IMG/VR virus record: IMGVR_UViG_2518645594_000001
Span: 12,431-76,430 of that record
Origin: a virus
Lineage: Duplodnaviria; Caudoviricetes
DNA: 64,000 bases
Direction: 5' to 3' (one strand)
Each line of letters starts with the position of its first letter. Positions within the stretch are counted from its first letter, which is position 1. Shown here piece after piece: positions 1 to 64,000 of the stretch. The notes beneath the pieces were generated by a model. It was given only the letters and a program-made list of their open reading frames with translations, was not told where the DNA came from and did not search any database. A program made the position numbers and the translations under genes.

Positions 1-215
1 GAAGGAACGAAGACAGAAAGGGACTTGTGTGCTGCTGAACGATCAGGCTTTGCGTGCTATCCAGTTCGCCAGGCCATACGCCGACTGCCTCTGTTCTAAG
101 TCCCGCATTCATAGCCCAACAGCTGGGTCACAGCGTTTACATGCTGATATCGACCTATGCCGTTGGCTCAACCCAAGCTCCGACTGGAGCAAGCTGGAAA
201 AATTCGAAGTATCGG
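1..215 (+). pseudogene. Tyrosine integrase C-terminal fragment (internal deletion, frameshifts)
   Basis: Pieces LLNDQALRAIQFARPYA, PAFIAQQLGHSVYMLISTYA and WLNPSSDWSKLEK, in different frames, match the C-terminus of the intact integrase 62807-64000. Confidence 0.85.
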
Positions 216-320
216 ACGTATCAAAACCTGGCCGAGTGTTTCAACGACGACGCCACTGCCATCCTGAGCTTCGTAGTTCGCGCTGCCGCCTAACCCTGCG
301 GCGCTGCCCGCCAGCACCCA

Positions 321-352
321 AACGAAAAACGCCGCCTAGAGATAGGCGGCAT
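321..352 (-). terminator. Rho-independent terminator of the small lipoprotein gene
   Basis: gccgcct-N-aggcggc hairpin followed by a T-run on the minus strand; homologous to 57420-57452. Confidence 0.65.
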
Positions 353-365
353 TAGAAATTCCCCA

Positions 366-533
366 TCAGGGCTTGAAACCCTTATCTGGTGTCTTCGGAG
401 GTGGGATGTCCCATAGCCTGTCGCTGGATTCCTGCTGCGCCTTTGCTTTTTGCTCTTCTGTTGAGCCAAAGCAGCCGCTCAGCAACAGCGCAGTAACGGC
501 GACGAGAATTGCGCCAATCATGGTGTGCTTCAT
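366..533 (-). CDS. Small lipoprotein (TrbK/entry-exclusion-like C-terminus)
   Basis: MKHT... lipobox LLSGC; RBS aggaagga; ends DKGFKP; paralog of 57467-57637. Confidence 0.75.
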   Translation of the reverse strand: MKHTMIGAILVAVTALLLSGCFGSTEEQKAKAQQESSDRLWDIPPPKTPDKGFKP

Positions 534-1016
534 AAGGTTCCTTCCTGTGAGATGGTCGGGCATTACATCAAAAATCGCCAATCGCCGCAAAGCATGGCGC
601 TGAGCCAGTAGCCACCACCTGCCGTACTCAAAACATGAACGCTTTCATGTCCAACCGAATTCTTTGAAGGAGGTGAAAACGCCTCCATGTGGGTTTAATT
701 ATAACTAGCCTCCATATCCTCTTTACTTCGCTGCAGGCACATTCCTTTTACGTAAGCTTCTGCGTACTCAAAAGTGCTTCACCGATCGAAGTCTTCGACC
801 AAATTCGACCCAAGATATCTGACCTAATTGTAACACCGTAAGTATAAACGCAACTGGGGAAACTATCAGTATCATTTTTCCAGGCAGATCACCGATAGAC
901 CTCACCATCACTAAAGATCATCGACTGCAACGGTGGTCTTTTCAGCTCAGCCAAGTACGCAACACTTTGTGATCTAGTCATGCTAGGAAACACCTCACCT
1001 TTAGGTATAGGTAACC

Positions 1017-1436
1017 TTGAGCAGGCTGGGCTGCCGATTGTTGGGCTGGACCTATGTCGATAGCGCCGACATCAATCAGCTGCTGGAAATCGCAGAGCTG
1101 CAGCTGGCATTGACGATCCACGATGACGCTGACATCCAGGATAGATGTATTCGGGCCGAGAATTTGGAACTGCACACCAAGCTAGCTGACTGGAACACCA
1201 CAATCATTCCAGCGCTCAGCAGCGACCTTCGCGAAATCCTCGGACGCCCGAACCTTACTTGCCACCACATCGCCAAGGCTCAACGTATCATGGGGCTCAC
1301 GATCGCACCCAATGCCGAAGTCAAGCGGGCCGTCGTGATTCACTGGCCTCTCGGGCACTCCTTTAGGCACGGCGCGGATTGGCGTCAGCGTGTAACAGCC
1401 GAGCTGGCGAAGGCAGGTAATACGCTGAAAGTCTAA
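1017..1436 (+). CDS. Phage early-region hypothetical protein (possibly degenerate)
   Basis: 139-aa ORF; LREILGRPN...VIHW...HGADWR resembles conserved Pseudomonas prophage proteins. Confidence 0.5.
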   Translation: MSRLGCRLLGWTYVDSADINQLLEIAELQLALTIHDDADIQDRCIRAENLELHTKLADWNTTIIPALSSDLREILGRPNLTCHHIAKAQRIMGLTIAPNAEVKRAVVIHWPLGHSFRHGADWRQRVTAELAKAGNTLKV

Positions 1437-1592
1437 TAGGAGTACAAATGTACTACGCTCCGCTATAACCCCTTTCTCCCTATTCACTGCTGCGCTATGT
1501 CGATAAAGCCTGACCCGCCCCACATGAAACAATACTAGCGGCTCGGTTCCCCCTCGTGCCCAGCGAACAGCCAGCTTAGAGAAGCCTCTGCT

Positions 1593-2093
1593 TCAATTGG
1601 TTTGCATGCAAATTTGAGGCTGAGGCACAGGCTCCGGCATCAGGTTGGCATGTAACAGATCACCGTAACCCCAGACCAGCGTTCCCAAGACTGCCGCGAT
1701 GGCGCAAACAGCGCGCCACAATGTGTAGTAACTGCCATGCGATCTTCGCATCTGCCTGTTGAGTCTGCTCACACCCTCGCCCAAAAGCGATTCGCCAAGA
1801 AGGGCAAATACAGTTACAACAGATCCCGACCGTGAAAATTGCGCAGCGTCTCCCTCAAACCACCACGCGATACTCCAAGCGAATGAAATAAACACCGCGA
1901 TTGCAGCTGCGTATAGGCGTCGCCTAACCTCAAACAATGATGCCGCTGCCTTGCCAGTTACCTCAGGCACGTACCTTCCATCATCAATTGAATCGCAAGA
2001 TCCCCCGTAATTTTCCTCTTTCCTCTTTAGGGCGCCGTGAATCAGAAGTGTGGCAGCAACGCCTACGATCAGGCTTAGGTATGTTTTGCGCAC
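1593..2093 (-). CDS. Multi-pass membrane hypothetical protein (moron)
   Basis: 166 aa, about four hydrophobic segments, AT-rich upstream region. Confidence 0.7.
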   Translation of the reverse strand: MRKTYLSLIVGVAATLLIHGALKRKEENYGGSCDSIDDGRYVPEVTGKAAASLFEVRRRLYAAAIAVFISFAWSIAWWFEGDAAQFSRSGSVVTVFALLGESLLGEGVSRLNRQMRRSHGSYYTLWRAVCAIAAVLGTLVWGYGDLLHANLMPEPVPQPQICMQTN

Positions 2094-2180
2094 GTGGCTA
2101 TCTCTCTTGAAATTTGAATTATCTTAATTACTTGTCCGGCTAGTATATATGCCTGACGCATTTTTAATGGTGTATTTACG

Positions 2181-2210
2181 CATCAGTGCCGAGATATGGC
2201 GGCCAAGAAA
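2181..2210 (+). repeat. Conserved intergenic hairpin element resembling a type I-F CRISPR repeat (copy)
   Basis: CATCAGTGCCGAGATATGGCGGCCAAGAAA; near-identical to 60587-60616. Confidence 0.6.
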
Positions 2211-2267
2211 TCCGTAGGCCCAGCGCACAAACGGCGGCACGGTGGTGCCCGTTGATGAAGTGAGCGA

Positions 2268-2549
2268 ATGACCCGCCTCGCCTCCTGCCTCCTGCTGTTG
2301 GCCACAGGCGCAAGCGCCGGGCAAACCTTTCATGTCGAGGCATTCGGGAACATCGACAGGGGCGGCAATTGTGTGCACGACGAGGAGCGCGGCGTTACCT
2401 GCTACGTATTCTACGGCGGCATCAGCTGCATTTCCGACAGCCAGCCGCAGGCCAGCAATCAGCGCCAGCTCTCCCAGCACGAAACCCAACCCGAACCTCC
2501 ACCTGCTCTGGCGCCTGGGCGCTGGATTGATGAGAGGTATGAGTTGTGA
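2268..2549 (+). CDS. Small exported Cys-containing phage protein
   Basis: Signal peptide MTRLASCLLLLATGASA; paralog of 61113-61391 with a near-identical 3' end. Confidence 0.7.
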   Translation: MTRLASCLLLLATGASAGQTFHVEAFGNIDRGGNCVHDEERGVTCYVFYGGISCISDSQPQASNQRQLSQHETQPEPPPALAPGRWIDERYEL

Positions 2550-2927
2550 GGAAAATTCGAGATTTCTTGAAGGCTGTCATAGGGTGGGCTAGTTGGAAGA
2601 TGGCCGACTCTCTGCATAAGACGTTCGGCGCCTGGCATCCGCATGATGCTATTGACGAAGACCTTGGCTACTGGGGCTAGACATGACCGACCGGATCGAA
2701 GCAGAAGGCTGGCTGCTGAGGCAGATCGTCAAGGACGTGGGCCAGTGGCAGAACCCCGCCAAATACCACGAGGCAGCGCGTTGGATGGCGTGGCGTACAC
2801 CCCACTGGAGGCTGAGGCCCTGGCCGCTGGAGTCAAGCCATGAGATCTTTGGGAGAAATCATCGAAGCTTCGAAATCGAGCGACTGCCCCGACTACGACG
2901 ACCTGCGCCTATCAAACACCATCAAAA

Positions 2928-3407
2928 TCACCATTCGTCCAAGTCGTGGAGACGTTGTATCTGGTGCTTGTACTCGCACACTATCTGATAGGTAGAACTC
3001 GCGGTCCCAGTGACGAGAGCACCTACCACGTCGCAATCTGCCTCTACGAACTTCTCCCACGCTGCCTGCGCCTGGGGCATCATGGCCGGTACATTTTTCG
3101 GGAGCGAGCCTTCATCGACATACCCCTTTGCGGTGGCCAGGGCCTTCTGGTACTTCTCTTCCACCGCGTCCTTGGCCGCCTCCCGCATTTCATATGCGCA
3201 ATGAGCTGAATCATGGGTGGTTTTGGTCTCCGGCTTTCTCAAGCACTGCTGCCAATCGGCCTCAAGCTTCGCCGCGTACTGACGCACCGCTGCATCCCGT
3301 GCTGCAATCTCTGCTTCTTCCCCGTGCAGCTCGGCGTGGGCTGCGCCTACTACTGCCAGCACCGCGCCAGCGATACCGGCCTTGGTAACGGTCTTCATTG
3401 GTCTCAT
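2928..3407 (-). CDS. Lysozyme inhibitor LprI (DUF1311)-family protein
   Basis: Signal peptide plus C..C / AQAAW..F..ADC / C....R..L pattern typical of LprI. Confidence 0.75.
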   Translation of the reverse strand: MRPMKTVTKAGIAGAVLAVVGAAHAELHGEEAEIAARDAAVRQYAAKLEADWQQCLRKPETKTTHDSAHCAYEMREAAKDAVEEKYQKALATAKGYVDEGSLPKNVPAMMPQAQAAWEKFVEADCDVVGALVTGTASSTYQIVCEYKHQIQRLHDLDEW

Positions 3408-3671
3408 TTCCCTGAGTCATAGCCCGGCCGGCGTGATGCCGTTCCAGGCGGGTTTGGCTCGGCCAGAAGCCGGGCGAGGTGATCCTGACGCATTATATGC
3501 GTTGCCATTACCCTCGAGTTGGAGCACCGCAACATTTCAACCGCAATCAAGGCCTGATCAAAGCGCGCGATTAGCTTCGACAAGATCGTGACGCCCTGCG
3601 GTATGCCGGAGGACACCTTCTATGACCCTAGCCCTGATGTACATGGCCTACCTGATTTGCAGGGGGCCGCG

Positions 3672-4050
3672 ATGAGCGCAGCGGTTGAAGTGCTCGACAC
3701 ATGCAGTGCCCGCCGCATGATGTGGTTCGACAAGGAAGACCAGCGCGCCCTGTTCGGCGACATCCGCGACGACGAACACCAGCGATGCGACAGCCGGATA
3801 CTGAAGGTTGAGCCAGATGTGCTGATGGACTTTCGGAGTCTGCCCTTGGGGACGCCGCTTTGCGCTGGGTCGTGTTCGATCCGCCGCATCTGACCCGGGC
3901 CGACGTGGCTCGCTGGATGCGGGCAATGTACAGAGTGCTCACCAGTGAATGGCGGGAGGATATCCCCCAAGGCTTTGCCGAGCGTTTCCGTGTACTGGAA
4001 CCTGAGGGAATCCTGATCTTCAAGTGAAACGAAGCCCAAGTGCTGGTCAG
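3672..4050 (+). pseudogene. Phage SAM-dependent methyltransferase, frameshifted and truncated
   Basis: VLDTCSARRMMWFDK...FGDIR...PDVLMDFRSLP, then FDPPHL and FRVLEPEGILIFK* in shifted frames. Confidence 0.8.
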
Positions 4051-4057
4051 CACCAAC

Positions 4058-4382
4058 CAGTCCCTTCGTGTTCCAACCTAGCAAAGGTGGGCTGTGGATC
4101 AACGAGCCAAGTGTTACAATCCGCCACTTCAAATCGGCGCTGAAGGCGCTGAACATCCGTGAACGCCGTCAGTACGACACCCGCCACACCTACGCAACCA
4201 TGTGCCTGATGTCTGGGATGAACCCCGCGTTCATCGCGAGCCAGCTCGGCTACAGCGTCGAGATGTAGCTCTCTACCTACGCGAAATGGATCAGCTCCTC
4301 CTTGGACTGGAGGGAGCTGGAGAAGCTGCCGCCCCGAGTCGAAATGGCCCAAAATTGGCCCAGAACTGACGAGAGGGCCTAA
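4058..4382 (+). pseudogene. Tyrosine integrase 3' fragment with a premature TAG (4266-4268)
   Basis: YDTRHTYATMCLMSGMNPAFIASQLGYSVEM*LSTYAKWI matches the catalytic C-terminus of 62807-64000; the N-terminus is deleted. Confidence 0.9.
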
Positions 4383-4414
4383 ATACACCTCTGGAACCCC
4401 CGCAGGACAAGCAC

Positions 4415-4442
4415 TTGATCTCCACAGCAAACATCACCATGC
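4415..4442 (+). other. Putative att core: duplicated 5' end of an ABC-F ATPase gene (ybiT-like)
   Basis: TTG ATC TCC ACA GCA AAC ATC ACC ATG C = MISTANITM with an RBS upstream; similarity then stops abruptly; sits between the remnant int and the end of the intact prophage. Confidence 0.7.
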
Positions 4443-4636
4443 GCTATGCCATGGGGTTTAGCGGGTGGGGATGTGTAGATTTTGCTGGGCCTAACTCCCC
4501 TCGCTCCCCCACCGATACGCATCAGTTGGTTCGCCAATTGGTCCGATAGCTTTCATCCAACTATGATGCCGATCCGGCATAATCTAGGCCGTTCGAAGCG
4601 CATGCCCCTCCTCTGGCGTTCTGCCGAATCCCACCC

Positions 4637-5002
4637 CTATCCTGCTACACGGTCGTGATCCCGTACGCTGAACCGGACCACACCCCACACTTCGAACGTA
4701 TCCCCCTCCATGATGTACCGCGAAGGGAACTTTGGGTTCTCCGACCGCAGGACCAGCACACCGTGCTCATGGCACATGCGCTTGCAGACCGGTTCGCCGT
4801 TCACCGCCGCGATCACGATGTCGCCGTGCTTGGCCTCGACGCTTCGATCAACGACCAGTAGGTCGCCGGAATACATCCCAATACCCTGCATGCTCTCGCC
4901 TTCGATCTTGACCAGGTAGGTCCAGGGCGCACGCACCTGCATCAGATCGTCCAGGCTGAGCTGAGGCATGTCGTCGATTTCGAAGTCAAGAGCGGTGTTC
5001 AT
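4637..5002 (-). CDS. umuD: UmuD/RulA-like S24 peptidase-family protein lacking the N-terminal cleavage arm
   Basis: LSLDDL...GESM...GDLLVVDRS...GDIVIAAVNGEPVCKR...VWGVV; ATG with GGAGG RBS. Confidence 0.8.
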   Translation of the reverse strand: MNTALDFEIDDMPQLSLDDLMQVRAPWTYLVKIEGESMQGIGMYSGDLLVVDRSVEAKHGDIVIAAVNGEPVCKRMCHEHGVLVLRSENPKFPSRYIMEGDTFEVWGVVRFSVRDHDRVAG

Positions 5003-5018
5003 TGGCGGAGCCTCCATA

Positions 5019-5034
5019 CTGTATAAATGAACAG
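5019..5034. promoter_or_regulatory. LexA (SOS) box
   Basis: CTGTATAAATGAACAG (CTG-N10-CAG) inside the larger palindrome CATACTGT...ACAGTATG, upstream of the umuD-like gene. Confidence 0.85.
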
Positions 5035-5084
5035 TATGGTAGTGGCCTGCGATAGGGCCGGCAACTGCCGACAAGCGGGATGCG

Positions 5085-5309
5085 CTAGTGCGTAGGGGGC
5101 AGTTTGCTGCCCATCAGCTTGGCGACGGTGCGAAGCTGGTAGTCGGAAACCGCCTGGGACAAGGACTCGGAATGGAGCCGCAGCCGCTCTACTTCCTCGG
5201 CCGGCGCGCCATAGTCCCTCGCCTCCCAGTACCGTTTGAGAGCTTCCATCGACTGTTCGATCAGTGGTTCGCCTGCCTCAACGGCAGCGGCAAATTCATC
5301 CTTGTCCAT
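5085..5309 (-). CDS. Small hypothetical protein
   Basis: 74-aa helical ORF next to the SOS gene at the prophage end. Confidence 0.7.
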   Translation of the reverse strand: MDKDEFAAAVEAGEPLIEQSMEALKRYWEARDYGAPAEEVERLRLHSESLSQAVSDYQLRTVAKLMGSKLPPTH

Positions 5310-5411
5310 CGGGGATACCCTTATTTGGTCAGGGCATTATAGACAGACTCGCACGCAAGGCCCGCTACTCGGCTTCGCTCAAGCGCTGCCGCGAGGCTTC
5401 CCGCCATCAAG

Positions 5412-5741
5412 CTATAGCTCGTTCTTGATCCTGACAAAATTTTCTATGTCTGTATAAAGAAACCATATATCTTCGGCAATCTGTGAAGCTGTCTTACTAT
5501 GCATGCCGTTTAGAGTAGCAAGAATACTGCCTGTAACATTACACTCCTTCACAGTCAATTTAGATCTAACCGATTCGATTCTCTTACTGAAATCTTCAGG
5601 CAGCTCCGGATCTGGCGGAATGTTGGCCATAATTAATTTATTGGTCATAGCAAGAAAGAGCCCGAATTTTACATCTCCAGAACTTGTAGCAAGGATATGC
5701 ACCGCATCTCTCAGGCAGTGGTAGGTATCCAAAATGGACAT
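5412..5741 (-). CDS. AT-rich hypothetical protein (moron)
   Basis: 109-aa ORF, GGAGG RBS, low GC. Confidence 0.65.
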   Translation of the reverse strand: MSILDTYHCLRDAVHILATSSGDVKFGLFLAMTNKLIMANIPPDPELPEDFSKRIESVRSKLTVKECNVTGSILATLNGMHSKTASQIAEDIWFLYTDIENFVRIKNEL

Positions 5742-5766
5742 GCGCGGCCTCCACGCAGCTGATCCG

Positions 5767-6054
5767 TTAGTGACAGCTAATATTGGCCGCTATCAACTGT
5801 TTTTCATAGCCAATTCTTTGCCTCCTCTCAGCTAGCAGGGCGCGTACCTTAACCTCGAGGTTATCGGTCTTGCGTAGGCTGGCGGCCGCCCAGAACGGCA
5901 CGGTGACATCTGGCGCGCGGCACGGCACCTGCACAGGCACCTCGACGCGCACGATGCGCACCGCTGGCTCGACGCGACCTGCGCAGCCGGCCAGCAGCAG
6001 AACGGTCAGCATGAATAGTTTCTGGAATAATTTGCAGTCGATCTTGTCGTTCAA
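5767..6054 (-). CDS. Outer-membrane spanin (Rz1-like lipoprotein)
   Basis: Lipobox LLAGC, VEVPVQVPC motif; TTG start overlaps the stop of the i-spanin. Confidence 0.75.
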   Translation of the reverse strand: MNDKIDCKLFQKLFMLTVLLLAGCAGRVEPAVRIVRVEVPVQVPCRAPDVTVPFWAAASLRKTDNLEVKVRALLAERRQRIGYEKQLIAANISCH

Positions 6055-6428
6055 AGCCCAAGCTCCTTGTCGATGATCCAGGTGGCAGCCGTGCACTGGT
6101 CGCCGCCGGTGCGCTCCTGCTGGATACGGTTGGCGGCTTGGTAGTCGGCCTGGGCGCTTGCACGCGCATCGGCTACAGCCTTTTCGGCGGCGGCCTGGCG
6201 TTGCCTAATCGCCAGTTGCAGGTCGCCCAGCGCCTTGCCCTGTTCGCCGACCAGTACCTCTAGGTTGTCGCGTGCCAGCTTGCACTGACCGGCCTGCCCC
6301 GCTTGCTCAGCGGCATCGGCACGGGCCTTGCCGATCTGCCCGTGCTGCCACCAGATAACCCCGGCGGCGGCCAGGGCCAGTATTAGCCAAAGCGGGATGG
6401 CCTTAAGAACTGCCACCGCTGCGCTCAT
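6051..6428 (-). CDS. Inner-membrane spanin (Rz-like)
   Basis: N-terminal TM helix plus coiled coil, directly after the endolysin. Confidence 0.75.
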   Translation of the reverse strand: MSAAVAVLKAIPLWLILALAAAGVIWWQHGQIGKARADAAEQAGQAGQCKLARDNLEVLVGEQGKALGDLQLAIRQRQAAAEKAVADARASAQADYQAANRIQQERTGGDQCTAATWIIDKELGL

Positions 6429-6871
6429 GCCAGGGCCCGCCTGATGCCCTCATTGATCAGCGTCGACGGATACGGATTGGTGCCGTTCTCGTGCGCGATG
6501 ATGCCGACCACCAACTCGCGCAGGATCTGCGGCTTGGCGATGTCGATCGAGTCGCGCACGCCGACGCCCAGGCGCTTGGCGATGGCTCGGGCATAGGCAT
6601 TGGTGTCGTTCTCGCTCGCCGGCGCCCACCGGTTGATGAACTCCAGCGGGGTGTCGATACCAGGCCGGCCAACACCGGGCATCCCATCCTTGCCCCGATA
6701 GTTGAGCAGCAGCTTGCCCAGGGCACGGATGCCGTTCTCAGGATGGTCAAAGCGGGCAAATCGCGGCTTGGCCACGCCTACCTCCAGGCCCAGTTGCCCC
6801 TGCCAGGCGTTGCGCGGGTTGTAATCGATGTTTCCTGGGTTGTTATTGCGGATACCGCGGGGTGTGGTCAT
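6425..6871 (-). CDS. Putative endolysin (RGIRNNNPGNI family)
   Basis: RGIRNNNPGNI...RWAP..ENDT..Y...HENG motif; adjacent to the spanins. Confidence 0.75.
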   Translation of the reverse strand: MTTPRGIRNNNPGNIDYNPRNAWQGQLGLEVGVAKPRFARFDHPENGIRALGKLLLNYRGKDGMPGVGRPGIDTPLEFINRWAPASENDTNAYARAIAKRLGVGVRDSIDIAKPQILRELVVGIIAHENGTNPYPSTLINEGIRRALA

Positions 6872-6886
6872 AGGTTTTCTCCAGGC

Positions 6887-6911
6887 GAAAAAAAGCCCGC
6901 GATGTGCGGGC
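6887..6911. terminator. Hairpin terminator upstream of the endolysin
   Basis: aaaaaaagcccgc-gatgt-gcgggc. Confidence 0.6.
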
Positions 6912-6959
6912 CACACAAAAGACGCGTTATGATCTGGTCATCTCACTGGGAGTGACCTC

Positions 6960-7283
6960 ATGAAAAAACTATGGATGGGTGTGATGCTCGCCTCAGCGCT
7001 GGGCGGGTGTGGGACTGTACGCACGGTTTCCAACGAGTCCAAAGCCGTGGACGATCTGGCGAAATGGCAGACTAATTGTTATACGATTTCCCGGGCATAC
7101 AGTGGCGTTGCTTATCAGTTTTGCAACTTGAACAGTCCCCCTCGAACAGGCCCGCACTGGGCCACCTTCCCGATCCTGCTCGACATGGCAGCGTCGGGAA
7201 TCGTCGATACCGTTGTTCTTCCTTACACCGGCTATCAGCAGTACAGGCAAGGCAATGTGCCAATCCGTAGGCTGGAATATTGA
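6960..7283 (+). CDS. YceK/YidQ (DUF1375)-family lipoprotein, antisense moron
   Basis: Lipobox LGGC-GTVRT, YSGV, LDM..S...DTVVLPY. Confidence 0.8.
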   Translation: MKKLWMGVMLASALGGCGTVRTVSNESKAVDDLAKWQTNCYTISRAYSGVAYQFCNLNSPPRTGPHWATFPILLDMAASGIVDTVVLPYTGYQQYRQGNVPIRRLEY

Positions 7284-7321
7284 TACCACTGTTTAGATCA
7301 TGGTGATCCCGCCAGGTTAGA

Positions 7322-7543
7322 TCAAGCGGCCGGGGCTTCCGGCTCTGGCGCTGCTGCGGGTTCCTTCGCAGTGATCGAGACCTTGGCGCTGTAGTCCTTC
7401 AGCACCTGGGCCACACAAACCTGTGCGGTCGGGAACTGGTTCAGGATCTCGCGGGCGCGCGCGTCGGCCTCCTCCTGGGTGGCATAGCGGGTTTTGTTGG
7501 CCGCGTCATAGTCGTTGGCCAGGTTGATAGCTACATAGGGCAT
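7322..7543 (-). CDS. Small hypothetical protein
   Basis: 73 aa, AGAGG RBS, phage-like codon usage. Confidence 0.7.
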   Translation of the reverse strand: MPYVAINLANDYDAANKTRYATQEEADARAREILNQFPTAQVCVAQVLKDYSAKVSITAKEPAAAPEPEAPAA

Positions 7544-7560
7544 GGGTATTTCCTCTTTGG

Positions 7561-8412
7561 TTATCTAAATGGGAATGGGTAATCAGTCGCTCGAATAACG
7601 AGCGCTTGAGGTTGGCGGTCAGTCGGAATATCTGACCAAGTTGTGTCTCGTGCACCGCTGTGTTGGGAGATAGTTGCAACGGCAGGGCTGAAGAAAAATC
7701 TGACGCCACCAGAGGCGCCGCCACATCCCTCGTTCGCGCTAACGCTTGCGCCTTCTCCTAATGTGTATCCTTCAGCCAGCATGCAGATCCTGGAGAACGT
7801 CAGGTAGGCTGCAAGCTCACCAGACGCTACTGGAACAAACACAGCTCCTTTAGGCTGTGGGTAGTCAGTGTTTGCCCATTCCCTACCTGAAGCCTCGTTG
7901 CCGCCACCGGAATAGGGAGTGAATCGCAGGTCTGAGCCGGGATAGGCCGGTGCGTTGATTGGAGGAGGATCCACAGCCGCGATGATATTTAGCGGCGGCA
8001 TTCCGGTTGTAAAACTGAGTCGACCTGCAGCGTCATAGCACTCCATGCCCGTCCTCTCGCCCACGTCGCGCATCAGGTCGAAGATATAGGCCTTGGTATT
8101 CGGGCTGCAGCCTTTGAAGTACAGCGTTCGGACATTGCCGCTAACCGATTCACCACAGGGCTTGCCATCGCCGACAAGGAAAACGATCGGCGAGACAGCA
8201 CCGGTGACGGTGATTCCGCATATGGGATCAATCAGGCGCGTGTATGAATAACTACCTTCTTCATTTGGTGGCAGGTTGAGAGACCGCAAAGTATAACGCC
8301 CCCACCTGTCCATCAAGTCCAAATATCCACTTTTCAACAAGCCGTAGGAAATTCGGTCGATATCAAAAAGGAGCGTGCCGTCTTCTTTGAAAGCCTGGAA
8401 CCCGACAGGCAT
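7561..8412 (-). CDS. Tail-tip associated protein
   Basis: MPVGFQAFKEDGTLLFD start with GGAGG RBS; lies downstream of J. Confidence 0.7.
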   Translation of the reverse strand: MPVGFQAFKEDGTLLFDIDRISYGLLKSGYLDLMDRWGRYTLRSLNLPPNEEGSYSYTRLIDPICGITVTGAVSPIVFLVGDGKPCGESVSGNVRTLYFKGCSPNTKAYIFDLMRDVGERTGMECYDAAGRLSFTTGMPPLNIIAAVDPPPINAPAYPGSDLRFTPYSGGGNEASGREWANTDYPQPKGAVFVPVASGELAAYLTFSRICMLAEGYTLGEGASVSANEGCGGASGGVRFFFSPAVATISQHSGARDTTWSDIPTDRQPQALVIRATDYPFPFR

Positions 8413-8420
8413 TTCACCTC

Positions 8421-8723
8421 CTAATAATAGCCGTAGTAGATTCTGCAATTGGCGCTGAACTGACCAAACCAAGTTGAATGTTGGTATTGCCAGGACAGCG
8501 TATTGCCTGAGATTGTCACGCCCGGTTTCTTGCCCTTCCATTGCTGTGTATCCACCAGCGGCACGACGATATAAAACCGCCGCTTGCCCGCCGGAATACT
8601 GGGCAGGGTTATCGCCCCGCCCGTTGCATTGGTGACAACATCCCCTTGGTGCTGACTGATCGACATCGTCATGTTGACGAGCAGTCGGCCGTCAGAGCCG
8701 TAGATCTCCAGTCCACTGGGCAT
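8421..8723 (-). CDS. Tail-tip associated small protein
   Basis: MPSGLEIYGSDG N-terminus typical of genes following J-like proteins. Confidence 0.7.
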   Translation of the reverse strand: MPSGLEIYGSDGRLLVNMTMSISQHQGDVVTNATGGAITLPSIPAGKRRFYIVVPLVDTQQWKGKKPGVTISGNTLSWQYQHSTWFGQFSANCRIYYGYY

Positions 8724-8726
8724 GAT

Positions 8727-11700
8727 TCAATCCCACTCGCCCATGCGGATACGACGGACACCGTTGATGACCATGTCGATACCCCTCCTGTTGTAAACGG
8801 TGTAGGCCGTTGCGGCCTTGTTGAGCAGGATCAGCGTGCCCGAGGCGAAGTCCATTCGCATGATCGGTGTTCCATCGTTGGCAAGTTCAGACGAGTTGAT
8901 CGAGCTACCGACAATAGCCCGCTGCACGGTGAGCTTTGAAATCAGGGCGTCATTCATAACCACCTGACCGTTTTCCGCCGTGAAGATGTTCACGAGCCCT
9001 TCTCCAACGGGGTTCAGCACCGAGAACCGGTTTGCCAGCACGACGAAGCTGGATTGGAACGTCCCGCCTTGGTTCTCAAGGCCCAGGCCAAAGCCGGCGG
9101 CGTAGTAGCTGCCTCCCGAGGTGAGCCCCAGCTTGACCGACCAAGTAGCGTTGACCTTCCCATCTAGGTTGGCTTGGGCCGTGCTGATCTGCTGTACGGC
9201 GGCATTGGTGCTGCCCAAGCTGCTCTGGACGCCATCGACTCGCTTGCCCATTGCAGTGTCAGCGCTTGCGCGGGTGGAAGCCTCGCTCTGAATCGCAGCG
9301 TTGGCATCTCCGACAGAGGACTGCAGTCCATTGATGCGCTGAGTCTCTGCTGCCAGCTTGTCGCCCTGCTGGGAAACGTTGACGCTGAGCGAATCGAAAG
9401 CCCTGCCTGATGCAGCCACCGACCTCCGACCGGCTGCGATGTAGGCAATGTCCACCTCGCCATTGGCATCACCCGAGTTGTACATGTCCAGGCGGATGGC
9501 CCAGATCTTCTTCCCATTCCAGCCGGCATGGCCAGAGAGGTCGAGCTCAATGTCCTGCCATTCTGCACTCGAGGTATTGATAGGCCAGTTGAATCGCCGA
9601 GCCTCGGCAAGTCCACCATCCTCGTTTGCCCAGTACATAGCCGCACTGGCCCGGCCGGTGTTGCGACGGCGCAGTCTGATGCGGATCAGCGGGTTCTCAG
9701 CACCATCGATAACCGGGAATGTGTTGGTAACCTGGATGGTCGTGAACTTGGCGACAGTTGCGTATTGAGGGCCAGCAGTCAGGGTTGCCCCGGATGTATT
9801 GGCCTTCCAACCCTCGACTGAGTTTGTGAACTCCCAGGTTTGCCCAGCCACGAATGGCAGAGCGTTGCCTATCTTCGCCTCCAGGTTAGTGATGCTGCTG
9901 GACTGAGCCGTCAACCCGCTTTCCGTAGCAGCGACGCGGTTGGCCACGCTGGTCAGCGCTGCGGTCGACGCCTTGCTGGCCAGGCCAGTGGAGCCGTTAT
10001 TGACGCTGTTCTCCAAGCTGGTCGTTCTGCCAGACACAGAGGTGATGTCCTTGCCCTGCTGACTAACGCTGGAGGTAAGGCCATCAACTGCCGTAGATAC
10101 GGCGCCGATCGCGTTGCTATTAACTTGGCCATTGTCGCGCCAGCCCGTGGGGCGTGAACCGTACTCGATCTGTGGCCTGGCCACTTCGAACGTACCGGCC
10201 ACTGTTCCACCAATCGCCGCGTGGGCCCGGTAGAAAACCCGAACCTTGGCAGCACCTGTCGGAGCGACCGATGTGAACGATATGCGGTCGCCGTCCACAG
10301 TCATCGGGACAACTGCCGTCGCAGGCGCGTTGATTACGGTACCGGCGGCGTTGATCCACTGGTGAAAAATCCTCATCCCCAAGTCGCCGGAATCTGACGT
10401 CTTCCGTACGTAGATCGACGAGGTGACAGTTTGACCAGGCGCAACTGCAGGTGCTCTCTCGCTGGCTGTGACCAGCGAAGTGTACGGGTTACCTGATGCC
10501 GTGCTGCCAACGCCGGTGGTACTGCATCGATATGCATTTTCAGCAGCGTTCAGCCAGGAACTGACCATTGACGGCGTATAGGTTGCCGTCCCTTCCGGTA
10601 CCCACCCGTCAGGGTTGTTTCCTGTAGCCGCACCCAGTTTTGTGAAAGCTGGGTTGTAGAACAGGTTTTCCCCGCCCACGTCGCCGATCGAGTTGTCGAG
10701 CTGAGTTAGCCGACCACTGACTGATGTCAGGCCCTCCTCCGTGTTGGATACGCGACCGGATACGCTGCTGATCGCTACGGCGTTTGCTTGCGCTGCGCTT
10801 TGAGCGTTCTTGGCGTTGTCCTTCCAGGCACTGACCACGGTGGATAATTCAGCCTGGGCGCGATCAATCTCGTAGTAGCCGTCACTGGCAGTACCACCCA
10901 AAGGCCCTCTGACGCGTAAAAGAAGGTCCGCCCCAATCGTCCCAGCTGGAGCGGGAGCGCCCGTGAAGACTGGTCGGTTCCATGCGTCGCTCAGAATGGT
11001 TCGAAGCGGCCCATGCGTCCCGACCGTGGCCCCACCGCTGTTCTTGTATTGCAGATAGATCTCGCTGACCAGATCCTGGGTTCCCCGGACATACGCCGAC
11101 ACTGTCAGCACCTGCCCTGGCGCCATGGATATCCAGCTTGCGTTCGGTAGCGCAACGTCCACATACGCAGAGCCGGACAGTCCCTTGGCATCGACACGCT
11201 GCGCTTTACCGCGAGGATCCAAGGTTGACGGCACCAACGACAGGAGCCGATTAGGTGCAGCCAGCGAGGAGCCGACCCGCCAGCCATCAGCAAGGCCAGC
11301 AGTTGGCCCTTCTACCTCAAACGAAGGGTTAGGCAGCAGGTTCTCACCGCCAACCTGGCCGAGCGATGCATTGATACCAGTGATCGCCTCGCCAGCGGCG
11401 GTGATGGCTGTACCCTGTTGCTCTACCTTATTCGTGAGGCTCTGAACGGTAGAGGCATCAGCCTTTGTCGCCACTTGGCTCAGGGCATTGCCCGCTGCTG
11501 TTGCGGCGTCCGTGGCTACCTTGTCCGAGACTGCCTGCCATGCAGAGCCGTTCCAACGCTTCGGTGTGTTTCCGCCCCCTGTGGTATCGATCCAAAGGTT
11601 CTGGATCTGCTGGTTAATGGCTGAAGGTGTTGAGTTTTGGACGATCACTTTGCCCTTGGCATCAGCGAGGCTGTATGCGTCTTGGGCAGCCTTCTGCGCG

Positions 11701-14700
11701 GCTGACACATTACCGTTGGCCGTATTGAGCCCACCCTGCAAGCTCACGATCGACTGGCCCTGGCTGGATAGCTTTCCTTCTGCTTCGGTAACAGCATTGC
11801 TCAGAGTGGACACGGCTTCTGCCGAGGCCGAGGCGGAACGCCTACCAACGGCGATGTAAGCGATATCGATCTCGCCGCTTGTATCGCCGGAGTTCATCAT
11901 GTCCAGGCGGATGGCGTAGATTTTCTTGCCGTTCCACCCGGCATGGCCGGATAAGCCAAGCTCGATGTCCTGCCAATCCGTGGTGGTGGTGCTGATGAAC
12001 CACCCAAAGCGCCTTGCCTCGGCCAACCCACCGTCTTCGTTCGCCCAATACATCTGAGCACCCGCCCGGCTGGTATTACGCCGGCGTAGCCTGATCCGCA
12101 GATAGGGGTTCTCTGCGCCTGCAACGACTGGGGTGAAATTGCATTGAAGGTTCGGGTTTGCAGTCACGGTAGCAAACAGCGGGCCCGCGGTTATCGTCCC
12201 GTTGGTAGCGGTCGCCACCCAGCCCTTGGTCGAGCCGGTAAATTCCCAGGCACGGCCAGCCACGAATGGTTGGGCAGCACCAACGCTGTTTTTCAACTGC
12301 GTGATGTCAGTGCTCTGGCTGCTCAGCGCCCCTTCGGCAACCTCTACCCGATTACCCAAGGACTGCACAGCCGATGCATCAGCCTTCTTGCTCACGCTGT
12401 CGGTCAGCGAGGTGAGCGCCTGGCTTTGCGAGCTGATGAGCTGATCTTGGGCCTTGTCCTTGTCCTCGGTCGCTGTCACACGGCTGGTGACCTGCTGCAG
12501 CGCCTGCGAGCTGGCCTTGCCGTCGATGCTGGTCTGCATGCCGTCCATGCGGGTGGCTTGCGACGACAGTTTTCCCTCGGCATCGCTGACGCGGGTAGTC
12601 AGGCTGCTGACTACCGAGGCATCGGCTTTGGTCTGGGCCAGAGCCAGTGCGCCAGCGGCAGCTGCTGCTGCATCGGTGGCCACCTTGTCCGTCACAGCGA
12701 CCCACGCCGAGCCGCTCCAGCGCTTCGGCGTGTTGGCATTGCTGGTGGTATCGATCCACAGGTTCTGCGCCAGACGATCAGCAACAGCAGGCGCTGCCGA
12801 TTGAACAATGACCTTGCCCTTCCCGCCCGCCAGCGTGGCCGCATCCTGAGCAGCCTGCTGGGCAGCCGAGACGTTGCCATTGGTGGTGGTCAGGCTCGAC
12901 TGCAGCCCGCTGATCTGAGACGCCTGGGCGGTCACCTTGCCATCCAGCGTGGATACATCGGTCTCGACCTTGGAAACGCGCGCAGCCATACCATTGGCAG
13001 TCACCACCGCCTGGCCAACATCGGTCCAGTAGGTGGCGTTCGGCGGTGGCGTGTTCAGCGGTACCGCTTTCAGGGCCTGGTACAACTTGCCATCGCTGCC
13101 TAGGGCGCTTTGGCCGACGCTGTAGGCCTTGTCCTTGCGGTATGGCAGAGAGCCGGCCAGGGCCGAGACGTTGGCGATCTGCTGCTGCAGCTCGGTCTTG
13201 GCAGCCGAAACGTCCGCGCTCACGGCCGTGATTTGCTGCTCGAGATTGCCCTTCACGGTGCCAAGGGCGTTGTTCACGTCGCTGATCTGCTTGGCCAGCT
13301 CAGTCTTGGCGGTGCCTATCCGCTCGTTAACCGAGCCTGGGCCGTTGCCATCGATAAGCGCAATCTTTTCGATCTTGCTGGTGAGCTCCTTGCCCAGTTC
13401 GCTCTCGGTGATCTGGTCCTTGATCTGCTCGAGGATCGGGCCAGCATCGGCACTGGCAATACCGGTAACCACAGTCGGCGCCACCGGGTAGAACGGGCCC
13501 ACGTTGCCGGACCGGTCCACCAGGCGTGCCCAGAAGAAGAAGCGCTGCCCCGCGCGCAGACCCTGCATGACGTGCTCGCTCTGCGGGTAGGCCAGGTCGG
13601 CAAGTTTGGTTGCCGCGCCGAGGTCGGTGCCTTCGCTGTACCACAGTTCAGTACGCTCGGTGTCTTCAGCGCCGGCAGGCAGGCCCCACTTGATGCCAAT
13701 GCCGAACAGCAAGCTCTCGGTTGCCAGGAAGGTGACCGCCGGCGGCAAACCTTCCTTGCCGTTCAGCTGGGTCAGGTCAGAGCTTTTCCAGATCGAGGTG
13801 ATATCGAACGCGCTGACCGAACGGACGCGAGCCAGGTAAGCGCCAGCGTAGATACCCACAACGTCCACAGACGCGGCACCAGTGCGTTGCAGGCGGATCC
13901 AGTTGCCGTTGTCCTTGCGCCACTCGACATCGTAGGCCACAGCGCCCGCCACTGCCGGCCAGGCTATGGTCATGGTACTGACCGCGATGCCCTGGTCGAT
14001 CATGTGGCCAGACGACAGCGATACGCTGGCCGGAGGCGCCACGGTGGTCACCGGAATGACGCTGATCGGACGCTCGTCCAGCTTCGCGCCGGTGTCGATT
14101 GCGGCGAACTTGCTCGGGTTGAACTCGAGCGCAGTGATTTCGTAGTTGCCCTCCTGAGTGCGGGTGGTCTTGAGCACCCGGAACAGCTGTACTGCCAGGT
14201 CGTCGTAGTCGATCGCCCATTGCAACTCAGGCTCAGGCTGCAGGCTGTACTCAGTTGTGACGGTCACCGCCCGGCCCGCGACAGAGTGCACGGTCCGCGC
14301 CAGGGCGGTACCGTTGGGCAGGTTCACGATCAGCCGGTCGCCGGCCTTGATCGGGGTGTCACGGTCCAGCGTCACGACGCGGCCAGCGGCGGAGGAAATG
14401 CGGCCGCCGTTTGGCCGGCCTGCTACCAACTCGTCCGCCACGGGAATGACGAACCCAGGCAGCGGGATACGGCCTTCCATGCCGGTCTTGAACGTAACGG
14501 TGCGATCCTGGCTATTGCTCAGCAGCGCCCATTTACCGCGGCGCTGGGCCTCGGATGCCCGGGTGCAGCCAATCGCCGAGAGCTCGATTGGGCGGTCCCG
14601 GTACCGGCGCTGCAGCGCGTTGTCGGACACCGGAATAACGTCGGTGTCGTAGTTGTTGGCTGGGTTGTCGTAGCTGACTAGGGCCCGGCTGTAGTGCGTG

Positions 14701-15905
14701 CTGCGCTCGGCGCCGCCATACACGAACTCACCGTCGATCACGTTCGACCGGGTGAAGACGTAGTCGATATCCTGCGCACGCGGCATGTCCGCCTGCATGA
14801 ACAGCGAACCGTGGGCCCAATACACCATGCCCCGATAGATCGCCGACAGGTCGCGCAGCAGCGTCCAGGCCTCGGCACGGCCCTGCAGGTTCATGTCGCA
14901 GAGGAAGCGTGGTTCTTGGCCACCCACACCGTTCGGTACACGCTGGTCGCAGTACTGGGCGATGCGGTACATCTCCCACTTGTCGACCATCCACGGCTTG
15001 ATGCGCTTGCCCAGGCCGAAGCGGTCTTCCACGCACAGGCCATAGGTCACGAAGGCAGGGTTGTTGGTCCAGGCCAGCTTGAACGTGCCGTCCCAGACAC
15101 CGCTGTAGGTGCGGGTGATCGGGTCATAGGTGCTTGGCACCGGCCAGCGCTTGGCCTTGCACTTGACCGTCACCGCGGGGATGTTCTGGAACTGCTGGGC
15201 ATCGAACTCGATGTACAGCAAGGCTGTATTCGGGTACCGGATCTTCTGATCGATGATCTCGGTGTAGCCCGCCACGGTCATGGTATCGGCCACGGTACCG
15301 CTGTTAGCGTTCGGCGTGAGTCGGCGTACGCGCAGCATCCACCCGGAAGTTGCCTTGGACAGATTCACGCGCACCGAGCGCTGGTAGCCGTTGGTGGACT
15401 TGCCATCCACGGCGCCAAGATGAGCCTCGACATAAGCGCCACCGTCTGTAGCGATATCGATCGCGTACTCAATGCGATAGCCCCTGGTGTCGCCGTTGCT
15501 TTCCTGCTTGGCCAGGCGCGGCCATGACATGCGCACGCGAACAGCCGAAAGCTGGGTGTTGCTCAGGGCGCGAGTGAACGGGTTGTCACTGCGCAGCTCA
15601 ACGTTGACGGAGGTTTCGTTCTCCACCGACGGGATGCCCTGGATGTAGCTCTGCTCAACGGAGCCCGGGCGCCATTCCCATTTCACACCCGGGAAGTTCA
15701 CATTGCCGCTGGCATCAGCGATCGGGGTATTGTCGAGGTAGATGTCCCGGTCGGTGGGCACCCCATCGAATTCGCCTTCGCCCACGGCCAGCAGGATCTT
15801 GGCGATGTTCGTGGAGCGCAGGCTGTCCGGAGACTCCACGGCCTGTTTTGGCTGGCTCTCGCCGCCCTTGGCGCCGAAAATTTCCAGGTGATCTACTGGG
15901 CCCAT
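8727..15905 (-). CDS. Tail tip / host-specificity protein J (FN3, carbohydrate-binding modules, DUF1983-like C-terminus)
   Basis: Lambda J-like N-terminus (GEGE, WTNNPA, TFKTG), internal duplicated modules, YYAAGFGLG...SFVVLANRFSV C-terminus. Confidence 0.92.
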   Translation of the reverse strand: MGPVDHLEIFGAKGGESQPKQAVESPDSLRSTNIAKILLAVGEGEFDGVPTDRDIYLDNTPIADASGNVNFPGVKWEWRPGSVEQSYIQGIPSVENETSVNVELRSDNPFTRALSNTQLSAVRVRMSWPRLAKQESNGDTRGYRIEYAIDIATDGGAYVEAHLGAVDGKSTNGYQRSVRVNLSKATSGWMLRVRRLTPNANSGTVADTMTVAGYTEIIDQKIRYPNTALLYIEFDAQQFQNIPAVTVKCKAKRWPVPSTYDPITRTYSGVWDGTFKLAWTNNPAFVTYGLCVEDRFGLGKRIKPWMVDKWEMYRIAQYCDQRVPNGVGGQEPRFLCDMNLQGRAEAWTLLRDLSAIYRGMVYWAHGSLFMQADMPRAQDIDYVFTRSNVIDGEFVYGGAERSTHYSRALVSYDNPANNYDTDVIPVSDNALQRRYRDRPIELSAIGCTRASEAQRRGKWALLSNSQDRTVTFKTGMEGRIPLPGFVIPVADELVAGRPNGGRISSAAGRVVTLDRDTPIKAGDRLIVNLPNGTALARTVHSVAGRAVTVTTEYSLQPEPELQWAIDYDDLAVQLFRVLKTTRTQEGNYEITALEFNPSKFAAIDTGAKLDERPISVIPVTTVAPPASVSLSSGHMIDQGIAVSTMTIAWPAVAGAVAYDVEWRKDNGNWIRLQRTGAASVDVVGIYAGAYLARVRSVSAFDITSIWKSSDLTQLNGKEGLPPAVTFLATESLLFGIGIKWGLPAGAEDTERTELWYSEGTDLGAATKLADLAYPQSEHVMQGLRAGQRFFFWARLVDRSGNVGPFYPVAPTVVTGIASADAGPILEQIKDQITESELGKELTSKIEKIALIDGNGPGSVNERIGTAKTELAKQISDVNNALGTVKGNLEQQITAVSADVSAAKTELQQQIANVSALAGSLPYRKDKAYSVGQSALGSDGKLYQALKAVPLNTPPPNATYWTDVGQAVVTANGMAARVSKVETDVSTLDGKVTAQASQISGLQSSLTTTNGNVSAAQQAAQDAATLAGGKGKVIVQSAAPAVADRLAQNLWIDTTSNANTPKRWSGSAWVAVTDKVATDAAAAAAGALALAQTKADASVVSSLTTRVSDAEGKLSSQATRMDGMQTSIDGKASSQALQQVTSRVTATEDKDKAQDQLISSQSQALTSLTDSVSKKADASAVQSLGNRVEVAEGALSSQSTDITQLKNSVGAAQPFVAGRAWEFTGSTKGWVATATNGTITAGPLFATVTANPNLQCNFTPVVAGAENPYLRIRLRRRNTSRAGAQMYWANEDGGLAEARRFGWFISTTTTDWQDIELGLSGHAGWNGKKIYAIRLDMMNSGDTSGEIDIAYIAVGRRSASASAEAVSTLSNAVTEAEGKLSSQGQSIVSLQGGLNTANGNVSAAQKAAQDAYSLADAKGKVIVQNSTPSAINQQIQNLWIDTTGGGNTPKRWNGSAWQAVSDKVATDAATAAGNALSQVATKADASTVQSLTNKVEQQGTAITAAGEAITGINASLGQVGGENLLPNPSFEVEGPTAGLADGWRVGSSLAAPNRLLSLVPSTLDPRGKAQRVDAKGLSGSAYVDVALPNASWISMAPGQVLTVSAYVRGTQDLVSEIYLQYKNSGGATVGTHGPLRTILSDAWNRPVFTGAPAPAGTIGADLLLRVRGPLGGTASDGYYEIDRAQAELSTVVSAWKDNAKNAQSAAQANAVAISSVSGRVSNTEEGLTSVSGRLTQLDNSIGDVGGENLFYNPAFTKLGAATGNNPDGWVPEGTATYTPSMVSSWLNAAENAYRCSTTGVGSTASGNPYTSLVTASERAPAVAPGQTVTSSIYVRKTSDSGDLGMRIFHQWINAAGTVINAPATAVVPMTVDGDRISFTSVAPTGAAKVRVFYRAHAAIGGTVAGTFEVARPQIEYGSRPTGWRDNGQVNSNAIGAVSTAVDGLTSSVSQQGKDITSVSGRTTSLENSVNNGSTGLASKASTAALTSVANRVAATESGLTAQSSSITNLEAKIGNALPFVAGQTWEFTNSVEGWKANTSGATLTAGPQYATVAKFTTIQVTNTFPVIDGAENPLIRIRLRRRNTGRASAAMYWANEDGGLAEARRFNWPINTSSAEWQDIELDLSGHAGWNGKKIWAIRLDMYNSGDANGEVDIAYIAAGRRSVAASGRAFDSLSVNVSQQGDKLAAETQRINGLQSSVGDANAAIQSEASTRASADTAMGKRVDGVQSSLGSTNAAVQQISTAQANLDGKVNATWSVKLGLTSGGSYYAAGFGLGLENQGGTFQSSFVVLANRFSVLNPVGEGLVNIFTAENGQVVMNDALISKLTVQRAIVGSSINSSELANDGTPIMRMDFASGTLILLNKAATAYTVYNRRGIDMVINGVRRIRMGEWD

Positions 15906-15961
15906 GCTTTCCTCCGGGCGAAAAAAAACCGCCAACTGGCGGTCTGTGCATTCTTTTGGCG

Positions 15962-16537
15962 CTATGCCTTGTCCTGCGCCTCGATCGAGGCGGAGATAAT
16001 CGCCCCACCCCAGCGTCGTTCGCCGATGCAGATCGGGACAGGGTTGCCGCTGGCTGTTGTGTTCTTGGCGCTACCGAAGGCGTACGACGGTAGGTTTTCT
16101 GGCGCTGCGCTTTGGGATAGGCCCTTGGCCTGGGGGCTGAGCATTTGAACGACTCCGCCGGCAACCATGGCAATACCGACCGGCATCAAGGGAGCGTAGA
16201 AGAATCCTGCAACGATCAGAACTATGCCAATAATCGTCTGCAGTACGCCGGCGCGCTTACGCCCCTCGACAACAGGGACGATCCTGATTTCCTGTGCTCC
16301 GCTTCGATCAAATTCTTTTTCACCGACGTTCCTTCTATTGCGAAAGATGGCGAATCTCATGCCTAACCGGTCGAGCCTTTTGATCTCATCCTCGAACCCT
16401 GGGAGGGTTATCTTTAGAGCCTTGAACGCCTCCCATGTATTACCCGAATCCAGAATTTTTGGGTGGGATCTGCCAAATTTCTGCGCAAGCGAGCCTGACA
16501 GCTTGATGTTTACACGATGTTGGGCGAATGCCGACAT
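15962..16537 (-). CDS. Tail assembly protein I
   Basis: IRIVPVVEG...SYAFGSAKNTTASGNPVPICIGERRWGGAIISA. Confidence 0.9.
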   Translation of the reverse strand: MSAFAQHRVNIKLSGSLAQKFGRSHPKILDSGNTWEAFKALKITLPGFEDEIKRLDRLGMRFAIFRNRRNVGEKEFDRSGAQEIRIVPVVEGRKRAGVLQTIIGIVLIVAGFFYAPLMPVGIAMVAGGVVQMLSPQAKGLSQSAAPENLPSYAFGSAKNTTASGNPVPICIGERRWGGAIISASIEAQDKA

Positions 16538-16577
16538 TTTTCCTCCAGACATGAAAAAGCCGCCCGGAGGCGGCTGT

Positions 16578-16997
16578 TTAGAAGGTGGTGGGCTTGACGC
16601 TCACACCTCCATCTCCGGAGGTGTAGATACGATACTTTTTGGTTTGGCCAGGCTTAATCGAGGCCTCTGCTTCAAGACGTTCTGCGTTCATACCGCAGAG
16701 TGCTTTGCCTTCCAGTGAGGCACCGACCATCCACTCCCCTGCCGGAACGTTGAAGTAAGCCTTTTCCTTGGGATTTAGCCGCGCAACAGGCTCGCCGTTG
16801 ATGAACACAGTGGCATAGCAGCCACCACCCGGGAATCCGCTATCACGGGTGACGATGATCTGCCCACCCCCGGTCACGCTGGACTGGTATCGCGTAACCC
16901 GATCACTTGGCGCTTGCTTAGCTTGGCTCAGTGGTACGGGTGAGGTGGCGCATCCTGCCAAAAACGCCAGACCCATTGAACAGATGAGAATTCGCAT
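16578..16997 (-). CDS. Lipoprotein moron between K and I
   Basis: Lipobox LAGC-ATSP; VTRDSG..GGGC; own terminator at 16553-16578. Confidence 0.8.
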   Translation of the reverse strand: MRILICSMGLAFLAGCATSPVPLSQAKQAPSDRVTRYQSSVTGGGQIIVTRDSGFPGGGCYATVFINGEPVARLNPKEKAYFNVPAGEWMVGASLEGKALCGMNAERLEAEASIKPGQTKKYRIYTSGDGGVSVKPTTF

Positions 16998-17040
16998 GAT
17001 CACAACCCCCTAACTACTCCCGCTATAGATTTATTAATAC

Positions 17041-17655
17041 CTACTTCACCATATCTAGAATTCGAGCCTCTAGAGTCCCCTTTGCGTAACACGTCAAGTC
17101 TGGGGATGCGTACGGACTCTTGGTTGAGAAATCAATCGTCGTAGGATTCAATGTTGCGGATGAACCGTCAAAACCATAGATTTTTGCGTTGACGGTAAAT
17201 ACGTATTTGGTATTAACAGAGATATCGGTTCCGCCTTTTCCTGGCGCAACATAAATATTTACGCGGCCTTCTAGCTTTGTATCTCGGCTGACGTTAAACG
17301 CAGCATTTTGATTTGTTGTAGCAAATTTCGCAGAATCTGCCGTAACGTAATTATAAACTTGCTCGCCTCTAGCATTACTAAACTTCCGTGAAGTAGACCC
17401 ACAATCTACATACTCTGATGGCCGCGACGCCGAGAAACTAACGTTAATCAGTCGAGAACTCTTATCAATGTTATTGATAATGAAGAAATCTGAACTGAGC
17501 TGGCGGACCAGCTCGTCCCAAGACTTTTCAAAGTCAGTAGAGACGCTTCTGGTGTTAGCGATCGCTGTAGAAGCTGGGGGGCTGTAATCCATGGAAGATG
17601 ATGCGCACCCAGCCAATGTGCCAACCGCCAAGAGCAAAACTACTTTACTATACAT
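17041..17655 (-). CDS. AT-rich lipoprotein moron
   Basis: Lipobox LAGC; AAGGAG RBS; low GC. Confidence 0.8.
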   Translation of the reverse strand: MYSKVVLLLAVGTLAGCASSSMDYSPPASTAIANTRSVSTDFEKSWDELVRQLSSDFFIINNIDKSSRLINVSFSASRPSEYVDCGSTSRKFSNARGEQVYNYVTADSAKFATTNQNAAFNVSRDTKLEGRVNIYVAPGKGGTDISVNTKYVFTVNAKIYGFDGSSATLNPTTIDFSTKSPYASPDLTCYAKGTLEARILDMVK

Positions 17656-17771
17656 GCCGCGCTCCTTGAATGAGCGCTAAAAAATATCATAGAGCCATAC
17701 ATCTACGATAGCATAATGATAGCTAGGGTGCTTTAGGACGGCGACTCTATTATCGACCCGCCAGTTGAGCG

Positions 17772-18551
17772 TTAGCACCCTCTCACCAGTGCCTCAATTC
17801 CCTCGCCTTTATGTCGCAACACAAGGCGCGTCCGGTCGAACCAAGGCCCCCCGTAGACGATGATTTCTGATGGTCTTCCAAGAATGTGGTGCAGCATGAA
17901 CGGGCCTGGCCCGAATACCTCAGCGCTCTCGCCTGGCAGTTGCGGGTCAGAGCCCAAATAGATTCCGGCATGATTGGGGTGAGCGGTGCGCCCCACAGAC
18001 ATGACGATCAAGTCACCACGCTGCGGCTCGCTCACCTGATAGAAGCCAGCAGCGTCATAGGCCTGTTCGTACAGGCTCGGCCCGTCGGCGTTCTCCCACC
18101 AGCCCTCCTCTCGAGCGTAGGCGGGAAACTCCAACCCCCATTCACGCTGGTACCAGTCGGCGCAGGTCTGCCAGCAGTCCCAGGCACCGTGTACAAACGG
18201 GCGACCCAGCAGTGGTGTATTACCCGTGGGCGTGATCGTGCGCAGGTCACCCTCCGGCCAAGACAATATGTACCAAGGCAGGCCCGTGGCCTCGCACATG
18301 GCCAAGTCCCGCGGAGACGGCCTGCTGGTGGCGTCAGGATGCGAGTGAAAGATTCCAATCACCTCGCCCGAGTCTTCGGCCTCGGCGTACTGTTCAGGTG
18401 CAATCCGGAATTCCTCAGTCGGATCATTGGATGCGTTGGTGCACGGGTGATAGACCTGCCTTCGGCCAACCTGCAGCAGTAGACCGCAGCACTCACGGGG
18501 GTATTCAGCCGCTGCGTGCGCTTGCACGGTGGCGAGAATGTGTTTACGCAT
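17772..18551 (-). CDS. Tail assembly protein K (JAB + NlpC/P60)
   Basis: YPRECCG, HSHPD...PS..D, WDCW, NHAGIYLG. Confidence 0.92.
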   Translation of the reverse strand: MRKHILATVQAHAAAEYPRECCGLLLQVGRRQVYHPCTNASNDPTEEFRIAPEQYAEAEDSGEVIGIFHSHPDATSRPSPRDLAMCEATGLPWYILSWPEGDLRTITPTGNTPLLGRPFVHGAWDCWQTCADWYQREWGLEFPAYAREEGWWENADGPSLYEQAYDAAGFYQVSEPQRGDLIVMSVGRTAHPNHAGIYLGSDPQLPGESAEVFGPGPFMLHHILGRPSEIIVYGGPWFDRTRLVLRHKGEGIEALVRGC

Positions 18552-18553
18552 GG

Positions 18554-19303
18554 TCAGCTCCGGGCGATCAGCGAGACGGCAGGGAAACCGCCGAAGGGAA
18601 GTTCGTTGCCCTGGCCATGCCGGACGGTGCAGCCGGTGTCCAGGCAGCCGTTGCACTGGTCCTTAGTTGGGTCTGACGTAGGGTTTCCGTCCATGTCGTA
18701 GTAGGGGCCGGTGTAGCCACAGTTCGGCCCCCGGTACCCTGCCGTCATCGCCCAATGGCATAGCTGCGTCATCTGACGCCCAATCGTCTCACCACCCACA
18801 TCGCCCGGGCTTGCAAGCTCCCAGGCTACAGTCGTGCCGCTCTCGGACACTTTCTGGTCGATGTACCAGACTTCGATTGCCTCCTCTGCCGGATCTGCTG
18901 AGGGGTTGCCGCCGGGGAAGTTCGCAGCGTCCAGGTAATCAGCGAAGGTGTGCCGTATGGTCAGCTTGAACTCGAGCAAGTTGTCGAAGGCCAAGCACAG
19001 CGCGGTGATCCGGCCATTGACGTTGCCCACGCTGAACGTCGGCCGCACCGCAGTGCCGTCGGAGTTTGCCTCGATGCCTTCGATCCGCACTGGCCAGGCG
19101 CTGTACTCGTTGTCCTGCCACCAGATTGACTTGGCCTGCAGCTGATCGGCATTGGCGCCGGCTGCTCGCAACTCCTCGGGGGTATGAGGAATCGCATGGC
19201 CATGGAAGCGAAGGGTGTCGGCGCCGAAGTCCGAACCGTCGAGTTCGAACAGCAGCACCTCGTTGCCAGGCTCCAGGGTCTGGATGTCCTTGATCAGTGA
19301 CAT
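18554..19303 (-). CDS. Minor tail protein L
   Basis: Y.AWP...G, C.W...YRG.NCGY, C...C..R, PFGGFP. Confidence 0.92.
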   Translation of the reverse strand: MSLIKDIQTLEPGNEVLLFELDGSDFGADTLRFHGHAIPHTPEELRAAGANADQLQAKSIWWQDNEYSAWPVRIEGIEANSDGTAVRPTFSVGNVNGRITALCLAFDNLLEFKLTIRHTFADYLDAANFPGGNPSADPAEEAIEVWYIDQKVSESGTTVAWELASPGDVGGETIGRQMTQLCHWAMTAGYRGPNCGYTGPYYDMDGNPTSDPTKDQCNGCLDTGCTVRHGQGNELPFGGFPAVSLIARS

Positions 19304-19312
19304 GCTGGTTCC

Positions 19313-19651
19313 TTATGGGTGAAAAGCCCGCTCGAGGGTGGCGGTCACTTTGAAACGACCACCACCCACCGGCGTAGGCTTGGGGTCTTTGCAGGTGAAT
19401 AAGCCAAGATCCCCGAGCGGCGTGGTCCACAGAAAAGCCTTAGCCCCGCCGTGCCTGTCGAAAAACTGCATGACTTTGCGTACTTGGGCCTTCGTGCCGG
19501 TGACAGTGATGGGGTAGCTGTCTTCCATGTTGTTGGGCCCGTCACCGACCACCTGCCGGTACCCGCCCCCAAACCGGGATTCGCGAGTGCGGTAGCTGAT
19601 CTCCGGCGTTTCCCCACGCTGGGTTGGCCAGCTGAATTTCTCGATGGCCAT
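19313..19651 (-). CDS. Minor tail protein M
   Basis: FGGGYRQ...DGPN, FFDRHGGAKAFLWTTP. Confidence 0.9.
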   Translation of the reverse strand: MAIEKFSWPTQRGETPEISYRTRESRFGGGYRQVVGDGPNNMEDSYPITVTGTKAQVRKVMQFFDRHGGAKAFLWTTPLGDLGLFTCKDPKPTPVGGGRFKVTATLERAFHP

Positions 19652-22600
19652 CAGCGCCTCCCGGTAGTGTTTCGATGGCTGACGCCACCTGGGCGCCATG
19701 AGTCAGCGACCGCTTTCTCGGCAGCCATCTGCATTTGCTTCTGCATGTTCTGCTGGAGCAGCGTTTGGTCGAGCTGCATGCCCTCGCTGCTTCTGTCCTC
19801 CATGACCAGGCTCACAGGGGCGGATAGAGTAATGGAGGTAGCTCCACCGCCTACCGCTCTTACCCCGAGCTGACCACCTGAGGTCCTGGTCAAAGGCATG
19901 ACGGCCTCGTCGCCTGCCTCTCCCATCACGCCCATCCTGCCGCCAGCCATGCCGAACGCCGTGGGTGTACTCACAATCGAGTTGGTGAACGCGCCGCCAT
20001 TTGCAAACAGCTGCACGCCATTCGACCAGGCGCCGCCAAGAGCTTGAGGGAAGTAGGTGCTCCTGTAGCCTGCCTGCGACGCACCGAGGTTCGAGGAAAC
20101 AGCGCCCGCTGAGCCGGCCTCCATGCCGTTGCCCCCACCGCCGCCAAAATAGGCGGAGGCCGCAGTGGCGCCCCAGCTCACCAGACTGCCAAGCAGCCCA
20201 GAGGCAGCGCGCTGCGTCTCGATCCGGACCATGTCAGCCAGGATCGACTTGGTGAAGTCCGCGAACGAGAACTTGCCAGTCATGGCAAAATTCACAACCG
20301 CATCCTCCATCGAGCTGAATGCGTTGGTGAACAAGGATCGTGTCTGCCCGGCGACATCTCGGGCCTGCTCCAGGTAGTTCTGGAAGGCAGAGGACGCCCC
20401 CTTGCGCCAGTCGCCCTGCGCGGCCGTCATCTGGTCGTAGTTGGCGATGGTGGTTTCCTGTAAGTCCTTCTCGGTTTTGTTCAGAGCCGCCAGCTTCTGG
20501 TTGTACTCATCAAGGCTCATGCCGCGGGAGCCGTCGCCGTACTGGTTGGCCAGGTCCAGGCGCTGTTGGTTGATGCGATCAGTGATTCCGTACTGCTGAT
20601 CCTGCAAGCCGCGCTGACGATCACCCAGTCCAAGCCCGTCTGCGGAGCGCTGCCCCTGCAGCCTAAGCGCTGTGACCTGCTGGCCGAGCGCATCCGTGTA
20701 GGTCTGCACTGCCCTAGCCTGTTTAGCCAGCCGGCCCTGCTCGTTGGTGGCAAGCACCGACAGTTCGGTATCGGCATCCTTCTGCGCCTTGAGCATTGCA
20801 GCGCGGGCACCGGCGATCTTCTGGTCAAGCTGGATTCGCTGCTGCGCGCTGGTGCTTGCCCGCCCTCTAGCCGCCTCCAAGGCTTTGATCTCAGCCTCGT
20901 AGGCGTTGGTGACCTCTGCCTTCTGCTGCTCGATGATTGCAGCGCGCTGGGCGGCGTACGACTCCTGAGAGATCAGGCCGGCCTTCTGCGCCGCATCAAG
21001 CTCCCTCTGGTGGTTCTTGTATTCAGCCAGGATGGCGCTCAGCGCATTCTTCTGGTCGTTGAACTCGGAGAGATCTACCGACCCTGTTCGTCCAGCTGGA
21101 TCCTTGAATTGCTTGGCGATGTCGCCCTGCACCCGGGCAATGTTCTCGGGCCTCAGGCGCTCATCATTCGGATTGACCTTGCGGATGGCTTCAAGGGACT
21201 TGTTGTAGTCCTTCAGCGCATCGGCTCGCTTTTCGGCGTTCGTCCTGGCGGATTTCTCCAAAGCATCGATCTTGCCAATCGCGACAACAGCTGCCTGTTG
21301 CTGCTGGGAGTCCAGAGCGCGGGCGCTGGCGATCGCCGCTAGCGTGTCCCGCTGCTGAATCAGGCCCTTCAGCTCAAGATTCGCGTTGGTCAGCTTCTTC
21401 TGAGCATCGCTGTCATCCTTGTCGGCATTCACAGCGCTCTGGGCTGCAGCCACCTGCTGCTGTAAATCGACGATGCGGCTTGCGATATCCTGGTCCCGGC
21501 CAATGTTCTTGACCGAATCAACCGTTGCAGCAACCTCGCCACGCAACGCCTTCCAGCCGCGTTCCCAGATCGAAAGGTTCTCAGTGACCTCCTTGCTGCG
21601 ATTCTTGATGGTATCGACGTAGGTGTCGGTGAGCAGTTTGGCGGCTCCGATGGTGTCGCCCTGCTCTTTCAACGCAACAATCTGCGAATAAGTCGAGGCA
21701 GTCAGGAAGCTGTATTGCTCGTTCAGGTCCTTGGCCGCTGCGACCGGGTCCTTTCCGATCTTCACAAACTCGGCGACGGTCTCCTCCACTGCGCGGCCCG
21801 TAGCATCCCGCCACTCAAGCGCAGCCTCGGTGATCTCGACGAAGCTGTTGGCGGCAACCTTCCCACTACCAGCCAGTTGGGTGAGAACTTCCGCAGCGGC
21901 GCCGGTGGTACCCACCGTGGCCGATACCTGAGCAGCCATTCCTGATAACCGGTCAGCAGTAGTGCCCGCGGCGTTGCCGGTGGTGATCAAGGCCTTTTGA
22001 AAGCCAACGGCTTCCTCGCTGCCTTTGTAGTACGCATAACCCAGAACGCCAACAGCAGCTGCGGCGACAGTGAAGGGGTTCACCAGGCCAAGCACGTATC
22101 CGCCGAGGGCCTTGATGGCCGGCCCGACGCCACCAAACATGTCTTTCAACTGCCCGCCCTGCTGGAGCAAGACGGTGAGCGGCGCCTGACCGCCTTGCAG
22201 GGAGACGACGATGTCAGTGAACTGCGCTGGGACCCCGCGAAGCGCGGCGGCGGTTGCCTTGGCTGACATGCCGGTCTTGTTCAGCGCTGTATCTGCGCCT
22301 CCCAAAGCCGTGCGCGCTTGATCGATCTTTGACTGGTACTCGCCGAAGGTTTCAGCATCCAGTGCACCGCTCGCACTGAAGCTCTTCAGCCTCTGTTCCA
22401 TCTGGTCCAGACGGCCCAGCGCAGCGACGGTCGGGTCGATCTTGCCCAGCAGCTCTTCCAGCGCCTGGCCTTCTTCCCGATGCGCGCCGGCTGCCCTCCT
22501 CGCCGCCTCAGCCTGACGCTCTTCGGTTGCGATAAGGGCCTGAGCTCGACTGTTGATGGCCGCCTGACGGCTGGCGCTATCTGAGAGCACGGCGTTCGCC

Positions 22601-23106
22601 TGGGCGGTGACCTCCGCGCTCTGTTCAGTGGCCCGATTGAGCGTCTGAACATACTGGCTAGCCTCCAAAGAGGCTTTAGCCACGGCCAGAATCCTGGCCT
22701 GTTGCTCGTCAGCGGACTCAGCGGCACGACGCCCAGCCTGGGCACCGGCATCCGTGGCATTAGTCAGCGCCTGCTGGACTTGCCCAGCTTGCGCGGCCTC
22801 AGCCCGGAAGGAGCCCATGTTCGCTGCAGCGCTGCTGAATGCCGTGGATGCGCTGGTAACGGCGCGGCCCACGGTGGCCATCTGCTGCGCGAGTTCGGCC
22901 TGCTTAGCGTTGAGCGATTGCAGCTCCTGCACGATCTGCCGGGTGTCACCCTGCAGGCTGCCCAGCGCAGTCTCCCAGGCACGCCCGGTTCGGCCAGCCG
23001 ATTCCTCGCTGCGCTTGCCGGCGTCCGTCAGTTGGTCGAGGTTATCCTTGGCCTCAACAGCATCACCGGAATCGATCTGAAGACCGAGGGAGGCAATGGT
23101 GGTCAT
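19651..23106 (-). CDS. Tail tape measure protein (lambda H-like)
   Basis: 1151 aa Ala-rich; PAQFTDIVVSLQGGQ..LQQGGQLKDMFGG; MGEAGDEAVMPL. Confidence 0.93.
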   Translation of the reverse strand: MTTIASLGLQIDSGDAVEAKDNLDQLTDAGKRSEESAGRTGRAWETALGSLQGDTRQIVQELQSLNAKQAELAQQMATVGRAVTSASTAFSSAAANMGSFRAEAAQAGQVQQALTNATDAGAQAGRRAAESADEQQARILAVAKASLEASQYVQTLNRATEQSAEVTAQANAVLSDSASRQAAINSRAQALIATEERQAEAARRAAGAHREEGQALEELLGKIDPTVAALGRLDQMEQRLKSFSASGALDAETFGEYQSKIDQARTALGGADTALNKTGMSAKATAAALRGVPAQFTDIVVSLQGGQAPLTVLLQQGGQLKDMFGGVGPAIKALGGYVLGLVNPFTVAAAAVGVLGYAYYKGSEEAVGFQKALITTGNAAGTTADRLSGMAAQVSATVGTTGAAAEVLTQLAGSGKVAANSFVEITEAALEWRDATGRAVEETVAEFVKIGKDPVAAAKDLNEQYSFLTASTYSQIVALKEQGDTIGAAKLLTDTYVDTIKNRSKEVTENLSIWERGWKALRGEVAATVDSVKNIGRDQDIASRIVDLQQQVAAAQSAVNADKDDSDAQKKLTNANLELKGLIQQRDTLAAIASARALDSQQQQAAVVAIGKIDALEKSARTNAEKRADALKDYNKSLEAIRKVNPNDERLRPENIARVQGDIAKQFKDPAGRTGSVDLSEFNDQKNALSAILAEYKNHQRELDAAQKAGLISQESYAAQRAAIIEQQKAEVTNAYEAEIKALEAARGRASTSAQQRIQLDQKIAGARAAMLKAQKDADTELSVLATNEQGRLAKQARAVQTYTDALGQQVTALRLQGQRSADGLGLGDRQRGLQDQQYGITDRINQQRLDLANQYGDGSRGMSLDEYNQKLAALNKTEKDLQETTIANYDQMTAAQGDWRKGASSAFQNYLEQARDVAGQTRSLFTNAFSSMEDAVVNFAMTGKFSFADFTKSILADMVRIETQRAASGLLGSLVSWGATAASAYFGGGGGNGMEAGSAGAVSSNLGASQAGYRSTYFPQALGGAWSNGVQLFANGGAFTNSIVSTPTAFGMAGGRMGVMGEAGDEAVMPLTRTSGGQLGVRAVGGGATSITLSAPVSLVMEDRSSEGMQLDQTLLQQNMQKQMQMAAEKAVADSWRPGGVSHRNTTGRR

Positions 23107-23109
23107 GAT

Positions 23110-23433
23110 CTACTCCATGGATTCGGCCATGACGGCCAGGGCCTCGACTTCCATCACGCGGAGATCGGGAAAAATATCGGGAAGGTCGCGGCTTTTGATG
23201 CCGAGCATGGTGGCTGTGGTGGGGATAGCGGTGTAATCCAGCCCGGACGGGCCGCCCGGGCCAACCCGCCACTGCGTACCCATAGCATCGAACAGGCGGA
23301 AGGCAGACCAGGCATCTGGCCAAACCTCTACTTCCTCTTCCGCAATGTCTGCCAGGGTCAGGCCGAGGGCGGCCAACTGCTCGGCAGAAGGGCCCTGCTC
23401 ATAGCACGCCCGGGCGGCCGCCCTCAGTTTCCC
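23110..23433 (-). CDS. Tail assembly chaperone T-like frame (DUF1799), translated via -1 frameshift from G
   Basis: TQWRVG...GLDY, DLRVME.EAL; open -1 frame continues from the slippery site. Confidence 0.8.
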   Translation of the reverse strand, partial: GKLRAAARACYEQGPSAEQLAALGLTLADIAEEEVEVWPDAWSAFRLFDAMGTQWRVGPGGPSGLDYTAIPTTATMLGIKSRDLPDIFPDLRVMEVEALAVMAESME

Positions 23434-23807
23434 AGGCGGGCTGGGCTGTAGGCAGCCTGGAAGGCGTCGATGACGGCCTTTGGCGCCCCTGTACAGGTAC
23501 GCACCAGATCAAGGATCGCTTTCTGGCTGAACTTGTCCTCCAGGTCCCACCCGGTGACGATTTCGCCCAATTGCTCAGCCTGCAGGGCGATCTCGCCGGC
23601 TGTCACCTCTTCCCAGGTGGCGTCTTCGGACTTGGCCTTCTCGGCCCAGGCGTCGCGCGCCTTGTTCCAGCGATCAAACATGCCAGCCAGCGCTACGCGG
23701 TCCATGTAGCGGAACTCGAACTCCACCGGCACCGACTCTCCACCGATTCGAGGCACCTGCACCTCGGCAGTAAAGGTCGGGTTCTGCGCGATTTTGATCT
23801 TCGCCAT
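23424..23807 (-). CDS. Tail assembly chaperone G
   Basis: Lies between tail tube and tape measure genes; PTF.AEV, VTGWDL, ends ARLGN. Confidence 0.85.
   Translation of the reverse strand: MAKIKIAQNPTFTAEVQVPRIGGESVPVEFEFRYMDRVALAGMFDRWNKARDAWAEKAKSEDATWEEVTAGEIALQAEQLGEIVTGWDLEDKFSQKAILDLVRTCTGAPKAVIDAFQAAYSPARLGN
23427..23433 (-). other. Programmed -1 frameshift slippery heptamer G GGA AAC
   Basis: CTG GGA AAC TGA at the end of the G gene (lambda uses GGGAAAG); the -1 frame reads KLRAAARACYEQG... into the T ORF. Confidence 0.8.
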
Positions 23808-23816
23808 GAGGTTTCC

Positions 23817-24476
23817 TTAGGCAGCAGCCAGGTAGCGAACCGGACGGCCCGAGAGCGCGATGCTGATGGTTCGGGTCATCAGGTTGTTGCGCTCCATCGT
23901 CGGAGTGGTGGTGATGCTCACGTAGCCCGGATAGAGGATCTGGTCGCCGTTGGGCAGCTTGAGGCGAACGACGGTCAGCTCTTTGCTATCGCCGTAGGCT
24001 TCAACCAGACCCACGTAGGCAGCGGCTGGCTGATCTTCGACAGTGATCGACAAGGTGATGGGATTGCGGTTGGTGGGGAACTGGCGATCGTCATCGTCCT
24101 CCAGGTACCCGACGGTGAGGTACTGCTGCTCGCCGCCGGATGAGGTGAAGGCGGTCACCTTGGAGATCTGCGCCCAGTTGCTCACCGGGATCACAGAGCC
24201 CACACCTGCGCCGGCGGTGTACTTGTCGGCGTTGGTGGTATTCAGGCCGGCCATGGAGAACTTGTCCGTGGCGACACTGGCAGCGCGGACAGCGCGGTCG
24301 TTGATCAGGGACCAACCGGAGCTGACGACCAGTACGTCGCCGTTCTTGATGTTGTGCCCTGCGGCGGTCGCCACCGGAGGTGCAGCGTTGGTCAAGGCAG
24401 TAAAGGCTACGGCAGCGGCGAGTACGCTGGCGATTTCCAGCACAGAGCCGTTCGGCAGCGGGAAGCGTGCGGCCAT
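23817..24476 (-). CDS. Major tail tube protein
   Basis: LPNGS, SGGEQQY, position in the tail operon. Confidence 0.85.
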   Translation of the reverse strand: MAARFPLPNGSVLEIASVLAAAVAFTALTNAAPPVATAAGHNIKNGDVLVVSSGWSLINDRAVRAASVATDKFSMAGLNTTNADKYTAGAGVGSVIPVSNWAQISKVTAFTSSGGEQQYLTVGYLEDDDDRQFPTNRNPITLSITVEDQPAAAYVGLVEAYGDSKELTVVRLKLPNGDQILYPGYVSITTTPTMERNNLMTRTISIALSGRPVRYLAAA

Positions 24477-24514
24477 GGGTATTTCCTCTTGAAGGTTCGC
24501 CAGGTGGCGGATGG

Positions 24515-24943
24515 TTATGCCCCTACGGGCGATTGGTCGGCGATGCCGCGGTAGGTGAAGCTGGTCGGGACCGTGTAGGTCGCCGACTCGGTGATGGTCG
24601 GGCCCTGCTCCAGTGGCTCGGTGAGCAGGCCTTCGAAGCCGCTGCGGCTTAGCTCTGTATCAACCCGGAACAGGCTGCTCAGCTCGTCGACCAGCGATTC
24701 GGCAACCCCCAGGGCCTGGCCTGCCGGGCAAACGATGCTGACCTGGTAGACGCCGGTGTATTCGTAGGCGTCGCCGCCCAGGTAGCGGCAGCTGGTGCTG
24801 GCCGGCAGCAAGTAGGCTCGAAGATAGGTCTCACCGGACTCGGCCTCGAACTCCTCCTCGAAGTTGGCAACCCGGATCGGGCGCGCGGTGGCCCAGGCCA
24901 TCAGCTTGATCTCGATGGCCTGGCGGGCTCGTGCATGGCTCAT
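24515..24943 (-). CDS. Tail terminator-like protein (DUF4128)
   Basis: YLRAYLLPA...GVYQVSIVCPAG. Confidence 0.75.
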   Translation of the reverse strand: MSHARARQAIEIKLMAWATARPIRVANFEEEFEAESGETYLRAYLLPASTSCRYLGGDAYEYTGVYQVSIVCPAGQALGVAESLVDELSSLFRVDTELSRSGFEGLLTEPLEQGPTITESATYTVPTSFTYRGIADQSPVGA

Positions 24944-25614
24944 ACCCTGTTGTTCCTGATAGCTTCGTCGACGATGCGCTGGAAGTTGGCCAGGGTGACC
25001 CTGACCATGCCGGCCGGGGCCTGGGTTGAATGCCCGTATTCCAGCGGAATCGCATACGGCAGGTTGTTCACGATGTAGGCCGTCTGGCCGATGGTCAGCG
25101 CCTGCACCTGGCTCAGCAGCGCAGCAATCGTCTCGCTGCCGGATGGGTCGATACGGTCAAGCTCATCAGTAGCGGGCGAGTCGATGGAGAACTGCCAGTT
25201 ACCCCGGAAGCGGCCACCGACGTAGCCCTGACCCGCTACCAGACCATTGGTCGCGAAGTTCTGCTCGCGCTCGGTCTTGGTCAGGGGCTTGGCGTACTTC
25301 ACGCCCCTGCGCAGCTTGCCGGCCTTAGTGAAGTTGTCTTGGTTCAGGTTGATCAAGGTGTTCCGCACCGAGACCTTGAAATCGTAGTCATCGGCGGCGC
25401 GCTTGGCCTTATCCTGATGCGCAACGTTGGCCGCCCAGACCTCCGGGTTACCTACGGGCGACATCGTGATGACGCTGATACCAATCTCAATCACAATATT
25501 TTGAAACGTCGAATCCATGGCCTGCTGAGCCTGCTCGGCGAATGCGCGGATGCTCTCGGCGAACCCTCCCTCAAGCCCGCCATAGCGCTGGGTCATGTGT
25601 GATACGCGTGGCAT
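24940..25614 (-). CDS. HK97 gp10-like tail completion protein
   Basis: SPVG, GRFRGNW, NNLPYA..LEYGHS.QAP.GMVR. Confidence 0.8.
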   Translation of the reverse strand: MPRVSHMTQRYGGLEGGFAESIRAFAEQAQQAMDSTFQNIVIEIGISVITMSPVGNPEVWAANVAHQDKAKRAADDYDFKVSVRNTLINLNQDNFTKAGKLRRGVKYAKPLTKTEREQNFATNGLVAGQGYVGGRFRGNWQFSIDSPATDELDRIDPSGSETIAALLSQVQALTIGQTAYIVNNLPYAIPLEYGHSTQAPAGMVRVTLANFQRIVDEAIRNNRV

Positions 25615-25615
25615 G

Positions 25616-26008
25616 TCACTTCCTCAGTTGCACGGTCCAGGTAGCCTTGGCTGGGTCTTCGGAGACGTTGAGCGTCCGAAACCCGCTGATCAGGTCACCG
25701 ATCTTCGGTACGGCCGGAATGGCTGTCGCGGCATCGGCCTGCCCTTCGAACAATTCGTTCTGCAGCACCAGGAGCTTCACGTCCTGGGTCTGGATACGTG
25801 AGCCGTCGATCTCCTTGGCCAGGTAGCTGCCGAACACGCCGCGCCCGATGTAATGGATGGTCGAGGCCGGGACAGTGCCGCCGATCTCGGGGTCATACCC
25901 GCCCTTGACCGTGCGGCTCCCGGCAACGGGCTTCACCGCGTCGGCAAGGCCGTCTGGATCATCGAACGCTTCCGCCAAATCGGCCTGCAGTTCTTCGCGC
26001 ATGCCCAT
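25616..26008 (-). CDS. Head closure / head-tail joining protein
   Basis: Position; YDP..G, DPAKATW.VQLR. Confidence 0.7.
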   Translation of the reverse strand: MGMREELQADLAEAFDDPDGLADAVKPVAGSRTVKGGYDPEIGGTVPASTIHYIGRGVFGSYLAKEIDGSRIQTQDVKLLVLQNELFEGQADAATAIPAVPKIGDLISGFRTLNVSEDPAKATWTVQLRK

Positions 26009-26011
26009 GGG

Positions 26012-26389
26012 TCAGATCCTCTTGAGCATTACGGTGCCAGCGCGGCGGGTCCAGGGCGCGATGAGGTCGAGGGCGAAGTTCTCACCGGTCGAGCGATCAA
26101 CAGACCCCGCAACGTAGGTCTTGCTGGTCGAGGTGCCAGCCTGGGCCGACACAGTCTTGCTCTGCACTTCGCGCTGGGTGTCCTTGTAGAGCTTCCCTGC
26201 TGCGGCCAGCTTGGCCACCTGCGCACCGGCGGACTTGATGGCGTCCGGCACCACCTCGGGCACGGCGCGCTTGATCTTGGCCGTGAGCCAGGCGTTGGCC
26301 ATGGCCACGGCAAGGACCGCATCACCGTCGCCTGCCCAGTCCGGCCCCAGCTGCTGGACCACATCGGCCTCGGTGACGAAGTCGGTCAT
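26012..26389 (-). CDS. Head-tail connector protein
   Basis: Follows the capsid genes; 125 aa. Confidence 0.65.
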   Translation of the reverse strand: MTDFVTEADVVQQLGPDWAGDGDAVLAVAMANAWLTAKIKRAVPEVVPDAIKSAGAQVAKLAAAGKLYKDTQREVQSKTVSAQAGTSTSKTYVAGSVDRSTGENFALDLIAPWTRRAGTVMLKRI

Positions 26390-26393
26390 GGCC

Positions 26394-26699
26394 TTACTCC
26401 TGCGGGATCAGCGCTTGCAGGTCGGGCTTCTTCGCGCTGGCGTCGAACTCGATACCCTTCGCGGCGAGCCATTCCTTCAGCTCAGGCACGTTCATCTTGT
26501 GCGGGTCTGTTTCAGACTGGTCGCCCCCGGATTGCTCGCCGACCTTGATGCCGGCAGCCTCGTAGGCCTCAACGATGTCGGGTGCCTCGCCTTCGACCAC
26601 AACCTGGGTTGCGCCGTCGATGACCCCGAAGAACTGGCTCAGGAGTCGGTAACAAACGCCGCGCTCGCGGCCTGGCTTGTCGGTGTAGATGACTTTCAT
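26394..26699 (-). CDS. HeH/LEM-domain head protein
   Basis: C-terminal MNVPELKEWL..KGI.F...AKKPDL. Confidence 0.75.
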   Translation of the reverse strand: MKVIYTDKPGRERGVCYRLLSQFFGVIDGATQVVVEGEAPDIVEAYEAAGIKVGEQSGGDQSETDPHKMNVPELKEWLAAKGIEFDASAKKPDLQALIPQE

Positions 26700-26745
26700 G
26701 GTGGTCTCCTGCGCAGGGCGCCAGGTCAGCGCCCCGCATGACGGA

Positions 26746-27723
26746 TCAAGGGGTGGCGGTGCCGCTGATGACGGCGGCGAAAGGTACCTGCTTGCGGTCG
26801 AAGACGCGCTCCCAGTTCCCAGCGCTGGCGTACTGGGTGGCATTCGGGCTCAGGTTCAGGTTGTTGCTGCCTTTCCAGCTGAAACCGGCGGGTTGCAGGA
26901 TGAAGGTCTTGCGCTCCCACAGAACCTCGGCGCCACCGCCGTTACCGCCGTCAGGCTTGCGCTGCATCTCGACAGGGGTGTGAGGGGTGCCTTCGCCGTA
27001 GCCGAATGCGCCTTGACCGAAGAAGACTGACAGGAACTGGCCGGACGCGTAGGTCAGGCTGTCGTCCATGAATACCGGCTTGCCGAGGTATGTAGCCAGG
27101 ATGATTTTGCCAGTGGAGTCGCGCAGGTACTCGATCAGGTCCTGCTTGACCATCTGGTTCATGACGACCGAGTGCACGCCGATCGCGCCGAACATATCTG
27201 CCGCGTCGCCTGCGGTGAAGGCCGCATCCTGGAACGCGGAGGCGCTGATGCTGGCACCGGCGTCCTTGACCATGTCACCACCGTTGTTGGCGATGTTCGA
27301 GGCGATGATGCCTCGCGCGGCGCCCAGCAGGTACCGCTGCCACTGACGGGTCCAGTACGTGCCGAAGCGGTTGCGGATGTGCTGCATCGGCTCGCTGTTG
27401 GCCAGCTCGGCCGTGAGGTCAGCGACACCGTAGCCCTTGTTGAGGTACAGCGTGCGGGCACGCATGCTGCCCTGCTCGGCCTTGCCGACCTCGCCCAGGT
27501 CATCCGGATTGTCGTTTGAAATGTTTGGCGCCTCGTCGGCATCGAGATCCTGCCAGTAGCTGATCTCGGAGGTGCCTTGGCCGTTGTTGGCGATGTTGTC
27601 CAGCGTCGGCGAGCGGGTCACGATGCCCGATTCGAAGACGGCGGTTTTTTCGGGGGTGTTGACCGGCGCCAACGCGCCGTAGTAGTCGCGGACGAAAATG
27701 TCCGACAGCTGGGTAGTTGCCAT
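26746..27723 (-). CDS. Major capsid protein
   Basis: 325 aa after the scaffold, strongly biased codons, NWERVFDRK C-terminus. Confidence 0.88.
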   Translation of the reverse strand: MATTQLSDIFVRDYYGALAPVNTPEKTAVFESGIVTRSPTLDNIANNGQGTSEISYWQDLDADEAPNISNDNPDDLGEVGKAEQGSMRARTLYLNKGYGVADLTAELANSEPMQHIRNRFGTYWTRQWQRYLLGAARGIIASNIANNGGDMVKDAGASISASAFQDAAFTAGDAADMFGAIGVHSVVMNQMVKQDLIEYLRDSTGKIILATYLGKPVFMDDSLTYASGQFLSVFFGQGAFGYGEGTPHTPVEMQRKPDGGNGGGAEVLWERKTFILQPAGFSWKGSNNLNLSPNATQYASAGNWERVFDRKQVPFAAVISGTATP

Positions 27724-27726
27724 GGA

Positions 27727-28500
27727 TTAGGTTCCTTGGGTGGCTTGGAGTCGCTTGAACGCTTCAGGGTTGTCTCGAGCCAGCGCGGCGCGCTCTTGCT
27801 CGGAGTACTCGCCCCATTTCTTCGTGGCCTTGCCACCGTTGTCGCCGGTCTGCCCGGCACCCTGAGCCCTTGGCCACAGGTGGGTAGCGGTTTCGCGCAG
27901 CGATTCCGCCCATTCGAGGGGAGACAGTGGGGTCTTGCCGTCCTTCCCGTACACGACTTCGCCGGCACGATCAGTGGCAACGGGCTCGCCGTCTTCGCTC
28001 AGTTTGAAGGTGCCACGGGCGCGGAGGATGATGTCCTCGGCAGCCTCGGGCAGCGCGCCAGCCTTGATGGCAGCAGCGCGGATGGAGTCAGCCAGCACCT
28101 TGTCGCTGTACTTGGCAGCGAAGGCCTCGGCCTTGTCGGCACGCTCGTTGGCAGCCTTGACCTGCTTGTCCAGGTCGGTGCGCAGGCGCTCGGTGCGGCG
28201 GCTGATGACCTCGTCCAGCTTGCCCTCGGCAATCAGCTTGGTTTCTTCGTCCTGGCCGGCCTTGGCCAGCAGGCCTTTGACGGCTTCAATGTCCAAGCCT
28301 TCGAACTTGCCCTTGAGGCCGTCCAGTTCGGTCTTGATGGTCTTGTTGGAGTCGATCAACTCCCGATTCTTGGACTTGAGGCCCGAGACCTCCACGTCCA
28401 GGAATTTCTGTACCTCTCCGCCGAGCGCCGCCTTCAGCGCGGCAGTTTGGGTTTCGTCGAGGGTCAGGCCGTGGGCGGCCGGGTCGAAGTCAAAAGGCAT
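27727..28500 (-). CDS. Capsid scaffolding protein
   Basis: Coiled coil, GLKSKN.EL, HLWP...GAG. Confidence 0.8.
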   Translation of the reverse strand: MPFDFDPAAHGLTLDETQTAALKAALGGEVQKFLDVEVSGLKSKNRELIDSNKTIKTELDGLKGKFEGLDIEAVKGLLAKAGQDEETKLIAEGKLDEVISRRTERLRTDLDKQVKAANERADKAEAFAAKYSDKVLADSIRAAAIKAGALPEAAEDIILRARGTFKLSEDGEPVATDRAGEVVYGKDGKTPLSPLEWAESLRETATHLWPRAQGAGQTGDNGGKATKKWGEYSEQERAALARDNPEAFKRLQATQGT

Positions 28501-28591
28501 GTGGCTATCCCCTTGGGACTGGTTGGCCCGCCTTGCGGGCATAAAAAAACCCCGGCATTGCCGAGGTTGCTTGAGTTAGGGGTTAGGTCTG

Positions 28592-28942
28592 CTAGAGATG
28601 TATTCCATGCCTAGCCAGATAATCCAAAATTGGAGTGAGCCTAGTCGGCCCCATACCCTTCAGGGCCCTTAGTTGCTTCTTGCTCATCACTCGCAATTGG
28701 CCGAAAGTTCGAACATCGTTGTTCGCAAGCGAGTTGTAGGAAAGTCCGAGATTTGCGTGATAGAGATCAAAATCGTCTGGGGGTTGAGAATGGGACATAG
28801 ATTCGGCCTGCTGCACAAGAGCATTCTTGAGCTCGTTGGCCGCAGCCAGAGACTGGCATTCGACGACCGTCTTGATAGTCTTCCCATCGTAACGGGTAAT
28901 GATGTACCGGGTGACCTCCCGGACTTGGAACTCTGGCTGCAT
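28592..28942 (-). CDS. Moron with a C-terminal RNA polymerase alpha-CTD-like (HhH) domain
   Basis: SYNSLANNDVRTFGQL...QLRALKGMGPTRLTPILDYLARHGI resembles the alpha-CTD; own promoter and terminator. Confidence 0.7.
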   Translation of the reverse strand: MQPEFQVREVTRYIITRYDGKTIKTVVECQSLAAANELKNALVQQAESMSHSQPPDDFDLYHANLGLSYNSLANNDVRTFGQLRVMSKKQLRALKGMGPTRLTPILDYLARHGIHL

Positions 28943-28989
28943 AATCTATCTCCGGCCTGCGCACAGGCTGAGTTAAGGGCATTTTAAGG

Positions 28990-29025
28990 GCCTCGGATAT
29001 TAACCGAGGCGTCATTTGCCTTCAA
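28990..29025 (-). promoter_or_regulatory. Sigma70-like promoter TTGAAG-N17-TAATAT with a palindrome over the -10
   Basis: -35 at 29020-29025, -10 at 28997-29002; GCCTCGG-N7-CCGAGGC at 28990-29010. Confidence 0.6.
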
Positions 29026-29038
29026 CGCTGCGCAATTC

Positions 29039-30133
29039 TCACGATATGCCCGCACTATGAAAGATCTGTGGCTCTAGCTGTTTGACCTGGGCGAGCGTCA
29101 GCGGCTTGAAGTTCTTGTCCAACTGCAGCGAGGCGAAACGCTCAGCCGTGAGGCCTCCGTCTCGGAACAGCTTTGCACGCACCGGGCCCAGCGCCGCGTC
29201 CTGGAACGCCGCAGGCTGCGTCTTGAGCCATTGGTAGTAGCTGAGGCTGGCCGAGACCTGCGCGCCGCCAGAGGCGCCCACTGAGGCGCGTGTGGCACCC
29301 TTAGCGAATGCGGCCGACAGCTTGGTGATCGGCGTAATGGTCGTCCGGCAGTTGACGTGGAATGGCGGCACCGGCCCCTTCCCTATCTCAAACTCGCGTC
29401 CGTCCAGGCTTTTGCACTGCTGGCTGGTCTTCCGGTCGAGGGTGGCCACGATGCGGTAGCCCGGGACGAACTCGGCGTTTGCGGCCAGCGTCTCCATGCG
29501 TGCCGTTGCAGACACATGCTGCACGGCGGTGTGCACCACCGAACGAGCGTTGCGGTTACTGACCGCCAGAACGCCATCGGTGAAGTTTTGTGCGGCCGTG
29601 CCGCGTATAGCCTTGGTGATCTCAGCGTTGGTCTGGCCCTGCACCACGCCAAGGCGGATGGCATTGGTCACCCGGGTCGACTCAGTGCGCGTCCAGCCGC
29701 TCAGGAAGGGCTTTAGCAGCGTACCGCCGTCGATCCCTGCCACCTGAAGAGGCTGCGTATTGATCGCGGCTCGGATCAGCGAGTCGGTCGGCATGATGGC
29801 GTCGATCAGTAGCGCCTTGGACAGGCTACGGCTCTCGAACGCGGCCAGGTACTGCGCGATGTCCACCAGGTCGGCCTGCATGCTGTCGCCAAAGGCTTGG
29901 TAGATGCCTAGTAGCTTCCCGCCGACTCTCGACAGGAATTCTTCCAAGCGGCCCCGGCTGTATGTGGTCAGCTCGCGGCGTGTGAGTTGGTCCCGCACCT
30001 GGGTATCCACCTGGCGCAGGACCGTCTCAAACTTCTTGACCTCACCTGCCTTCAGCCGCTCCAGCAGCACCGCGTGCCGACTGACCTGCTCCAGCAGCAT
30101 CTCGTCCGCCGTTTGCATTGGTTTCGTCGCCAT
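29039..30133 (-). CDS. Minor head protein (Mu gpF / SPP1 gp7 family)
   Basis: ATLDRKTS..C.SLDG...PPFH.NCRTT. Confidence 0.88.
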   Translation of the reverse strand: MATKPMQTADEMLLEQVSRHAVLLERLKAGEVKKFETVLRQVDTQVRDQLTRRELTTYSRGRLEEFLSRVGGKLLGIYQAFGDSMQADLVDIAQYLAAFESRSLSKALLIDAIMPTDSLIRAAINTQPLQVAGIDGGTLLKPFLSGWTRTESTRVTNAIRLGVVQGQTNAEITKAIRGTAAQNFTDGVLAVSNRNARSVVHTAVQHVSATARMETLAANAEFVPGYRIVATLDRKTSQQCKSLDGREFEIGKGPVPPFHVNCRTTITPITKLSAAFAKGATRASVGASGGAQVSASLSYYQWLKTQPAAFQDAALGPVRAKLFRDGGLTAERFASLQLDKNFKPLTLAQVKQLEPQIFHSAGIS

Positions 30134-31511
30134 CGTCAGTGTCCAGGTTGATGCCGGCTGACTCGCGCTCGTCGCTGATCAGCCCGGCCTCTTCGTCGTA
30201 GGCCCGCTCGGGCAGCTTGCCGGTGGTGAGGTACTGCCAGTAGGTCTCGGCGCTGATCGTGCCGGCCATGACGCTCTTCTGCAGCTCAGCCAGCACCTGG
30301 GCGTTGACCTCAGGGATCACAAACTCAGGCTTAACGGTGAATACCACGTCGTCCGGGTTGTAGCCAGTCCACTCAGCGGCATACCGCAAGGCCTGCTCAA
30401 TAGCCGACGCTGCGGTGATGACGATGCTGTGCAGCGTGGCGTGCTGGTCGTTCTGGCGGGTCTTGCGGGCCTCGCCTGATTCAGTGCCGGACACGTCCAT
30501 GACCTTGGCGCCAGCTTCGAGGGCTGCGCTCTTCTGGTCAGACATGGCCGTTCGGACAGCCTCAACGCCTGCCCCTTGGAACTCCAGATAGCCGCACTGA
30601 CCCTTGGGTCCGAGATCCCAGGCTGCAGACGGCCCGGTCACACTGAGCTCCACGCTTTCGTCCAGGCCGGACACCCATGGCTGGGGATGGCTGGTCTGGT
30701 GGAGAGCGGTGAAGTAGTCCGCGCTGAGCTGGTACGACTTCAGCGCAGCCCTGGCCATGGTCAGCAGCGGGATCTCGTCCACGTCTGGTGAGTTGTCGGT
30801 CGAGCCGCAGTAGATGACCGGGATGTACTCGAGCCCACGCACGAGCTGGTTACCTGAGCCAACGGTACCAAGGGGACGCTCATCATCGATGAGTTCGCCT
30901 GCTTCGTTGCGCACAGCCGTGTAGCAGACTTGCCCCTGCATGAAGAACTCGCGGTAGACCGTCTGGCACTGATGGCTGTAGCGGTCCTCCGCCTTCTTGC
31001 GGAACTCGCGGAACACGGCCAGCACCAGGTCCTGGCGCCCGCCTTGGTCGGCGGTATCCCAGTTAATGCCATTCCGAGCAGCGTAGGTTGCAAAGTAAGG
31101 CTGGCCCTGGTCGTCCACGTTGACCACAAGCGGCACCCGCCCGTGGGAGATGGTCTGCCGAACGATGCGCAGGAAGAGTTGAGTCAGGCCGAACCCGTCA
31201 GCGGTGGCGTTCTCTTCCACGCCCTTCAGCCCGCTGGGCAGTTTCACCTCAGGAATGAGCCGGGAGACCAGGCCCATCATCGAGCGCAGCGAATCGCGCA
31301 CCCAGTGCTCGTACTGGGCCCGTGCCGTGTAGTTCTGGTAGAGGTAGGCATTGCCCTGGCCATCCAGCTTTTCAGCTTCGACCATGCCGCTTGGCTTGGG
31401 CAGGTTGCGTGGACTGCCCTTGATGGCGCACTCGCCTTCCAGAGCATCGTCCATCATCCGCCACTCTTCGATGTGAGCGTCGTACTCTGGGTTGGTGGAT
31501 TGAACAGGCAT
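30042..31511 (-). CDS. Portal protein (DUF4055 type)
   Basis: Follows TerL; about 490 aa; Y..RA, YQLSADY...H. Confidence 0.85.
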   Translation of the reverse strand: MPVQSTNPEYDAHIEEWRMMDDALEGECAIKGSPRNLPKPSGMVEAEKLDGQGNAYLYQNYTARAQYEHWVRDSLRSMMGLVSRLIPEVKLPSGLKGVEENATADGFGLTQLFLRIVRQTISHGRVPLVVNVDDQGQPYFATYAARNGINWDTADQGGRQDLVLAVFREFRKKAEDRYSHQCQTVYREFFMQGQVCYTAVRNEAGELIDDERPLGTVGSGNQLVRGLEYIPVIYCGSTDNSPDVDEIPLLTMARAALKSYQLSADYFTALHQTSHPQPWVSGLDESVELSVTGPSAAWDLGPKGQCGYLEFQGAGVEAVRTAMSDQKSAALEAGAKVMDVSGTESGEARKTRQNDQHATLHSIVITAASAIEQALRYAAEWTGYNPDDVVFTVKPEFVIPEVNAQVLAELQKSVMAGTISAETYWQYLTTGKLPERAYDEEAGLISDERESAGINLDTDDGDETNANGGRDAAGAGQSARGAAGAAEGR

Positions 31512-32839
31512 TACGCCAAACCTCCGATGCGGCGGGTGCCGGCGGACTGAGTCTTGATCGGGAACCGCTTGGCGATGAAATAGCCCGCGGCGTCGTTCAT
31601 ATGGTCGTGACCTTTCTTCGGGTCTTTGTCCGGCTCGCCCTTGTCCGTGTAGGTCTGGCGCTCCAGGCACTGGGTGAGCTGCGGGCACTGGTCAATGTTG
31701 ACCTTGAGGCGGCGCTCACCGTAGGTGTTCAGGAACATGGAGTTGACCGCGTTTATGCGGTCCTTCACGCCAGGGTTCTGCGAATCGACCACTACGGTGA
31801 AGCCGGCCTTTTTGAGCAAGGACAGGTCCGATTCGCTGGCATTCTTGCTGCTGGTGTTCTGTCCGCTGGCGTCTGGATACACGGAGATGCCATGCCCAGG
31901 GAATCGCGCCTTGATCTTGTCGATCATCTCCGGCGTATCGCGCACCGAATGGAATTCGTCCAGCGCCAGCGGCAGGCCGTCCCGGACCACGTACACGACC
32001 GCCGCCATCTTCATGACGTTGAAGTCCATGCCGATGTGTAGAGCCTCGCCTGGCTCGATGCGCGCGCTAGTGCGGCACTCATTCCGGTCAAAGGTGTAGT
32101 AGACGACACCCGCATAGTTCTCGAACCCGGCCTCGTATTCCTGGCGGAACGTGCGCGGGTCCATCTTGCGTCGGGCCGCGTCCAGCTCCTCGGCCGGGAC
32201 ATTGCCACCCTGGAGCGAGGTGTACTGCCAGCTCTTGTGGTCGGGCTCGCCACCTGGTTGGCCATCCCGGTAGGTGTCATAGCAGTGGTTGAAGCCCTTC
32301 GGCGTACCGATCCGCAGTGCGTGGCCACCCTTCCGAGCCTCCCCTGTCTGCGCGATCGTGTACTGGCACGTCGAAAGCATCGGCCGCAGCACTTCCTCCC
32401 ACGCCGCCCACGGGCAGTCGGCCCACTCGTCCACCAACACAAAGAACAGGCCGGAGCCGCGCAGGTTGTCGTAATTGTCCAGACCGACCACTCGCATGAT
32501 GTGGCCGGACTTGAGCGTGATCGAGCATTCGGTTTCGTTCGGACGGGTCGCACGCCAGGCTTCTGGGATGGCCTGCTTCAACCGGCGCCAAAACACCCGC
32601 TTGGCTTGCTTGAACGTCGGCGCACCGTACCAGATCTCGTCCTCGACGCTCACGCCCCACTCCGCAGCCAAACGTGCTGCGCGGCGCATCTCTGCCTTGC
32701 CGAGGAAGGTCTTGCCGAATCGACGCCCGCACACCGCATCACGGAAGCGAGCCTCAGGTTGGAAGCCCCAGCAGTAGATGTTCGCCTGCTTGGGCGTCAG
32801 CTTTACCGGCGGGTCATAGGTGCGGGGTAGTCGGGACAT
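31511..32839 (-). CDS. Terminase large subunit
   Basis: GRRFGKT Walker A, VLVDE Walker B, GMDFN, HMNDAAGY. Confidence 0.95.
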   Translation of the reverse strand: MSRLPRTYDPPVKLTPKQANIYCWGFQPEARFRDAVCGRRFGKTFLGKAEMRRAARLAAEWGVSVEDEIWYGAPTFKQAKRVFWRRLKQAIPEAWRATRPNETECSITLKSGHIMRVVGLDNYDNLRGSGLFFVLVDEWADCPWAAWEEVLRPMLSTCQYTIAQTGEARKGGHALRIGTPKGFNHCYDTYRDGQPGGEPDHKSWQYTSLQGGNVPAEELDAARRKMDPRTFRQEYEAGFENYAGVVYYTFDRNECRTSARIEPGEALHIGMDFNVMKMAAVVYVVRDGLPLALDEFHSVRDTPEMIDKIKARFPGHGISVYPDASGQNTSSKNASESDLSLLKKAGFTVVVDSQNPGVKDRINAVNSMFLNTYGERRLKVNIDQCPQLTQCLERQTYTDKGEPDKDPKKGHDHMNDAAGYFIAKRFPIKTQSAGTRRIGGLA

Positions 32840-33290
32840 TCTCATCTGGCTCCAGCGTGTACTCAGCAACGGCGTGCTGCTGGTCCGCCTGGGAGCCCAG
32901 GGGCTTGTCGGGTTCGATCTTGCGGTTGACGTACATGTCGCCGCATTCCTTGGCTGCCTGCTCGTACAGCTGAGCAGTCAGCGCCAGGTTGCGCATACTC
33001 TCGGCTTTCTCAGCCATTCGACCGAGGCCGCGAAGGCGGAACGCTCGGTTGGCGATCGGGATCTCAGCTGTCTCCTCGCGGAAACGCTTGCGGGTGTCGT
33101 TGAACAGATCGATCCACTTCTGAGCAAGGCCACGCCCTGCGTACTTGGTCGGGTCGTGCCCTTCGCACGTTTGGCGGCTCAGCTCGATGCCGAATTCCTT
33201 CTTGACGGCCTCCACCACCTGCGACGGTGTATCGAAGCAGGCCAGAGCCTGAACAATGAAGGCTTTGACCTCGCTTCGTAGTGCTGCCAT
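32814..33290 (-). CDS. Terminase small subunit (DUF2280)
   Basis: VKAFIVQALACFDTPSQV...EQAAKE. Confidence 0.88.
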   Translation of the reverse strand: MAALRSEVKAFIVQALACFDTPSQVVEAVKKEFGIELSRQTCEGHDPTKYAGRGLAQKWIDLFNDTRKRFREETAEIPIANRAFRLRGLGRMAEKAESMRNLALTAQLYEQAAKECGDMYVNRKIEPDKPLGSQADQQHAVAEYTLEPDENVPTTPHL

Positions 33291-33321
33291 GTGAATGTCG
33301 TCCGTCAGGACCTGTCAGGAT

Positions 33322-33930
33322 TCAGGCCGACTTGAGCAGGCAGGTTCCGCAGGCCCTCGCAATGTTGATCTTGGCCACCTCGGGCGGCCGGCTTGCAGCG
33401 TCTATCAGCTGCTGTACGTCGTGGCTGGCACCGTAGCGCCTCACCACACCGACGAACTCTTCGACGTCGTGCCCGCGCATCTCCAGCTTGGGCAGACCGT
33501 CCTGGGTGAACTTGGGTGCACCGTACTGATCCGTCGCCTGGGCGATGTGATAGAGCTCGTGTTCGACCAGTGCACAGAACTCCGCGTCGGTGCACTGGGC
33601 GCAGTAGTCGGCTGCCAGGGTGATAAGGAACTGTGGCTCTTCTCCGAACCACTCGCGCATCTGCTGCTCTTGTCGGGCCTTCTGCCAACCACCTGCGCGG
33701 ATCATCACCTGCTCGGCCTGGCCCAGCACCGTGCGGCCCTGTTTGGCGAATGAATGCGATGCCCATAGCACCTGCACGTTGGCATCCAGCAGATGGGCGT
33801 GGTCGGGGTTATGCAGGCTGCCGGTGTCGGCCAGTATCTCGGCGTTGATCCACCCCCACACCTCAGACGCTGGGCGCAGGGTTAGGAAGATTTGGTCGAG
33901 CAGATCAGCCGGAGGGGTTGGTCTGCTCAT
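33322..33930 (-). CDS. Putative phage metallopeptidase
   Basis: HELYH and HDVEEF motifs. Confidence 0.82.
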   Translation of the reverse strand: MSRPTPPADLLDQIFLTLRPASEVWGWINAEILADTGSLHNPDHAHLLDANVQVLWASHSFAKQGRTVLGQAEQVMIRAGGWQKARQEQQMREWFGEEPQFLITLAADYCAQCTDAEFCALVEHELYHIAQATDQYGAPKFTQDGLPKLEMRGHDVEEFVGVVRRYGASHDVQQLIDAASRPPEVAKINIARACGTCLLKSA

Positions 33931-34011
33931 AACGACGCTACCCTTGAATTGATGGATCCTGGCCGGTATTGATGTCTGCAAACTCACGAGAGCCAGCGCG
34001 GAAATAGGACA

Positions 34012-34584
34012 ATGCTTAAGAAGATGATTTGCTCACTGTTCAGAGCAACACCAGTAAAGCCCGTAGCAGCTGCATCGGAAAGCAACGCGAGTCCTGTCAT
34101 GCCAGATCAGCGGAGTCTCGCAGACTATTTCAAAGAGGAAATTGAGAAGTGTCCCTTTATCCAGGAGTCTGGACGCATGATGGTACTGCTCGACTTTTTA
34201 CACGTGGAAAAGCTGAAAGACGGGATACCCCTCACGACAGATGAGAAAAAATCTCTGGGAATAAACGCTCGTCTCAAAATCACAAGCAGCCACTGTCAGG
34301 CATTGACGTTGGAAGGTCTGCGTCTAGGCCCTAAAGAGGTAATGAACCCGTTGTACTACCGAGCAACATTTGACCATAACCGGCATCAGCAGATTGCCAA
34401 GATGAAAAGCCTTGGCATCCTGCATTACAGCCCGATGACGTGCGGCGATGAGCGCGACTGTGATTGGTGCACGTCGATGAATGGGAAGCTGCTCTCAGTT
34501 GACGTTGATTTTGTTCAATTGCTCAAACAGAACTGTACATGTGAGTACTGCCGTTGCGTACTCCAGGCAAAGATCGACTTTTAA
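34012..34584 (+). CDS. Antisense moron with a Cys-rich C-terminus
   Basis: 190 aa, TCGDERDCDWC...NGK...CTCEYCRC; lower GC. Confidence 0.7.
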   Translation: MLKKMICSLFRATPVKPVAAASESNASPVMPDQRSLADYFKEEIEKCPFIQESGRMMVLLDFLHVEKLKDGIPLTTDEKKSLGINARLKITSSHCQALTLEGLRLGPKEVMNPLYYRATFDHNRHQQIAKMKSLGILHYSPMTCGDERDCDWCTSMNGKLLSVDVDFVQLLKQNCTCEYCRCVLQAKIDF

Positions 34585-34769
34585 CCCACCATTTTGCGGG
34601 TCTCTGCATGGGCATGCCCGTGCAAGATAGCGACGAGCAGCCCCTGAGGCAGTCCTGCTTCCTTGGCTGCATCGATCGCCTTGATCAGCGCCGAGTCGAG
34701 CGCATTGGTAGCGGCCACCACGTCGGCAGGCATCGGTAGAACATGACGCAGGCGAGTGACATTCGTCAT
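34581..34769 (-). CDS. Small phage hypothetical protein
   Basis: AIDAAKEAGLPQGLLVAILHGH. Confidence 0.7.
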   Translation of the reverse strand: MTNVTRLRHVLPMPADVVAATNALDSALIKAIDAAKEAGLPQGLLVAILHGHAHAETRKMVG

Positions 34770-34817
34770 AGAGGTCTCCGCGCCACGAAACGGCGCATGT
34801 CCATTTCGTGGCGCGGA

Positions 34818-35159
34818 TCAAGGTGTCACGCGGTTGAGCGCTTCCCCTGCCCGATCTACAGCTTGGTCTGCCTTGTCTGCTGCTTGGGTGGCTGTAGTTG
34901 CGGCTTTCGACGCCTTGGCCGCCGCGCTGCCCGTCTGCCTGGCCAATTCATCCAGGCGCTGATCTCGCTGCATGCTGGCTTCGTCATAGGCGGCGCGAAT
35001 CTCGGCGACTTGCTCCAGGTAGCTATGGGCCAGGGCCCACTGGGCGAGCTGGTAGCCACCGAACCCGCCCCCGACTACGAGCAGAAGGGCGATTACCCAG
35101 ACCTCAATGCGGCGCCACCAGCGGCGGGCAATGAATTCAAGTGCGCATCTGTCCATCAC
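34818..35159 (-). CDS. Single-TM lysis-region protein
   Basis: TM helix plus coiled coil, coupled to the upstream holin-like gene. Confidence 0.65.
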   Translation of the reverse strand: MMDRCALEFIARRWWRRIEVWVIALLLVVGGGFGGYQLAQWALAHSYLEQVAEIRAAYDEASMQRDQRLDELARQTGSAAAKASKAATTATQAADKADQAVDRAGEALNRVTP

Positions 35160-35527
35160 GACATACCTCCGAGCTTGGTGCGCAAGCGGGCGATCTCTTC
35201 GCTTTGCAGCGATACGCGCTCAGTGAGCTGGCCAACCTGGCTGGTCAGCGCCTCGATCTTCCCTTCCATGCGCCCAACGGTGGCGGCTAGGTCGTTGCGC
35301 TCTTTGGCGAACTGATCAGCGCGGGCCTCGGCAAGCTTGCGGGCCTCGCGCTCGGAGTCGAGCAGTTCGTTCAGGCGCCGGACGGTGCCGATATCCGCGT
35401 TGTCCATGGCTCGGTCGGCGGCATCCTTCGATAGGAATTTGCGCAGCCAAAGGAAGCCGCCCAGCAGGACAGTGCCCGTACCGCCCAGCCAGGTGGCTGT
35501 GCCTGGGCCGAAGTCGGTCGGGTCCAT
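35156..35527 (-). CDS. Holin-like protein (N-terminal TM + coiled coil)
   Basis: First late-operon position; TM segment; AGGAG RBS. Confidence 0.6.
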   Translation of the reverse strand: MDPTDFGPGTATWLGGTGTVLLGGFLWLRKFLSKDAADRAMDNADIGTVRRLNELLDSEREARKLAEARADQFAKERNDLAATVGRMEGKIEALTSQVGQLTERVSLQSEEIARLRTKLGGMS

Positions 35528-35650
35528 CAATTTCTCCTGGGAGGAACAGGCAACGACGAACGTCGAGGCCGGTAATTCTATTGTGTCGTTAAAGTGCGAC
35601 TTAACGTCACACCACAAGATCGATTTGTCTGTCCTAGCAGGAGCGTCGCA

Positions 35651-35929
35651 GTGCCCAGGTCACGAAGCCACTATGAAACAACGCTGCGCCTCTATCAGGC
35701 GGAAGCAGAGATGGCCTACATACTTGATGTGTTTGGAGATCATCTAGCAAAGACCCACCTACTGCCGCCAGACCTGTACGGTATTTCGGCAGTAAATTAC
35801 TACCTGATGCAGAAGCACAACTGGACCAAATCGCAGCTTGAGCAAATGAGCTCTGAAGAGAAGCGGTTTGCTCTGAGTGCCGAGATGACCGGCTACAGAC
35901 TCCCGCCTGAAGCTCAATTCGATAGCTGA
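35651..35929 (+). CDS. Small antisense hypothetical protein
   Basis: GTG start after AGGAG; G..AV.YYL..KH.W...L..MS. Confidence 0.55.
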   Translation: MPRSRSHYETTLRLYQAEAEMAYILDVFGDHLAKTHLLPPDLYGISAVNYYLMQKHNWTKSQLEQMSSEEKRFALSAEMTGYRLPPEAQFDS

Positions 35930-36014
35930 GGCGAGATGATGTCGCAGGGCAGGCACTGAACCCTGCTGAAAACCAAAAAAGCCCGCGCTAGGCGGGCAAG
36001 GGAGGGACTGTGAA

Positions 36015-36524
36015 TTAGATCTGATGGCTATAGAACAGCGAGTACGACTCGATGCCGTCGTTCGGTTGTTTGATGCCAGCGTTGGAATAGTGGATCGCTC
36101 GGATACCGACCTTTTGCGTTTCGCCAATCTTCAGGCCTGCACCAATACGGTCTTCGAAGTTGAAAGCCGAGCCGAACTCCTGATCACCTGCAGAGGTGCC
36201 CGAGAACACTGCGAGCCCAATCCCCGCTTCGATGAAAGGCTTGATGTTACCGCTGCCAAATTCATAAACGAACACAGGGGCGAAGGACAGCGAGTGGGCT
36301 CCACCAGAAGCGTCTCCAGCTTCCCAATAGGTGTAGCCAGCATCCCAGTACCCGGTTAAGCGGCCGGTGCTGCTCTCAAACCAGCTCTTGTCCCAGTTGA
36401 AGCCCACAGCTGCGCGAGCGGTCAAGCCGCCCTGACTAGTTGCACCGATTGCGCCAGATAGATCAGCAGCCTGTGTACCGGTGGCCAATAGGGAGAACAC
36501 CGCAGCAGCGATGATTTTTTTCAT
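36015..36524 (-). CDS. pagL: Lipid A 3-O-deacylase PagL
   Basis: Signal peptide, GYWDAGYTYW, PVFVYEF, FEDRIGAG, catalytic HYSNAG..QPNDGIE. Confidence 0.93.
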   Translation of the reverse strand: MKKIIAAAVFSLLATGTQAADLSGAIGATSQGGLTARAAVGFNWDKSWFESSTGRLTGYWDAGYTYWEAGDASGGAHSLSFAPVFVYEFGSGNIKPFIEAGIGLAVFSGTSAGDQEFGSAFNFEDRIGAGLKIGETQKVGIRAIHYSNAGIKQPNDGIESYSLFYSHQI

Positions 36525-36660
36525 GATCACGGAATCCTGATGGTTTTTCTTAGCAAGCTATCAGAATCATAGTGCTATCAATTCGTTCCGTGCACTCTAA
36601 AAAATGAGGCATTTACCAAAGTTTGTGTTCTTCGGGACTCTTGAGGCCCTCTTCGGGCAA

Positions 36661-36758
36661 TAAATAACCCGGCGCGAGGGCCGGGTCTTGTCTGTATTCG
36701 CCAAAGGCGAAATTGTGACGATGGCGAAATAGTGCCAAAACACTCCTCAAACTGTCAA
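36661..36758 (-). promoter_or_regulatory. Putative late promoter pR' and tR'-like terminator
   Basis: TTGACA (36753-36758) ... CACTAT (36729-36734) right after Q, then a cccggc..gccggg hairpin with a T-rich tail. Confidence 0.5.
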
Positions 36759-37441
36759 GCGGCTATTTCCTGCGACCCGTCATTGCGCTCGCGGAGCCTT
36801 TCCACCACCCGAGCAACAGGCTTGAGCGCCTGCTTGTCGAGCCTGTCGACCTGAGCGCAGAGCGCATCCCAAACTTCCTGCCAGTCCCTGGCCCAGTTCT
36901 GAGGGTTCATCTTCTCGCCGGTACGATCCTCGACAAACATGCACACTGCTCCGGGCCCCATCGCCTCACCGCCGTGTACGAGGATCTTGTGCGATTGGAG
37001 CGCGGCCATGGCCATCCAGTAGGCTCGTTGCTTCTTGCGGTCTGTGAGCGCTTCCAGGCCGCTCCCAAGCCACACCAGCCCATGGGCGATGCTTAGGTCG
37101 TTGCCACTGGCGACGGGCGAGTACATGAAGTTGCCCAGATGGCGCAGCGACTTCGGCAGTGAGTCAATTGCCTGAAGCACCAAGCCGGCGGTCAGCATGT
37201 GCGCACAGCGGTCGTTGGTAAGTCGGCGACCTGGACGAGTCTCCTGCACCCCTTCCTTGCGGACCTCGTAGACCTTGCACACTTCCTGCCCGTCATGGTT
37301 CTCGAGCATGACCATGATCTTCACGTCACCCGATCCGCCTTTCTTGCCCAAAGCTGCCTGTTCGGCGGCAACCGCCAAGGCGGAAGCACGGTTCTCATGC
37401 AGTGCGTCGTGCCAAACTTGGCGAGCGCTGATTACTTTCAT
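36755..37441 (-). CDS. Late antiterminator Q-like protein
   Basis: Last early-right gene after ninG; MKVISARQVWHD...NWARDW. Confidence 0.65.
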   Translation of the reverse strand: MKVISARQVWHDALHENRASALAVAAEQAALGKKGGSGDVKIMVMLENHDGQEVCKVYEVRKEGVQETRPGRRLTNDRCAHMLTAGLVLQAIDSLPKSLRHLGNFMYSPVASGNDLSIAHGLVWLGSGLEALTDRKKQRAYWMAMAALQSHKILVHGGEAMGPGAVCMFVEDRTGEKMNPQNWARDWQEVWDALCAQVDRLDKQALKPVARVVERLRERNDGSQEIAA

Positions 37442-37560
37442 GGTCGTTCTCCCTTCTTGAGTCGGTTTGCAATGGTGCTGCCGTAGATCACGCACCAGGT
37501 CGAGGTGACTGCAATGGCCAGCAGCAATGCCCAGGCCGTGTCGCTGATAGTCCAGGTCAT
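37438..37560 (-). CDS. 40-aa membrane peptide
   Basis: MTWTISDTAWALLLAIAV...; ATGA-coupled on both sides. Confidence 0.55.
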   Translation of the reverse strand: MTWTISDTAWALLLAIAVTSTWCVIYGSTIANRLKKGERP

Positions 37561-38153
37561 GCTGCTTTCCTCTTGAGGTCACGAAGTTTCTGGCGGTACA
37601 GGGCCTTGATGGCCTGCAGGTCTTTGATGGTGTAGCGGCGCGGCGCCTGGTCAGCCTCCAGCGCTTCGACGGCAGCCAAGCCAATGCGCTGGATCAGGCC
37701 CAGGCGGTACTCGGCCACGTTGCCGGACAGGTAGCGGTTGTCGTGCTTACTTTGTGCGTGGCAATTGTTTTCATCGAAGCGGAGGTGTGGGGCCGCGCCT
37801 GTGCTGCGGTAGTGCCCGGCATCTACGGCATTACCGTTCCAGTCCAGAGGCCGCCCGCTGGATATGCACGCATACCCCGCCAGACGGTCCCGCTCGCGTA
37901 TGTAAGCGTTGAACGCCTGCTGGGCCTCCCGCAGGTGCTCCCCCTTCGTCTTGAGCTTCTCGCGGCGCTCCTGGAGGTCCTGGCGCTTCTGCTTGGTGAT
38001 GGCCTTGGCCGCTACCTTCTGCAGCTTCGGGTCTTGGGCCATGGCCAGGGCGCATGCCGGGCTGCATACGCGCTGGGTGGTCATGGTCGGATGGAAGGGT
38101 TTGCCGCAGCCTGGGGCGCGGCATTTCTTCGGCCTGGCTTGACCTACGCGCAT
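37557..38153 (-). CDS. ninG: NinG/Rap recombination endonuclease
   Basis: CSPACA, FNAYIRERD, CISSG, DAGHYRS, NCHAQ. Confidence 0.92.
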   Translation of the reverse strand: MRVGQARPKKCRAPGCGKPFHPTMTTQRVCSPACALAMAQDPKLQKVAAKAITKQKRQDLQERREKLKTKGEHLREAQQAFNAYIRERDRLAGYACISSGRPLDWNGNAVDAGHYRSTGAAPHLRFDENNCHAQSKHDNRYLSGNVAEYRLGLIQRIGLAAVEALEADQAPRRYTIKDLQAIKALYRQKLRDLKRKAA

Positions 38154-38470
38154 GGCTCAGCCTCCTTGGCTTTCTGCTGCTCGGGCGCGAAGTCCCCGCG
38201 CAAGGGCATCAAATGCCGCTCGAGGAATGCAGCGGTGGTATTGGTCCGTAGTCCTAAGCCCTCGCCTGCGACGCGTGTAACGGTGATTTCCCCCAGAACG
38301 AGCCAGCACCGGAGTCTGTCGGGATTCTCGGTGTAGGTATCCGCATACGGCAGATGGTCGATCAGCTCGCCATCATCAAAGCGAATCAGCTCGACGACCT
38401 TCCCGATGTTCTCCGGGTGATGGGCCTTGACGATCAGCGCCAGGTCGCCCGGTTTGAATTGATGGCTCAC
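38144..38470 (-). CDS. Nin-region hypothetical protein
   Basis: FKPGDLALIV...HLMPLRGD. Confidence 0.7.
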   Translation of the reverse strand: MSHQFKPGDLALIVKAHHPENIGKVVELIRFDDGELIDHLPYADTYTENPDRLRCWLVLGEITVTRVAGEGLGLRTNTTAAFLERHLMPLRGDFAPEQQKAKEAEPCA

Positions 38471-38886
38471 GAGTACTGCCCTCCCCACAGATCCTTCTGG
38501 CTCCAGCGAACCTGGTGCTCAGCGCCAAACGCCTGAATCCACTCCAGCAGGCTCGCGCACTGCTTAATGCTGAGCTGGCTTGTGCGCTCGTACACGACGT
38601 CGAAGCCGTTCCCGTCGAGTGCTGGTATCAGCTGGGGCTGTTCGCCGCTCTCACGCAGCCAGGCGGCCGTCAGGAGGCGCTTCCAGATCAGGACGTCCCA
38701 CTTCTTTCCGGCGTGCTCGACCTGCTTGGCGATATCGCTCAGGCAGGCGTGAAGCTTCTTGTTCTGCTCGCCGCTGCGATCCTGGTCCTTGATCACGATC
38801 TTCTTGGGCTTGGTGAAGTCCTGGGCCTGGAGAACACCCATCAGTCGGTTGACGTCGGCCATGCTGTGCATCACGAAGTCAGTCAT
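38467..38886 (-). CDS. ninB: NinB/Orf recombination protein
   Basis: RS.EQNKKLHA.LSDIAKQV...WKRL...TSQL. Confidence 0.9.
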   Translation of the reverse strand: MTDFVMHSMADVNRLMGVLQAQDFTKPKKIVIKDQDRSGEQNKKLHACLSDIAKQVEHAGKKWDVLIWKRLLTAAWLRESGEQPQLIPALDGNGFDVVYERTSQLSIKQCASLLEWIQAFGAEHQVRWSQKDLWGGQYS

Positions 38887-39193
38887 CGTCGCCTTCCTCA
38901 GCCGTTTCAAGGACCAGTTGTTCAAGGGATACGAATCCGACGGGAGTCAGTTCCCAGCACGGCGGCAATTCGCAGTAGCCGAACTCACCGTACTGTCCAG
39001 GGAAGTAAGCGCAGTCGAACACATACGATCCGGCGCCCTTATCGAACGCATCGCCGTCAGCCATTTGATTTTCGATCTCCTGCAGTCGCTCCACGGTGAT
39101 GCGACCGCTGACTGCCGTGATGAAGGTTTCATCGCCTTCACCCATGTGCAGCACTTCAACAATCAGGTCTTTCCTGAAGAGGTCGATGTTCAT
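38879..39193 (-). CDS. Acidic hypothetical protein
   Basis: Coupled ORF in the nin region. Confidence 0.65.
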   Translation of the reverse strand: MNIDLFRKDLIVEVLHMGEGDETFITAVSGRITVERLQEIENQMADGDAFDKGAGSYVFDCAYFPGQYGEFGYCELPPCWELTPVGFVSLEQLVLETAEEGDDD

Positions 39194-39321
39194 CCCACCA
39201 CCTCACACTCAGGCCAGATCAACTGCGCCTCACGCAGCGCACCCGCACGGTCCAGGCTCTGCTCCATCAGCACCATCTGGAAGGCCTTGGGGCCTACGAT
39301 TACTGTCCATACGCGCTTCAT
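39190..39321 (-). CDS. 43-aa hypothetical protein
   Basis: MKRVWTVIVG...IWPECEVVG; ATGA-coupled, GAGG RBS. Confidence 0.6.
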   Translation of the reverse strand: MKRVWTVIVGPKAFQMVLMEQSLDRAGALREAQLIWPECEVVG

Positions 39322-39752
39322 GGGGTCACCTCAGGCTCGTCTGGGTAAGGCATCCAATGCGTTGGCACAAGATCACCATCCAGTCGCTCAACACCGTCAG
39401 GGCCGTAGCACCATGCGTCTTCGCTGTACTGCTCTTCCTCGCTGTAATCGCCGCTTTCTCGATCTTTGTCTGTCATGAACGTGTCGGCGCAGGTGAGCTG
39501 TCCGCTGATCACGCCGCAATCCTCGCGATAGAACAGAACCTCGACATGCTTGGGGCATGACTCCATCGGCTGCCAGCCGGTAGCGGCACGGGATCGTTGC
39601 CACCACTTCCATGCAAATTGAGCGGCGTCCCCTGCGTATTTCTCGGGGTCGATACGGCTACGTGTTGGCTTACGACCTGGCGGCGGCTCGTCACCTCGCA
39701 TCACATCGGCCCAGTACGCCTCGAACTCTTCGCGCATTTTGTTGGTGTCCAT
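39318..39752 (-). CDS. Hypothetical protein, DUF551-like C-terminus
   Basis: WQPMESCPK...PTHWMPYP. Confidence 0.7.
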   Translation of the reverse strand: MDTNKMREEFEAYWADVMRGDEPPPGRKPTRSRIDPEKYAGDAAQFAWKWWQRSRAATGWQPMESCPKHVEVLFYREDCGVISGQLTCADTFMTDKDRESGDYSEEEQYSEDAWCYGPDGVERLDGDLVPTHWMPYPDEPEVTP

Positions 39753-39979
39753 CAGTGCTGCTCCTGCATGAAGGCGGCCATGTGGCCCATCTGCTCGACG
39801 ATTGCGTTTTCTTCGGCCATGACCGCGGCAGAGATTTTTTCTTTGCGTCCCAGGCAACGCCGGCAATCAACCCGAGACCACTCGCCGGTGAGGTTGCTTT
39901 CCTCTCCAAGCCAAGTGCCGCAAGCGGCCTGCTCCGTCGACTCATCGCTCTGGGGGTGGGGGTCGTAGTGCGTTCTCAT
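39752..39979 (-). CDS. Small Zn-finger-like protein
   Basis: H...CG...VDCRRC. Confidence 0.65.
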   Translation of the reverse strand: MRTHYDPHPQSDESTEQAACGTWLGEESNLTGEWSRVDCRRCLGRKEKISAAVMAEENAIVEQMGHMAAFMQEQH

Positions 39980-40122
39980 GGCCGCGCCTCCATGCGATTG
40001 AGGCAGGTTTTGCAGGTAACCTTTTCAGGCTGGTCTGTGAACTGGGTGGCCCGAACCTTGCGGCCGCACTTCACGATGATGAAGCCCATGTAGGCCATGC
40101 GGTGCCACATGTGGGTACGCAT
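39976..40122 (-). CDS. Small Zn-finger-like protein
   Basis: H...CG...VTCKTC; similar pattern to its neighbour. Confidence 0.55.
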   Translation of the reverse strand: MRTHMWHRMAYMGFIIVKCGRKVRATQFTDQPEKVTCKTCLNRMEARP

Positions 40123-40847
40123 CACTTGCACTCCTTGCCGGCCACAGGACCGCGCTTGATGTTCAACTTGGCCAGCAGGTGTGCACGGCACGCGGCGGCG
40201 CCAGTGGGAACCTGCTGTACTTCGAGCAGGCGCGCCTGGCGTTGCGCGGCGTACTCGTCGGCCAACTGCGCAGCGCCCTTTTGGCTGTCGTGGCCGATGC
40301 CGGTGGCGATCTTGCCGTCGAGCGGTTCGCCTTCTTGGGCGCGGCGCAGGACGATCTGGTATGCCCGGTCGAAGCGAGCCTGCAGGCCCTTGTCGTTCTG
40401 CTGGGCCGATCGCAGGTCGAACAGGCCCGTGGCCACGGCGGCGATCTTCACGCCCTCGTGGCTGTACACACCCAGCAGGGCCTCGACCCAGGCAGCGGCC
40501 GGCGCCGGCATGCCGAAGTCCTCGGGCGTCGGCTGGCACATGGCGATGAACTCACCCACGCTCGGCGCGAATGGCTTCTTGAGCTTGCGGCACTTCTCGA
40601 TGCCGAACTCGATCTGCTCCAGCGTGCGGATACCCTCGGAGGCGAACTCCTTGATCCACTCCTCCTTGGCAGCGGCCAGGGCCTCGGTGGACGGCCAGGC
40701 TTGGCGCCAGGCCGGGAAGATGCCGCGCAGGCGGCGGAACAGGTCGTTGACCACCTCGGCAGTCTCCAGCGAGACCACAACCGGGCCACCGTGCAGCTCT
40801 GGCGGACGGTTCTTCATCGCAGCCATTAGTTGGTTTGCTGATTTCAT
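40122..40847 (-). CDS. Replication protein P (helicase loader)
   Basis: LF..L..IFPAW, EWIKEF..EGI.T.EQI..G...R....FAPSVGEFI..C. Confidence 0.88.
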   Translation of the reverse strand: MKSANQLMAAMKNRPPELHGGPVVVSLETAEVVNDLFRRLRGIFPAWRQAWPSTEALAAAKEEWIKEFASEGIRTLEQIEFGIEKCRKLKKPFAPSVGEFIAMCQPTPEDFGMPAPAAAWVEALLGVYSHEGVKIAAVATGLFDLRSAQQNDKGLQARFDRAYQIVLRRAQEGEPLDGKIATGIGHDSQKGAAQLADEYAAQRQARLLEVQQVPTGAAACRAHLLAKLNIKRGPVAGKECK

Positions 40848-41596
40848 GTGCGCACCATCAGCCCTTCGGCCCAGGATGAGTCGTTGAAGTCGGGTTCGTT
40901 GTTCTGGCGCCGCTGGCCCTGCTGTGCACCTGGCAATACCTTCTCCGGGAACAGGCCGGTCCAGCCGTTGCTGATCGACTGGTTGATCACGGCGTCAGGC
41001 GCGTGGTGGCCGGCCAGTGTCTTGGTTTGGCGATCGCAGGTCGTCTTGGTCAGGCGCTTGCCGATCTCGCGGCGGTGCTGGCACCAGTCGGCCCAAGTGG
41101 CCGGGGTGACGTTGGGCGGGCAGCAGGTCAGAGGGTCAAACTTCGAAGCCTTGCGCGAAGCGGTCGTGGACGCCTTGGCGGCCGCGCGCTCACCCTCAGT
41201 TGTACTGTTGCTCTTTGTATTACTCTCCTCCGCCTTTTCCGAATAGGGGTCACCGCCTTTTCCGAATAGGGTCGCAGCGTTTTCCGAATAGGTATTCGAC
41301 TTTCCGAATAGGTTCGTGAGGCGCACACGACGCTCTACAACCTGCCGGCCATCGCGGATCAGCTCGACCCGCAAAAGGCCCTTGGCTGAGAGGGCGCTGA
41401 TGATCTCTGACACGCGGGAGCTCGACAGGCCGAAGAACCTGGCGAAGTGGCTGTTACTGGCGTAGCAGCCGCGCACGGGGTCTTGCAGGCTGCCGATCTC
41501 AACCATCATTACCTTCTCGGTGATCGACAAGGAGTGATCGAGCCAGACCTCGGCAGGGATCCAGACACCTTTGAATTGACGCGGGATGTCGGTCAT
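40844..41596 (-). CDS. Replication initiator (O-like, N-terminal HTH)
   Basis: FKGVWIP..W, CYASN.HF HTH, W.DW..HR, NGWTGLF. Confidence 0.85.
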   Translation of the reverse strand: MTDIPRQFKGVWIPAEVWLDHSLSITEKVMMVEIGSLQDPVRGCYASNSHFARFFGLSSSRVSEIISALSAKGLLRVELIRDGRQVVERRVRLTNLFGKSNTYSENAATLFGKGGDPYSEKAEESNTKSNSTTEGERAAAKASTTASRKASKFDPLTCCPPNVTPATWADWCQHRREIGKRLTKTTCDRQTKTLAGHHAPDAVINQSISNGWTGLFPEKVLPGAQQGQRRQNNEPDFNDSSWAEGLMVRT

Positions 41597-42327
41597 TGGC
41601 CGCGCTCCTTGGCCATGGCTGCGTCATAGTCGATACCCAGGGCTTCAGCCCGGCGCCTCGCCCGGTTTCCGTTACGCAGCGCGCCCTCGCAGAAGTCATA
41701 CTCCGGCCGTTCCGGTGGATATGCGTCAGCCGACATCGCCTGATCGAGAGCAGCGCGCAGGTTCTCGCTGTAGTTCTCGCCGATTACGCGCTCATGCGGC
41801 TTGTCCATCCAGCGGCCAACGATCTCAATGGAGCTGCTGTAATCGCCAGTGCCAGCGAGGGCGCTACTAGCGTTACGGATGTCCCAGCCGTTAGTCTCCA
41901 GGGCGTCGATTCGCTCCTTGTCCTTACGGAGCGCCTCGTTCTCGGCCTTGAGCTTGTCGATCTCCGCCTGCAAGCCCCAGACTTTCGCCTGAAGATCACC
42001 ACGATGCGCGGTTTCGCTAACAAGGCGTTCGCTTGCAACGGCCAGTGCCGCAGAAGTTCGGCCATCGCCATTGCATACCGTGCAGTGCCCGAGCCGCTCA
42101 AATGAGTCAGGACCGTGATAGGAAACGTGGATTTCCTCGCCGGAACCGCTGCAGGCTGGGCAGTAGTAGCCAAGCGCTGCCTTCGCGGCATCCCAGCCAT
42201 TCCAGGCCGAACCTACGTCAGGAATAGCATCCCACACGATGTGGCCGGCGTCGGAGATGGCGTCATCCAGCCACTTGTTGAAGTCGGGGTCTTGCCACTG
42301 CTGGCGATCTTGCTCACGGCTTCTCAT
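41593..42327 (-). CDS. Hypothetical protein with a CxxCxGxG Zn finger and coiled coil
   Basis: CPACSGSG...CTVCNGDG; coupled to flanking genes. Confidence 0.65.
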   Translation of the reverse strand: MRSREQDRQQWQDPDFNKWLDDAISDAGHIVWDAIPDVGSAWNGWDAAKAALGYYCPACSGSGEEIHVSYHGPDSFERLGHCTVCNGDGRTSAALAVASERLVSETAHRGDLQAKVWGLQAEIDKLKAENEALRKDKERIDALETNGWDIRNASSALAGTGDYSSSIEIVGRWMDKPHERVIGENYSENLRAALDQAMSADAYPPERPEYDFCEGALRNGNRARRRAEALGIDYDAAMAKERGQ

Positions 42328-43124
42328 GCTGCACCCCGCACGGCCTTGTCGTGGGTGTGCAGGCCGTCCCAGTTCTTCTTCATGGGTAGCTCGCCGGACA
42401 GGTACAGCTCGTACAGGCGAGTTGCCCCCTTGCGCAGGAGGATCGGCGTATAGCTGATGAATGGGTCTTTACCGTGAGGAGCGACCTCGTGCTGGTGTTC
42501 AGTCATGTACTTGTCGCGGGCGTAGGCGGCCACGCGGTACCGGGTACCAGACTTGCTCTCGTTGTAGAGCCAATTGCGGCCTTCGAGGAAGTGGCCGACC
42601 TGCATCACATTGACCCCATTGAGGCCCTTGCAGAACTGGGTCGGGCTCATGCCCTCCTTGAACAGGTTTTCGAGGTGCTCGATCTTCGTGGCCTGGGCCT
42701 CTACCTGGACTGTGAGCAGCACGCGGGCTTGCTCTGCCTCATAGGCAAGTTGGATCAGCTCGAGGCGGGTCAGCTCGCGCGGCTGCGACTGTTCGTTGAG
42801 CTTCTGCACAACGACCCGGCGCACTGCCTTGGATTCGCGCATCGCCACCAGAAGACACTGATCCTTGGTCAGCATCAGGCCTTCGGAGGCCGGGCCGCGG
42901 GAATTCTTAACTACGAAACTTTCGTAGTATTCGCCGTCGAGTTCGTCCTTACAGCGTGCAGTGAAGTCGGCGCGCCGAACCTCACTCTCGCCGTGTTGCA
43001 CCCTGGCTTCATTAACCAGGACGAGCAGATCAAAGCTGCTCATCATGCGCGCCACAGAATCGTGCTTCGCGTTTTGTGGCGCGAGCAATCCTATGGGCTG
43101 TACACTTGGGGTCTGCATATGCAT
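42324..43124 (-). CDS. Phage antirepressor (KilAC-type C-terminus)
   Basis: VAMRESKAVRR, QFCKGLNGVN, LYELY..GELPMKK.WDG. Confidence 0.82.
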   Translation of the reverse strand: MHMQTPSVQPIGLLAPQNAKHDSVARMMSSFDLLVLVNEARVQHGESEVRRADFTARCKDELDGEYYESFVVKNSRGPASEGLMLTKDQCLLVAMRESKAVRRVVVQKLNEQSQPRELTRLELIQLAYEAEQARVLLTVQVEAQATKIEHLENLFKEGMSPTQFCKGLNGVNVMQVGHFLEGRNWLYNESKSGTRYRVAAYARDKYMTEHQHEVAPHGKDPFISYTPILLRKGATRLYELYLSGELPMKKNWDGLHTHDKAVRGAA

Positions 43125-43222
43125 AATTGGTCCCACTTATGTGATGTTGCAGAGAGCCGGGCCGCAATCCCGGCTTTTTTGTGCCTGTAAGAAGCCCGAA
43201 AGAGGGCCTCTGTCTTTCACAA

Positions 43223-43435
43223 TCAGGGAACATCGAGGCCCTTTTTGTGCCCTACCAGCCCCAACACCGGGGCCTTGTGTCGCATTTGTCTCAATTGCTC
43301 CTGGACCGCGAGTGAGCGACTCATTTCCAAGTACTCCTCCGTCGATCTATCCAGGCTCCAGCCAAGGTCGGCAGCCAGCTGTCGAACCTCAGCCTTCACC
43401 TCGACTGGCAGCAATTCGAAGGTGGTTTCAGGCAT
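43223..43435 (-). CDS. Small putative regulator
   Basis: GGAGG RBS; downstream of cro. Confidence 0.6.
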   Translation of the reverse strand: MPETTFELLPVEVKAEVRQLAADLGWSLDRSTEEYLEMSRSLAVQEQLRQMRHKAPVLGLVGHKKGLDVP

Positions 43436-43453
43436 AGGCCCTCCATAGGGGCT

Positions 43454-43663
43454 TCAGGCCGTCTTATCCTGCTCACCGGCGCCGTTCATTTCTCGGAGCA
43501 GATCAGCAGCGCCCAGGCGACGGCCAAGATTGGCCAGTTCGTGCACATAGGTAGCGAGCTGCATGCCGGCCATACGTGCTTCCATGCGCAGCTTTCGAAC
43601 CTCTTCAGGCTTCCAGCGCGACTTGATCACTTCGCTGCGTTTGTTGGCGGGGTCCAGGTGCAT
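43454..43663 (-). CDS. CII-position small regulator (RHH-like)
   Basis: DPANKRS.VIK.R, GMQLATYV. Confidence 0.65.
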   Translation of the reverse strand: MHLDPANKRSEVIKSRWKPEEVRKLRMEARMAGMQLATYVHELANLGRRLGAADLLREMNGAGEQDKTA

Positions 43664-43692
43664 TCAGGGATTTCCTTGTGATTGAAAAATGG

Positions 43693-43890
43693 TTACGCAG
43701 CCGACTTGCGAGCAGGTATTGGGCGAATCTCGTTCGCCTCAATGTGCCCGTCGTCGTGCATGGTGATTCGGATGTCCCGCTTGGCACGGAACATTTGGGA
43801 GACGGCGCTCTGCTGTATCCCCAGAGCCTTGGCGAGGTCGCTCTGGGTTCCATGCCCGGCCAGGTATTCCTCAAGGGAAACAGTGTTCAT
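43693..43890 (-). CDS. cro: Cro repressor
   Basis: HTH TQSDLAKALGIQQSAVSQM, E.RP.P; divergent from cI. Confidence 0.92.
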   Translation of the reverse strand: MNTVSLEEYLAGHGTQSDLAKALGIQQSAVSQMFRAKRDIRITMHDDGHIEANEIRPIPARKSAA

Positions 43891-43920
43891 CTGGTCTGCC
43901 TCATAGGGGTTTTATCGAAT

Positions 43921-43995
43921 ATTAGCACTGCTGTTTTACAATATTCAAGGACAAAGAGTAGCAGTGCTGTTTGCTTAAGGATCAGCTGTGCTACT
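43921..43995. promoter_or_regulatory. OR operator triplet with overlapping pR/pRM
   Basis: 15-bp imperfect palindromes ATTAGCACTGCTGTT (43921), AGTAGCAGTGCTGTT (43957), ATCAGCTGTGCTACT (43981). Confidence 0.85.
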
Positions 43996-44006
43996 AAATC
44001 ACGCGC

Positions 44007-44810
44007 ATGAAGAAACCCATCAGAACCCCTTTGTCCGCAGAGCAGCTTGCCGATGCTAAGCGGCTGCATGACATCTACAAAAAGCGTGCCAAAGAGTCTA
44101 GGGAAGATCCAACCAAGCCGGCCTTAACCCAGACCGAGGTCGGTGAGCGATGCGAATGGAAATCTCCTCAGAGCACTGTCAGTCAGTACATGACTGGGAA
44201 GGTAGCCTTGAATCTCGACGCGCTCGTAAAGCTGTCCGAGGCTCTAGATTTTGAGCCGGCCGAGGTAAGCCCTACTCTCGCCGCAGGCATCAGAAGAGTC
44301 TCAGCTGGGCAGCACCTAGACGATGAGGCGCAAGCCGCCAATTCGCCCCTGCCTGAATCGGCTGATGTTCCTCAGTCCGAAGATGAGCGCTATGCATTCG
44401 TTCCGCAATACGACGCGAAAGCAGCCGCGGGCCTGGGCAGCGAGAACCCTCATGTAGAGGTTCATTCCACGTTGGCATTCAAGCGCGACTGGCTGAAGTC
44501 AAAGGGCGTGAAGCCTGAAAGCCTGGCAGTTATCTACGCCGAGGGGCAAAGCATGTGGCCAACGATCAACGACCGCGACGTATTGCTTGTCGACAGGTCT
44601 CGTATCGAGCCGGTTGATGGTCAGGTTTTCGTCTTGACTGGCACCGATGGCGCCATCGTCAAGCGATTGATCCAAGGGCCGCTGGGACAATGGATCCTGC
44701 GTAGCGATAACGATGACAAGGATGAATACCCAGATCGCTCTCACCTGCGCAGCAAGGGGAATGAACACCGTATTATCGGCAAGGTTATCTGGCGAGGGGG
44801 GGATCTCTAG
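44007..44810 (+). CDS. cI: CI repressor (HTH + S24 peptidase)
   Basis: LTQ..VG...QSTVSQY HTH; AAAG cleavage site; GQSMWPT; VKRL; IIGKV. Confidence 0.93.
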   Translation: MKKPIRTPLSAEQLADAKRLHDIYKKRAKESREDPTKPALTQTEVGERCEWKSPQSTVSQYMTGKVALNLDALVKLSEALDFEPAEVSPTLAAGIRRVSAGQHLDDEAQAANSPLPESADVPQSEDERYAFVPQYDAKAAAGLGSENPHVEVHSTLAFKRDWLKSKGVKPESLAVIYAEGQSMWPTINDRDVLLVDRSRIEPVDGQVFVLTGTDGAIVKRLIQGPLGQWILRSDNDDKDEYPDRSHLRSKGNEHRIIGKVIWRGGDL

Positions 44811-44974
44811 CCCTCCTTAACGGCAAGGCGATGCAGATTCTGTAATCTGGTGACGTAATGTCGCGATGTCTAGGTCAGGATGTAAAAATTAAGGATGAGC
44901 ATCCCGCTCGCCATAATGTGAAATTGCAGTCTGATGTCCGGAACGCCAAATTCATGTAAATGCAGGGAGGCAAT

Positions 44975-45550
44975 GTGATACCACACTGGAACGCTGAAGG
45001 CACTCTTCCGCCTATCAATGAGGCAAACCCAACTGGATTCGACAGGGCTCCCTATGAGGTCACGCTGAAGGAGATAGTGGAACGCTTCGCGACCACGCTC
45101 GAGCGCTGTGATATTCTTGATGGGTACATCAAGCACCGAGCAGAGCTTCACAAAATGGGGCTGACAACAGGATTCCAGTGGCTTGATGGTAGCTTTTCAG
45201 AAGACATCGAGATGCTAGAGCATAGGCCGCCGCGAGATATTGATGTCGTCACATTCACCCCCGCAGATGACGCATTTGTTCAGGGCCTGACCCAGGAGCA
45301 AATCGAGCTGATCGGAGGTAATCAGAAGAAAATCAAGACTGATTACAAGGTGGATTTTTACGTGCAATCACTCTCCGATCCGGCGGATGTGCTGGTTTCG
45401 ATGACGACCTACTGGTACAGCATGTGGTCGCACAAGCGAACCGGGCAGTGGAAAGGCTTCCTCAAGGTGGACCTTTCACCGAACCTCGACGCTGAGGCTG
45501 TCATCTTACTCAACGAACGCCAGAAGGAGCTTGCAGATGAACAGATCTGA
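44975..45550 (+). CDS. Pol-beta-superfamily nucleotidyltransferase-like protein (DUF6932-like)
   Basis: WLDGSF...PRDIDVV (GS + DxD), distal VDFY; GTG start after GGAGG. Confidence 0.75.
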   Translation: MIPHWNAEGTLPPINEANPTGFDRAPYEVTLKEIVERFATTLERCDILDGYIKHRAELHKMGLTTGFQWLDGSFSEDIEMLEHRPPRDIDVVTFTPADDAFVQGLTQEQIELIGGNQKKIKTDYKVDFYVQSLSDPADVLVSMTTYWYSMWSHKRTGQWKGFLKVDLSPNLDAEAVILLNERQKELADEQI

Positions 45551-46439
45551 ATATGTCAGCAAGTCTGCAGAGCTTGGGTTTCTGGAAAAGCAAGCAGCAT
45601 CACCTGGCCTTAGCCGACTTACACTGCTATCCATTCAGTCTAGAATCGATCAGGCTCGGCAATTCCTGAATGAAAATAGTGGCTATGCCTATAAGCCTGC
45701 GCGCGTAAAGCTGACTTATCGTGGCGTGCCTGTGATCGGGACTCATGGGGTATTGGCAGAATTTGGAGCCGCGGCGACGAAGGCGTTCAGTGTAGCTATC
45801 ACCGCAATCGCCGCTTCGGTATCTGGAGCCCTCGCGGACAAAGGCCCAATTCCGAACAGGCTGGCTAATCAGCTGCTGATCACAGGCCCAGCACGGGGAT
45901 CCTTTGGTTTTGAGCTTGAAGAAATTCCAGCTGATAAGCAGCTTGACATCGAAGGAACCACTCCGGTTGCCCAAGCGATTGAAATCCTAACTGACTTGCT
46001 TGAAGGTACAACTAAAAGTGATGAAGAGCTCTCTGAGCCTTTATCGCGCCTTGCAGATCGAGCTATATCAGCGGTTTCCGATTTCTTATCCGAGTTGGCT
46101 GACAATGACGCGTCATGCGCGCTATCTACAGAGACTCGCAGCTTTAGGTTCGCGGATGTTGAGCAGGTCAAGCGAAGCAAGGCTAGGCTGAGCCGAGATA
46201 ACATCAAAGAGCAAGACGAAGAGATCAATGGATCCTTTGTAGGCCTACTGCCAGAAAAGCGCTTGTTCGAATTCAAAACTGTCGATGGTGAAGTTATTTA
46301 CGGTCGTATTCCTACCGACATCGCCTCACCAAATGTGATCAACAATAATCTCTACACGCCAGTCAAGATCGTTGTCACCGCCCGACGCATAGGCTCAAGC
46401 AACCCGAGATACAGACTCAAGACTCTGCCCTGGGCTTAA
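45537..46439 (+). CDS. Hypothetical partner protein, possible C-terminal OB-like beta domain
   Basis: 300 aa, overlaps the NTase stop, AAGGAG RBS, GSFGFEL motif, terminator after. Confidence 0.78.
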   Translation: MNRSEYVSKSAELGFLEKQAASPGLSRLTLLSIQSRIDQARQFLNENSGYAYKPARVKLTYRGVPVIGTHGVLAEFGAAATKAFSVAITAIAASVSGALADKGPIPNRLANQLLITGPARGSFGFELEEIPADKQLDIEGTTPVAQAIEILTDLLEGTTKSDEELSEPLSRLADRAISAVSDFLSELADNDASCALSTETRSFRFADVEQVKRSKARLSRDNIKEQDEEINGSFVGLLPEKRLFEFKTVDGEVIYGRIPTDIASPNVINNNLYTPVKIVVTARRIGSSNPRYRLKTLPWA

Positions 46440-46461
46440 TCACACCTCCGCTGTAGCTGCG

Positions 46462-46521
46462 AGCCCGCCCAGCGCGGGCTTTTTATGCCTGGGTGATGGC
46501 TGATAGCCATGATGGTAGAAT
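46462..46521 (+). repeat. Terminator + promoter boundary module, copy 1
   Basis: AGCCCGCC..GCGGGCTTTTT then GATGGCTGATAGCCATGATGGTAGAAT. Confidence 0.7.
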
Positions 46522-46548
46522 TGAGCCTCACATTTCAGGGAGGTTGGA

Positions 46549-47121
46549 ATGAAGCTCGGTTTAGGATTGGCAACACTGATTATTGCAGGGTCTGCAATTG
46601 CAGCACCAAAAAGCTCCTCGCCCAAGCCATGGGCCCAGGAGCCAGACAGCTTTATGGGGATCAGCTTTGATCAGAAGCTGGTGTATTCCCTCCCGCAATG
46701 CCCAGCAGGCTACGATCTGCCTACTGCAGCATGCCGTGGCGAACCCTACCAGGGGCTCTACACGATTAAAGGCACGCCTGCCATTGGCCTCGGTTACAGC
46801 CTATCCGCGATGGCTAAAACCGGCCCGGTTGATTACTTCTACCTCACAACGCATTCAGATGATTTCCTCCGGCTTGAGCAGCTCTTCATCAGCAAATATG
46901 GCCAGCCCTCGAAGCGCTCTACTGAAGTGGTCAAGACCAAGGTCGGCGCCGAGTTCACTAACGAGAGACTGCAATGGATCGGCAAAAAGGTTGAGATTCT
47001 TCTGCAGAAATATGACGGAGACATCGACACTAGCTCCGCAAGCCTGAACAGCCGTGCTGCTACGCAGCGATCGGAGATAGAGGGCGACCAAAAAATCCAG
47101 GAAGCTGCCAGTAAACTCTAA
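46549..47121 (+). CDS. Exported hypothetical protein (moron)
   Basis: Signal peptide, GGAGG RBS, KYGQP motif. Confidence 0.78.
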   Translation: MKLGLGLATLIIAGSAIAAPKSSSPKPWAQEPDSFMGISFDQKLVYSLPQCPAGYDLPTAACRGEPYQGLYTIKGTPAIGLGYSLSAMAKTGPVDYFYLTTHSDDFLRLEQLFISKYGQPSKRSTEVVKTKVGAEFTNERLQWIGKKVEILLQKYDGDIDTSSASLNSRAATQRSEIEGDQKIQEAASKL

Positions 47122-47140
47122 ACCTTCGGCTCAGTCGTAT

Positions 47141-47198
47141 AGCCCGCCTCTGAGCGGGCTTTTTTGGATACGATGGCGGATGGCCACAATGGTAGAAT
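47141..47198 (+). repeat. Terminator + promoter boundary module, copy 2
   Basis: AGCCCGCC..GCGGGCTTTTT then GATGGCGGATGGCCACAATGGTAGAAT (23/27 identical to copy 1). Confidence 0.7.
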
Positions 47199-47229
47199 GC
47201 CATTTTTATCTACGTTAGAGGCTTTAAGG

Positions 47230-47898
47230 ATGAAAGCAGTGGTAGCGGCCGTGGTTGCCATGGTAATTGCCGGTGGCGGATGGCTAGGCTGGAACAGGTA
47301 TGAGAGTGCCAAAGAAACAGAAGCGGCAGTTCAAGCCGTTCAGGTTTCTGCTTCCCAAGCAGAGCGCCAAATGAACGCTCGCACCGAGGATGGGATCACT
47401 TTCGATGAGTACTTCAAGCGTAGTGAGGCGGCGGTGGAGAGCATGGATAAGGAAATTTCCTCTCTTGAGGCCCTCCCATGGAATCACAACCCGTTCTACC
47501 GGGACATTGCTATAGCATTCATTGAGCAATCCAGGGCTCTCTTGCGCTTTGATCGAGCCGATACGCGCCTCCTCATGCAAGAGAACAGCGCATATGAGGA
47601 ATACGAGGATGCCAAAAAAGAACTTGACGAAGCTAAGTCTTCCGTGGCTAGAGACTGGGCCCTAAAAAGATTCATACGTAAAGGTGATGACCTAGTCGAG
47701 ATCATAAATAAGAAAATCATCTCCGTTAAGGAACGCGTAGACAAAGTGAAGAAGATGGTAGCAGCCGATGCTGCTGTGAAATCAGCCTTCGGTGCAGACA
47801 GAGGCCTAACTCAGGCTACTGTTGAAAAATTGGAAAAGTACGTCGAGTCCGCAAAGCCTGAGACGCCTGAGACGCCTGAGAAGGCCAGCGAAAGCTAG
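47230..47898 (+). CDS. Membrane-anchored helical hypothetical protein (moron)
   Basis: N-terminal TM helix, coiled coil, PET-PET-PEK tail. Confidence 0.75.
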   Translation: MKAVVAAVVAMVIAGGGWLGWNRYESAKETEAAVQAVQVSASQAERQMNARTEDGITFDEYFKRSEAAVESMDKEISSLEALPWNHNPFYRDIAIAFIEQSRALLRFDRADTRLLMQENSAYEEYEDAKKELDEAKSSVARDWALKRFIRKGDDLVEIINKKIISVKERVDKVKKMVAADAAVKSAFGADRGLTQATVEKLEKYVESAKPETPETPEKASES

Positions 47899-47915
47899 GT
47901 TGTGTCTCATAAGCG

Positions 47916-47940
47916 AGCCCGCCACTGAGCGGGCTTTTTT
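47916..47940 (+). terminator. Terminator of the immunity-region block (third copy of the hairpin)
   Basis: AGCCCGCCACTGAGCGGGCTTTTTT. Confidence 0.75.
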
Positions 47941-47957
47941 GTGGGCGGCAAAAAAAT

Positions 47958-48000
47958 ATCAGCACTGCTGTTGACTCGTGAATAACAGCAGTGCTACTTT
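47958..48000 (+). promoter_or_regulatory. OL operators and pL promoter
   Basis: ATCAGCACTGCTGTT (47958) and AACAGCAGTGCTACT (47984) match the OR sites; TTGACT...TACTTT. Confidence 0.82.
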
Positions 48001-48048
48001 TAATCCATCGAGGCACTACACAGCCCCTCGACGGGCCCTCAAGCCGAC

Positions 48049-48060
48049 CGCTCTTTAACA
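48049..48060 (+). promoter_or_regulatory. boxA antitermination element
   Basis: CGCTCTTTAACA just downstream of pL. Confidence 0.78.
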
Positions 48061-48278
48061 ACCAAGACCGCCGAGCCTGCAGGCATAGCAGGCCACCATC
48101 CCCGCAGGGCTCTGGTGCGATCAGGTGTGCCGCAATAGAGCGGCATCCAAGCGGCGCGCATGCCTCGACAGATGCAGGAAGCGCGATACCGGGTGAGCGA
48201 CCGGGGCCTGAGAGACCACGTATTCACTGAAGCACCTGGGCTACCGGGTGCTTTGGGAATCCACTGGAGGAACATCAC

Positions 48279-48464
48279 ATGCATCTGAAAGACCAGGGCT
48301 TCAAGTTCTGCATCAGCCCGGACAGGCAGCGCGGCCGATGGCTGCACCCTACCGAGTTCAAGGTTCTGCATTCCGACTGAACCGACGTAACGGAATGGCC
48401 TGACGAGAAGTTGCTGGCTTTCCTAATGCCAGCGCCCCAGCAGCAAGACCTGTTCGCAGCATGA
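48279..48464 (+). pseudogene. First pL ORF, interrupted by an in-frame TGA at 48378-48380
   Basis: GGAGG RBS; MHLKDQGFKFCISPD...HSD*TDVTEWPDEKLLAFLMPAPQQQDLFAA*. Confidence 0.55.
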
Positions 48465-48530
48465 CGATTTCACTGGCTGGCCTTGGCGACAGGGCCAGAT
48501 GGGAAATCAACCGCCCTGGAGGGCAAGACG

Positions 48531-48674
48531 ATGAGCAAGCAAGAAATGGAAAAGCGTATTGGCGAGCTTGAAGACTCCTTGAAGGGTGACGAGACCGACG
48601 ATGACACCCGTGGTGATGTCCTTGATGAAATCGCCAAGCTGGAAGAGCAGTTGAATGAAGTTCAGGCAATGTGA
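48531..48674 (+). CDS. Small acidic helical protein
   Basis: GGAGG RBS after a hairpin; MSKQEMEKRIGELE. Confidence 0.6.
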   Translation: MSKQEMEKRIGELEDSLKGDETDDDTRGDVLDEIAKLEEQLNEVQAM

Positions 48675-48904
48675 GCGAGGTGATAGCCGTGATACGAGTC
48701 CAGATGGTCAGATCAGGGATGCTTGCATACCAGGCCGAATTCGATAACAAAGAAGAGGCTGTTTCAACAGCAGAATCTATGGCCGCCGGCTGTGGTGACG
48801 CGAAGAAAGATTCAGTCAGCGGATGCCTGATCAGCTTCAGCACTAAAGGTGGTTTTGTCCGTGCGGTCGACCTGGACTCACACGCCAGCGCCACGTCCGC
48901 CTGA
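48671..48904 (+). CDS. Small hypothetical protein
   Basis: GTGA-coupled to the upstream ORF. Confidence 0.55.
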   Translation: MSEVIAVIRVQMVRSGMLAYQAEFDNKEEAVSTAESMAAGCGDAKKDSVSGCLISFSTKGGFVRAVDLDSHASATSA

Positions 48905-48937
48905 CGTTAACTGCCCGATGCCCTGCTCCCCATCGCA

Positions 48938-49138
48938 GGGTGTGATCGGAGAGGGCTTTTGTAAATCGCACCTATCCCGGCGCCGGGTGAAGTCAGCTGA
49001 GGCTGATAGTGTGGGAAAAGCCCTCTACCGATACACCCCGCATCCCCTTCCCTTCACATACGACCGCATTAGGCAGGCGCCAGGCCACCTTTCACGGTGG
49101 GTTTGGTCACCCGCGCCTGACGCCTGGCCAATGCGGTC
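48938..49138 (+). ncRNA. Candidate structured RNA / RNase III-type hairpins
   Basis: Long inverted repeats at 48938-49038 and 49062-49138 in an interval without a credible ORF. Confidence 0.4.
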
Positions 49139-49151
49139 ATGAGGATAAACC

Positions 49152-49472
49152 ATGTACCAGCCACCAGAACCATCTGGGGTAGGCCGCTGCCTGCGCTGCG
49201 AAAGCTGCATCGAAGAATCAGAGCAGGTCGGCGGTATCTGTTTCGAGTGCCAGCCAATCGAGGCCGGCGAGCAGCCAGCATTCCCAGTGCGTGCCAGCGA
49301 GTACGGCGGTCACGGAACCTGCTTCGGCCTGACCATTCGCGACCACTTCGCAGCTCAGGCGCTGCAGGGGATCTGCGCCCACCCTGACACCTGGGGTCGA
49401 CAGGTTCATGAGGTCGCGCAAGTTGCTTACGAATTGGCCGACGCCATGCTCGCCGCCCGGGTGAAGCCATGA
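49152..49472 (+). CDS. Phage hypothetical protein
   Basis: PAFP...GLTIRDHFAAQALQG...AYELADAMLAAR conserved phage motif. Confidence 0.8.
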   Translation: MYQPPEPSGVGRCLRCESCIEESEQVGGICFECQPIEAGEQPAFPVRASEYGGHGTCFGLTIRDHFAAQALQGICAHPDTWGRQVHEVAQVAYELADAMLAARVKP

Positions 49473-49738
49473 GCGGCTGGATCAAGTGCAGCGACAGGCT
49501 GCCCGAAACCGGCGTGACCGTTTTGGTTTATGCCCCACCACAGCCAGAGGATTGGCCGGACGACGTCCGTATCAGCTTCGATGCCCTGGATCCCGATGCG
49601 GACGAGCCGCGCTGGCTGGTGCATGGCGAGCACTACGAGCACTTCTGCTGCGTAGCTCTTCCGGAAAGCAGCGTCGGACCATCTGAACAGGCTCCATACA
49701 CGCATTGGATGCCCTGCCCACCTATTCCCACCGAGTAA
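49469..49738 (+). CDS. DUF551-family protein
   Basis: WIKCSDRLPE...THWMP.P. Confidence 0.82.
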   Translation: MSGWIKCSDRLPETGVTVLVYAPPQPEDWPDDVRISFDALDPDADEPRWLVHGEHYEHFCCVALPESSVGPSEQAPYTHWMPCPPIPTE

Positions 49739-49758
49739 CCCACCACCTGGAGGCGATC

Positions 49759-50181
49759 ATGGGCGCACTTCGAGCAGCACAATGGCAGTACGACAACCAG
49801 TTGCCTCCTGAGGTGAGTGAAACGCCGCAGGAGCGCGCAGAACGCCACTGGATCGAGGAAGGCATTGACCAGCTGATGCGCGGCGCGGATTACGTTTTCC
49901 AGCGCCGTATGCGCCCAAAGCAGGGCGTTACGCAGGAACGCTTCGCTGAGGCCGTGGACGAGTTCGCCATGGGCCAGCTCGGCCTGCAGGGTGCGAGCAG
50001 GTCGGTGCTGGGCCGCTTGGTCCTGGCTGCTCACTTCAAGATCGGCAGCGAGGCGCGTAACGCGGCCGACGAGCTGATGGCGGTACCGAACACCGACACC
50101 GTACTGCGGGAGATAGCGCGCACCCTCCTCCAGCCATTGGTGAAGGATGGGCTGGTGGCCCAGGCCGAGGACGAGCTATGA
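49759..50181 (+). CDS. Phage hypothetical protein
   Basis: GGAGG RBS; AQWQYDNQLPP. Confidence 0.72.
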   Translation: MGALRAAQWQYDNQLPPEVSETPQERAERHWIEEGIDQLMRGADYVFQRRMRPKQGVTQERFAEAVDEFAMGQLGLQGASRSVLGRLVLAAHFKIGSEARNAADELMAVPNTDTVLREIARTLLQPLVKDGLVAQAEDEL

Positions 50182-50372
50182 GAAGCCCCCACGTTCTCAT
50201 CGACGAGGAGCTTGATGCCCTCGCCGATCCGGCCACGCCGATCATCTGCTATGCGCTTGTCCAGCGCACGCTCACGGAAATGATGAGCGACCAGCGCATC
50301 ACCATCGAAGAGTTCAATCACTACTGCGGGCGCCTCAACAAGATCGTTGATGGGCGCAAGGAGGTCGCGTGA
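50178..50372 (+). CDS. Phage hypothetical protein
   Basis: Coupled ORF; ITIEEFNHYC. Confidence 0.7.
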   Translation: MRSPHVLIDEELDALADPATPIICYALVQRTLTEMMSDQRITIEEFNHYCGRLNKIVDGRKEVA

Positions 50373-50935
50373 CAAGCATCCCAGAAGGCACTCAATTCAT
50401 TGAATCCGGCTGCGGCGAAAAAGGGTTTCGAAAGTTCGAGAAAGGATGCTGGTGGTTCTTCGAAGACTTTTGGCGCCATGTTGACTGGAAGATGGGGGAT
50501 TTAACCCCTGTCTTTAACCACCCAGATTATGTCGCTCCAGTCCAGCCTTGGAATGGTCAGGGCCTACCCCCGGTTGGTACCGTCTGTGAGTTCGCTGGGT
50601 TTAACCCAGAGGAAACCCTGCCATCTGATCCCATGATTGGTGATCGAGTGACGGTGATCGCTCACTTCAAAAGCGGATCGATTGATGTTGCGGCTTTCAC
50701 CTTTTCCGCACCTCCTGACTTTGAGTATTTGAAGGTTGCTCAAGGCGCATATGGCTGCTTCCGCCCCGTCCGAACGCCCGAGCAGATTGCCGAGGAAGAG
50801 CGAGAGCGAGCGGTCAAAAAAATTCTCGATGTGATGCTTGGCCATGACCAAGCGTGCATTCACGACGACACAGTTCAAGCCCTGTGCGCCAAGCGCATCT
50901 ACGACGCCGGCTACCGTAAGCAGGAGGCATTATGA
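50369..50935 (+). CDS. Phage hypothetical protein
   Basis: WNGQGLPPVGTVCE...FRPVRTPEQIA...YDAGYRK. Confidence 0.75.
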   Translation: MTSIPEGTQFIESGCGEKGFRKFEKGCWWFFEDFWRHVDWKMGDLTPVFNHPDYVAPVQPWNGQGLPPVGTVCEFAGFNPEETLPSDPMIGDRVTVIAHFKSGSIDVAAFTFSAPPDFEYLKVAQGAYGCFRPVRTPEQIAEEERERAVKKILDVMLGHDQACIHDDTVQALCAKRIYDAGYRKQEAL

Positions 50936-51153
50936 CCACGCCAATCGTTATGACGCTCATCGACGAGCAGATCGCCGAGCTTCCAGAGGCGCTGGCATTG
51001 CCCGACGGCCAGGTGCTGATGGTCTTCAAGGGACCGACCATGCACGATGCCATGCAGGCTGCCGCCGATGGCTTCATTGCCAACCCAGAGGCTTGGCACT
51101 GTCGAGCTTGCCTGTGTGGTGAATGGACAGTCGGCTACCAGGTGCAGCTGTGA
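50932..51153 (+). CDS. Phage hypothetical protein
   Basis: Coupled ORF with RBS. Confidence 0.65.
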   Translation: MTTPIVMTLIDEQIAELPEALALPDGQVLMVFKGPTMHDAMQAAADGFIANPEAWHCRACLCGEWTVGYQVQL

Positions 51154-51309
51154 CCCGCTACCAGCGCGCCCGCCGCCTGGTCATTTGGCGCGGCTCCTTC
51201 TCTGCCCTATTCGCCTGCACCGCCTTCATGCTGGCCAGCGCCCTGGCTGGCTCTATCACCCAATAACCAACTTGTCAGCGCCCACCGCATGGAGGCGCGG
51301 GAGATTCGC

Positions 51310-52440
51310 ATGTCCGCAGAAAAAGAACTGATCGTTGCCCCGCCGCAGGAAACAGCCCTGGCGGTGTACAGCACTGAAAAGGGCCTTGAGCCATGGTTGC
51401 AGCAGATCCGCGTGAAGATTGACGAGTTCCTGGCAGTGGTGCCTGACCTGAAAACGGTCAAAGGCCGTAAGGCAATCACATCGATGGCCTACCTGGTCGC
51501 CCGAACCAAGACTGCAATTGAAGAAAAGGGCAAGGAGCTGTCTGCTGAGCAGAAAAAGATACCGGGTCGCATCGATGCTGAACGCAAGCGCGTTTGGGAC
51601 ATCCTTGAATCATGGCAGAAGGAGGTGCGCAAGCCTCTGGATGACTGGCAGGCCGCCGAGGATGCGCGGATCGACCGCCATAACGACGCCATCACCCACA
51701 TGAAGAACCTGGCCACCGAGTTGGGCACCCTTGATACCGAGCAGCTGCAGGCACGGATCGCCGAGCTATCCGCGTTCCAGCTGGGCGAAGCGTGGGAGGA
51801 ATTCGAGGCTGAGGCTGCTCGGACCAAAGAGGTTTCGCTGAATGCCGTGCAGGCCGCGCTGGTCGCTCGTCAGAAGTACGACACTGAGCAGGCCGAGTTG
51901 GCCCGCCTGCGCCGCGAAGCAGAAGAGCGCGCCGAGCAAGACCGCATCCGTACAGCGCAGGAAGCCGCTGTCGAGGCGGAGCGCCAGCGAGTGGCCCAGG
52001 AGCAGCAGGCAGCACGAGAAGCCGCCGCCCGCCGCGAGCAGGAGCTGATCGACCAGGCCGCTGCGCAAGAGCGCGAAGCCGAGAACCAGCGATTGCAGCT
52101 CAAGTTGCAGGCCGAGCAGGCCGAACGCGCCCGAGTTCAGGCCGAGGCGGACCGCGTTGCCACTGAGCAACGGATGGAGCAGGAGCGCCAGGCAGCAGTC
52201 CGCCGGCAAGAGGAAGCGACCGAACAGGCACGCCAGGAAGAACGCCGCCGTGCTGATGCCGCTGCTGCCGAGATCGTCCGCCAGCAGGAAGCCCGCGAGC
52301 GCGACAAGAACCACCGCGCCAGCATCAACCGCGCCGCCCTGGAGGCTTTCATCGCCGGCGGCATGACCGAGGAATGCGCCAAGCAAGCGGTCACCCTGAT
52401 CGCTCAGCGCAAGATCCCCAACATCGCCATCACCTACTGA
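51310..52440 (+). CDS. Coiled-coil phage protein upstream of the recombination genes
   Basis: KGRKAI.SMAY.VARTKT, VRKPLDDW, long E/A/R-rich coil. Confidence 0.82.
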   Translation: MSAEKELIVAPPQETALAVYSTEKGLEPWLQQIRVKIDEFLAVVPDLKTVKGRKAITSMAYLVARTKTAIEEKGKELSAEQKKIPGRIDAERKRVWDILESWQKEVRKPLDDWQAAEDARIDRHNDAITHMKNLATELGTLDTEQLQARIAELSAFQLGEAWEEFEAEAARTKEVSLNAVQAALVARQKYDTEQAELARLRREAEERAEQDRIRTAQEAAVEAERQRVAQEQQAAREAAARREQELIDQAAAQEREAENQRLQLKLQAEQAERARVQAEADRVATEQRMEQERQAAVRRQEEATEQARQEERRRADAAAAEIVRQQEARERDKNHRASINRAALEAFIAGGMTEECAKQAVTLIAQRKIPNIAITY

Positions 52441-52450
52441 GGCACAGACC

Positions 52451-53212
52451 ATGACCAGCGCAATCATTGTGCCGGAGCAGCGCCGCCAGGCAGTGGCTGC
52501 GCCCGGCCCCGTCGACAACAGCATCATGGCGGTCATCAGCCGAGCGGCCGCCGATCCGACATGCGACATCGAGAAGATGGAGCGCCTCTTAGCCATGCAC
52601 GAGCGTATGCAGGCCAAGACAGCTGAAGCAGCATTCAACGCAGGCATGGCCCAGATGCAGTGCGAGATCCCCACCGTCTTCGAAGCGGCTGTGAACCTGC
52701 ACACCGGTAACGCCTATGCAACGCTCGACGACATCACCCGGGTGGTCAAGCCGATCATGCAGCGGCACGGCTTCGCGATCACCTTCAAGGTGGAGAATCA
52801 GGACAAGTCGATCAGCGTAACCGGCATCCTGATGCACCGCGACGGCCACCGCGAGCAGACAACCATGACCCTGCCAGCCGACATCGGAAAAGGCCGGAAC
52901 GATGTCCAAGCCGTCGGCTCGTCCACCACCTACGGCAAGCGCTACGTGATGTGCGCCTTGCTGAACATCACAACGGGTGACGTCAGGGACGACGACGCGC
53001 AATCGTCGGATGGCTCAGACACGGCAGAAATGCGGGCCCAGGCGGTGGACGACATCCTTTCCCAGGTCGAAGCTGCCGCCACGCCAGACGAGCTCAAGGA
53101 TGTGTGGCAGGCATCCGTAAAGGTCATGCAGGCCAGCGGCGATAAAGCCGGATACGACGCGGTGAAAATCGCCGTGACCAAGCGAAAAACAGTACTGGAG
53201 GCCACCCCATGA
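52451..53212 (+). CDS. erf: ERF-family single-strand annealing protein
   Basis: YATLDDI, QAVGSSTTYGKRY...LNI..GD..DDDA. Confidence 0.9.
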   Translation: MTSAIIVPEQRRQAVAAPGPVDNSIMAVISRAAADPTCDIEKMERLLAMHERMQAKTAEAAFNAGMAQMQCEIPTVFEAAVNLHTGNAYATLDDITRVVKPIMQRHGFAITFKVENQDKSISVTGILMHRDGHREQTTMTLPADIGKGRNDVQAVGSSTTYGKRYVMCALLNITTGDVRDDDAQSSDGSDTAEMRAQAVDDILSQVEAAATPDELKDVWQASVKVMQASGDKAGYDAVKIAVTKRKTVLEATP

Positions 53213-53976
53213 TCATCGTCAATTGCACCCAGGGCTCGCCAGAGTGGCTGCAGGCCCGCGCCGGCGTAATCACCGCTAGCATGTTCAGCACCGCCCGCTC
53301 CAAGGTGAACGGGCTCACTTCGCAGCAACGCACCTACGTCGACGCCATCCTGGACGGCCGCAGCGAGGCCAGGGCGCGCGAACTGGCCGGCTACAAGGCC
53401 GCGCCAAAGGCCGAGGTTGTGCAACGGGCCCTGGATGGTGAAAAGGTCGGCGAACCGTCCAATGCCGCCCTCACCTACGCATTCGAGCTGGCGGTCGAGC
53501 GCATTGGTGGAGCTCCGCTCGATGGCGGGTTCGAGACCTGGCAGATGCGCCGCGGCCACGAGCTGGAACCCGAAGCCCGGATGGAGCATGAAATCCAGAC
53601 TGGCCTGATCGTCACGCAGGTCGGTTTGGTCAAAACCGACGACGGCTCGTTCGGCGCCAGCGCGGACGGCTTCATCGGTGAAGACGGCGGCAGCGAGTAC
53701 AAGTGCTTCCTGGCTCCTGACAAGCTGCGTGCCTTCCACATCGACAACGATGCCAGCGACGTCATCGACCAGGTGCAGGGCTGCATGTGGATCACAGGCC
53801 GGAAGTGGTGGCACATCGGGATGTACTGCCCCCTGCTCAAGCCGGTAGGCCGCCAACTCTGGTGGCGTGAGTTCAAGCGCGATGACGACTACATCGAACA
53901 GCTTGAGAAGGACCTGTGGGAATTCAAGCTGCTGGTCGACGGCTTCGAGAAACAGTTAAGGAGCAAAGCAGCATGA
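53209..53976 (+). CDS. YqaJ / lambda-exonuclease family protein
   Basis: QGSPEW..AR.G.ITAS, G.ELEP.AR, GASADG, EYKC, QVQG. Confidence 0.92.
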
Positions 53977-54479
53977 GAGGCGTCAACAAAGTCTTCCTGA
54001 TCGGCACCTGCGGTCAGGGCCCCGAGGTCCGCTACCTGCCCAACGGCAACGCGGTCACCAACCTCAGCCTGGCGACTAGCGAGGCCTGGACAGACAAGCA
54101 GACCGGCCAGAAGGTCGAGAAAACCGAATGGCACCGGGTGGTGCTGTTCGGAAAGGTTGCCGAGATCGCCAGCGAGTATCTGCGCAAAGGCTCGCAGTGC
54201 TACATCGAAGGCAAGCTGAAGACCCGCGAATGGGAAAAGGACGGCATCAAGCGGTACAGCACCGAGGTGCATGTCGATATCAACGGCACCATGCAGCTTC
54301 TGGGCGGCCGGCCGGATAACCAGGGCGGTGGCCAGCAGCAGCAACAGCGGCAGCCTCGACAGCAGCACAACTACAACCAGAATGACAACTACGGGCAGCA
54401 GAGACAGCAGGCCGCGCCGCCTGACAACTTCGATGACGACATCCCCTTTGCCCCACTCCACCACCTGGTAGGTGAATAG
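53973..54479 (+). CDS. ssb: Single-stranded DNA-binding protein
   Basis: GVNKV.LIG, TEWHRVV, YLRKGS..YIEG.L, DDDIPF. Confidence 0.95.
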
Positions 54480-54481
54480 CT

Positions 54482-54676
54482 ATGAGCGAAAGCGGCGAGC
54501 ACCCCAGCGTTTACTACGATGGCCGGGACTGCCGCCGCAACGGTGGCAGCAAGATGGCCAACCCGTTTGCCCCTCACACGTTCCACGGCTCCTGGTTTCT
54601 TGCGGGCTGGAACGATATGGATTTAGAGATTGAACAGAAAAACCCGAGGCGCGCTGCTAAGCACAAGGCGGCGTGA
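54482..54676 (+). CDS. Rmf/CrpP-fold small protein
   Basis: YYDG......G.....NPF........FLAGW. Confidence 0.6.
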   Translation: MSESGEHPSVYYDGRDCRRNGGSKMANPFAPHTFHGSWFLAGWNDMDLEIEQKNPRRAAKHKAA

Positions 54677-54717
54677 GCAGTTCAACCTACCGCCCAGCGG
54701 ATTGAAGGAGTTGCCGT

Positions 54718-55080
54718 ATGGCGATGACGCCGCAAGAGCGCGAAGAGAAGCGCAAAAAGAAAGAGGCCAAGGCCGGTGTTGAAGAGCTGCGCATGAAGAC
54801 GCGCGCAGGCACCCGCCAGGCCCTGGCCGAGATCATGCAGTGGGCCCAGGTCGAGGAAAACGGCGAGGCCATGACCCTGCTGATCCACCGCATCCATGAA
54901 TTAGGGCCTGAAGCCGCCCGCCACTTCCTAAGTGCTCCGCGCCACGAAATCAGGCTTTCGAGTTCTGTGGTGCGCAAGCTGGACCAGTTCAGGCTGAGCC
55001 GAGAACTGCGCGCGCCCGGCCTGGAGCTCGGCGAAGACCCGAACGATAACGGCCTAATCCTGCTTGCAGAGCGCGCCTAA
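54718..55080 (+). CDS. Phage hypothetical protein
   Basis: AAGGAG RBS; basic N-terminus. Confidence 0.75.
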   Translation: MAMTPQEREEKRKKKEAKAGVEELRMKTRAGTRQALAEIMQWAQVEENGEAMTLLIHRIHELGPEAARHFLSAPRHEIRLSSSVVRKLDQFRLSRELRAPGLELGEDPNDNGLILLAERA

Positions 55081-55090
55081 TTCAGAACGT

Positions 55091-55537
55091 CTACAACTTA
55101 GAAGGCGCGCTGAGCACTCGACGAGTGATGGCTATCAGGGCCTGCTTAGCAGAGTCTCGATAGTCCATGTTGAGCAGAAGCCCGCCGTCCAGAGCGTAAA
55201 TTGATCCGCCCGACGACAATAGGAACCTGTTCAGCTCGACGGGCTCCCCGGTCACTAGATCTCGAATACTCAATGCTACTTCCAGGATTCCATCGCCACT
55301 CATGCCGAATGGGGCATAAGCGATGCTGAACTTCTTACCAAGCACCTCGCCTTCGATTCGACTTTTTTCAGGCAACGAACTGACAGTAATCCTACCGTCC
55401 AAGACCCTCTTGCCAAGTTCTTCCCATTTGGCGGCCAGCTTTAGAAGGCTATCCACAGCCTCCTCGACATCGAATTTCCTTGGGCCTATTTCGCGCTTAA
55501 AGCTCTCGAAATCTTGAGCGAAATCCAACTTATCCAT
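55091..55537 (-). CDS. Antisense moron, hypothetical protein
   Basis: 148 aa from MDKLDF; GGGAG RBS; lower GC. Confidence 0.7.
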   Translation of the reverse strand: MDKLDFAQDFESFKREIGPRKFDVEEAVDSLLKLAAKWEELGKRVLDGRITVSSLPEKSRIEGEVLGKKFSIAYAPFGMSGDGILEVALSIRDLVTGEPVELNRFLLSSGGSIYALDGGLLLNMDYRDSAKQALIAITRRVLSAPSKL

Positions 55538-55649
55538 TAATCGACTCCCTGTGCCCGACCCCGTGCCGGTCACCCGTAATACCCCATCCCAAACCAAATT
55601 GCCACCATGCCGCGACCCAGGCAGGGCCTCGCGCACCCAGGAGAAACAC

Positions 55650-56390
55650 ATGAAGGTAGACACCGAAGTCATGGCGCTGCTCAGCGCTGCTCGCACCGAA
55701 GGCAACAATCTGTTCATCACCGGTGGTCAGCTGGATCGCGGTCTGTATGCCCGCCTGGACAAAACCCTGAAAGCTGCCGGCGGCAAGTGGAATACCAAGG
55801 CCAAGGCGCACCTGTTCGCCGGTGACGCTGCCGAAGCGATCGAGAATATCATCCTCACGGGCGAGGTCGCGGTTCCGCAGGACTTTGGCTTCTTCCCAAC
55901 TCCAGGCCTGGTGGTTGATCGTCTACTGAAGTTCGCCCAACTGGAAAAAGGCATGTCGGCCCTTGAGCCATCGGCGGGACGAGGCGCCATTGCCAGCGCC
56001 CTGGCCATCGCCGGCTTGGATGTTGATTGCGTCGAGCTTCTGCCGGACAACGCCAAGCACCTAGAGCAACTGCCTTTCCGCTCCGTACGCTGCGCTGACT
56101 TCCTCAGCATCGAGCCTGAGCCGATCTATGACCGCGTCGTGATGAACCCGCCGTTCGACAAGAAGCGCAGCGACATTCACCACGTGCTGCACGCGCTCAA
56201 ATTCCTCAAGCCACGCGGCCTGCTGGTGGCGATCATGCCGACCGGCGTGATCTTCCGCGAAGACCCCCTGTCCCGTGACTTCCGAGGCATTGTCTCTGCG
56301 CACAGCGGAAGCATCGTCAGCCTGCCAGACGCCTCGTTCAAGACCTCCGGCACCATGGTCAACACCTGCGTCGCGATCATCCCGGCATGA
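55650..56390 (+). CDS. N6-adenine DNA methyltransferase-like protein
   Basis: FFPTP, LEPSAGRGAI (motif I), VMNPPF (motif IV). Confidence 0.85.
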   Translation: MKVDTEVMALLSAARTEGNNLFITGGQLDRGLYARLDKTLKAAGGKWNTKAKAHLFAGDAAEAIENIILTGEVAVPQDFGFFPTPGLVVDRLLKFAQLEKGMSALEPSAGRGAIASALAIAGLDVDCVELLPDNAKHLEQLPFRSVRCADFLSIEPEPIYDRVVMNPPFDKKRSDIHHVLHALKFLKPRGLLVAIMPTGVIFREDPLSRDFRGIVSAHSGSIVSLPDASFKTSGTMVNTCVAIIPA

Positions 56391-56498
56391 GCCTCGGCCA
56401 AGGATAAACCGTTAGTCGAGACGAAAAAAAAGGCCGAATGATCAGCCCTTTTCTAAAATTGGTGCGGGTCTTGGGTAAATTAGATTTCCCCGGGCGGC

Positions 56499-56759
56499 CT
56501 ATTGGGAGCTCGCCACAACTTGAAGTCCGAATGCCTGGCCAGTCCTTTCAGACCCCGCAGTAACCGCCTCGCACCAGTCCAGCATTGTCATAATCGTCAT
56601 AGCAACCCCCAAGTCAAATACAGCAATAAATGGAGCGATCGGAAGATACAGCGTTACCAGATCAGCTAGGACGGCCAAGACTTCGGTTAGCTTCAAGTTG
56701 CAGTTCACTATGAACCCAACGCTGAAGGCATGCGACCCAGGTCGCAAGCCAATAATCAC
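56499..56759 (-). CDS. Possible small antisense membrane moron
   Basis: 86-aa hydrophobic ORF in an AT-rich insert, hairpin downstream at 56424-56452. Confidence 0.4.
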   Translation of the reverse strand: MIIGLRPGSHAFSVGFIVNCNLKLTEVLAVLADLVTLYLPIAPFIAVFDLGVAMTIMTMLDWCEAVTAGSERTGQAFGLQVVASSQ

Positions 56760-56847
56760 ATCCTACTCAACGACTAAATCTTCTTCAATACCAATTGCCA
56801 CCATGCCGCATCCGGCCACGGAGGGCGGCGCATGCACGGAGAAAGCC

Positions 56848-57393
56848 ATGAACGTCGAGACATCGACCGTTACCAAGCTGCTGATCACCGGGGCGCCGCA
56901 CCTCGACCCGATTAGCGTCTACCTAGAAGACCTCGACCCCTGCAAAGGCAAGATCACCGTCAGCTGCTACGACAAGACCTGGCACGCCTACTGGGGCGGC
57001 ATGTGGGATGGCCTGAGCATCGGCCAGTTCTTCTGCAAGCTGCACGACGCCTACATCATCGGCTACTTCGACCGGTTGTTGAGCTCTCGCCGGTTCAGTG
57101 CTGAAGCGCTGGTCGACAAAGCGCGGAAGGTGATCGTGCAGATGAGGCGCGACCGGGATCTGGACGCAGAAGACGCCCGGAGCCTGCTCGACGAGGCCGA
57201 TGACATTCGCCACACCAGTTCGCTCGACGAGTGCGGCGGTGCTCATCGCGAGCTCATGCACCGCGTGTTCGGTGACGACTGGTGGAACCTGCCAGCCGAC
57301 GCCATGGAGCGCAACCCTGACTGGGACTACCTGTGCCGCATCATCGCTGCGGTTCAGCAGGCCTTGGCCAAGCAGTACCCGATCGAGGCCTGA
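56848..57393 (+). CDS. Phage hypothetical protein
   Basis: LDPISVYLED...GKITVSCY.K.W.AYWGGM. Confidence 0.78.
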   Translation: MNVETSTVTKLLITGAPHLDPISVYLEDLDPCKGKITVSCYDKTWHAYWGGMWDGLSIGQFFCKLHDAYIIGYFDRLLSSRRFSAEALVDKARKVIVQMRRDRDLDAEDARSLLDEADDIRHTSSLDECGGAHRELMHRVFGDDWWNLPADAMERNPDWDYLCRIIAAVQQALAKQYPIEA

Positions 57394-57466
57394 CTCTCCC
57401 GCGCTGCTCGCCAGTTCTTAAACGAAAACGCCGCGCTATATCGGCGGCGTTACTGGTAGCAGTGAA

Positions 57467-57637
57467 TCAGGGCTTGAAGCCCTTGTCCTGACTCTCATCA
57501 GGCTCCGAGATCTCATAGAACTTGTCGCTGACTTCCTTCTGTTCCTTCGGCTTATGGTCGTCTTCTGATTCAAAACATCCGCTCAGCGACAGCGCAGTAA
57601 CGGCGACAAGGGTGGCGCCAATGACAGTGCGTTTCAT
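57467..57637 (-). CDS. Small lipoprotein (TrbK/entry-exclusion-like C-terminus)
   Basis: Lipobox LSGC, ends DKGFKP, terminator at 57420-57452; paralog of 366-533. Confidence 0.75.
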   Translation of the reverse strand: MKRTVIGATLVAVTALSLSGCFESEDDHKPKEQKEVSDKFYEISEPDESQDKGFKP

Positions 57638-57785
57638 GAGGTTCCTTCCTGTGAAATGGTCCGGCGTTTTATCAAACATCCCCACCCCCCGCAAAACATG
57701 GCACTGAGCCACTAGTCAGCGCCTTCCCCTATTCAACGATAACGCCTCCCCGGCGAGGGCGGCGCCTGCACGCAAGGACCCCACG

Positions 57786-58736
57786 ATGGCCGAATACAAC
57801 ATCGTCAGCATGAGCGGCGGTAAAGACAGTACGGTCACTCTGCTGGTCGCCCGGGAGCTTGGGGTGCCGAACCTCAGCGCCGTCTTTGCAGATACTGGCC
57901 ACGAACACCCAGCTACTTACGACTATGTGCACTACCTGGCCGAGGCTGTGGGGGTTCCGATCCGCTGGGTGAAGGCCGACTTCGCCAGGCAGATCGCCGG
58001 CAAGCGCAATTACATAGAAACGAAGTGGCGCGAAAAAGGAGTGCCAGAGTCGGTAGTGCTAGCCGCCCTGGAAGTGCTGCACCCCACAGGAAACCCGTTC
58101 CTCGACATGTGCCTCTGGAAAGGTCGGTTCCCCAGCACCAAGGCCCGATTCTGCACGGACGAGCTGAAGCGGAACCCGATCATTGAGAAGGTTTTCATGC
58201 CGCTTATGACTGGGGAGAACCTGGTTCTCTCTTGGCAAGGCGTTCGGGCCGATGAGTCTCTGAATCGCCGCTACCTGCCAGAGTGCGACGAGGTAGGCGA
58301 TGGCCTGTTTAATTACCGCCCAATACTCAAGTGGCCGGTCGAGGCAGTCTTCGAAGCGCACCGGGCCGCAGGCATCAAGCCCAACCCACTCTACCTGCAG
58401 GGATGCAACCGGGTCGGCTGCATGCCCTGCATCATGTGCGCGAAGGACGAGTTACGCGAGATCGCCACCCGGTGGCCGGAGGAAGTGGCAAGGGTACGCG
58501 AGTGGGAGCGCCTTGTAAGCATCGCCAGCAAGCGCGGCGCGGCCACATTCTTCGCCACTGTCACCGACCCCACCGTCAGATCAGACGACAAGGTCAGCGC
58601 CAAAACGCATGGCATCGACCGAATGGTTGATTGGGCCAACACAAGCCGCGGAGGCCGTCAGTTTGACATGGTCGACCTCATCACCCGCACTGACAGCCGA
58701 AACAGCTGCTCCTCGGCTTACGGGCTATGCGAGTGA
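57786..58736 (+). CDS. PAPS-reductase-family (PP-loop, Fe-S) protein
   Basis: SMSGGKDS, ADTGHEH, RFCTDELK, GVRADES..R, RVGCMPC. Confidence 0.9.
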   Translation: MAEYNIVSMSGGKDSTVTLLVARELGVPNLSAVFADTGHEHPATYDYVHYLAEAVGVPIRWVKADFARQIAGKRNYIETKWREKGVPESVVLAALEVLHPTGNPFLDMCLWKGRFPSTKARFCTDELKRNPIIEKVFMPLMTGENLVLSWQGVRADESLNRRYLPECDEVGDGLFNYRPILKWPVEAVFEAHRAAGIKPNPLYLQGCNRVGCMPCIMCAKDELREIATRWPEEVARVREWERLVSIASKRGAATFFATVTDPTVRSDDKVSAKTHGIDRMVDWANTSRGGRQFDMVDLITRTDSRNSCSSAYGLCE

Positions 58737-58798
58737 CCCAATGCCCGCAGAAATCGACCGGATCGCCGGACGCCGATCGTGTCCATGAACAACGAGAA

Positions 58799-59107
58799 TC
58801 AAGCAGCTACTCCAGGTACACCGAAGACTTGGACCGCAAAGAACATGGCAGCAATCGCGGAGAAGCAAGCCGCAACTCGATTCCAATGTGCCTGTTTTAC
58901 CAAGGTTTCCTGAAGGTTGTACCGCTCACCTTTCTCGTCGAAACCAATGCTCGGCGCCTGTACCGCCTCCCCATTTTTGCCGCTTACGCTGAAAGGCACT
59001 TTGGCTGTTGCTGATCGCAGCCAGGCATATGCGGAAGCCAAGGCGCTGAGAGCTGAAAAAGCAGGAGCGTAGTGGGCAGTGAAAGCTGAGATATCCATGT
59101 TCCTCAT
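58799..59107 (-). CDS. Two-TM membrane protein (moron)
   Basis: Two hydrophobic helices, Q..WN..AA motif. Confidence 0.65.
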   Translation of the reverse strand: MRNMDISAFTAHYAPAFSALSALASAYAWLRSATAKVPFSVSGKNGEAVQAPSIGFDEKGERYNLQETLVKQAHWNRVAACFSAIAAMFFAVQVFGVPGVAA

Positions 59108-59201
59108 TCCTTAAAAGTCGAGACAATCAAATGATCTCATGTGGAAGCGTCTGCAGCGGCATTGAAGCTGCGACCCAAACCTGGCATCCGCTGGGCTAAC
59201 G

Positions 59202-60395
59202 TTACGGCTTACCTTTATAGACGTTTGAGCGGTGGTGGATCAGATACTGGCGCTGATCCGGAGTGAAGTCGCCGACATTCATGCCTGACGCTAAGCCCCA
59301 GGCTGCCACGACCTCCTGAGCGGTATCGGCAACCATCACCTCCCCATTGTCCTGAAAAGTTATCCAACCTCGGTCAAAAAGCTTGTCCACATGAGGAGCC
59401 AACATGAACCCATTGCTCCCATCCAATCGCTCACCGTCCGAACAATCCTTCCACGGTTTGATGTGGCTAGCGGTAAGGAAACGTGTGTCGGTAACACCAG
59501 TAATACGGCAAGATCTTTCGCGTTCCAATACTCGCAGGCGGAATGTTCCCTGACCAATGCGCGAGCGAACCAGCTGCTCGCGCTCTGTAGCGGTTAATCC
59601 TTGGTTGAGCTCGATCTGGCGCACGACTTCATCCGCCCTCACCTGATCCTCAATCTCATGAGCTCGCTCAGTTATCGCGTTTCCAGTAGCGTTCGATAGG
59701 CTGAGGACAAACGAGCCAAGCTCAGGCGAGATACGGGCGAGATAACACCCCTGGTTGCCGTTTCCATTGATCTGCAGCGGGGAGTTTTTAGCTGGTAATA
59801 GCCTGGCAATGCTCGCGATGTGTTCCTTTGGTGACACAGCCTGGTCCAGTTCAATCCACTCGACGGGAACCAACCATCCAGCATCCGACCATTTATGACC
59901 TGCTTGGCCGAAAGCGCTGGGCTTTGGTTGGTCGGTAAAGGCAGAAGTTGCCACGCCAATAGCTCGAATCTGTCCTCCAGCGTAAGAAATTACAACATCA
60001 CCCGCTCTAACCAATGTCAGGTTGATGTAGGTCTGGTTTCGAGCACCATTTTGATTCTTTGTGGGCGACCATATGTAACCACCTTCCAGTTCGGCTCGGT
60101 ATGTTTGCTTGTGGTTGACCCACCAGAAGCGCGAAGCTTCTTGTTCGCGCGAATGCCGCTCGAAAACCACAACCTCTCTGGTTAGGTCAAGAGACTTACG
60201 TTCCCAACCAGCCTCGATCCAGAGATGCGCCCAGGTGTGCGAGTCATCAGTCCTGGAGTTCGCCCACCAGGCCTTATGGTTTCGCGCGACTGGTGGTAGC
60301 CCACCGACTAGCTGATCAATTTGCGCGAAGGTCAGTTCAACAGAGTTTTCAGTTTGAGACCGAAGGAAATCGGCCAGGGGCGTGTACTTACTCAC
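59202..60395 (-). CDS. Multi-domain HNH endonuclease (modification-dependent restriction-like)
   Basis: N-terminal KY.PL..FL...LTF..I...LP..A...AWWAN domain; PUA/EVE-like WWVN...GYIWSP...GDVV; R.GQ..FR, CRITG, ASHIKPW, NG.ML.PH.DKLFDRG. Confidence 0.88.
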   Translation of the reverse strand: MSKYTPLADFLRSQTENSVELTFAQIDQLVGGLPPVARNHKAWWANSRTDDSHTWAHLWIEAGWERKSLDLTREVVVFERHSREQEASRFWWVNHKQTYRAELEGGYIWSPTKNQNGARNQTYINLTLVRAGDVVISYAGGQIRAIGVATSAFTDQPKPSAFGQAGHKWSDAGWLVPVEWIELDQAVSPKEHIASIARLLPAKNSPLQINGNGNQGCYLARISPELGSFVLSLSNATGNAITERAHEIEDQVRADEVVRQIELNQGLTATEREQLVRSRIGQGTFRLRVLERERSCRITGVTDTRFLTASHIKPWKDCSDGERLDGSNGFMLAPHVDKLFDRGWITFQDNGEVMVADTAQEVVAAWGLASGMNVGDFTPDQRQYLIHHRSNVYKGKP

Positions 60396-60586
60396 CGGTC
60401 ACCTTTGAGCGTGAAAGCAGAAAGCATATTGCCATCAAGCAACCGCAGCAATGATTCCATTCATCTAACTCCGCTAATCCATCCACTACCACGACGTAGC
60501 GCGAGCTATCCCCCCGACTCCCACAGAAAACATCGAGTAGCAATAGCACATTAGTGCCCCACCCCGCTGTAACCCCTCTCCACTCT

Positions 60587-60616
60587 ATTCACTGCCGCGA
60601 TATGGCGGCCAAGGAA
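60587..60616 (+). repeat. Conserved intergenic hairpin element resembling a type I-F CRISPR repeat
   Basis: ATTCACTGCCGCGATATGGCGGCCAAGGAA; related copies at 2181-2210 and 1482-1510. Confidence 0.6.
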
Positions 60617-60621
60617 CTCCT

Positions 60622-61116
60622 GTGCTCGACGCAAACATCCACGAATCGCTCAACGCCCTCAATGCAAGCCACCTGGCCATGCTGCTGGTGATGCGCAAAG
60701 GTCTCGATTTCGGCTACGAATACACCTTCACCGATGATGATGGTCAGTCCGCCACTGTTGACCACGCCTTCCTCGCCGCAGCGCCGGGCGATCTGCTGGA
60801 GGTCATCTTCGAAGAAAACGAGCATGACGACGCCATCAGCGAGGTTCGCTACGAAGCCGAAGCCGTCAGCGGCATTCGCGAATGGTGTCACTACAGCTGG
60901 GGCCGAAACTATGAGGTCGACGTGAAGGCGTTCATCCTGCCCGATGGTCGCGCCCTGGCCTTCTGCGAAATGAGTGGCGGCGGCAAGCACGGCGAGCCCA
61001 ACGCATACCCTTGGGTGCAGGAGGCCAAGTTCATCAAGGTCACCGGTGTTCAGGAGCGAGTCATCAAGACCTACTCCTTCGAAGACATTCCCAAGGCTAA
61101 CGAGGCGAAACCATGA
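60622..61116 (+). CDS. Acidic phage hypothetical protein
   Basis: 164 aa; SGGGKHGEP..YPW. Confidence 0.75.
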   Translation: MLDANIHESLNALNASHLAMLLVMRKGLDFGYEYTFTDDDGQSATVDHAFLAAAPGDLLEVIFEENEHDDAISEVRYEAEAVSGIREWCHYSWGRNYEVDVKAFILPDGRALAFCEMSGGGKHGEPNAYPWVQEAKFIKVTGVQERVIKTYSFEDIPKANEAKP

Positions 61117-61391
61117 CCCGCCTCGCCCTCTGCCTCCTGCTGCTGGCCACTGGCGCCAGCGCAGAGCCGGTCCTGCTAGAGCGCTTCATCCCGAGCGGCC
61201 TTTCCAGGTACGACGATGTTGAGCGCGGCGTCACCTGCTGGATGACCGGTATGGGTTCCGGTATCAGCTGCCTGCCGACGCGCGATCGCCAGGCCGGCAA
61301 CGAGCGCCAACTCTCCCCGCACGAAACCCAACCCGAACCTACACCCGCTCTGGCGCCTGGGCGCTGGATTGATGAGAGGTATGAGCTGTGA
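61113..61391 (+). CDS. Small exported Cys-containing phage protein
   Basis: Paralog of 2268-2549; ERGVTCW...GISCLP. Confidence 0.72.
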   Translation: MTRLALCLLLLATGASAEPVLLERFIPSGLSRYDDVERGVTCWMTGMGSGISCLPTRDRQAGNERQLSPHETQPEPTPALAPGRWIDERYEL

Positions 61392-61630
61392 GCGCAGTTA
61401 CTGATCAAGACGTTGAGTTCGCGCAGGCTGTGGTCGCTCTGGCGCGCCAGCACGGCATGACCGGGATCTCAATGGAATTCCGGCAGAACTTCGACCTGGC
61501 CCAGGTGACCGGCTGCTATTGCGGCAAGCGGATCACCTGGTCAGAAGGTCGACACGGTGACTCGGCCGACATCAGGTTCCGCACCGAAGCCGAAGCTTCT
61601 TTCCCTGAGCGGCCCGAGGTGAAGTCATGA
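61388..61630 (+). CDS. Phage hypothetical protein
   Basis: Coupled ORF; WSEGRHG. Confidence 0.65.
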   Translation: MSAVTDQDVEFAQAVVALARQHGMTGISMEFRQNFDLAQVTGCYCGKRITWSEGRHGDSADIRFRTEAEASFPERPEVKS

Positions 61631-62010
61631 CCGACCTGATCGAAGTGAAGACAGCAGACCTGACCCGCGAGGCCCTTGGCTGGGCGGTGGGTATGGCCGA
61701 GGACATGGCTCTGCACCTCGAGCCGCCCCAGTACGGCAACGGTTGGCGCGTGTTCGCCATCTACCGGGGTGAGGCGACTGAGCACTGCGAGCGTTATAAC
61801 CCTTGGGAGGACTGGGAACTGGGTGGGTCGCTGGTGGCGAAATACCGCATCGGTTTCGGCCTTTACTCAGACTCGTTCTTCGCCGTCATCGGACTGGACG
61901 ATATTGCAGGGGACGGGGATGGCTTGACCCACCTGGTCGCGGCGATGCGCGCGATCATCGCCGCCAAGCTTGGCGATACCGTCCAGGTACCGAAGGAGCT
62001 TATGCCATGA
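61627..62010 (+). CDS. NinX/DUF2591-family protein
   Basis: L.WAV..AE, YNPW.DW..GG.L, G.T.LVAAMRAI.AAKLG. Confidence 0.78.
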   Translation: MTDLIEVKTADLTREALGWAVGMAEDMALHLEPPQYGNGWRVFAIYRGEATEHCERYNPWEDWELGGSLVAKYRIGFGLYSDSFFAVIGLDDIAGDGDGLTHLVAAMRAIIAAKLGDTVQVPKELMP

Positions 62011-62030
62011 TCGAGCAATTCAGCGTGGTG

Positions 62031-62534
62031 TCAGGGTCTGGCTGAGGCTCTCAAGTATGTCAAGGCATCGGCAAATCGCTTAGCTCGCTCCAGGCTACCT
62101 GTCCGAACTGAGCCAAGTTCACGGCCATCATCGCCGCGAATGATGACAGTGAAGCGGCTAGACCGGCCACGCCTTTGGTAAATCGAGATGCTATTAATTG
62201 AGCTCAAGTAGATTCGTCTGCTGGCATCCTTAGTGACACTCCTACTACTGCCTGCTGCAATGGCGCCCGTGCCCAGCGGAACCGCGGAGACAAGTCCGGT
62301 AGCTTCTGAAACTACCCCGTCAGACAAGATGATGACCTTGTCGGTGATTACGACCGACTGAGGTCGGAACTTCTTTCCGTAATCCTCGAAAAAAGACTGC
62401 TCGACAAAGTCGACAGCTTCCTGACGCCCACTGATTTGTTCAGCAGAGGGTGCATAGCTCAAGCGCTGGCTACCGCAGCCGGCCATTGTGACTACGAGCA
62501 TTAGGGCTGCACACCATTTGATCCCATTCGACAT
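62031..62534 (-). CDS. Antisense lipoprotein moron
   Basis: Lipobox MAGC; ends A.RFADAL..L. Confidence 0.72.
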   Translation of the reverse strand: MSNGIKWCAALMLVVTMAGCGSQRLSYAPSAEQISGRQEAVDFVEQSFFEDYGKKFRPQSVVITDKVIILSDGVVSEATGLVSAVPLGTGAIAAGSSRSVTKDASRRIYLSSINSISIYQRRGRSSRFTVIIRGDDGRELGSVRTGSLERAKRFADALTYLRASARP

Positions 62535-62633
62535 TTGACCCCCTGGCTCTTGTAAAGAAGCCGGAGATTAACCTGCGCGCCTTTAAATTTTCCACAATCC
62601 GACCTGCCGCCGCCGGCGGCGTGGAGACCACCC

Positions 62634-62966
62634 ATGGAAACCGCCAACACCGGTGACGTCGACAAAGTTACCGAACAGAAAATGGCCGATTTGCTCGGCT
62701 GCACGAAGCGCGCTCTCGAAGGCCGGCGACTACGGGGGTCTATTCCCGAGGGCGTATGGATGAAGCACAGCGGCCGAATTATCTACAGCAAAAAGAGGTA
62801 TGACGAATGGCTGGAAAGCCAATGGATTTACCCCCTGGCATCGACGTCCACTACGGCTCGCTCCGGCTCAGGTTCATGTGGGAAGGTGCTCGCAGGAGTG
62901 AGACCCTTCCCTATCCCGCGACACAAAAAGGCATCAAGGCTGCATCCCAGCTTCGAGATAAAGTAA
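62634..62966 (+). CDS. Excisionase / RDF-like protein
   Basis: wHTH-like MADLLG.TKRALEGRR.RG.IPEGVW...GRIIYS..RYDEW, upstream of and overlapping int. Confidence 0.75.
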   Translation: METANTGDVDKVTEQKMADLLGCTKRALEGRRLRGSIPEGVWMKHSGRIIYSKKRYDEWLESQWIYPLASTSTTARSGSGSCGKVLAGVRPFPIPRHKKASRLHPSFEIK

Positions 62967-64000
62967 ACAGCCTGATAAAACTCAACCTGCTCGACCATGA
63001 CAAGTACGCGGAACTCTTTCCTAGCTCCGGCGCTGTCGTGGGTGGCGTACCAACGTTCGGCGAGTACGCGCAATTGTGGTTGGACAGCCGGGAGATCGCG
63101 GCGGGCACGAGGCTCAACTACAAAGGCACCTTGAATCTGTATTGGGTGCCCCACCTCGCCTTGGTACGTATAGATCTGATCACGCCCACGCTTCTTAGGC
63201 GGATCGTCACCTCGATCACCTGGACATCGGCATCCGTTAAACGCAATGCCATGGTGAAGCTGTCGACAATCCTCCGCTCAGCTGTGCTGGACGGGCTGAT
63301 CACCAGGAATCCCGCCGAAGCGATCCAACTTCCAGCGCGCTCAAGGAAGGAAGTCGATCCGTTCACTCTCGACGAGGCCAATTTGGTCATCGCTGAGCTA
63401 TACAAGCACGCGCACTGGCCCAGCCAGATCTACGCAGCATTCTTCGAGTTCATGTTCTTCACGGGGCTTCGTCTCTCTGAAGGCTTGGCTCTACGCTGGG
63501 ATGCGGTGGACTCGATCAAGAAAACCGCGCACGTCCGACGGACAGTCGCACTGGGCGTTGTGGAAGAGAGGACAAAAACCGGCCGCGATCGGTTTGTTCT
63601 GCTCAACGACAGAGCGCTGCATGCCTTGGCGTTTGCGAAGCAGTATGCAGAGCGCCGCAAGCAGGGCAAGGGACAGTTCAATGAATCGCCGTTCGTCTTC
63701 CCGCCAGGGAAGAACGGCGAGTACGTCAAGCAGACATCGGACCTCCACCACCAATGGCGCCCGATCCTGAAGGGTTTGGGGATCCGATATCGCCCACCGT
63801 ATAACTGCCGCCATACCTATGCGACAATATGCTTAATGTCCGGTCTCAACCCCGCATTTATCGCCCAACAGCTCGGGCATAGCGTGCAGATGCTCTTATC
63901 GACTTATGCACGTTGGATTAACTCGTCCAATGACTGGCAGGAGCTGGAAAAGCTCCAGATTGGTCCGAAATTGGTCCGTAGCTGCGATGAAGCCACGTAA
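62807..64000 (+). CDS. int: Tyrosine integrase with N-terminal arm-binding domain
   Basis: TGLRLSE (R), KT, YNCRHTYAT, QLGHS..ML..TY catalytic motifs. Confidence 0.96.
   Translation: MAGKPMDLPPGIDVHYGSLRLRFMWEGARRSETLPYPATQKGIKAASQLRDKVNSLIKLNLLDHDKYAELFPSSGAVVGGVPTFGEYAQLWLDSREIAAGTRLNYKGTLNLYWVPHLALVRIDLITPTLLRRIVTSITWTSASVKRNAMVKLSTILRSAVLDGLITRNPAEAIQLPARSRKEVDPFTLDEANLVIAELYKHAHWPSQIYAAFFEFMFFTGLRLSEGLALRWDAVDSIKKTAHVRRTVALGVVEERTKTGRDRFVLLNDRALHALAFAKQYAERRKQGKGQFNESPFVFPPGKNGEYVKQTSDLHHQWRPILKGLGIRYRPPYNCRHTYATICLMSGLNPAFIAQQLGHSVQMLLSTYARWINSSNDWQELEKLQIGPKLVRSCDEAT

Follow-up and report, generated by a model that had tools for sequence, protein, structure and literature searches.

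AbiE (AbiEii/AbiEi) and MenAT (MenT/MenA) are two-gene modules in which a small nucleotidyltransferase (NTase) of the Pol-beta fold is the harmful component, and they are encountered on mobile elements and in defence contexts. In the MNT-HEPN (MntA-HepT) modules a minimal NTase comes first in a coupled pair, there as the antitoxin of a HEPN toxin, and in CBASS a CD-NTase is joined by a recognised effector. PrrC is an anticodon nuclease embedded in type I restriction-modification (RM) operons. Closest to the locus described here is PDC-M63, a two-gene (A and B) phage defence candidate of PADLOC-DB v2 that was predicted by guilt-by-embedding. Our literature search found PDC-M63 named in one work (in two versions), and the sole published test that it returned was negative: in the sections of that preprint concerned with the deletion, an E. 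coli NILS69 prophage stripped of PDC-M63AB showed no change against 10 phages (10.1101/2024.12.20.629700). The same search found no paper for DUF6932 and none on a two-gene anti-phage system of a nucleotidyltransferase with an OB-fold partner, and it found PDC-M32 only within a listing of PADLOC hits. A query combining nucleotidyltransferase, hsdS, hsdR and abortive infection gave nothing relevant among the papers listed, as judged by the titles and the opening lines of the abstracts.

We analysed a 64,000-nucleotide stretch of a tailed-phage genome (hereafter the window). The DNA belongs to a lambdoid prophage of Pseudomonas (putida group), and the feature of interest is a cargo cassette of 1.65 kb in its immunity region. 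The cassette begins directly after the stop codon of cI and reaches to a terminator, a slot that rexAB occupies in lambda (Table 1). The upstream repressor is assigned by Pfam (Peptidase_S24, E 6.4e-16; HTH_3, E 4.5e-6) and by phrog_4, transcriptional repressor (E 2.2e-42). The borders of the cassette were read from alignments and from contig breaks. In blastn, the alignment of the related phages L140 and L141 to the window breaks off at 44810 and returns at 46461, with 97-98.6% identity on both flanks. The DNA in between is a different 1188-bp insert, so that in a near-identical phage another pair stands in place of A and B. L158 and L082, conversely, have only 44954-46433 in common with the window (77% identity, blastn). 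The contigs of one sequencing run stop at 44810 and restart at 46461, and those of a second run stop at 44806. The cassette has the character of a moron, or hotspot cassette: a discrete unit that varies among near-identical phages and is common to unrelated ones. The first-pass annotation of this DNA had described two translationally coupled, lower-GC genes on the strand of cI, ending at a terminator and placed in the rexAB slot. The description holds. Both reading frames lie on the plus strand and overlap by 14 nt, their GC contents are 0.52 (A) and 0.50 (B) versus about 0.59-0.66 for the backbone genes, and the L140/L141 swap, together with the varied cargo behind relatives of cI, marks the slot as a hotspot. 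The dip in GC extends over cI and two genes downstream as well as over A and B. The terminator is a hairpin at 46461-46481 (8-bp stem, 5-nt loop, followed by UUUUUAU), though the folded 56-nt stretch 46440-46495 (-21.7 kcal/mol) has a z of only -1.4 and the hairpin is absent from the list given by a consensus terminator scan. Two near-identical hairpins, at 47141 and 47915, are listed by that scan. Rfam returned a single chance-level match over 43000-48500 (E 0.73), and no tRNA gene was found in the window.

Table 1. Features of the cassette and its borders (positions in the window)
Feature	Position	Strand	Basis or remark
cro-like gene, divergent from cI	43693-43890	-	
cI-type repressor (HTH_3 + Peptidase_S24)	44007..44810	+	adjoins cassette on upstream side
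Swappable cargo cassette (spacer + genes A + B)	44811..46460	+	blastn and contig breaks; 1.65 kb
Gene A, DUF6932, 191 aa, predicted minimal Pol-beta-type nucleotidyltransferase	44975..45550	+	Pfam, structure model
G72-S73 of A, 'GS' of NTase motif	45188..45193	+	end of strand 67-71 in model
D88-I-D90 of A, predicted DxD metal-binding motif	45236..45244	+	start of strand 89-95
D127 of A, third acidic residue	45353..45355	+	on strand 126-132
YWYSMWSHKR motif of A, aromatic and basic	45410..45439	+	conservation
Overlap of A end and B start, 14 nt, predicted translational coupling	45537..45550	+	sequence
Gene B, 300 aa	45537..46439	+	ATG 45537, 6 nt after AAGGAG
GSFGFE motif of B, beta-hairpin turn	45897..45914	+	strands 113-118 and 124-129 in model
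OB-like beta-barrel of B, residues 223-296	46203..46424	+	model
Terminator-like hairpin and U-run, right edge of cassette	46461..46487	+	fold of 46440-46495

The resemblance to lambda rexAB is one of position only. The pair lies directly downstream of cI, on its strand and ahead of the early-left recombination genes, and like rexAB it is probably made in the lysogen. It differs from rexAB in that no sequence or fold relation to it was seen; the Pfam scan returned no Rex family and neither structure model is membrane-like.

Genes A and B are one conserved and widespread module. The start of A was placed at GTG 44975 because AGGGAGG lies 5 nt upstream and because its relatives usually have the resulting length of 191 aa; ATG 44960 offers an alternative open start. 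Relatives at E <= 1e-3 number 379 for A and 178 for B, so neither is a chance reading frame. The co-occurrence of the two genes, which the first-pass reading had named as a check, proved nearly complete when counted from the side of B: in 132 of 133 loci, drawn from many phyla, A is the same-strand gene immediately upstream, and the sole exception has only 86 bp of upstream DNA. Counted from the side of A, a B gene stands beside four of the six DUF6932 matches in 401 genomes, the other two being short or weak forms. Overlap of the two genes is the usual arrangement. Where both are intact, the likely start of B overlaps the end of A in 111 of 116 loci, and in 114 the genes either overlap or are separated by no more than 10 nt. 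The identities of A and of B to the window proteins are correlated (r = 0.90). A relative of B is encoded in 270 species genomes, and matches at E <= 1e-3 were obtained to 1557 clusters at 50% identity; the pair and its relatives occur in bacteria and in at least the Methanoperedens archaea. With the family this large and its phyla so distant, proof of a mechanism would put a function to many gene pairs now labelled 'hypothetical'. Among 50,697 phage records, from which the window's own or near records were possibly excluded, blastn of the region and tblastn of both proteins gave no match.

Gene A belongs to DUF6932 (PF22014), scoring 111.1 bits with a gathering cut-off of 27 and covering all profile positions (1-142 of 142); it also matches phrog_9194 (E 2e-39), and its E. 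coli relatives are named 'DUF6932 family protein' in RefSeq. None of its five motif residues (G72, S73, D88, D90 and D127) varies among the 40 aligned relatives, and in the AF2 model (pLDDT 93.2) the Pol-beta NTase pattern hG[GS]...[DE]x[DE]...third acidic residue falls on the proper strands of the core sheet. The motif set had been recognised from the letters in the earlier annotation, and the model agrees with it, weakly: nearly all of the top structural matches are NTases, namely AadA (Z 5.3, rmsd 3.8, 109 aligned), 2rff (Z 4.7), AAD(9) (Z 4.4), HI0073 (Z 3.9) and MNT (Z 3.7), with every Z score under the level of about 8 that the notes of the comparison tool treat as safe. The predicted nucleotidyltransferase A weakly but most closely resembles the Pol-beta type in its model. 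A second block, with Y146, W147, Y148, W151, H153 and R155 invariant in 40 of 40 sequences, is a possible substrate-binding site, to judge from its conservation.

Two of the described NTase systems could be read into these matches. One is an MNT-HEPN-like arrangement, in which the upstream NTase A would be an antitoxin that nucleotidylates a toxic B, for example at the conserved S122 or Y292. In Foldseek, A indeed pairs best with MntA/MNT antitoxins from structures of their complexes with HEPN toxins (7aer_A, E 3e-3; also 7bxo and 6m6u), the NTase-first gene order is shared, and B offers a conserved Ser and Tyr. Against this, A has no match at E <= 1 to Pfam NTase families, including NTP_transf_2. 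The other is a signal synthase with its receptor, as in CBASS or Hailong: A would make a nucleotide or oligonucleotide signal on infection and B would bind it through the OB barrel as the effector. CD-NTases (CdnC, CdnE, DncV and CdnD) do appear among the weak structural matches of A (Z ~3.1-3.5), whereas no PADLOC CD-NTase model matches A at E <= 1.

The model of gene B (AF2, pLDDT 86.1) opens with a helical hairpin at the N-terminus, continues with a mixed middle domain and closes with an OB-like barrel. The window's B matches nothing in Pfam, PADLOC or NCBIfam (NCBIfam has no match for A either); it matches phrog_18731 at E 4.4e-93. Two features that the first-pass annotation had picked out are real. 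The GSFGFEL segment contains G121-S-F-G-F125, in which no residue varies among 40 aligned sequences and conservation stays at 90% or more across 135 diverse members, and the beta-rich C-terminus resolves in the model into five strands (223-238, 243-248, 253-257, 275-285 and 291-296). By VIA-align the barrel is closest to SilF (Z 8.5, rmsd 2.4, 70 aligned), followed by the SSB Rim1 (Z 7.4), the RecG wedge (Z 7.3) and PriB (Z 7.2); Foldseek gave IF1, eIF5A and the LysRS N-domain at E 8e-3 to 0.1. OB folds bind oligonucleotides, a property that would suit a signal receptor. The rest of the protein speaks against an effector. Conservation falls mostly on Gly, Pro and Phe, with R36, S122 and R175 in addition, and the alignment holds no invariant catalytic-type residues, no invariant His and no RxxxxH-type motif; no HEPN or CBASS-effector model of Pfam or PADLOC matches B. 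The earlier statement that the second gene shows no HEPN, TM-effector or AbiEi features is upheld by the Pfam and PADLOC models, in that none for HEPN, AbiEi or CBASS effectors matches B. No CD-NTase or effector model of PADLOC matches the pair at E <= 1, in contrast to the CD-NTase and recognised effector that define CBASS, and the pair differs from MNT-HEPN, whose HEPN RNase carries an Rx4-6H motif, in a partner that is not HEPN and has no invariant His. Sequence profiles found nothing credible in the PDB for A or B, and neither model reached E <= 1e-3 in Foldseek against the PDB. In BFVD, Foldseek paired the model of B with a DUF6575 protein (E 6.3e-11). When 135 members of the B family were run against Pfam, neither a consistent family nor DUF6575 emerged, and the link between B and DUF6575 therefore rests on structure and on a language-model score of 0.88. 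The system of Vassallo et al. that holds DUF6575 was not located in main-text passages or in two supplementary files of that work. Longer forms of B, or forms fused to A, were not found, which is weak evidence.

By sequence, the window pair is a divergent relative of the candidate PDC-M63, with B related only remotely. A matches the PDC-M63A models PDLC04744 (E 8.4e-14, 49.8 bits) and PDLC04745 (E 1.9e-5), the matches being judged by model E-values and not by PADLOC's own thresholds. B is similar in length to the PDC-M63B models (300 aa; 306-313 positions), and 30 of 134 members of its family match them weakly and collinearly (best E 2.2e-6), whereas the window's B matches none at E <= 1. A differs as well, with 191 aa versus a 152-position profile and with extra conserved N- and C-terminal motifs. 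The PDC-M63B models matched none of 401 sampled gammaproteobacterial genomes (DUF6932 occurs in six) and none of three genomes that hold the pair. In portions of its published description, PDC-M63 is found in type I RM operons and prophages, as is the family of the window pair. The first-pass annotation had proposed a new, prophage-borne NTase defence or toxin-antitoxin pair. The word 'new' is not supported, as the first gene is DUF6932 with a PDC-M63A match and the family of the second weakly matches PDC-M63B; the remainder of the proposal keeps the support of the motif, the slot, the co-occurrence and the defence neighbours.

A division of labour between the two proteins is suggested by the way the module decays. 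Away from contig ends, A is truncated or split beside a full-length B in 11 loci and the reverse is seen in 1 (length-proportional binomial test, p = 2.4e-4), in counts that come largely from metagenome bins with possible assembly errors and from loci that are not phylogenetically independent. Two of the loci (L077 and L078) appear to be one event, and their merger gives 10 of 11 (p = 5.6e-4). In an isolate genome, an internal deletion of ~275 bp takes out the catalytic core of A. Because broken A with intact B so outnumbers the reverse, this comparison of sequences speaks for a toxic effector in A, with B as the restraint or the sensor. The asymmetry fits the AbiE and MenAT modules, in which the NTase is the toxin. 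The pair differs from them in other respects: no AbiEii/DUF1814, AbiEi or MenA-type model of Pfam or PADLOC matches A or B at E <= 1, the NTase gene comes first here and not second, and the partner is a 300-aa OB-containing protein and not a transcriptional regulator. The same asymmetry contradicts an NTase antitoxin. The 11 loci with intact B and broken A would be lethal if B were a toxin in need of A, and we regard the MNT-HEPN-like arrangement as highly improbable. For a signal synthase the counts cut both ways. Loss of a synthase would do no harm, in line with A being broken more often than B, whereas neutral loss of both genes predicts that B is broken at least as often as A. Together with the missing model matches, this makes a CBASS- or Hailong-like system distinctly unlikely.

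The pair recurs in two genomic settings, behind prophage repressors and within type I RM operons. In viral loci, a cI-like or HTH repressor stands directly upstream in 18 of 50. A related pair is present in 26 of 5426 complete E. coli genomes, and in the two records inspected it lies between cI and gam-bet-exo of lambdoid prophages. Relatives of this cI are followed by varied cargo: in 27 loci with DNA downstream, one has the pair and the remainder have different genes, among them a YafO-toxin pair, the HipA_2+DUF3037 pair PDC-M66, DUF3800/PDC-M04A and a Schlafen-like gene. In genomes, the upstream neighbour is an RM or defence gene in 19 of 75 cases (HsdS in 11), the downstream neighbours include HsdR, GmrSD, Schlafen-like, Fic and SNF2 proteins, and type I RM subunits lie on the strand of the pair in 22 of 80 loci, in 13 of which HsdS is upstream and HsdR downstream. 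The pair thus sits among defence genes, a context that the first annotation had proposed to check. Placement between hsdS and hsdR in one operon recalls PrrC, which is named in portions of the Payne et al. preprint, and the 13 loci therefore raise the idea of a restriction guard; the proteins are unrelated to PrrC, and the pair is also found with no RM nearby, as in this prophage.

The settings also bear on whether the module acts against phages at all. Its role could be one of addiction or stabilisation, or it could be lysogenic-conversion cargo of another kind, in either case with no part in anti-phage defence; in RM operons it could instead be an accessory that modulates type I restriction. 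The NILS69 deletion, the only one reported for the catalogued relative, gave no anti-phage phenotype in the cited sections; sister phages hold TA-like cargo (the YafO pair) in the equivalent slot; and tight coupling with decay asymmetry would suit any toxin-antitoxin pair. Such a reading does not account well for the recurrence of the pair in type I RM operons and beside GmrSD, MmeI-type, type ISP and Cas2 genes in unrelated phyla, nor for its return to the prophage exclusion slot in both Pseudomonas and E. coli. Validated defence genes display the same embedded-context pattern in the portions of the Payne et al. preprint that treat them, where that study's own embedded candidates are predictions. 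We consider cargo with no role in defence unlikely.

We propose instead an abortive-infection or toxin-antitoxin-like defence expressed in the lysogen with cI, with A as the effector and B as its restraint, a model that we judge about equally likely to be right or wrong. The lysogen would make A and B together with cI. A would be the harmful effector, transferring nucleotides onto a cellular or phage target, conceivably tRNA or another nucleic acid at its 3' end, and B would bind A and keep it restrained. Release of A from B would then follow an infection cue, which might be single-stranded nucleic acid detected by the OB barrel. If true, this would supply a mechanism for one of the 145 'embedded' defence candidates, add to AbiEii and MenT a third lineage of NTase toxins, unrelated to them in sequence, and reveal a role for a rexAB-slot cassette in Pseudomonas prophages. 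More speculatively, the pair and its relatives (PDC-M63, possibly PDC-M32 and DUF6575 phage proteins) may form a widespread, unrecognised class of abortive infection, in which a non-enzymatic OB-barrel partner would hold a minimal NTase toxin inactive and free it on phage single-stranded nucleic acid; RM-embedded versions might be cued by a phage that disables type I restriction, as a PrrC-style guard, and the freed enzyme would nucleotidylate tRNA or another nucleic-acid end and so stop the infection. This generalisation is tentative, and we expect it to be wrong rather than right.

Expression in the lysogen is hinted at by one RNA-labelled run, a small one represented by assembled contigs in which strand and level are not readable and DNA carry-over is possible. 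Its contigs are 100% identical to the window over cI, over the spacer into A (44822-45082), at the A/B junction, at the end of B and in the next gene. Contigs are absent over 42000-44007 and 47271-49500, an absence that the small size of the run makes uninformative. A and B are probably made in the lysogen along with cI. Between cI and A, a promoter scan returned no promoter-like site; a weak TTAAGG-17-CATAAT, below the threshold of that scan, can be spotted there by eye.

The window spans bases 12431-76430 of a virus record of 76,430 bases, and its gene layout is lambdoid. The - strand holds the structural genes, together with genes for O-like replication, Ant-like and Cro-like proteins, this last group ending at 43890. 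On the + strand, cI is followed by the two genes under study (A and B), then by two small cargo genes and by genes for Erf, an exonuclease, SSB, a methyltransferase and the integrase. Because of this gene order around cI, we place the A/B pair in the position of lambda rexAB, a likeness of position that the first-pass annotation had also drawn. Its description of two translationally coupled, lower-GC genes on the strand of cI, ending at a terminator, is confirmed by the sequence: A and B overlap by 14 nt, a hairpin with a U-run follows them, and their GC contents are 0.52 and 0.50, respectively, versus about 0.59-0.66 in the backbone genes of the window. The low-GC tract is wider than the pair and also takes in cI and two downstream genes. 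B is closest, at 98% and 95% identity, to proteins named from Pseudomonas monteilii and P. alloputida. The Ant-like anti-repressor gene (42324-43136, - strand; phrog_63, E 1.8e-38) belongs to the rightward early operon, where it is flanked by the cro/cII-like genes on one side and the O-like replication gene on the other.

Table. Features of the A/B locus and of the same slot in compared loci (L-numbers)
Feature	Location	Strand	Remarks
cI-type repressor	44007-44810	+	HTH_3 + Peptidase_S24
Spacer, cI to A			164 nt, directly after cI
Gene A	44975-45550	+	GTG start, 191 aa; AGGGAGG 5 nt before GTG
Gene B	45537-46439	+	ATG start, 300 aa; AAGGAG 6 nt before ATG
Hairpin with U-run	after gene B	+	
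Downstream cargo gene 1	46549-47121		phrog_16676, 190 aa; unit 46495-47166
Downstream cargo gene 2	about 47164/47230-47898		Rz-like, weakly TPR-like, membrane-anchored; unit 47172-47941
Integrase	62807 to window end	+	
Alternative pair in same slot	L140:5972-6963		also L141, L142, L160 (cI 99% identical to that of the window); 181-aa protein of unknown family + 146-aa YafO-toxin-like protein, E 4.5e-21
HipA_2 kinase + DUF3037 after a cI relative	L164:6247-7820		PDC-M66A/B, E 3.6e-13 and 2.9e-22

Gene A encodes a DUF6932 protein (Pfam; 111.1 bits against a cut-off of 27), which also matches phrog_9194; at E <= 1 the Pfam scan returned no nucleotidyltransferase (NTase) family besides DUF6932. 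The Pol-beta motifs noted at first reading hold throughout an alignment of 40 relatives (identity down to 45%), in which G72, S73, D88, D90 and D127 are invariant, as is a second, aromatic and basic block (Y146, W147, Y148, W151, H153 and R155). In the confident AlphaFold model (pLDDT 93.2, pTM 0.90), the GS follows strand 67-71, the DxD opens strand 89-95 and D127 lies on strand 126-132, which is the motif order expected along the strands of a Pol-beta-type NTase. Foldseek ranked MNT antitoxins best (7aer_A, E 3e-3), with CD-NTases and CCA-adding enzymes next. The top rows of VIA-align were aminoglycoside and minimal NTases, with Z scores (AadA 5.3, 2rff 4.7, AAD(9) 4.4, HI0073 3.9, kanamycin NTase 3.8 and MNT 3.7) in a range that, per the tool's notes, is no proof of a common fold. 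The structure searches are thus consistent with an NTase in kind and weak in strength, and A is predicted to be a Pol-beta-type NTase mainly from its invariant motif set.

The B protein of the window had no match in Pfam, PADLOC or NCBIfam, and corresponds across its full length to phrog_18731 (E 4.4e-93). Its model (pLDDT 86.1) is tripartite: it begins with a helical hairpin (residues 3-46), continues into a mixed middle region with a beta-hairpin whose turn bears the invariant GSFGF, and ends in a five-stranded barrel (residues 223-296), in keeping with the GSFGF segment and beta-rich C-terminus first seen in the sequence. The barrel resembles OB-type domains (Z of 8.5 for SilF, 7.4 for the SSB Rim1, 7.3 for the RecG wedge and 7.2 for PriB), and Foldseek also retrieved IF1, eIF5A and the LysRS N-domain. 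Most of the conserved positions are Gly, Pro or Phe, joined by R36, S122 and R175, and the family alignments hold no invariant His, Asp or Cys; we therefore read B as probably non-enzymatic. In a search of predicted viral structures, the full-length model matched three phage proteins, all uncharacterised: one with DUF6575 (E 6.3e-11), one from Leptospira phage LE1 (E 3.7e-8) and another at E 7.1e-8. A protein atlas likewise points to a DUF6575 cluster (score 0.88, a lead only), and by sequence DUF6575 was matched by no B-family member scanned. Vassallo et al. 2022 (PMC9519451) list DUF6575 as one of the domains of their validated E. coli systems.

The cassette belongs to a family already catalogued as a candidate defence system, and its nearest catalogued counterpart is the two-gene PADLOC candidate PDC-M63. 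The PDC-M63A models match A at E 8.4e-14 and 1.9e-5. For B, we scanned 134 of 150 cluster representatives, leaving aside 13 fragments and 3 sequences already in our alignment of B relatives. Of the 134, 30 weakly matched one of four PDC-M63B models (306-313 positions, a comparable length; best E 2.2e-6 and 2.4e-5), collinearly on both sequences, and 10 matched another candidate, PDC-M32A. The window's own B matched neither the PDC-M63B nor the PDC-M32A models, and PDC-M63B proper was found in none of the 401 gammaproteobacterial genomes sampled. These sequence matches are consistent with remote homology of the B family to PDC-M63B, not membership. Of the first-pass claim of a candidate new anti-phage system, an NTase-partner cargo cassette with defence associations stands; its novelty does not, since the family is catalogued. 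In E. coli NILS69, according to a preprint (10.1101/2024.12.20.629700), deletion of a prophage-borne PDC-M63AB had no effect on 10 virulent phages.

A and B travel as one module. We collected 133 loci via B, 53 of them from viral contigs and 80 from the 270 matches in species genomes. In 132 of these, A lies immediately 5' of B in the same orientation; the sole exception has only 86 bp of upstream DNA. Both genes are intact in 116 loci, and the likely start of B overlaps the end of A in 111 of these (by 4 nt in 63, 14 nt in 30 and 8 nt in 13); in 114 the two genes overlap or lie no more than 10 nt apart. Across loci, identity to the window's protein is correlated between A and B (r = 0.90). 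From the side of A, DUF6932 occurs in 6 of 401 gammaproteobacterial genomes and B adjoins it in 4; of the other two, one is a short, 148-aa solo form and one a weak partial match. The short form at L138:1492-1938 has no B-like neighbour and keeps GS and DxD-like motifs (FGSF, DDVDV), so DUF6932 is broader than the A-B module. The B profile retrieved 1557 clusters at 50% identity (E <= 1e-3); among the hosts that the records name are Pseudomonadota, Planctomycetota, Verrucomicrobiota and Methanoperedens.

The module is also exchanged as a unit. Two loci with a 99% identical cI (L140 and L141) are 97-98.6% identical to the window on either side of the pair, as far as 44810 and from 46461 onwards, and carry between these points a 1188-bp insert encoding the alternative pair; contigs from two other runs end at the same borders. 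Conversely, L158/L082, whose cI is 66% identical, share with the window only 44954-46433 (77% identity). The rexAB-like slot is one in which cargo varies: the A/B pair followed cI relatives in 1 of 27 loci with downstream DNA, and the rest, scanned after removal of duplicates, held the YafO pair, a P63C protein, Schlafen-like, DUF3800/PDC-M04A and LeoBC-like genes, unknowns, and PDC-M66A/B, another catalogued candidate at this hotspot. In the window, a 27-nt repeat stands ahead of both downstream cargo genes (GATGGCTGATAGCCATGATGGTAGAAT at 46495, with an 85% copy at 47172) and contains a palindrome and an extended -10-like TGGTAGAAT; each of the two genes ends in its own, near-identical terminator (47141-47166 and 47916-47941). 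The segment shared with L158/L082 begins 21 nt before the A start codon, and therefore carries the RBS and no obvious promoter. Since neither the 27-nt repeat nor a terminator lies between cI and the pair, co-transcription with cI would be the simplest reading. Contigs of an RNA-labelled run, 100% identical to the window, cover part of cI, 44822-45082 (spacer into A), A, the A/B junction, the end of B and the next gene; as assembled contigs from a small run, they give no more than a hint of expression.

The scan of neighbouring genes covered the closest ORF upstream of the pair in 125 of the 133 loci (8 had none that qualified) and 45 of 126 downstream ORFs. In genomes, 19 of 75 upstream ORFs were restriction-modification (RM) or defence genes: HsdS in 11, and MmeI, ResIII, type ISP, N6_N4 methylase, HsdM_N, DUF1156, Cas2 and an HD/HD_assoc protein in the other 8. 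In viral contigs, 18 of 50 were repressors (Peptidase_S24 in 13, HTH_3 only in 5). The downstream ORFs scanned include HsdR (2), Eco57I/MmeI-type methylases (2), GmrSD, Schlafen-like (2), Fic, UvrD and SNF2 + NOV_C. With local HMMs built from the HsdS and HsdR sequences found and from candidate HsdM sequences, type I subunits encoded on the strand of the pair were detected in 22 of 80 genome loci versus 0 of 53 viral loci, and in 13 loci HsdS lies upstream and HsdR downstream of the pair. The guilt-by-association case for a defence role of the cassette is strong. The typical order (L066, L072, L032, L059) is hsdM - hsdS - A - B - small ORF - hsdR - ~235-aa ORF, where the recurrent small ORF (212-215 aa) has no Pfam family. 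Of 5426 complete E. coli genomes, 26 contain a related pair, whose B is 32% identical to that of the window; two of these records, inspected individually, are lambdoid prophages in which the genes run ren-P-O-cII-cro, then cI - DUF6932 - hypothetical - ... gam-bet-exo.

Decay of the module is asymmetric. Eleven loci that are clear of contig ends have a truncated or split A beside a full-length B (L007, L025, L030, L040, L050, L067, L069, L073, L077, L078, L079). In the isolate genome L007, compared with L008, an internal deletion of ~275 bp takes out the catalytic core of A, and L069 has other sequence in place of the 5' part of A. The reverse, a split B with an intact A, was seen once (L133). 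Against a length-proportional expectation, 11 of 12 breaks in A gives p = 2.4e-4 (5.6e-4 with L077 and L078 counted as a single event), for loci that are not independent and come in many cases from metagenome bins. This is the pattern that a toxin (A) with its antitoxin (B) would show, and the same counts argue against B being a toxin dependent on A. Most likely, A would be a putative NTase effector held back by its OB-containing partner B, the two forming a candidate toxin-antitoxin-like abortive-infection module.

Elsewhere in the window, the gene at 59202-60392 (- strand), near the integrase end of the prophage, may be a further cargo or defence gene; its 396-aa product combines a DUF7662 domain (E 1.1e-18) with an HNH_2 endonuclease domain (E 6.2e-12). 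Two ORFs of the tail/structural region (5412-5741 and 17041-17655, - strand), with GC contents of 0.41 and 0.45, far below their neighbours, may represent additional acquired cargo.
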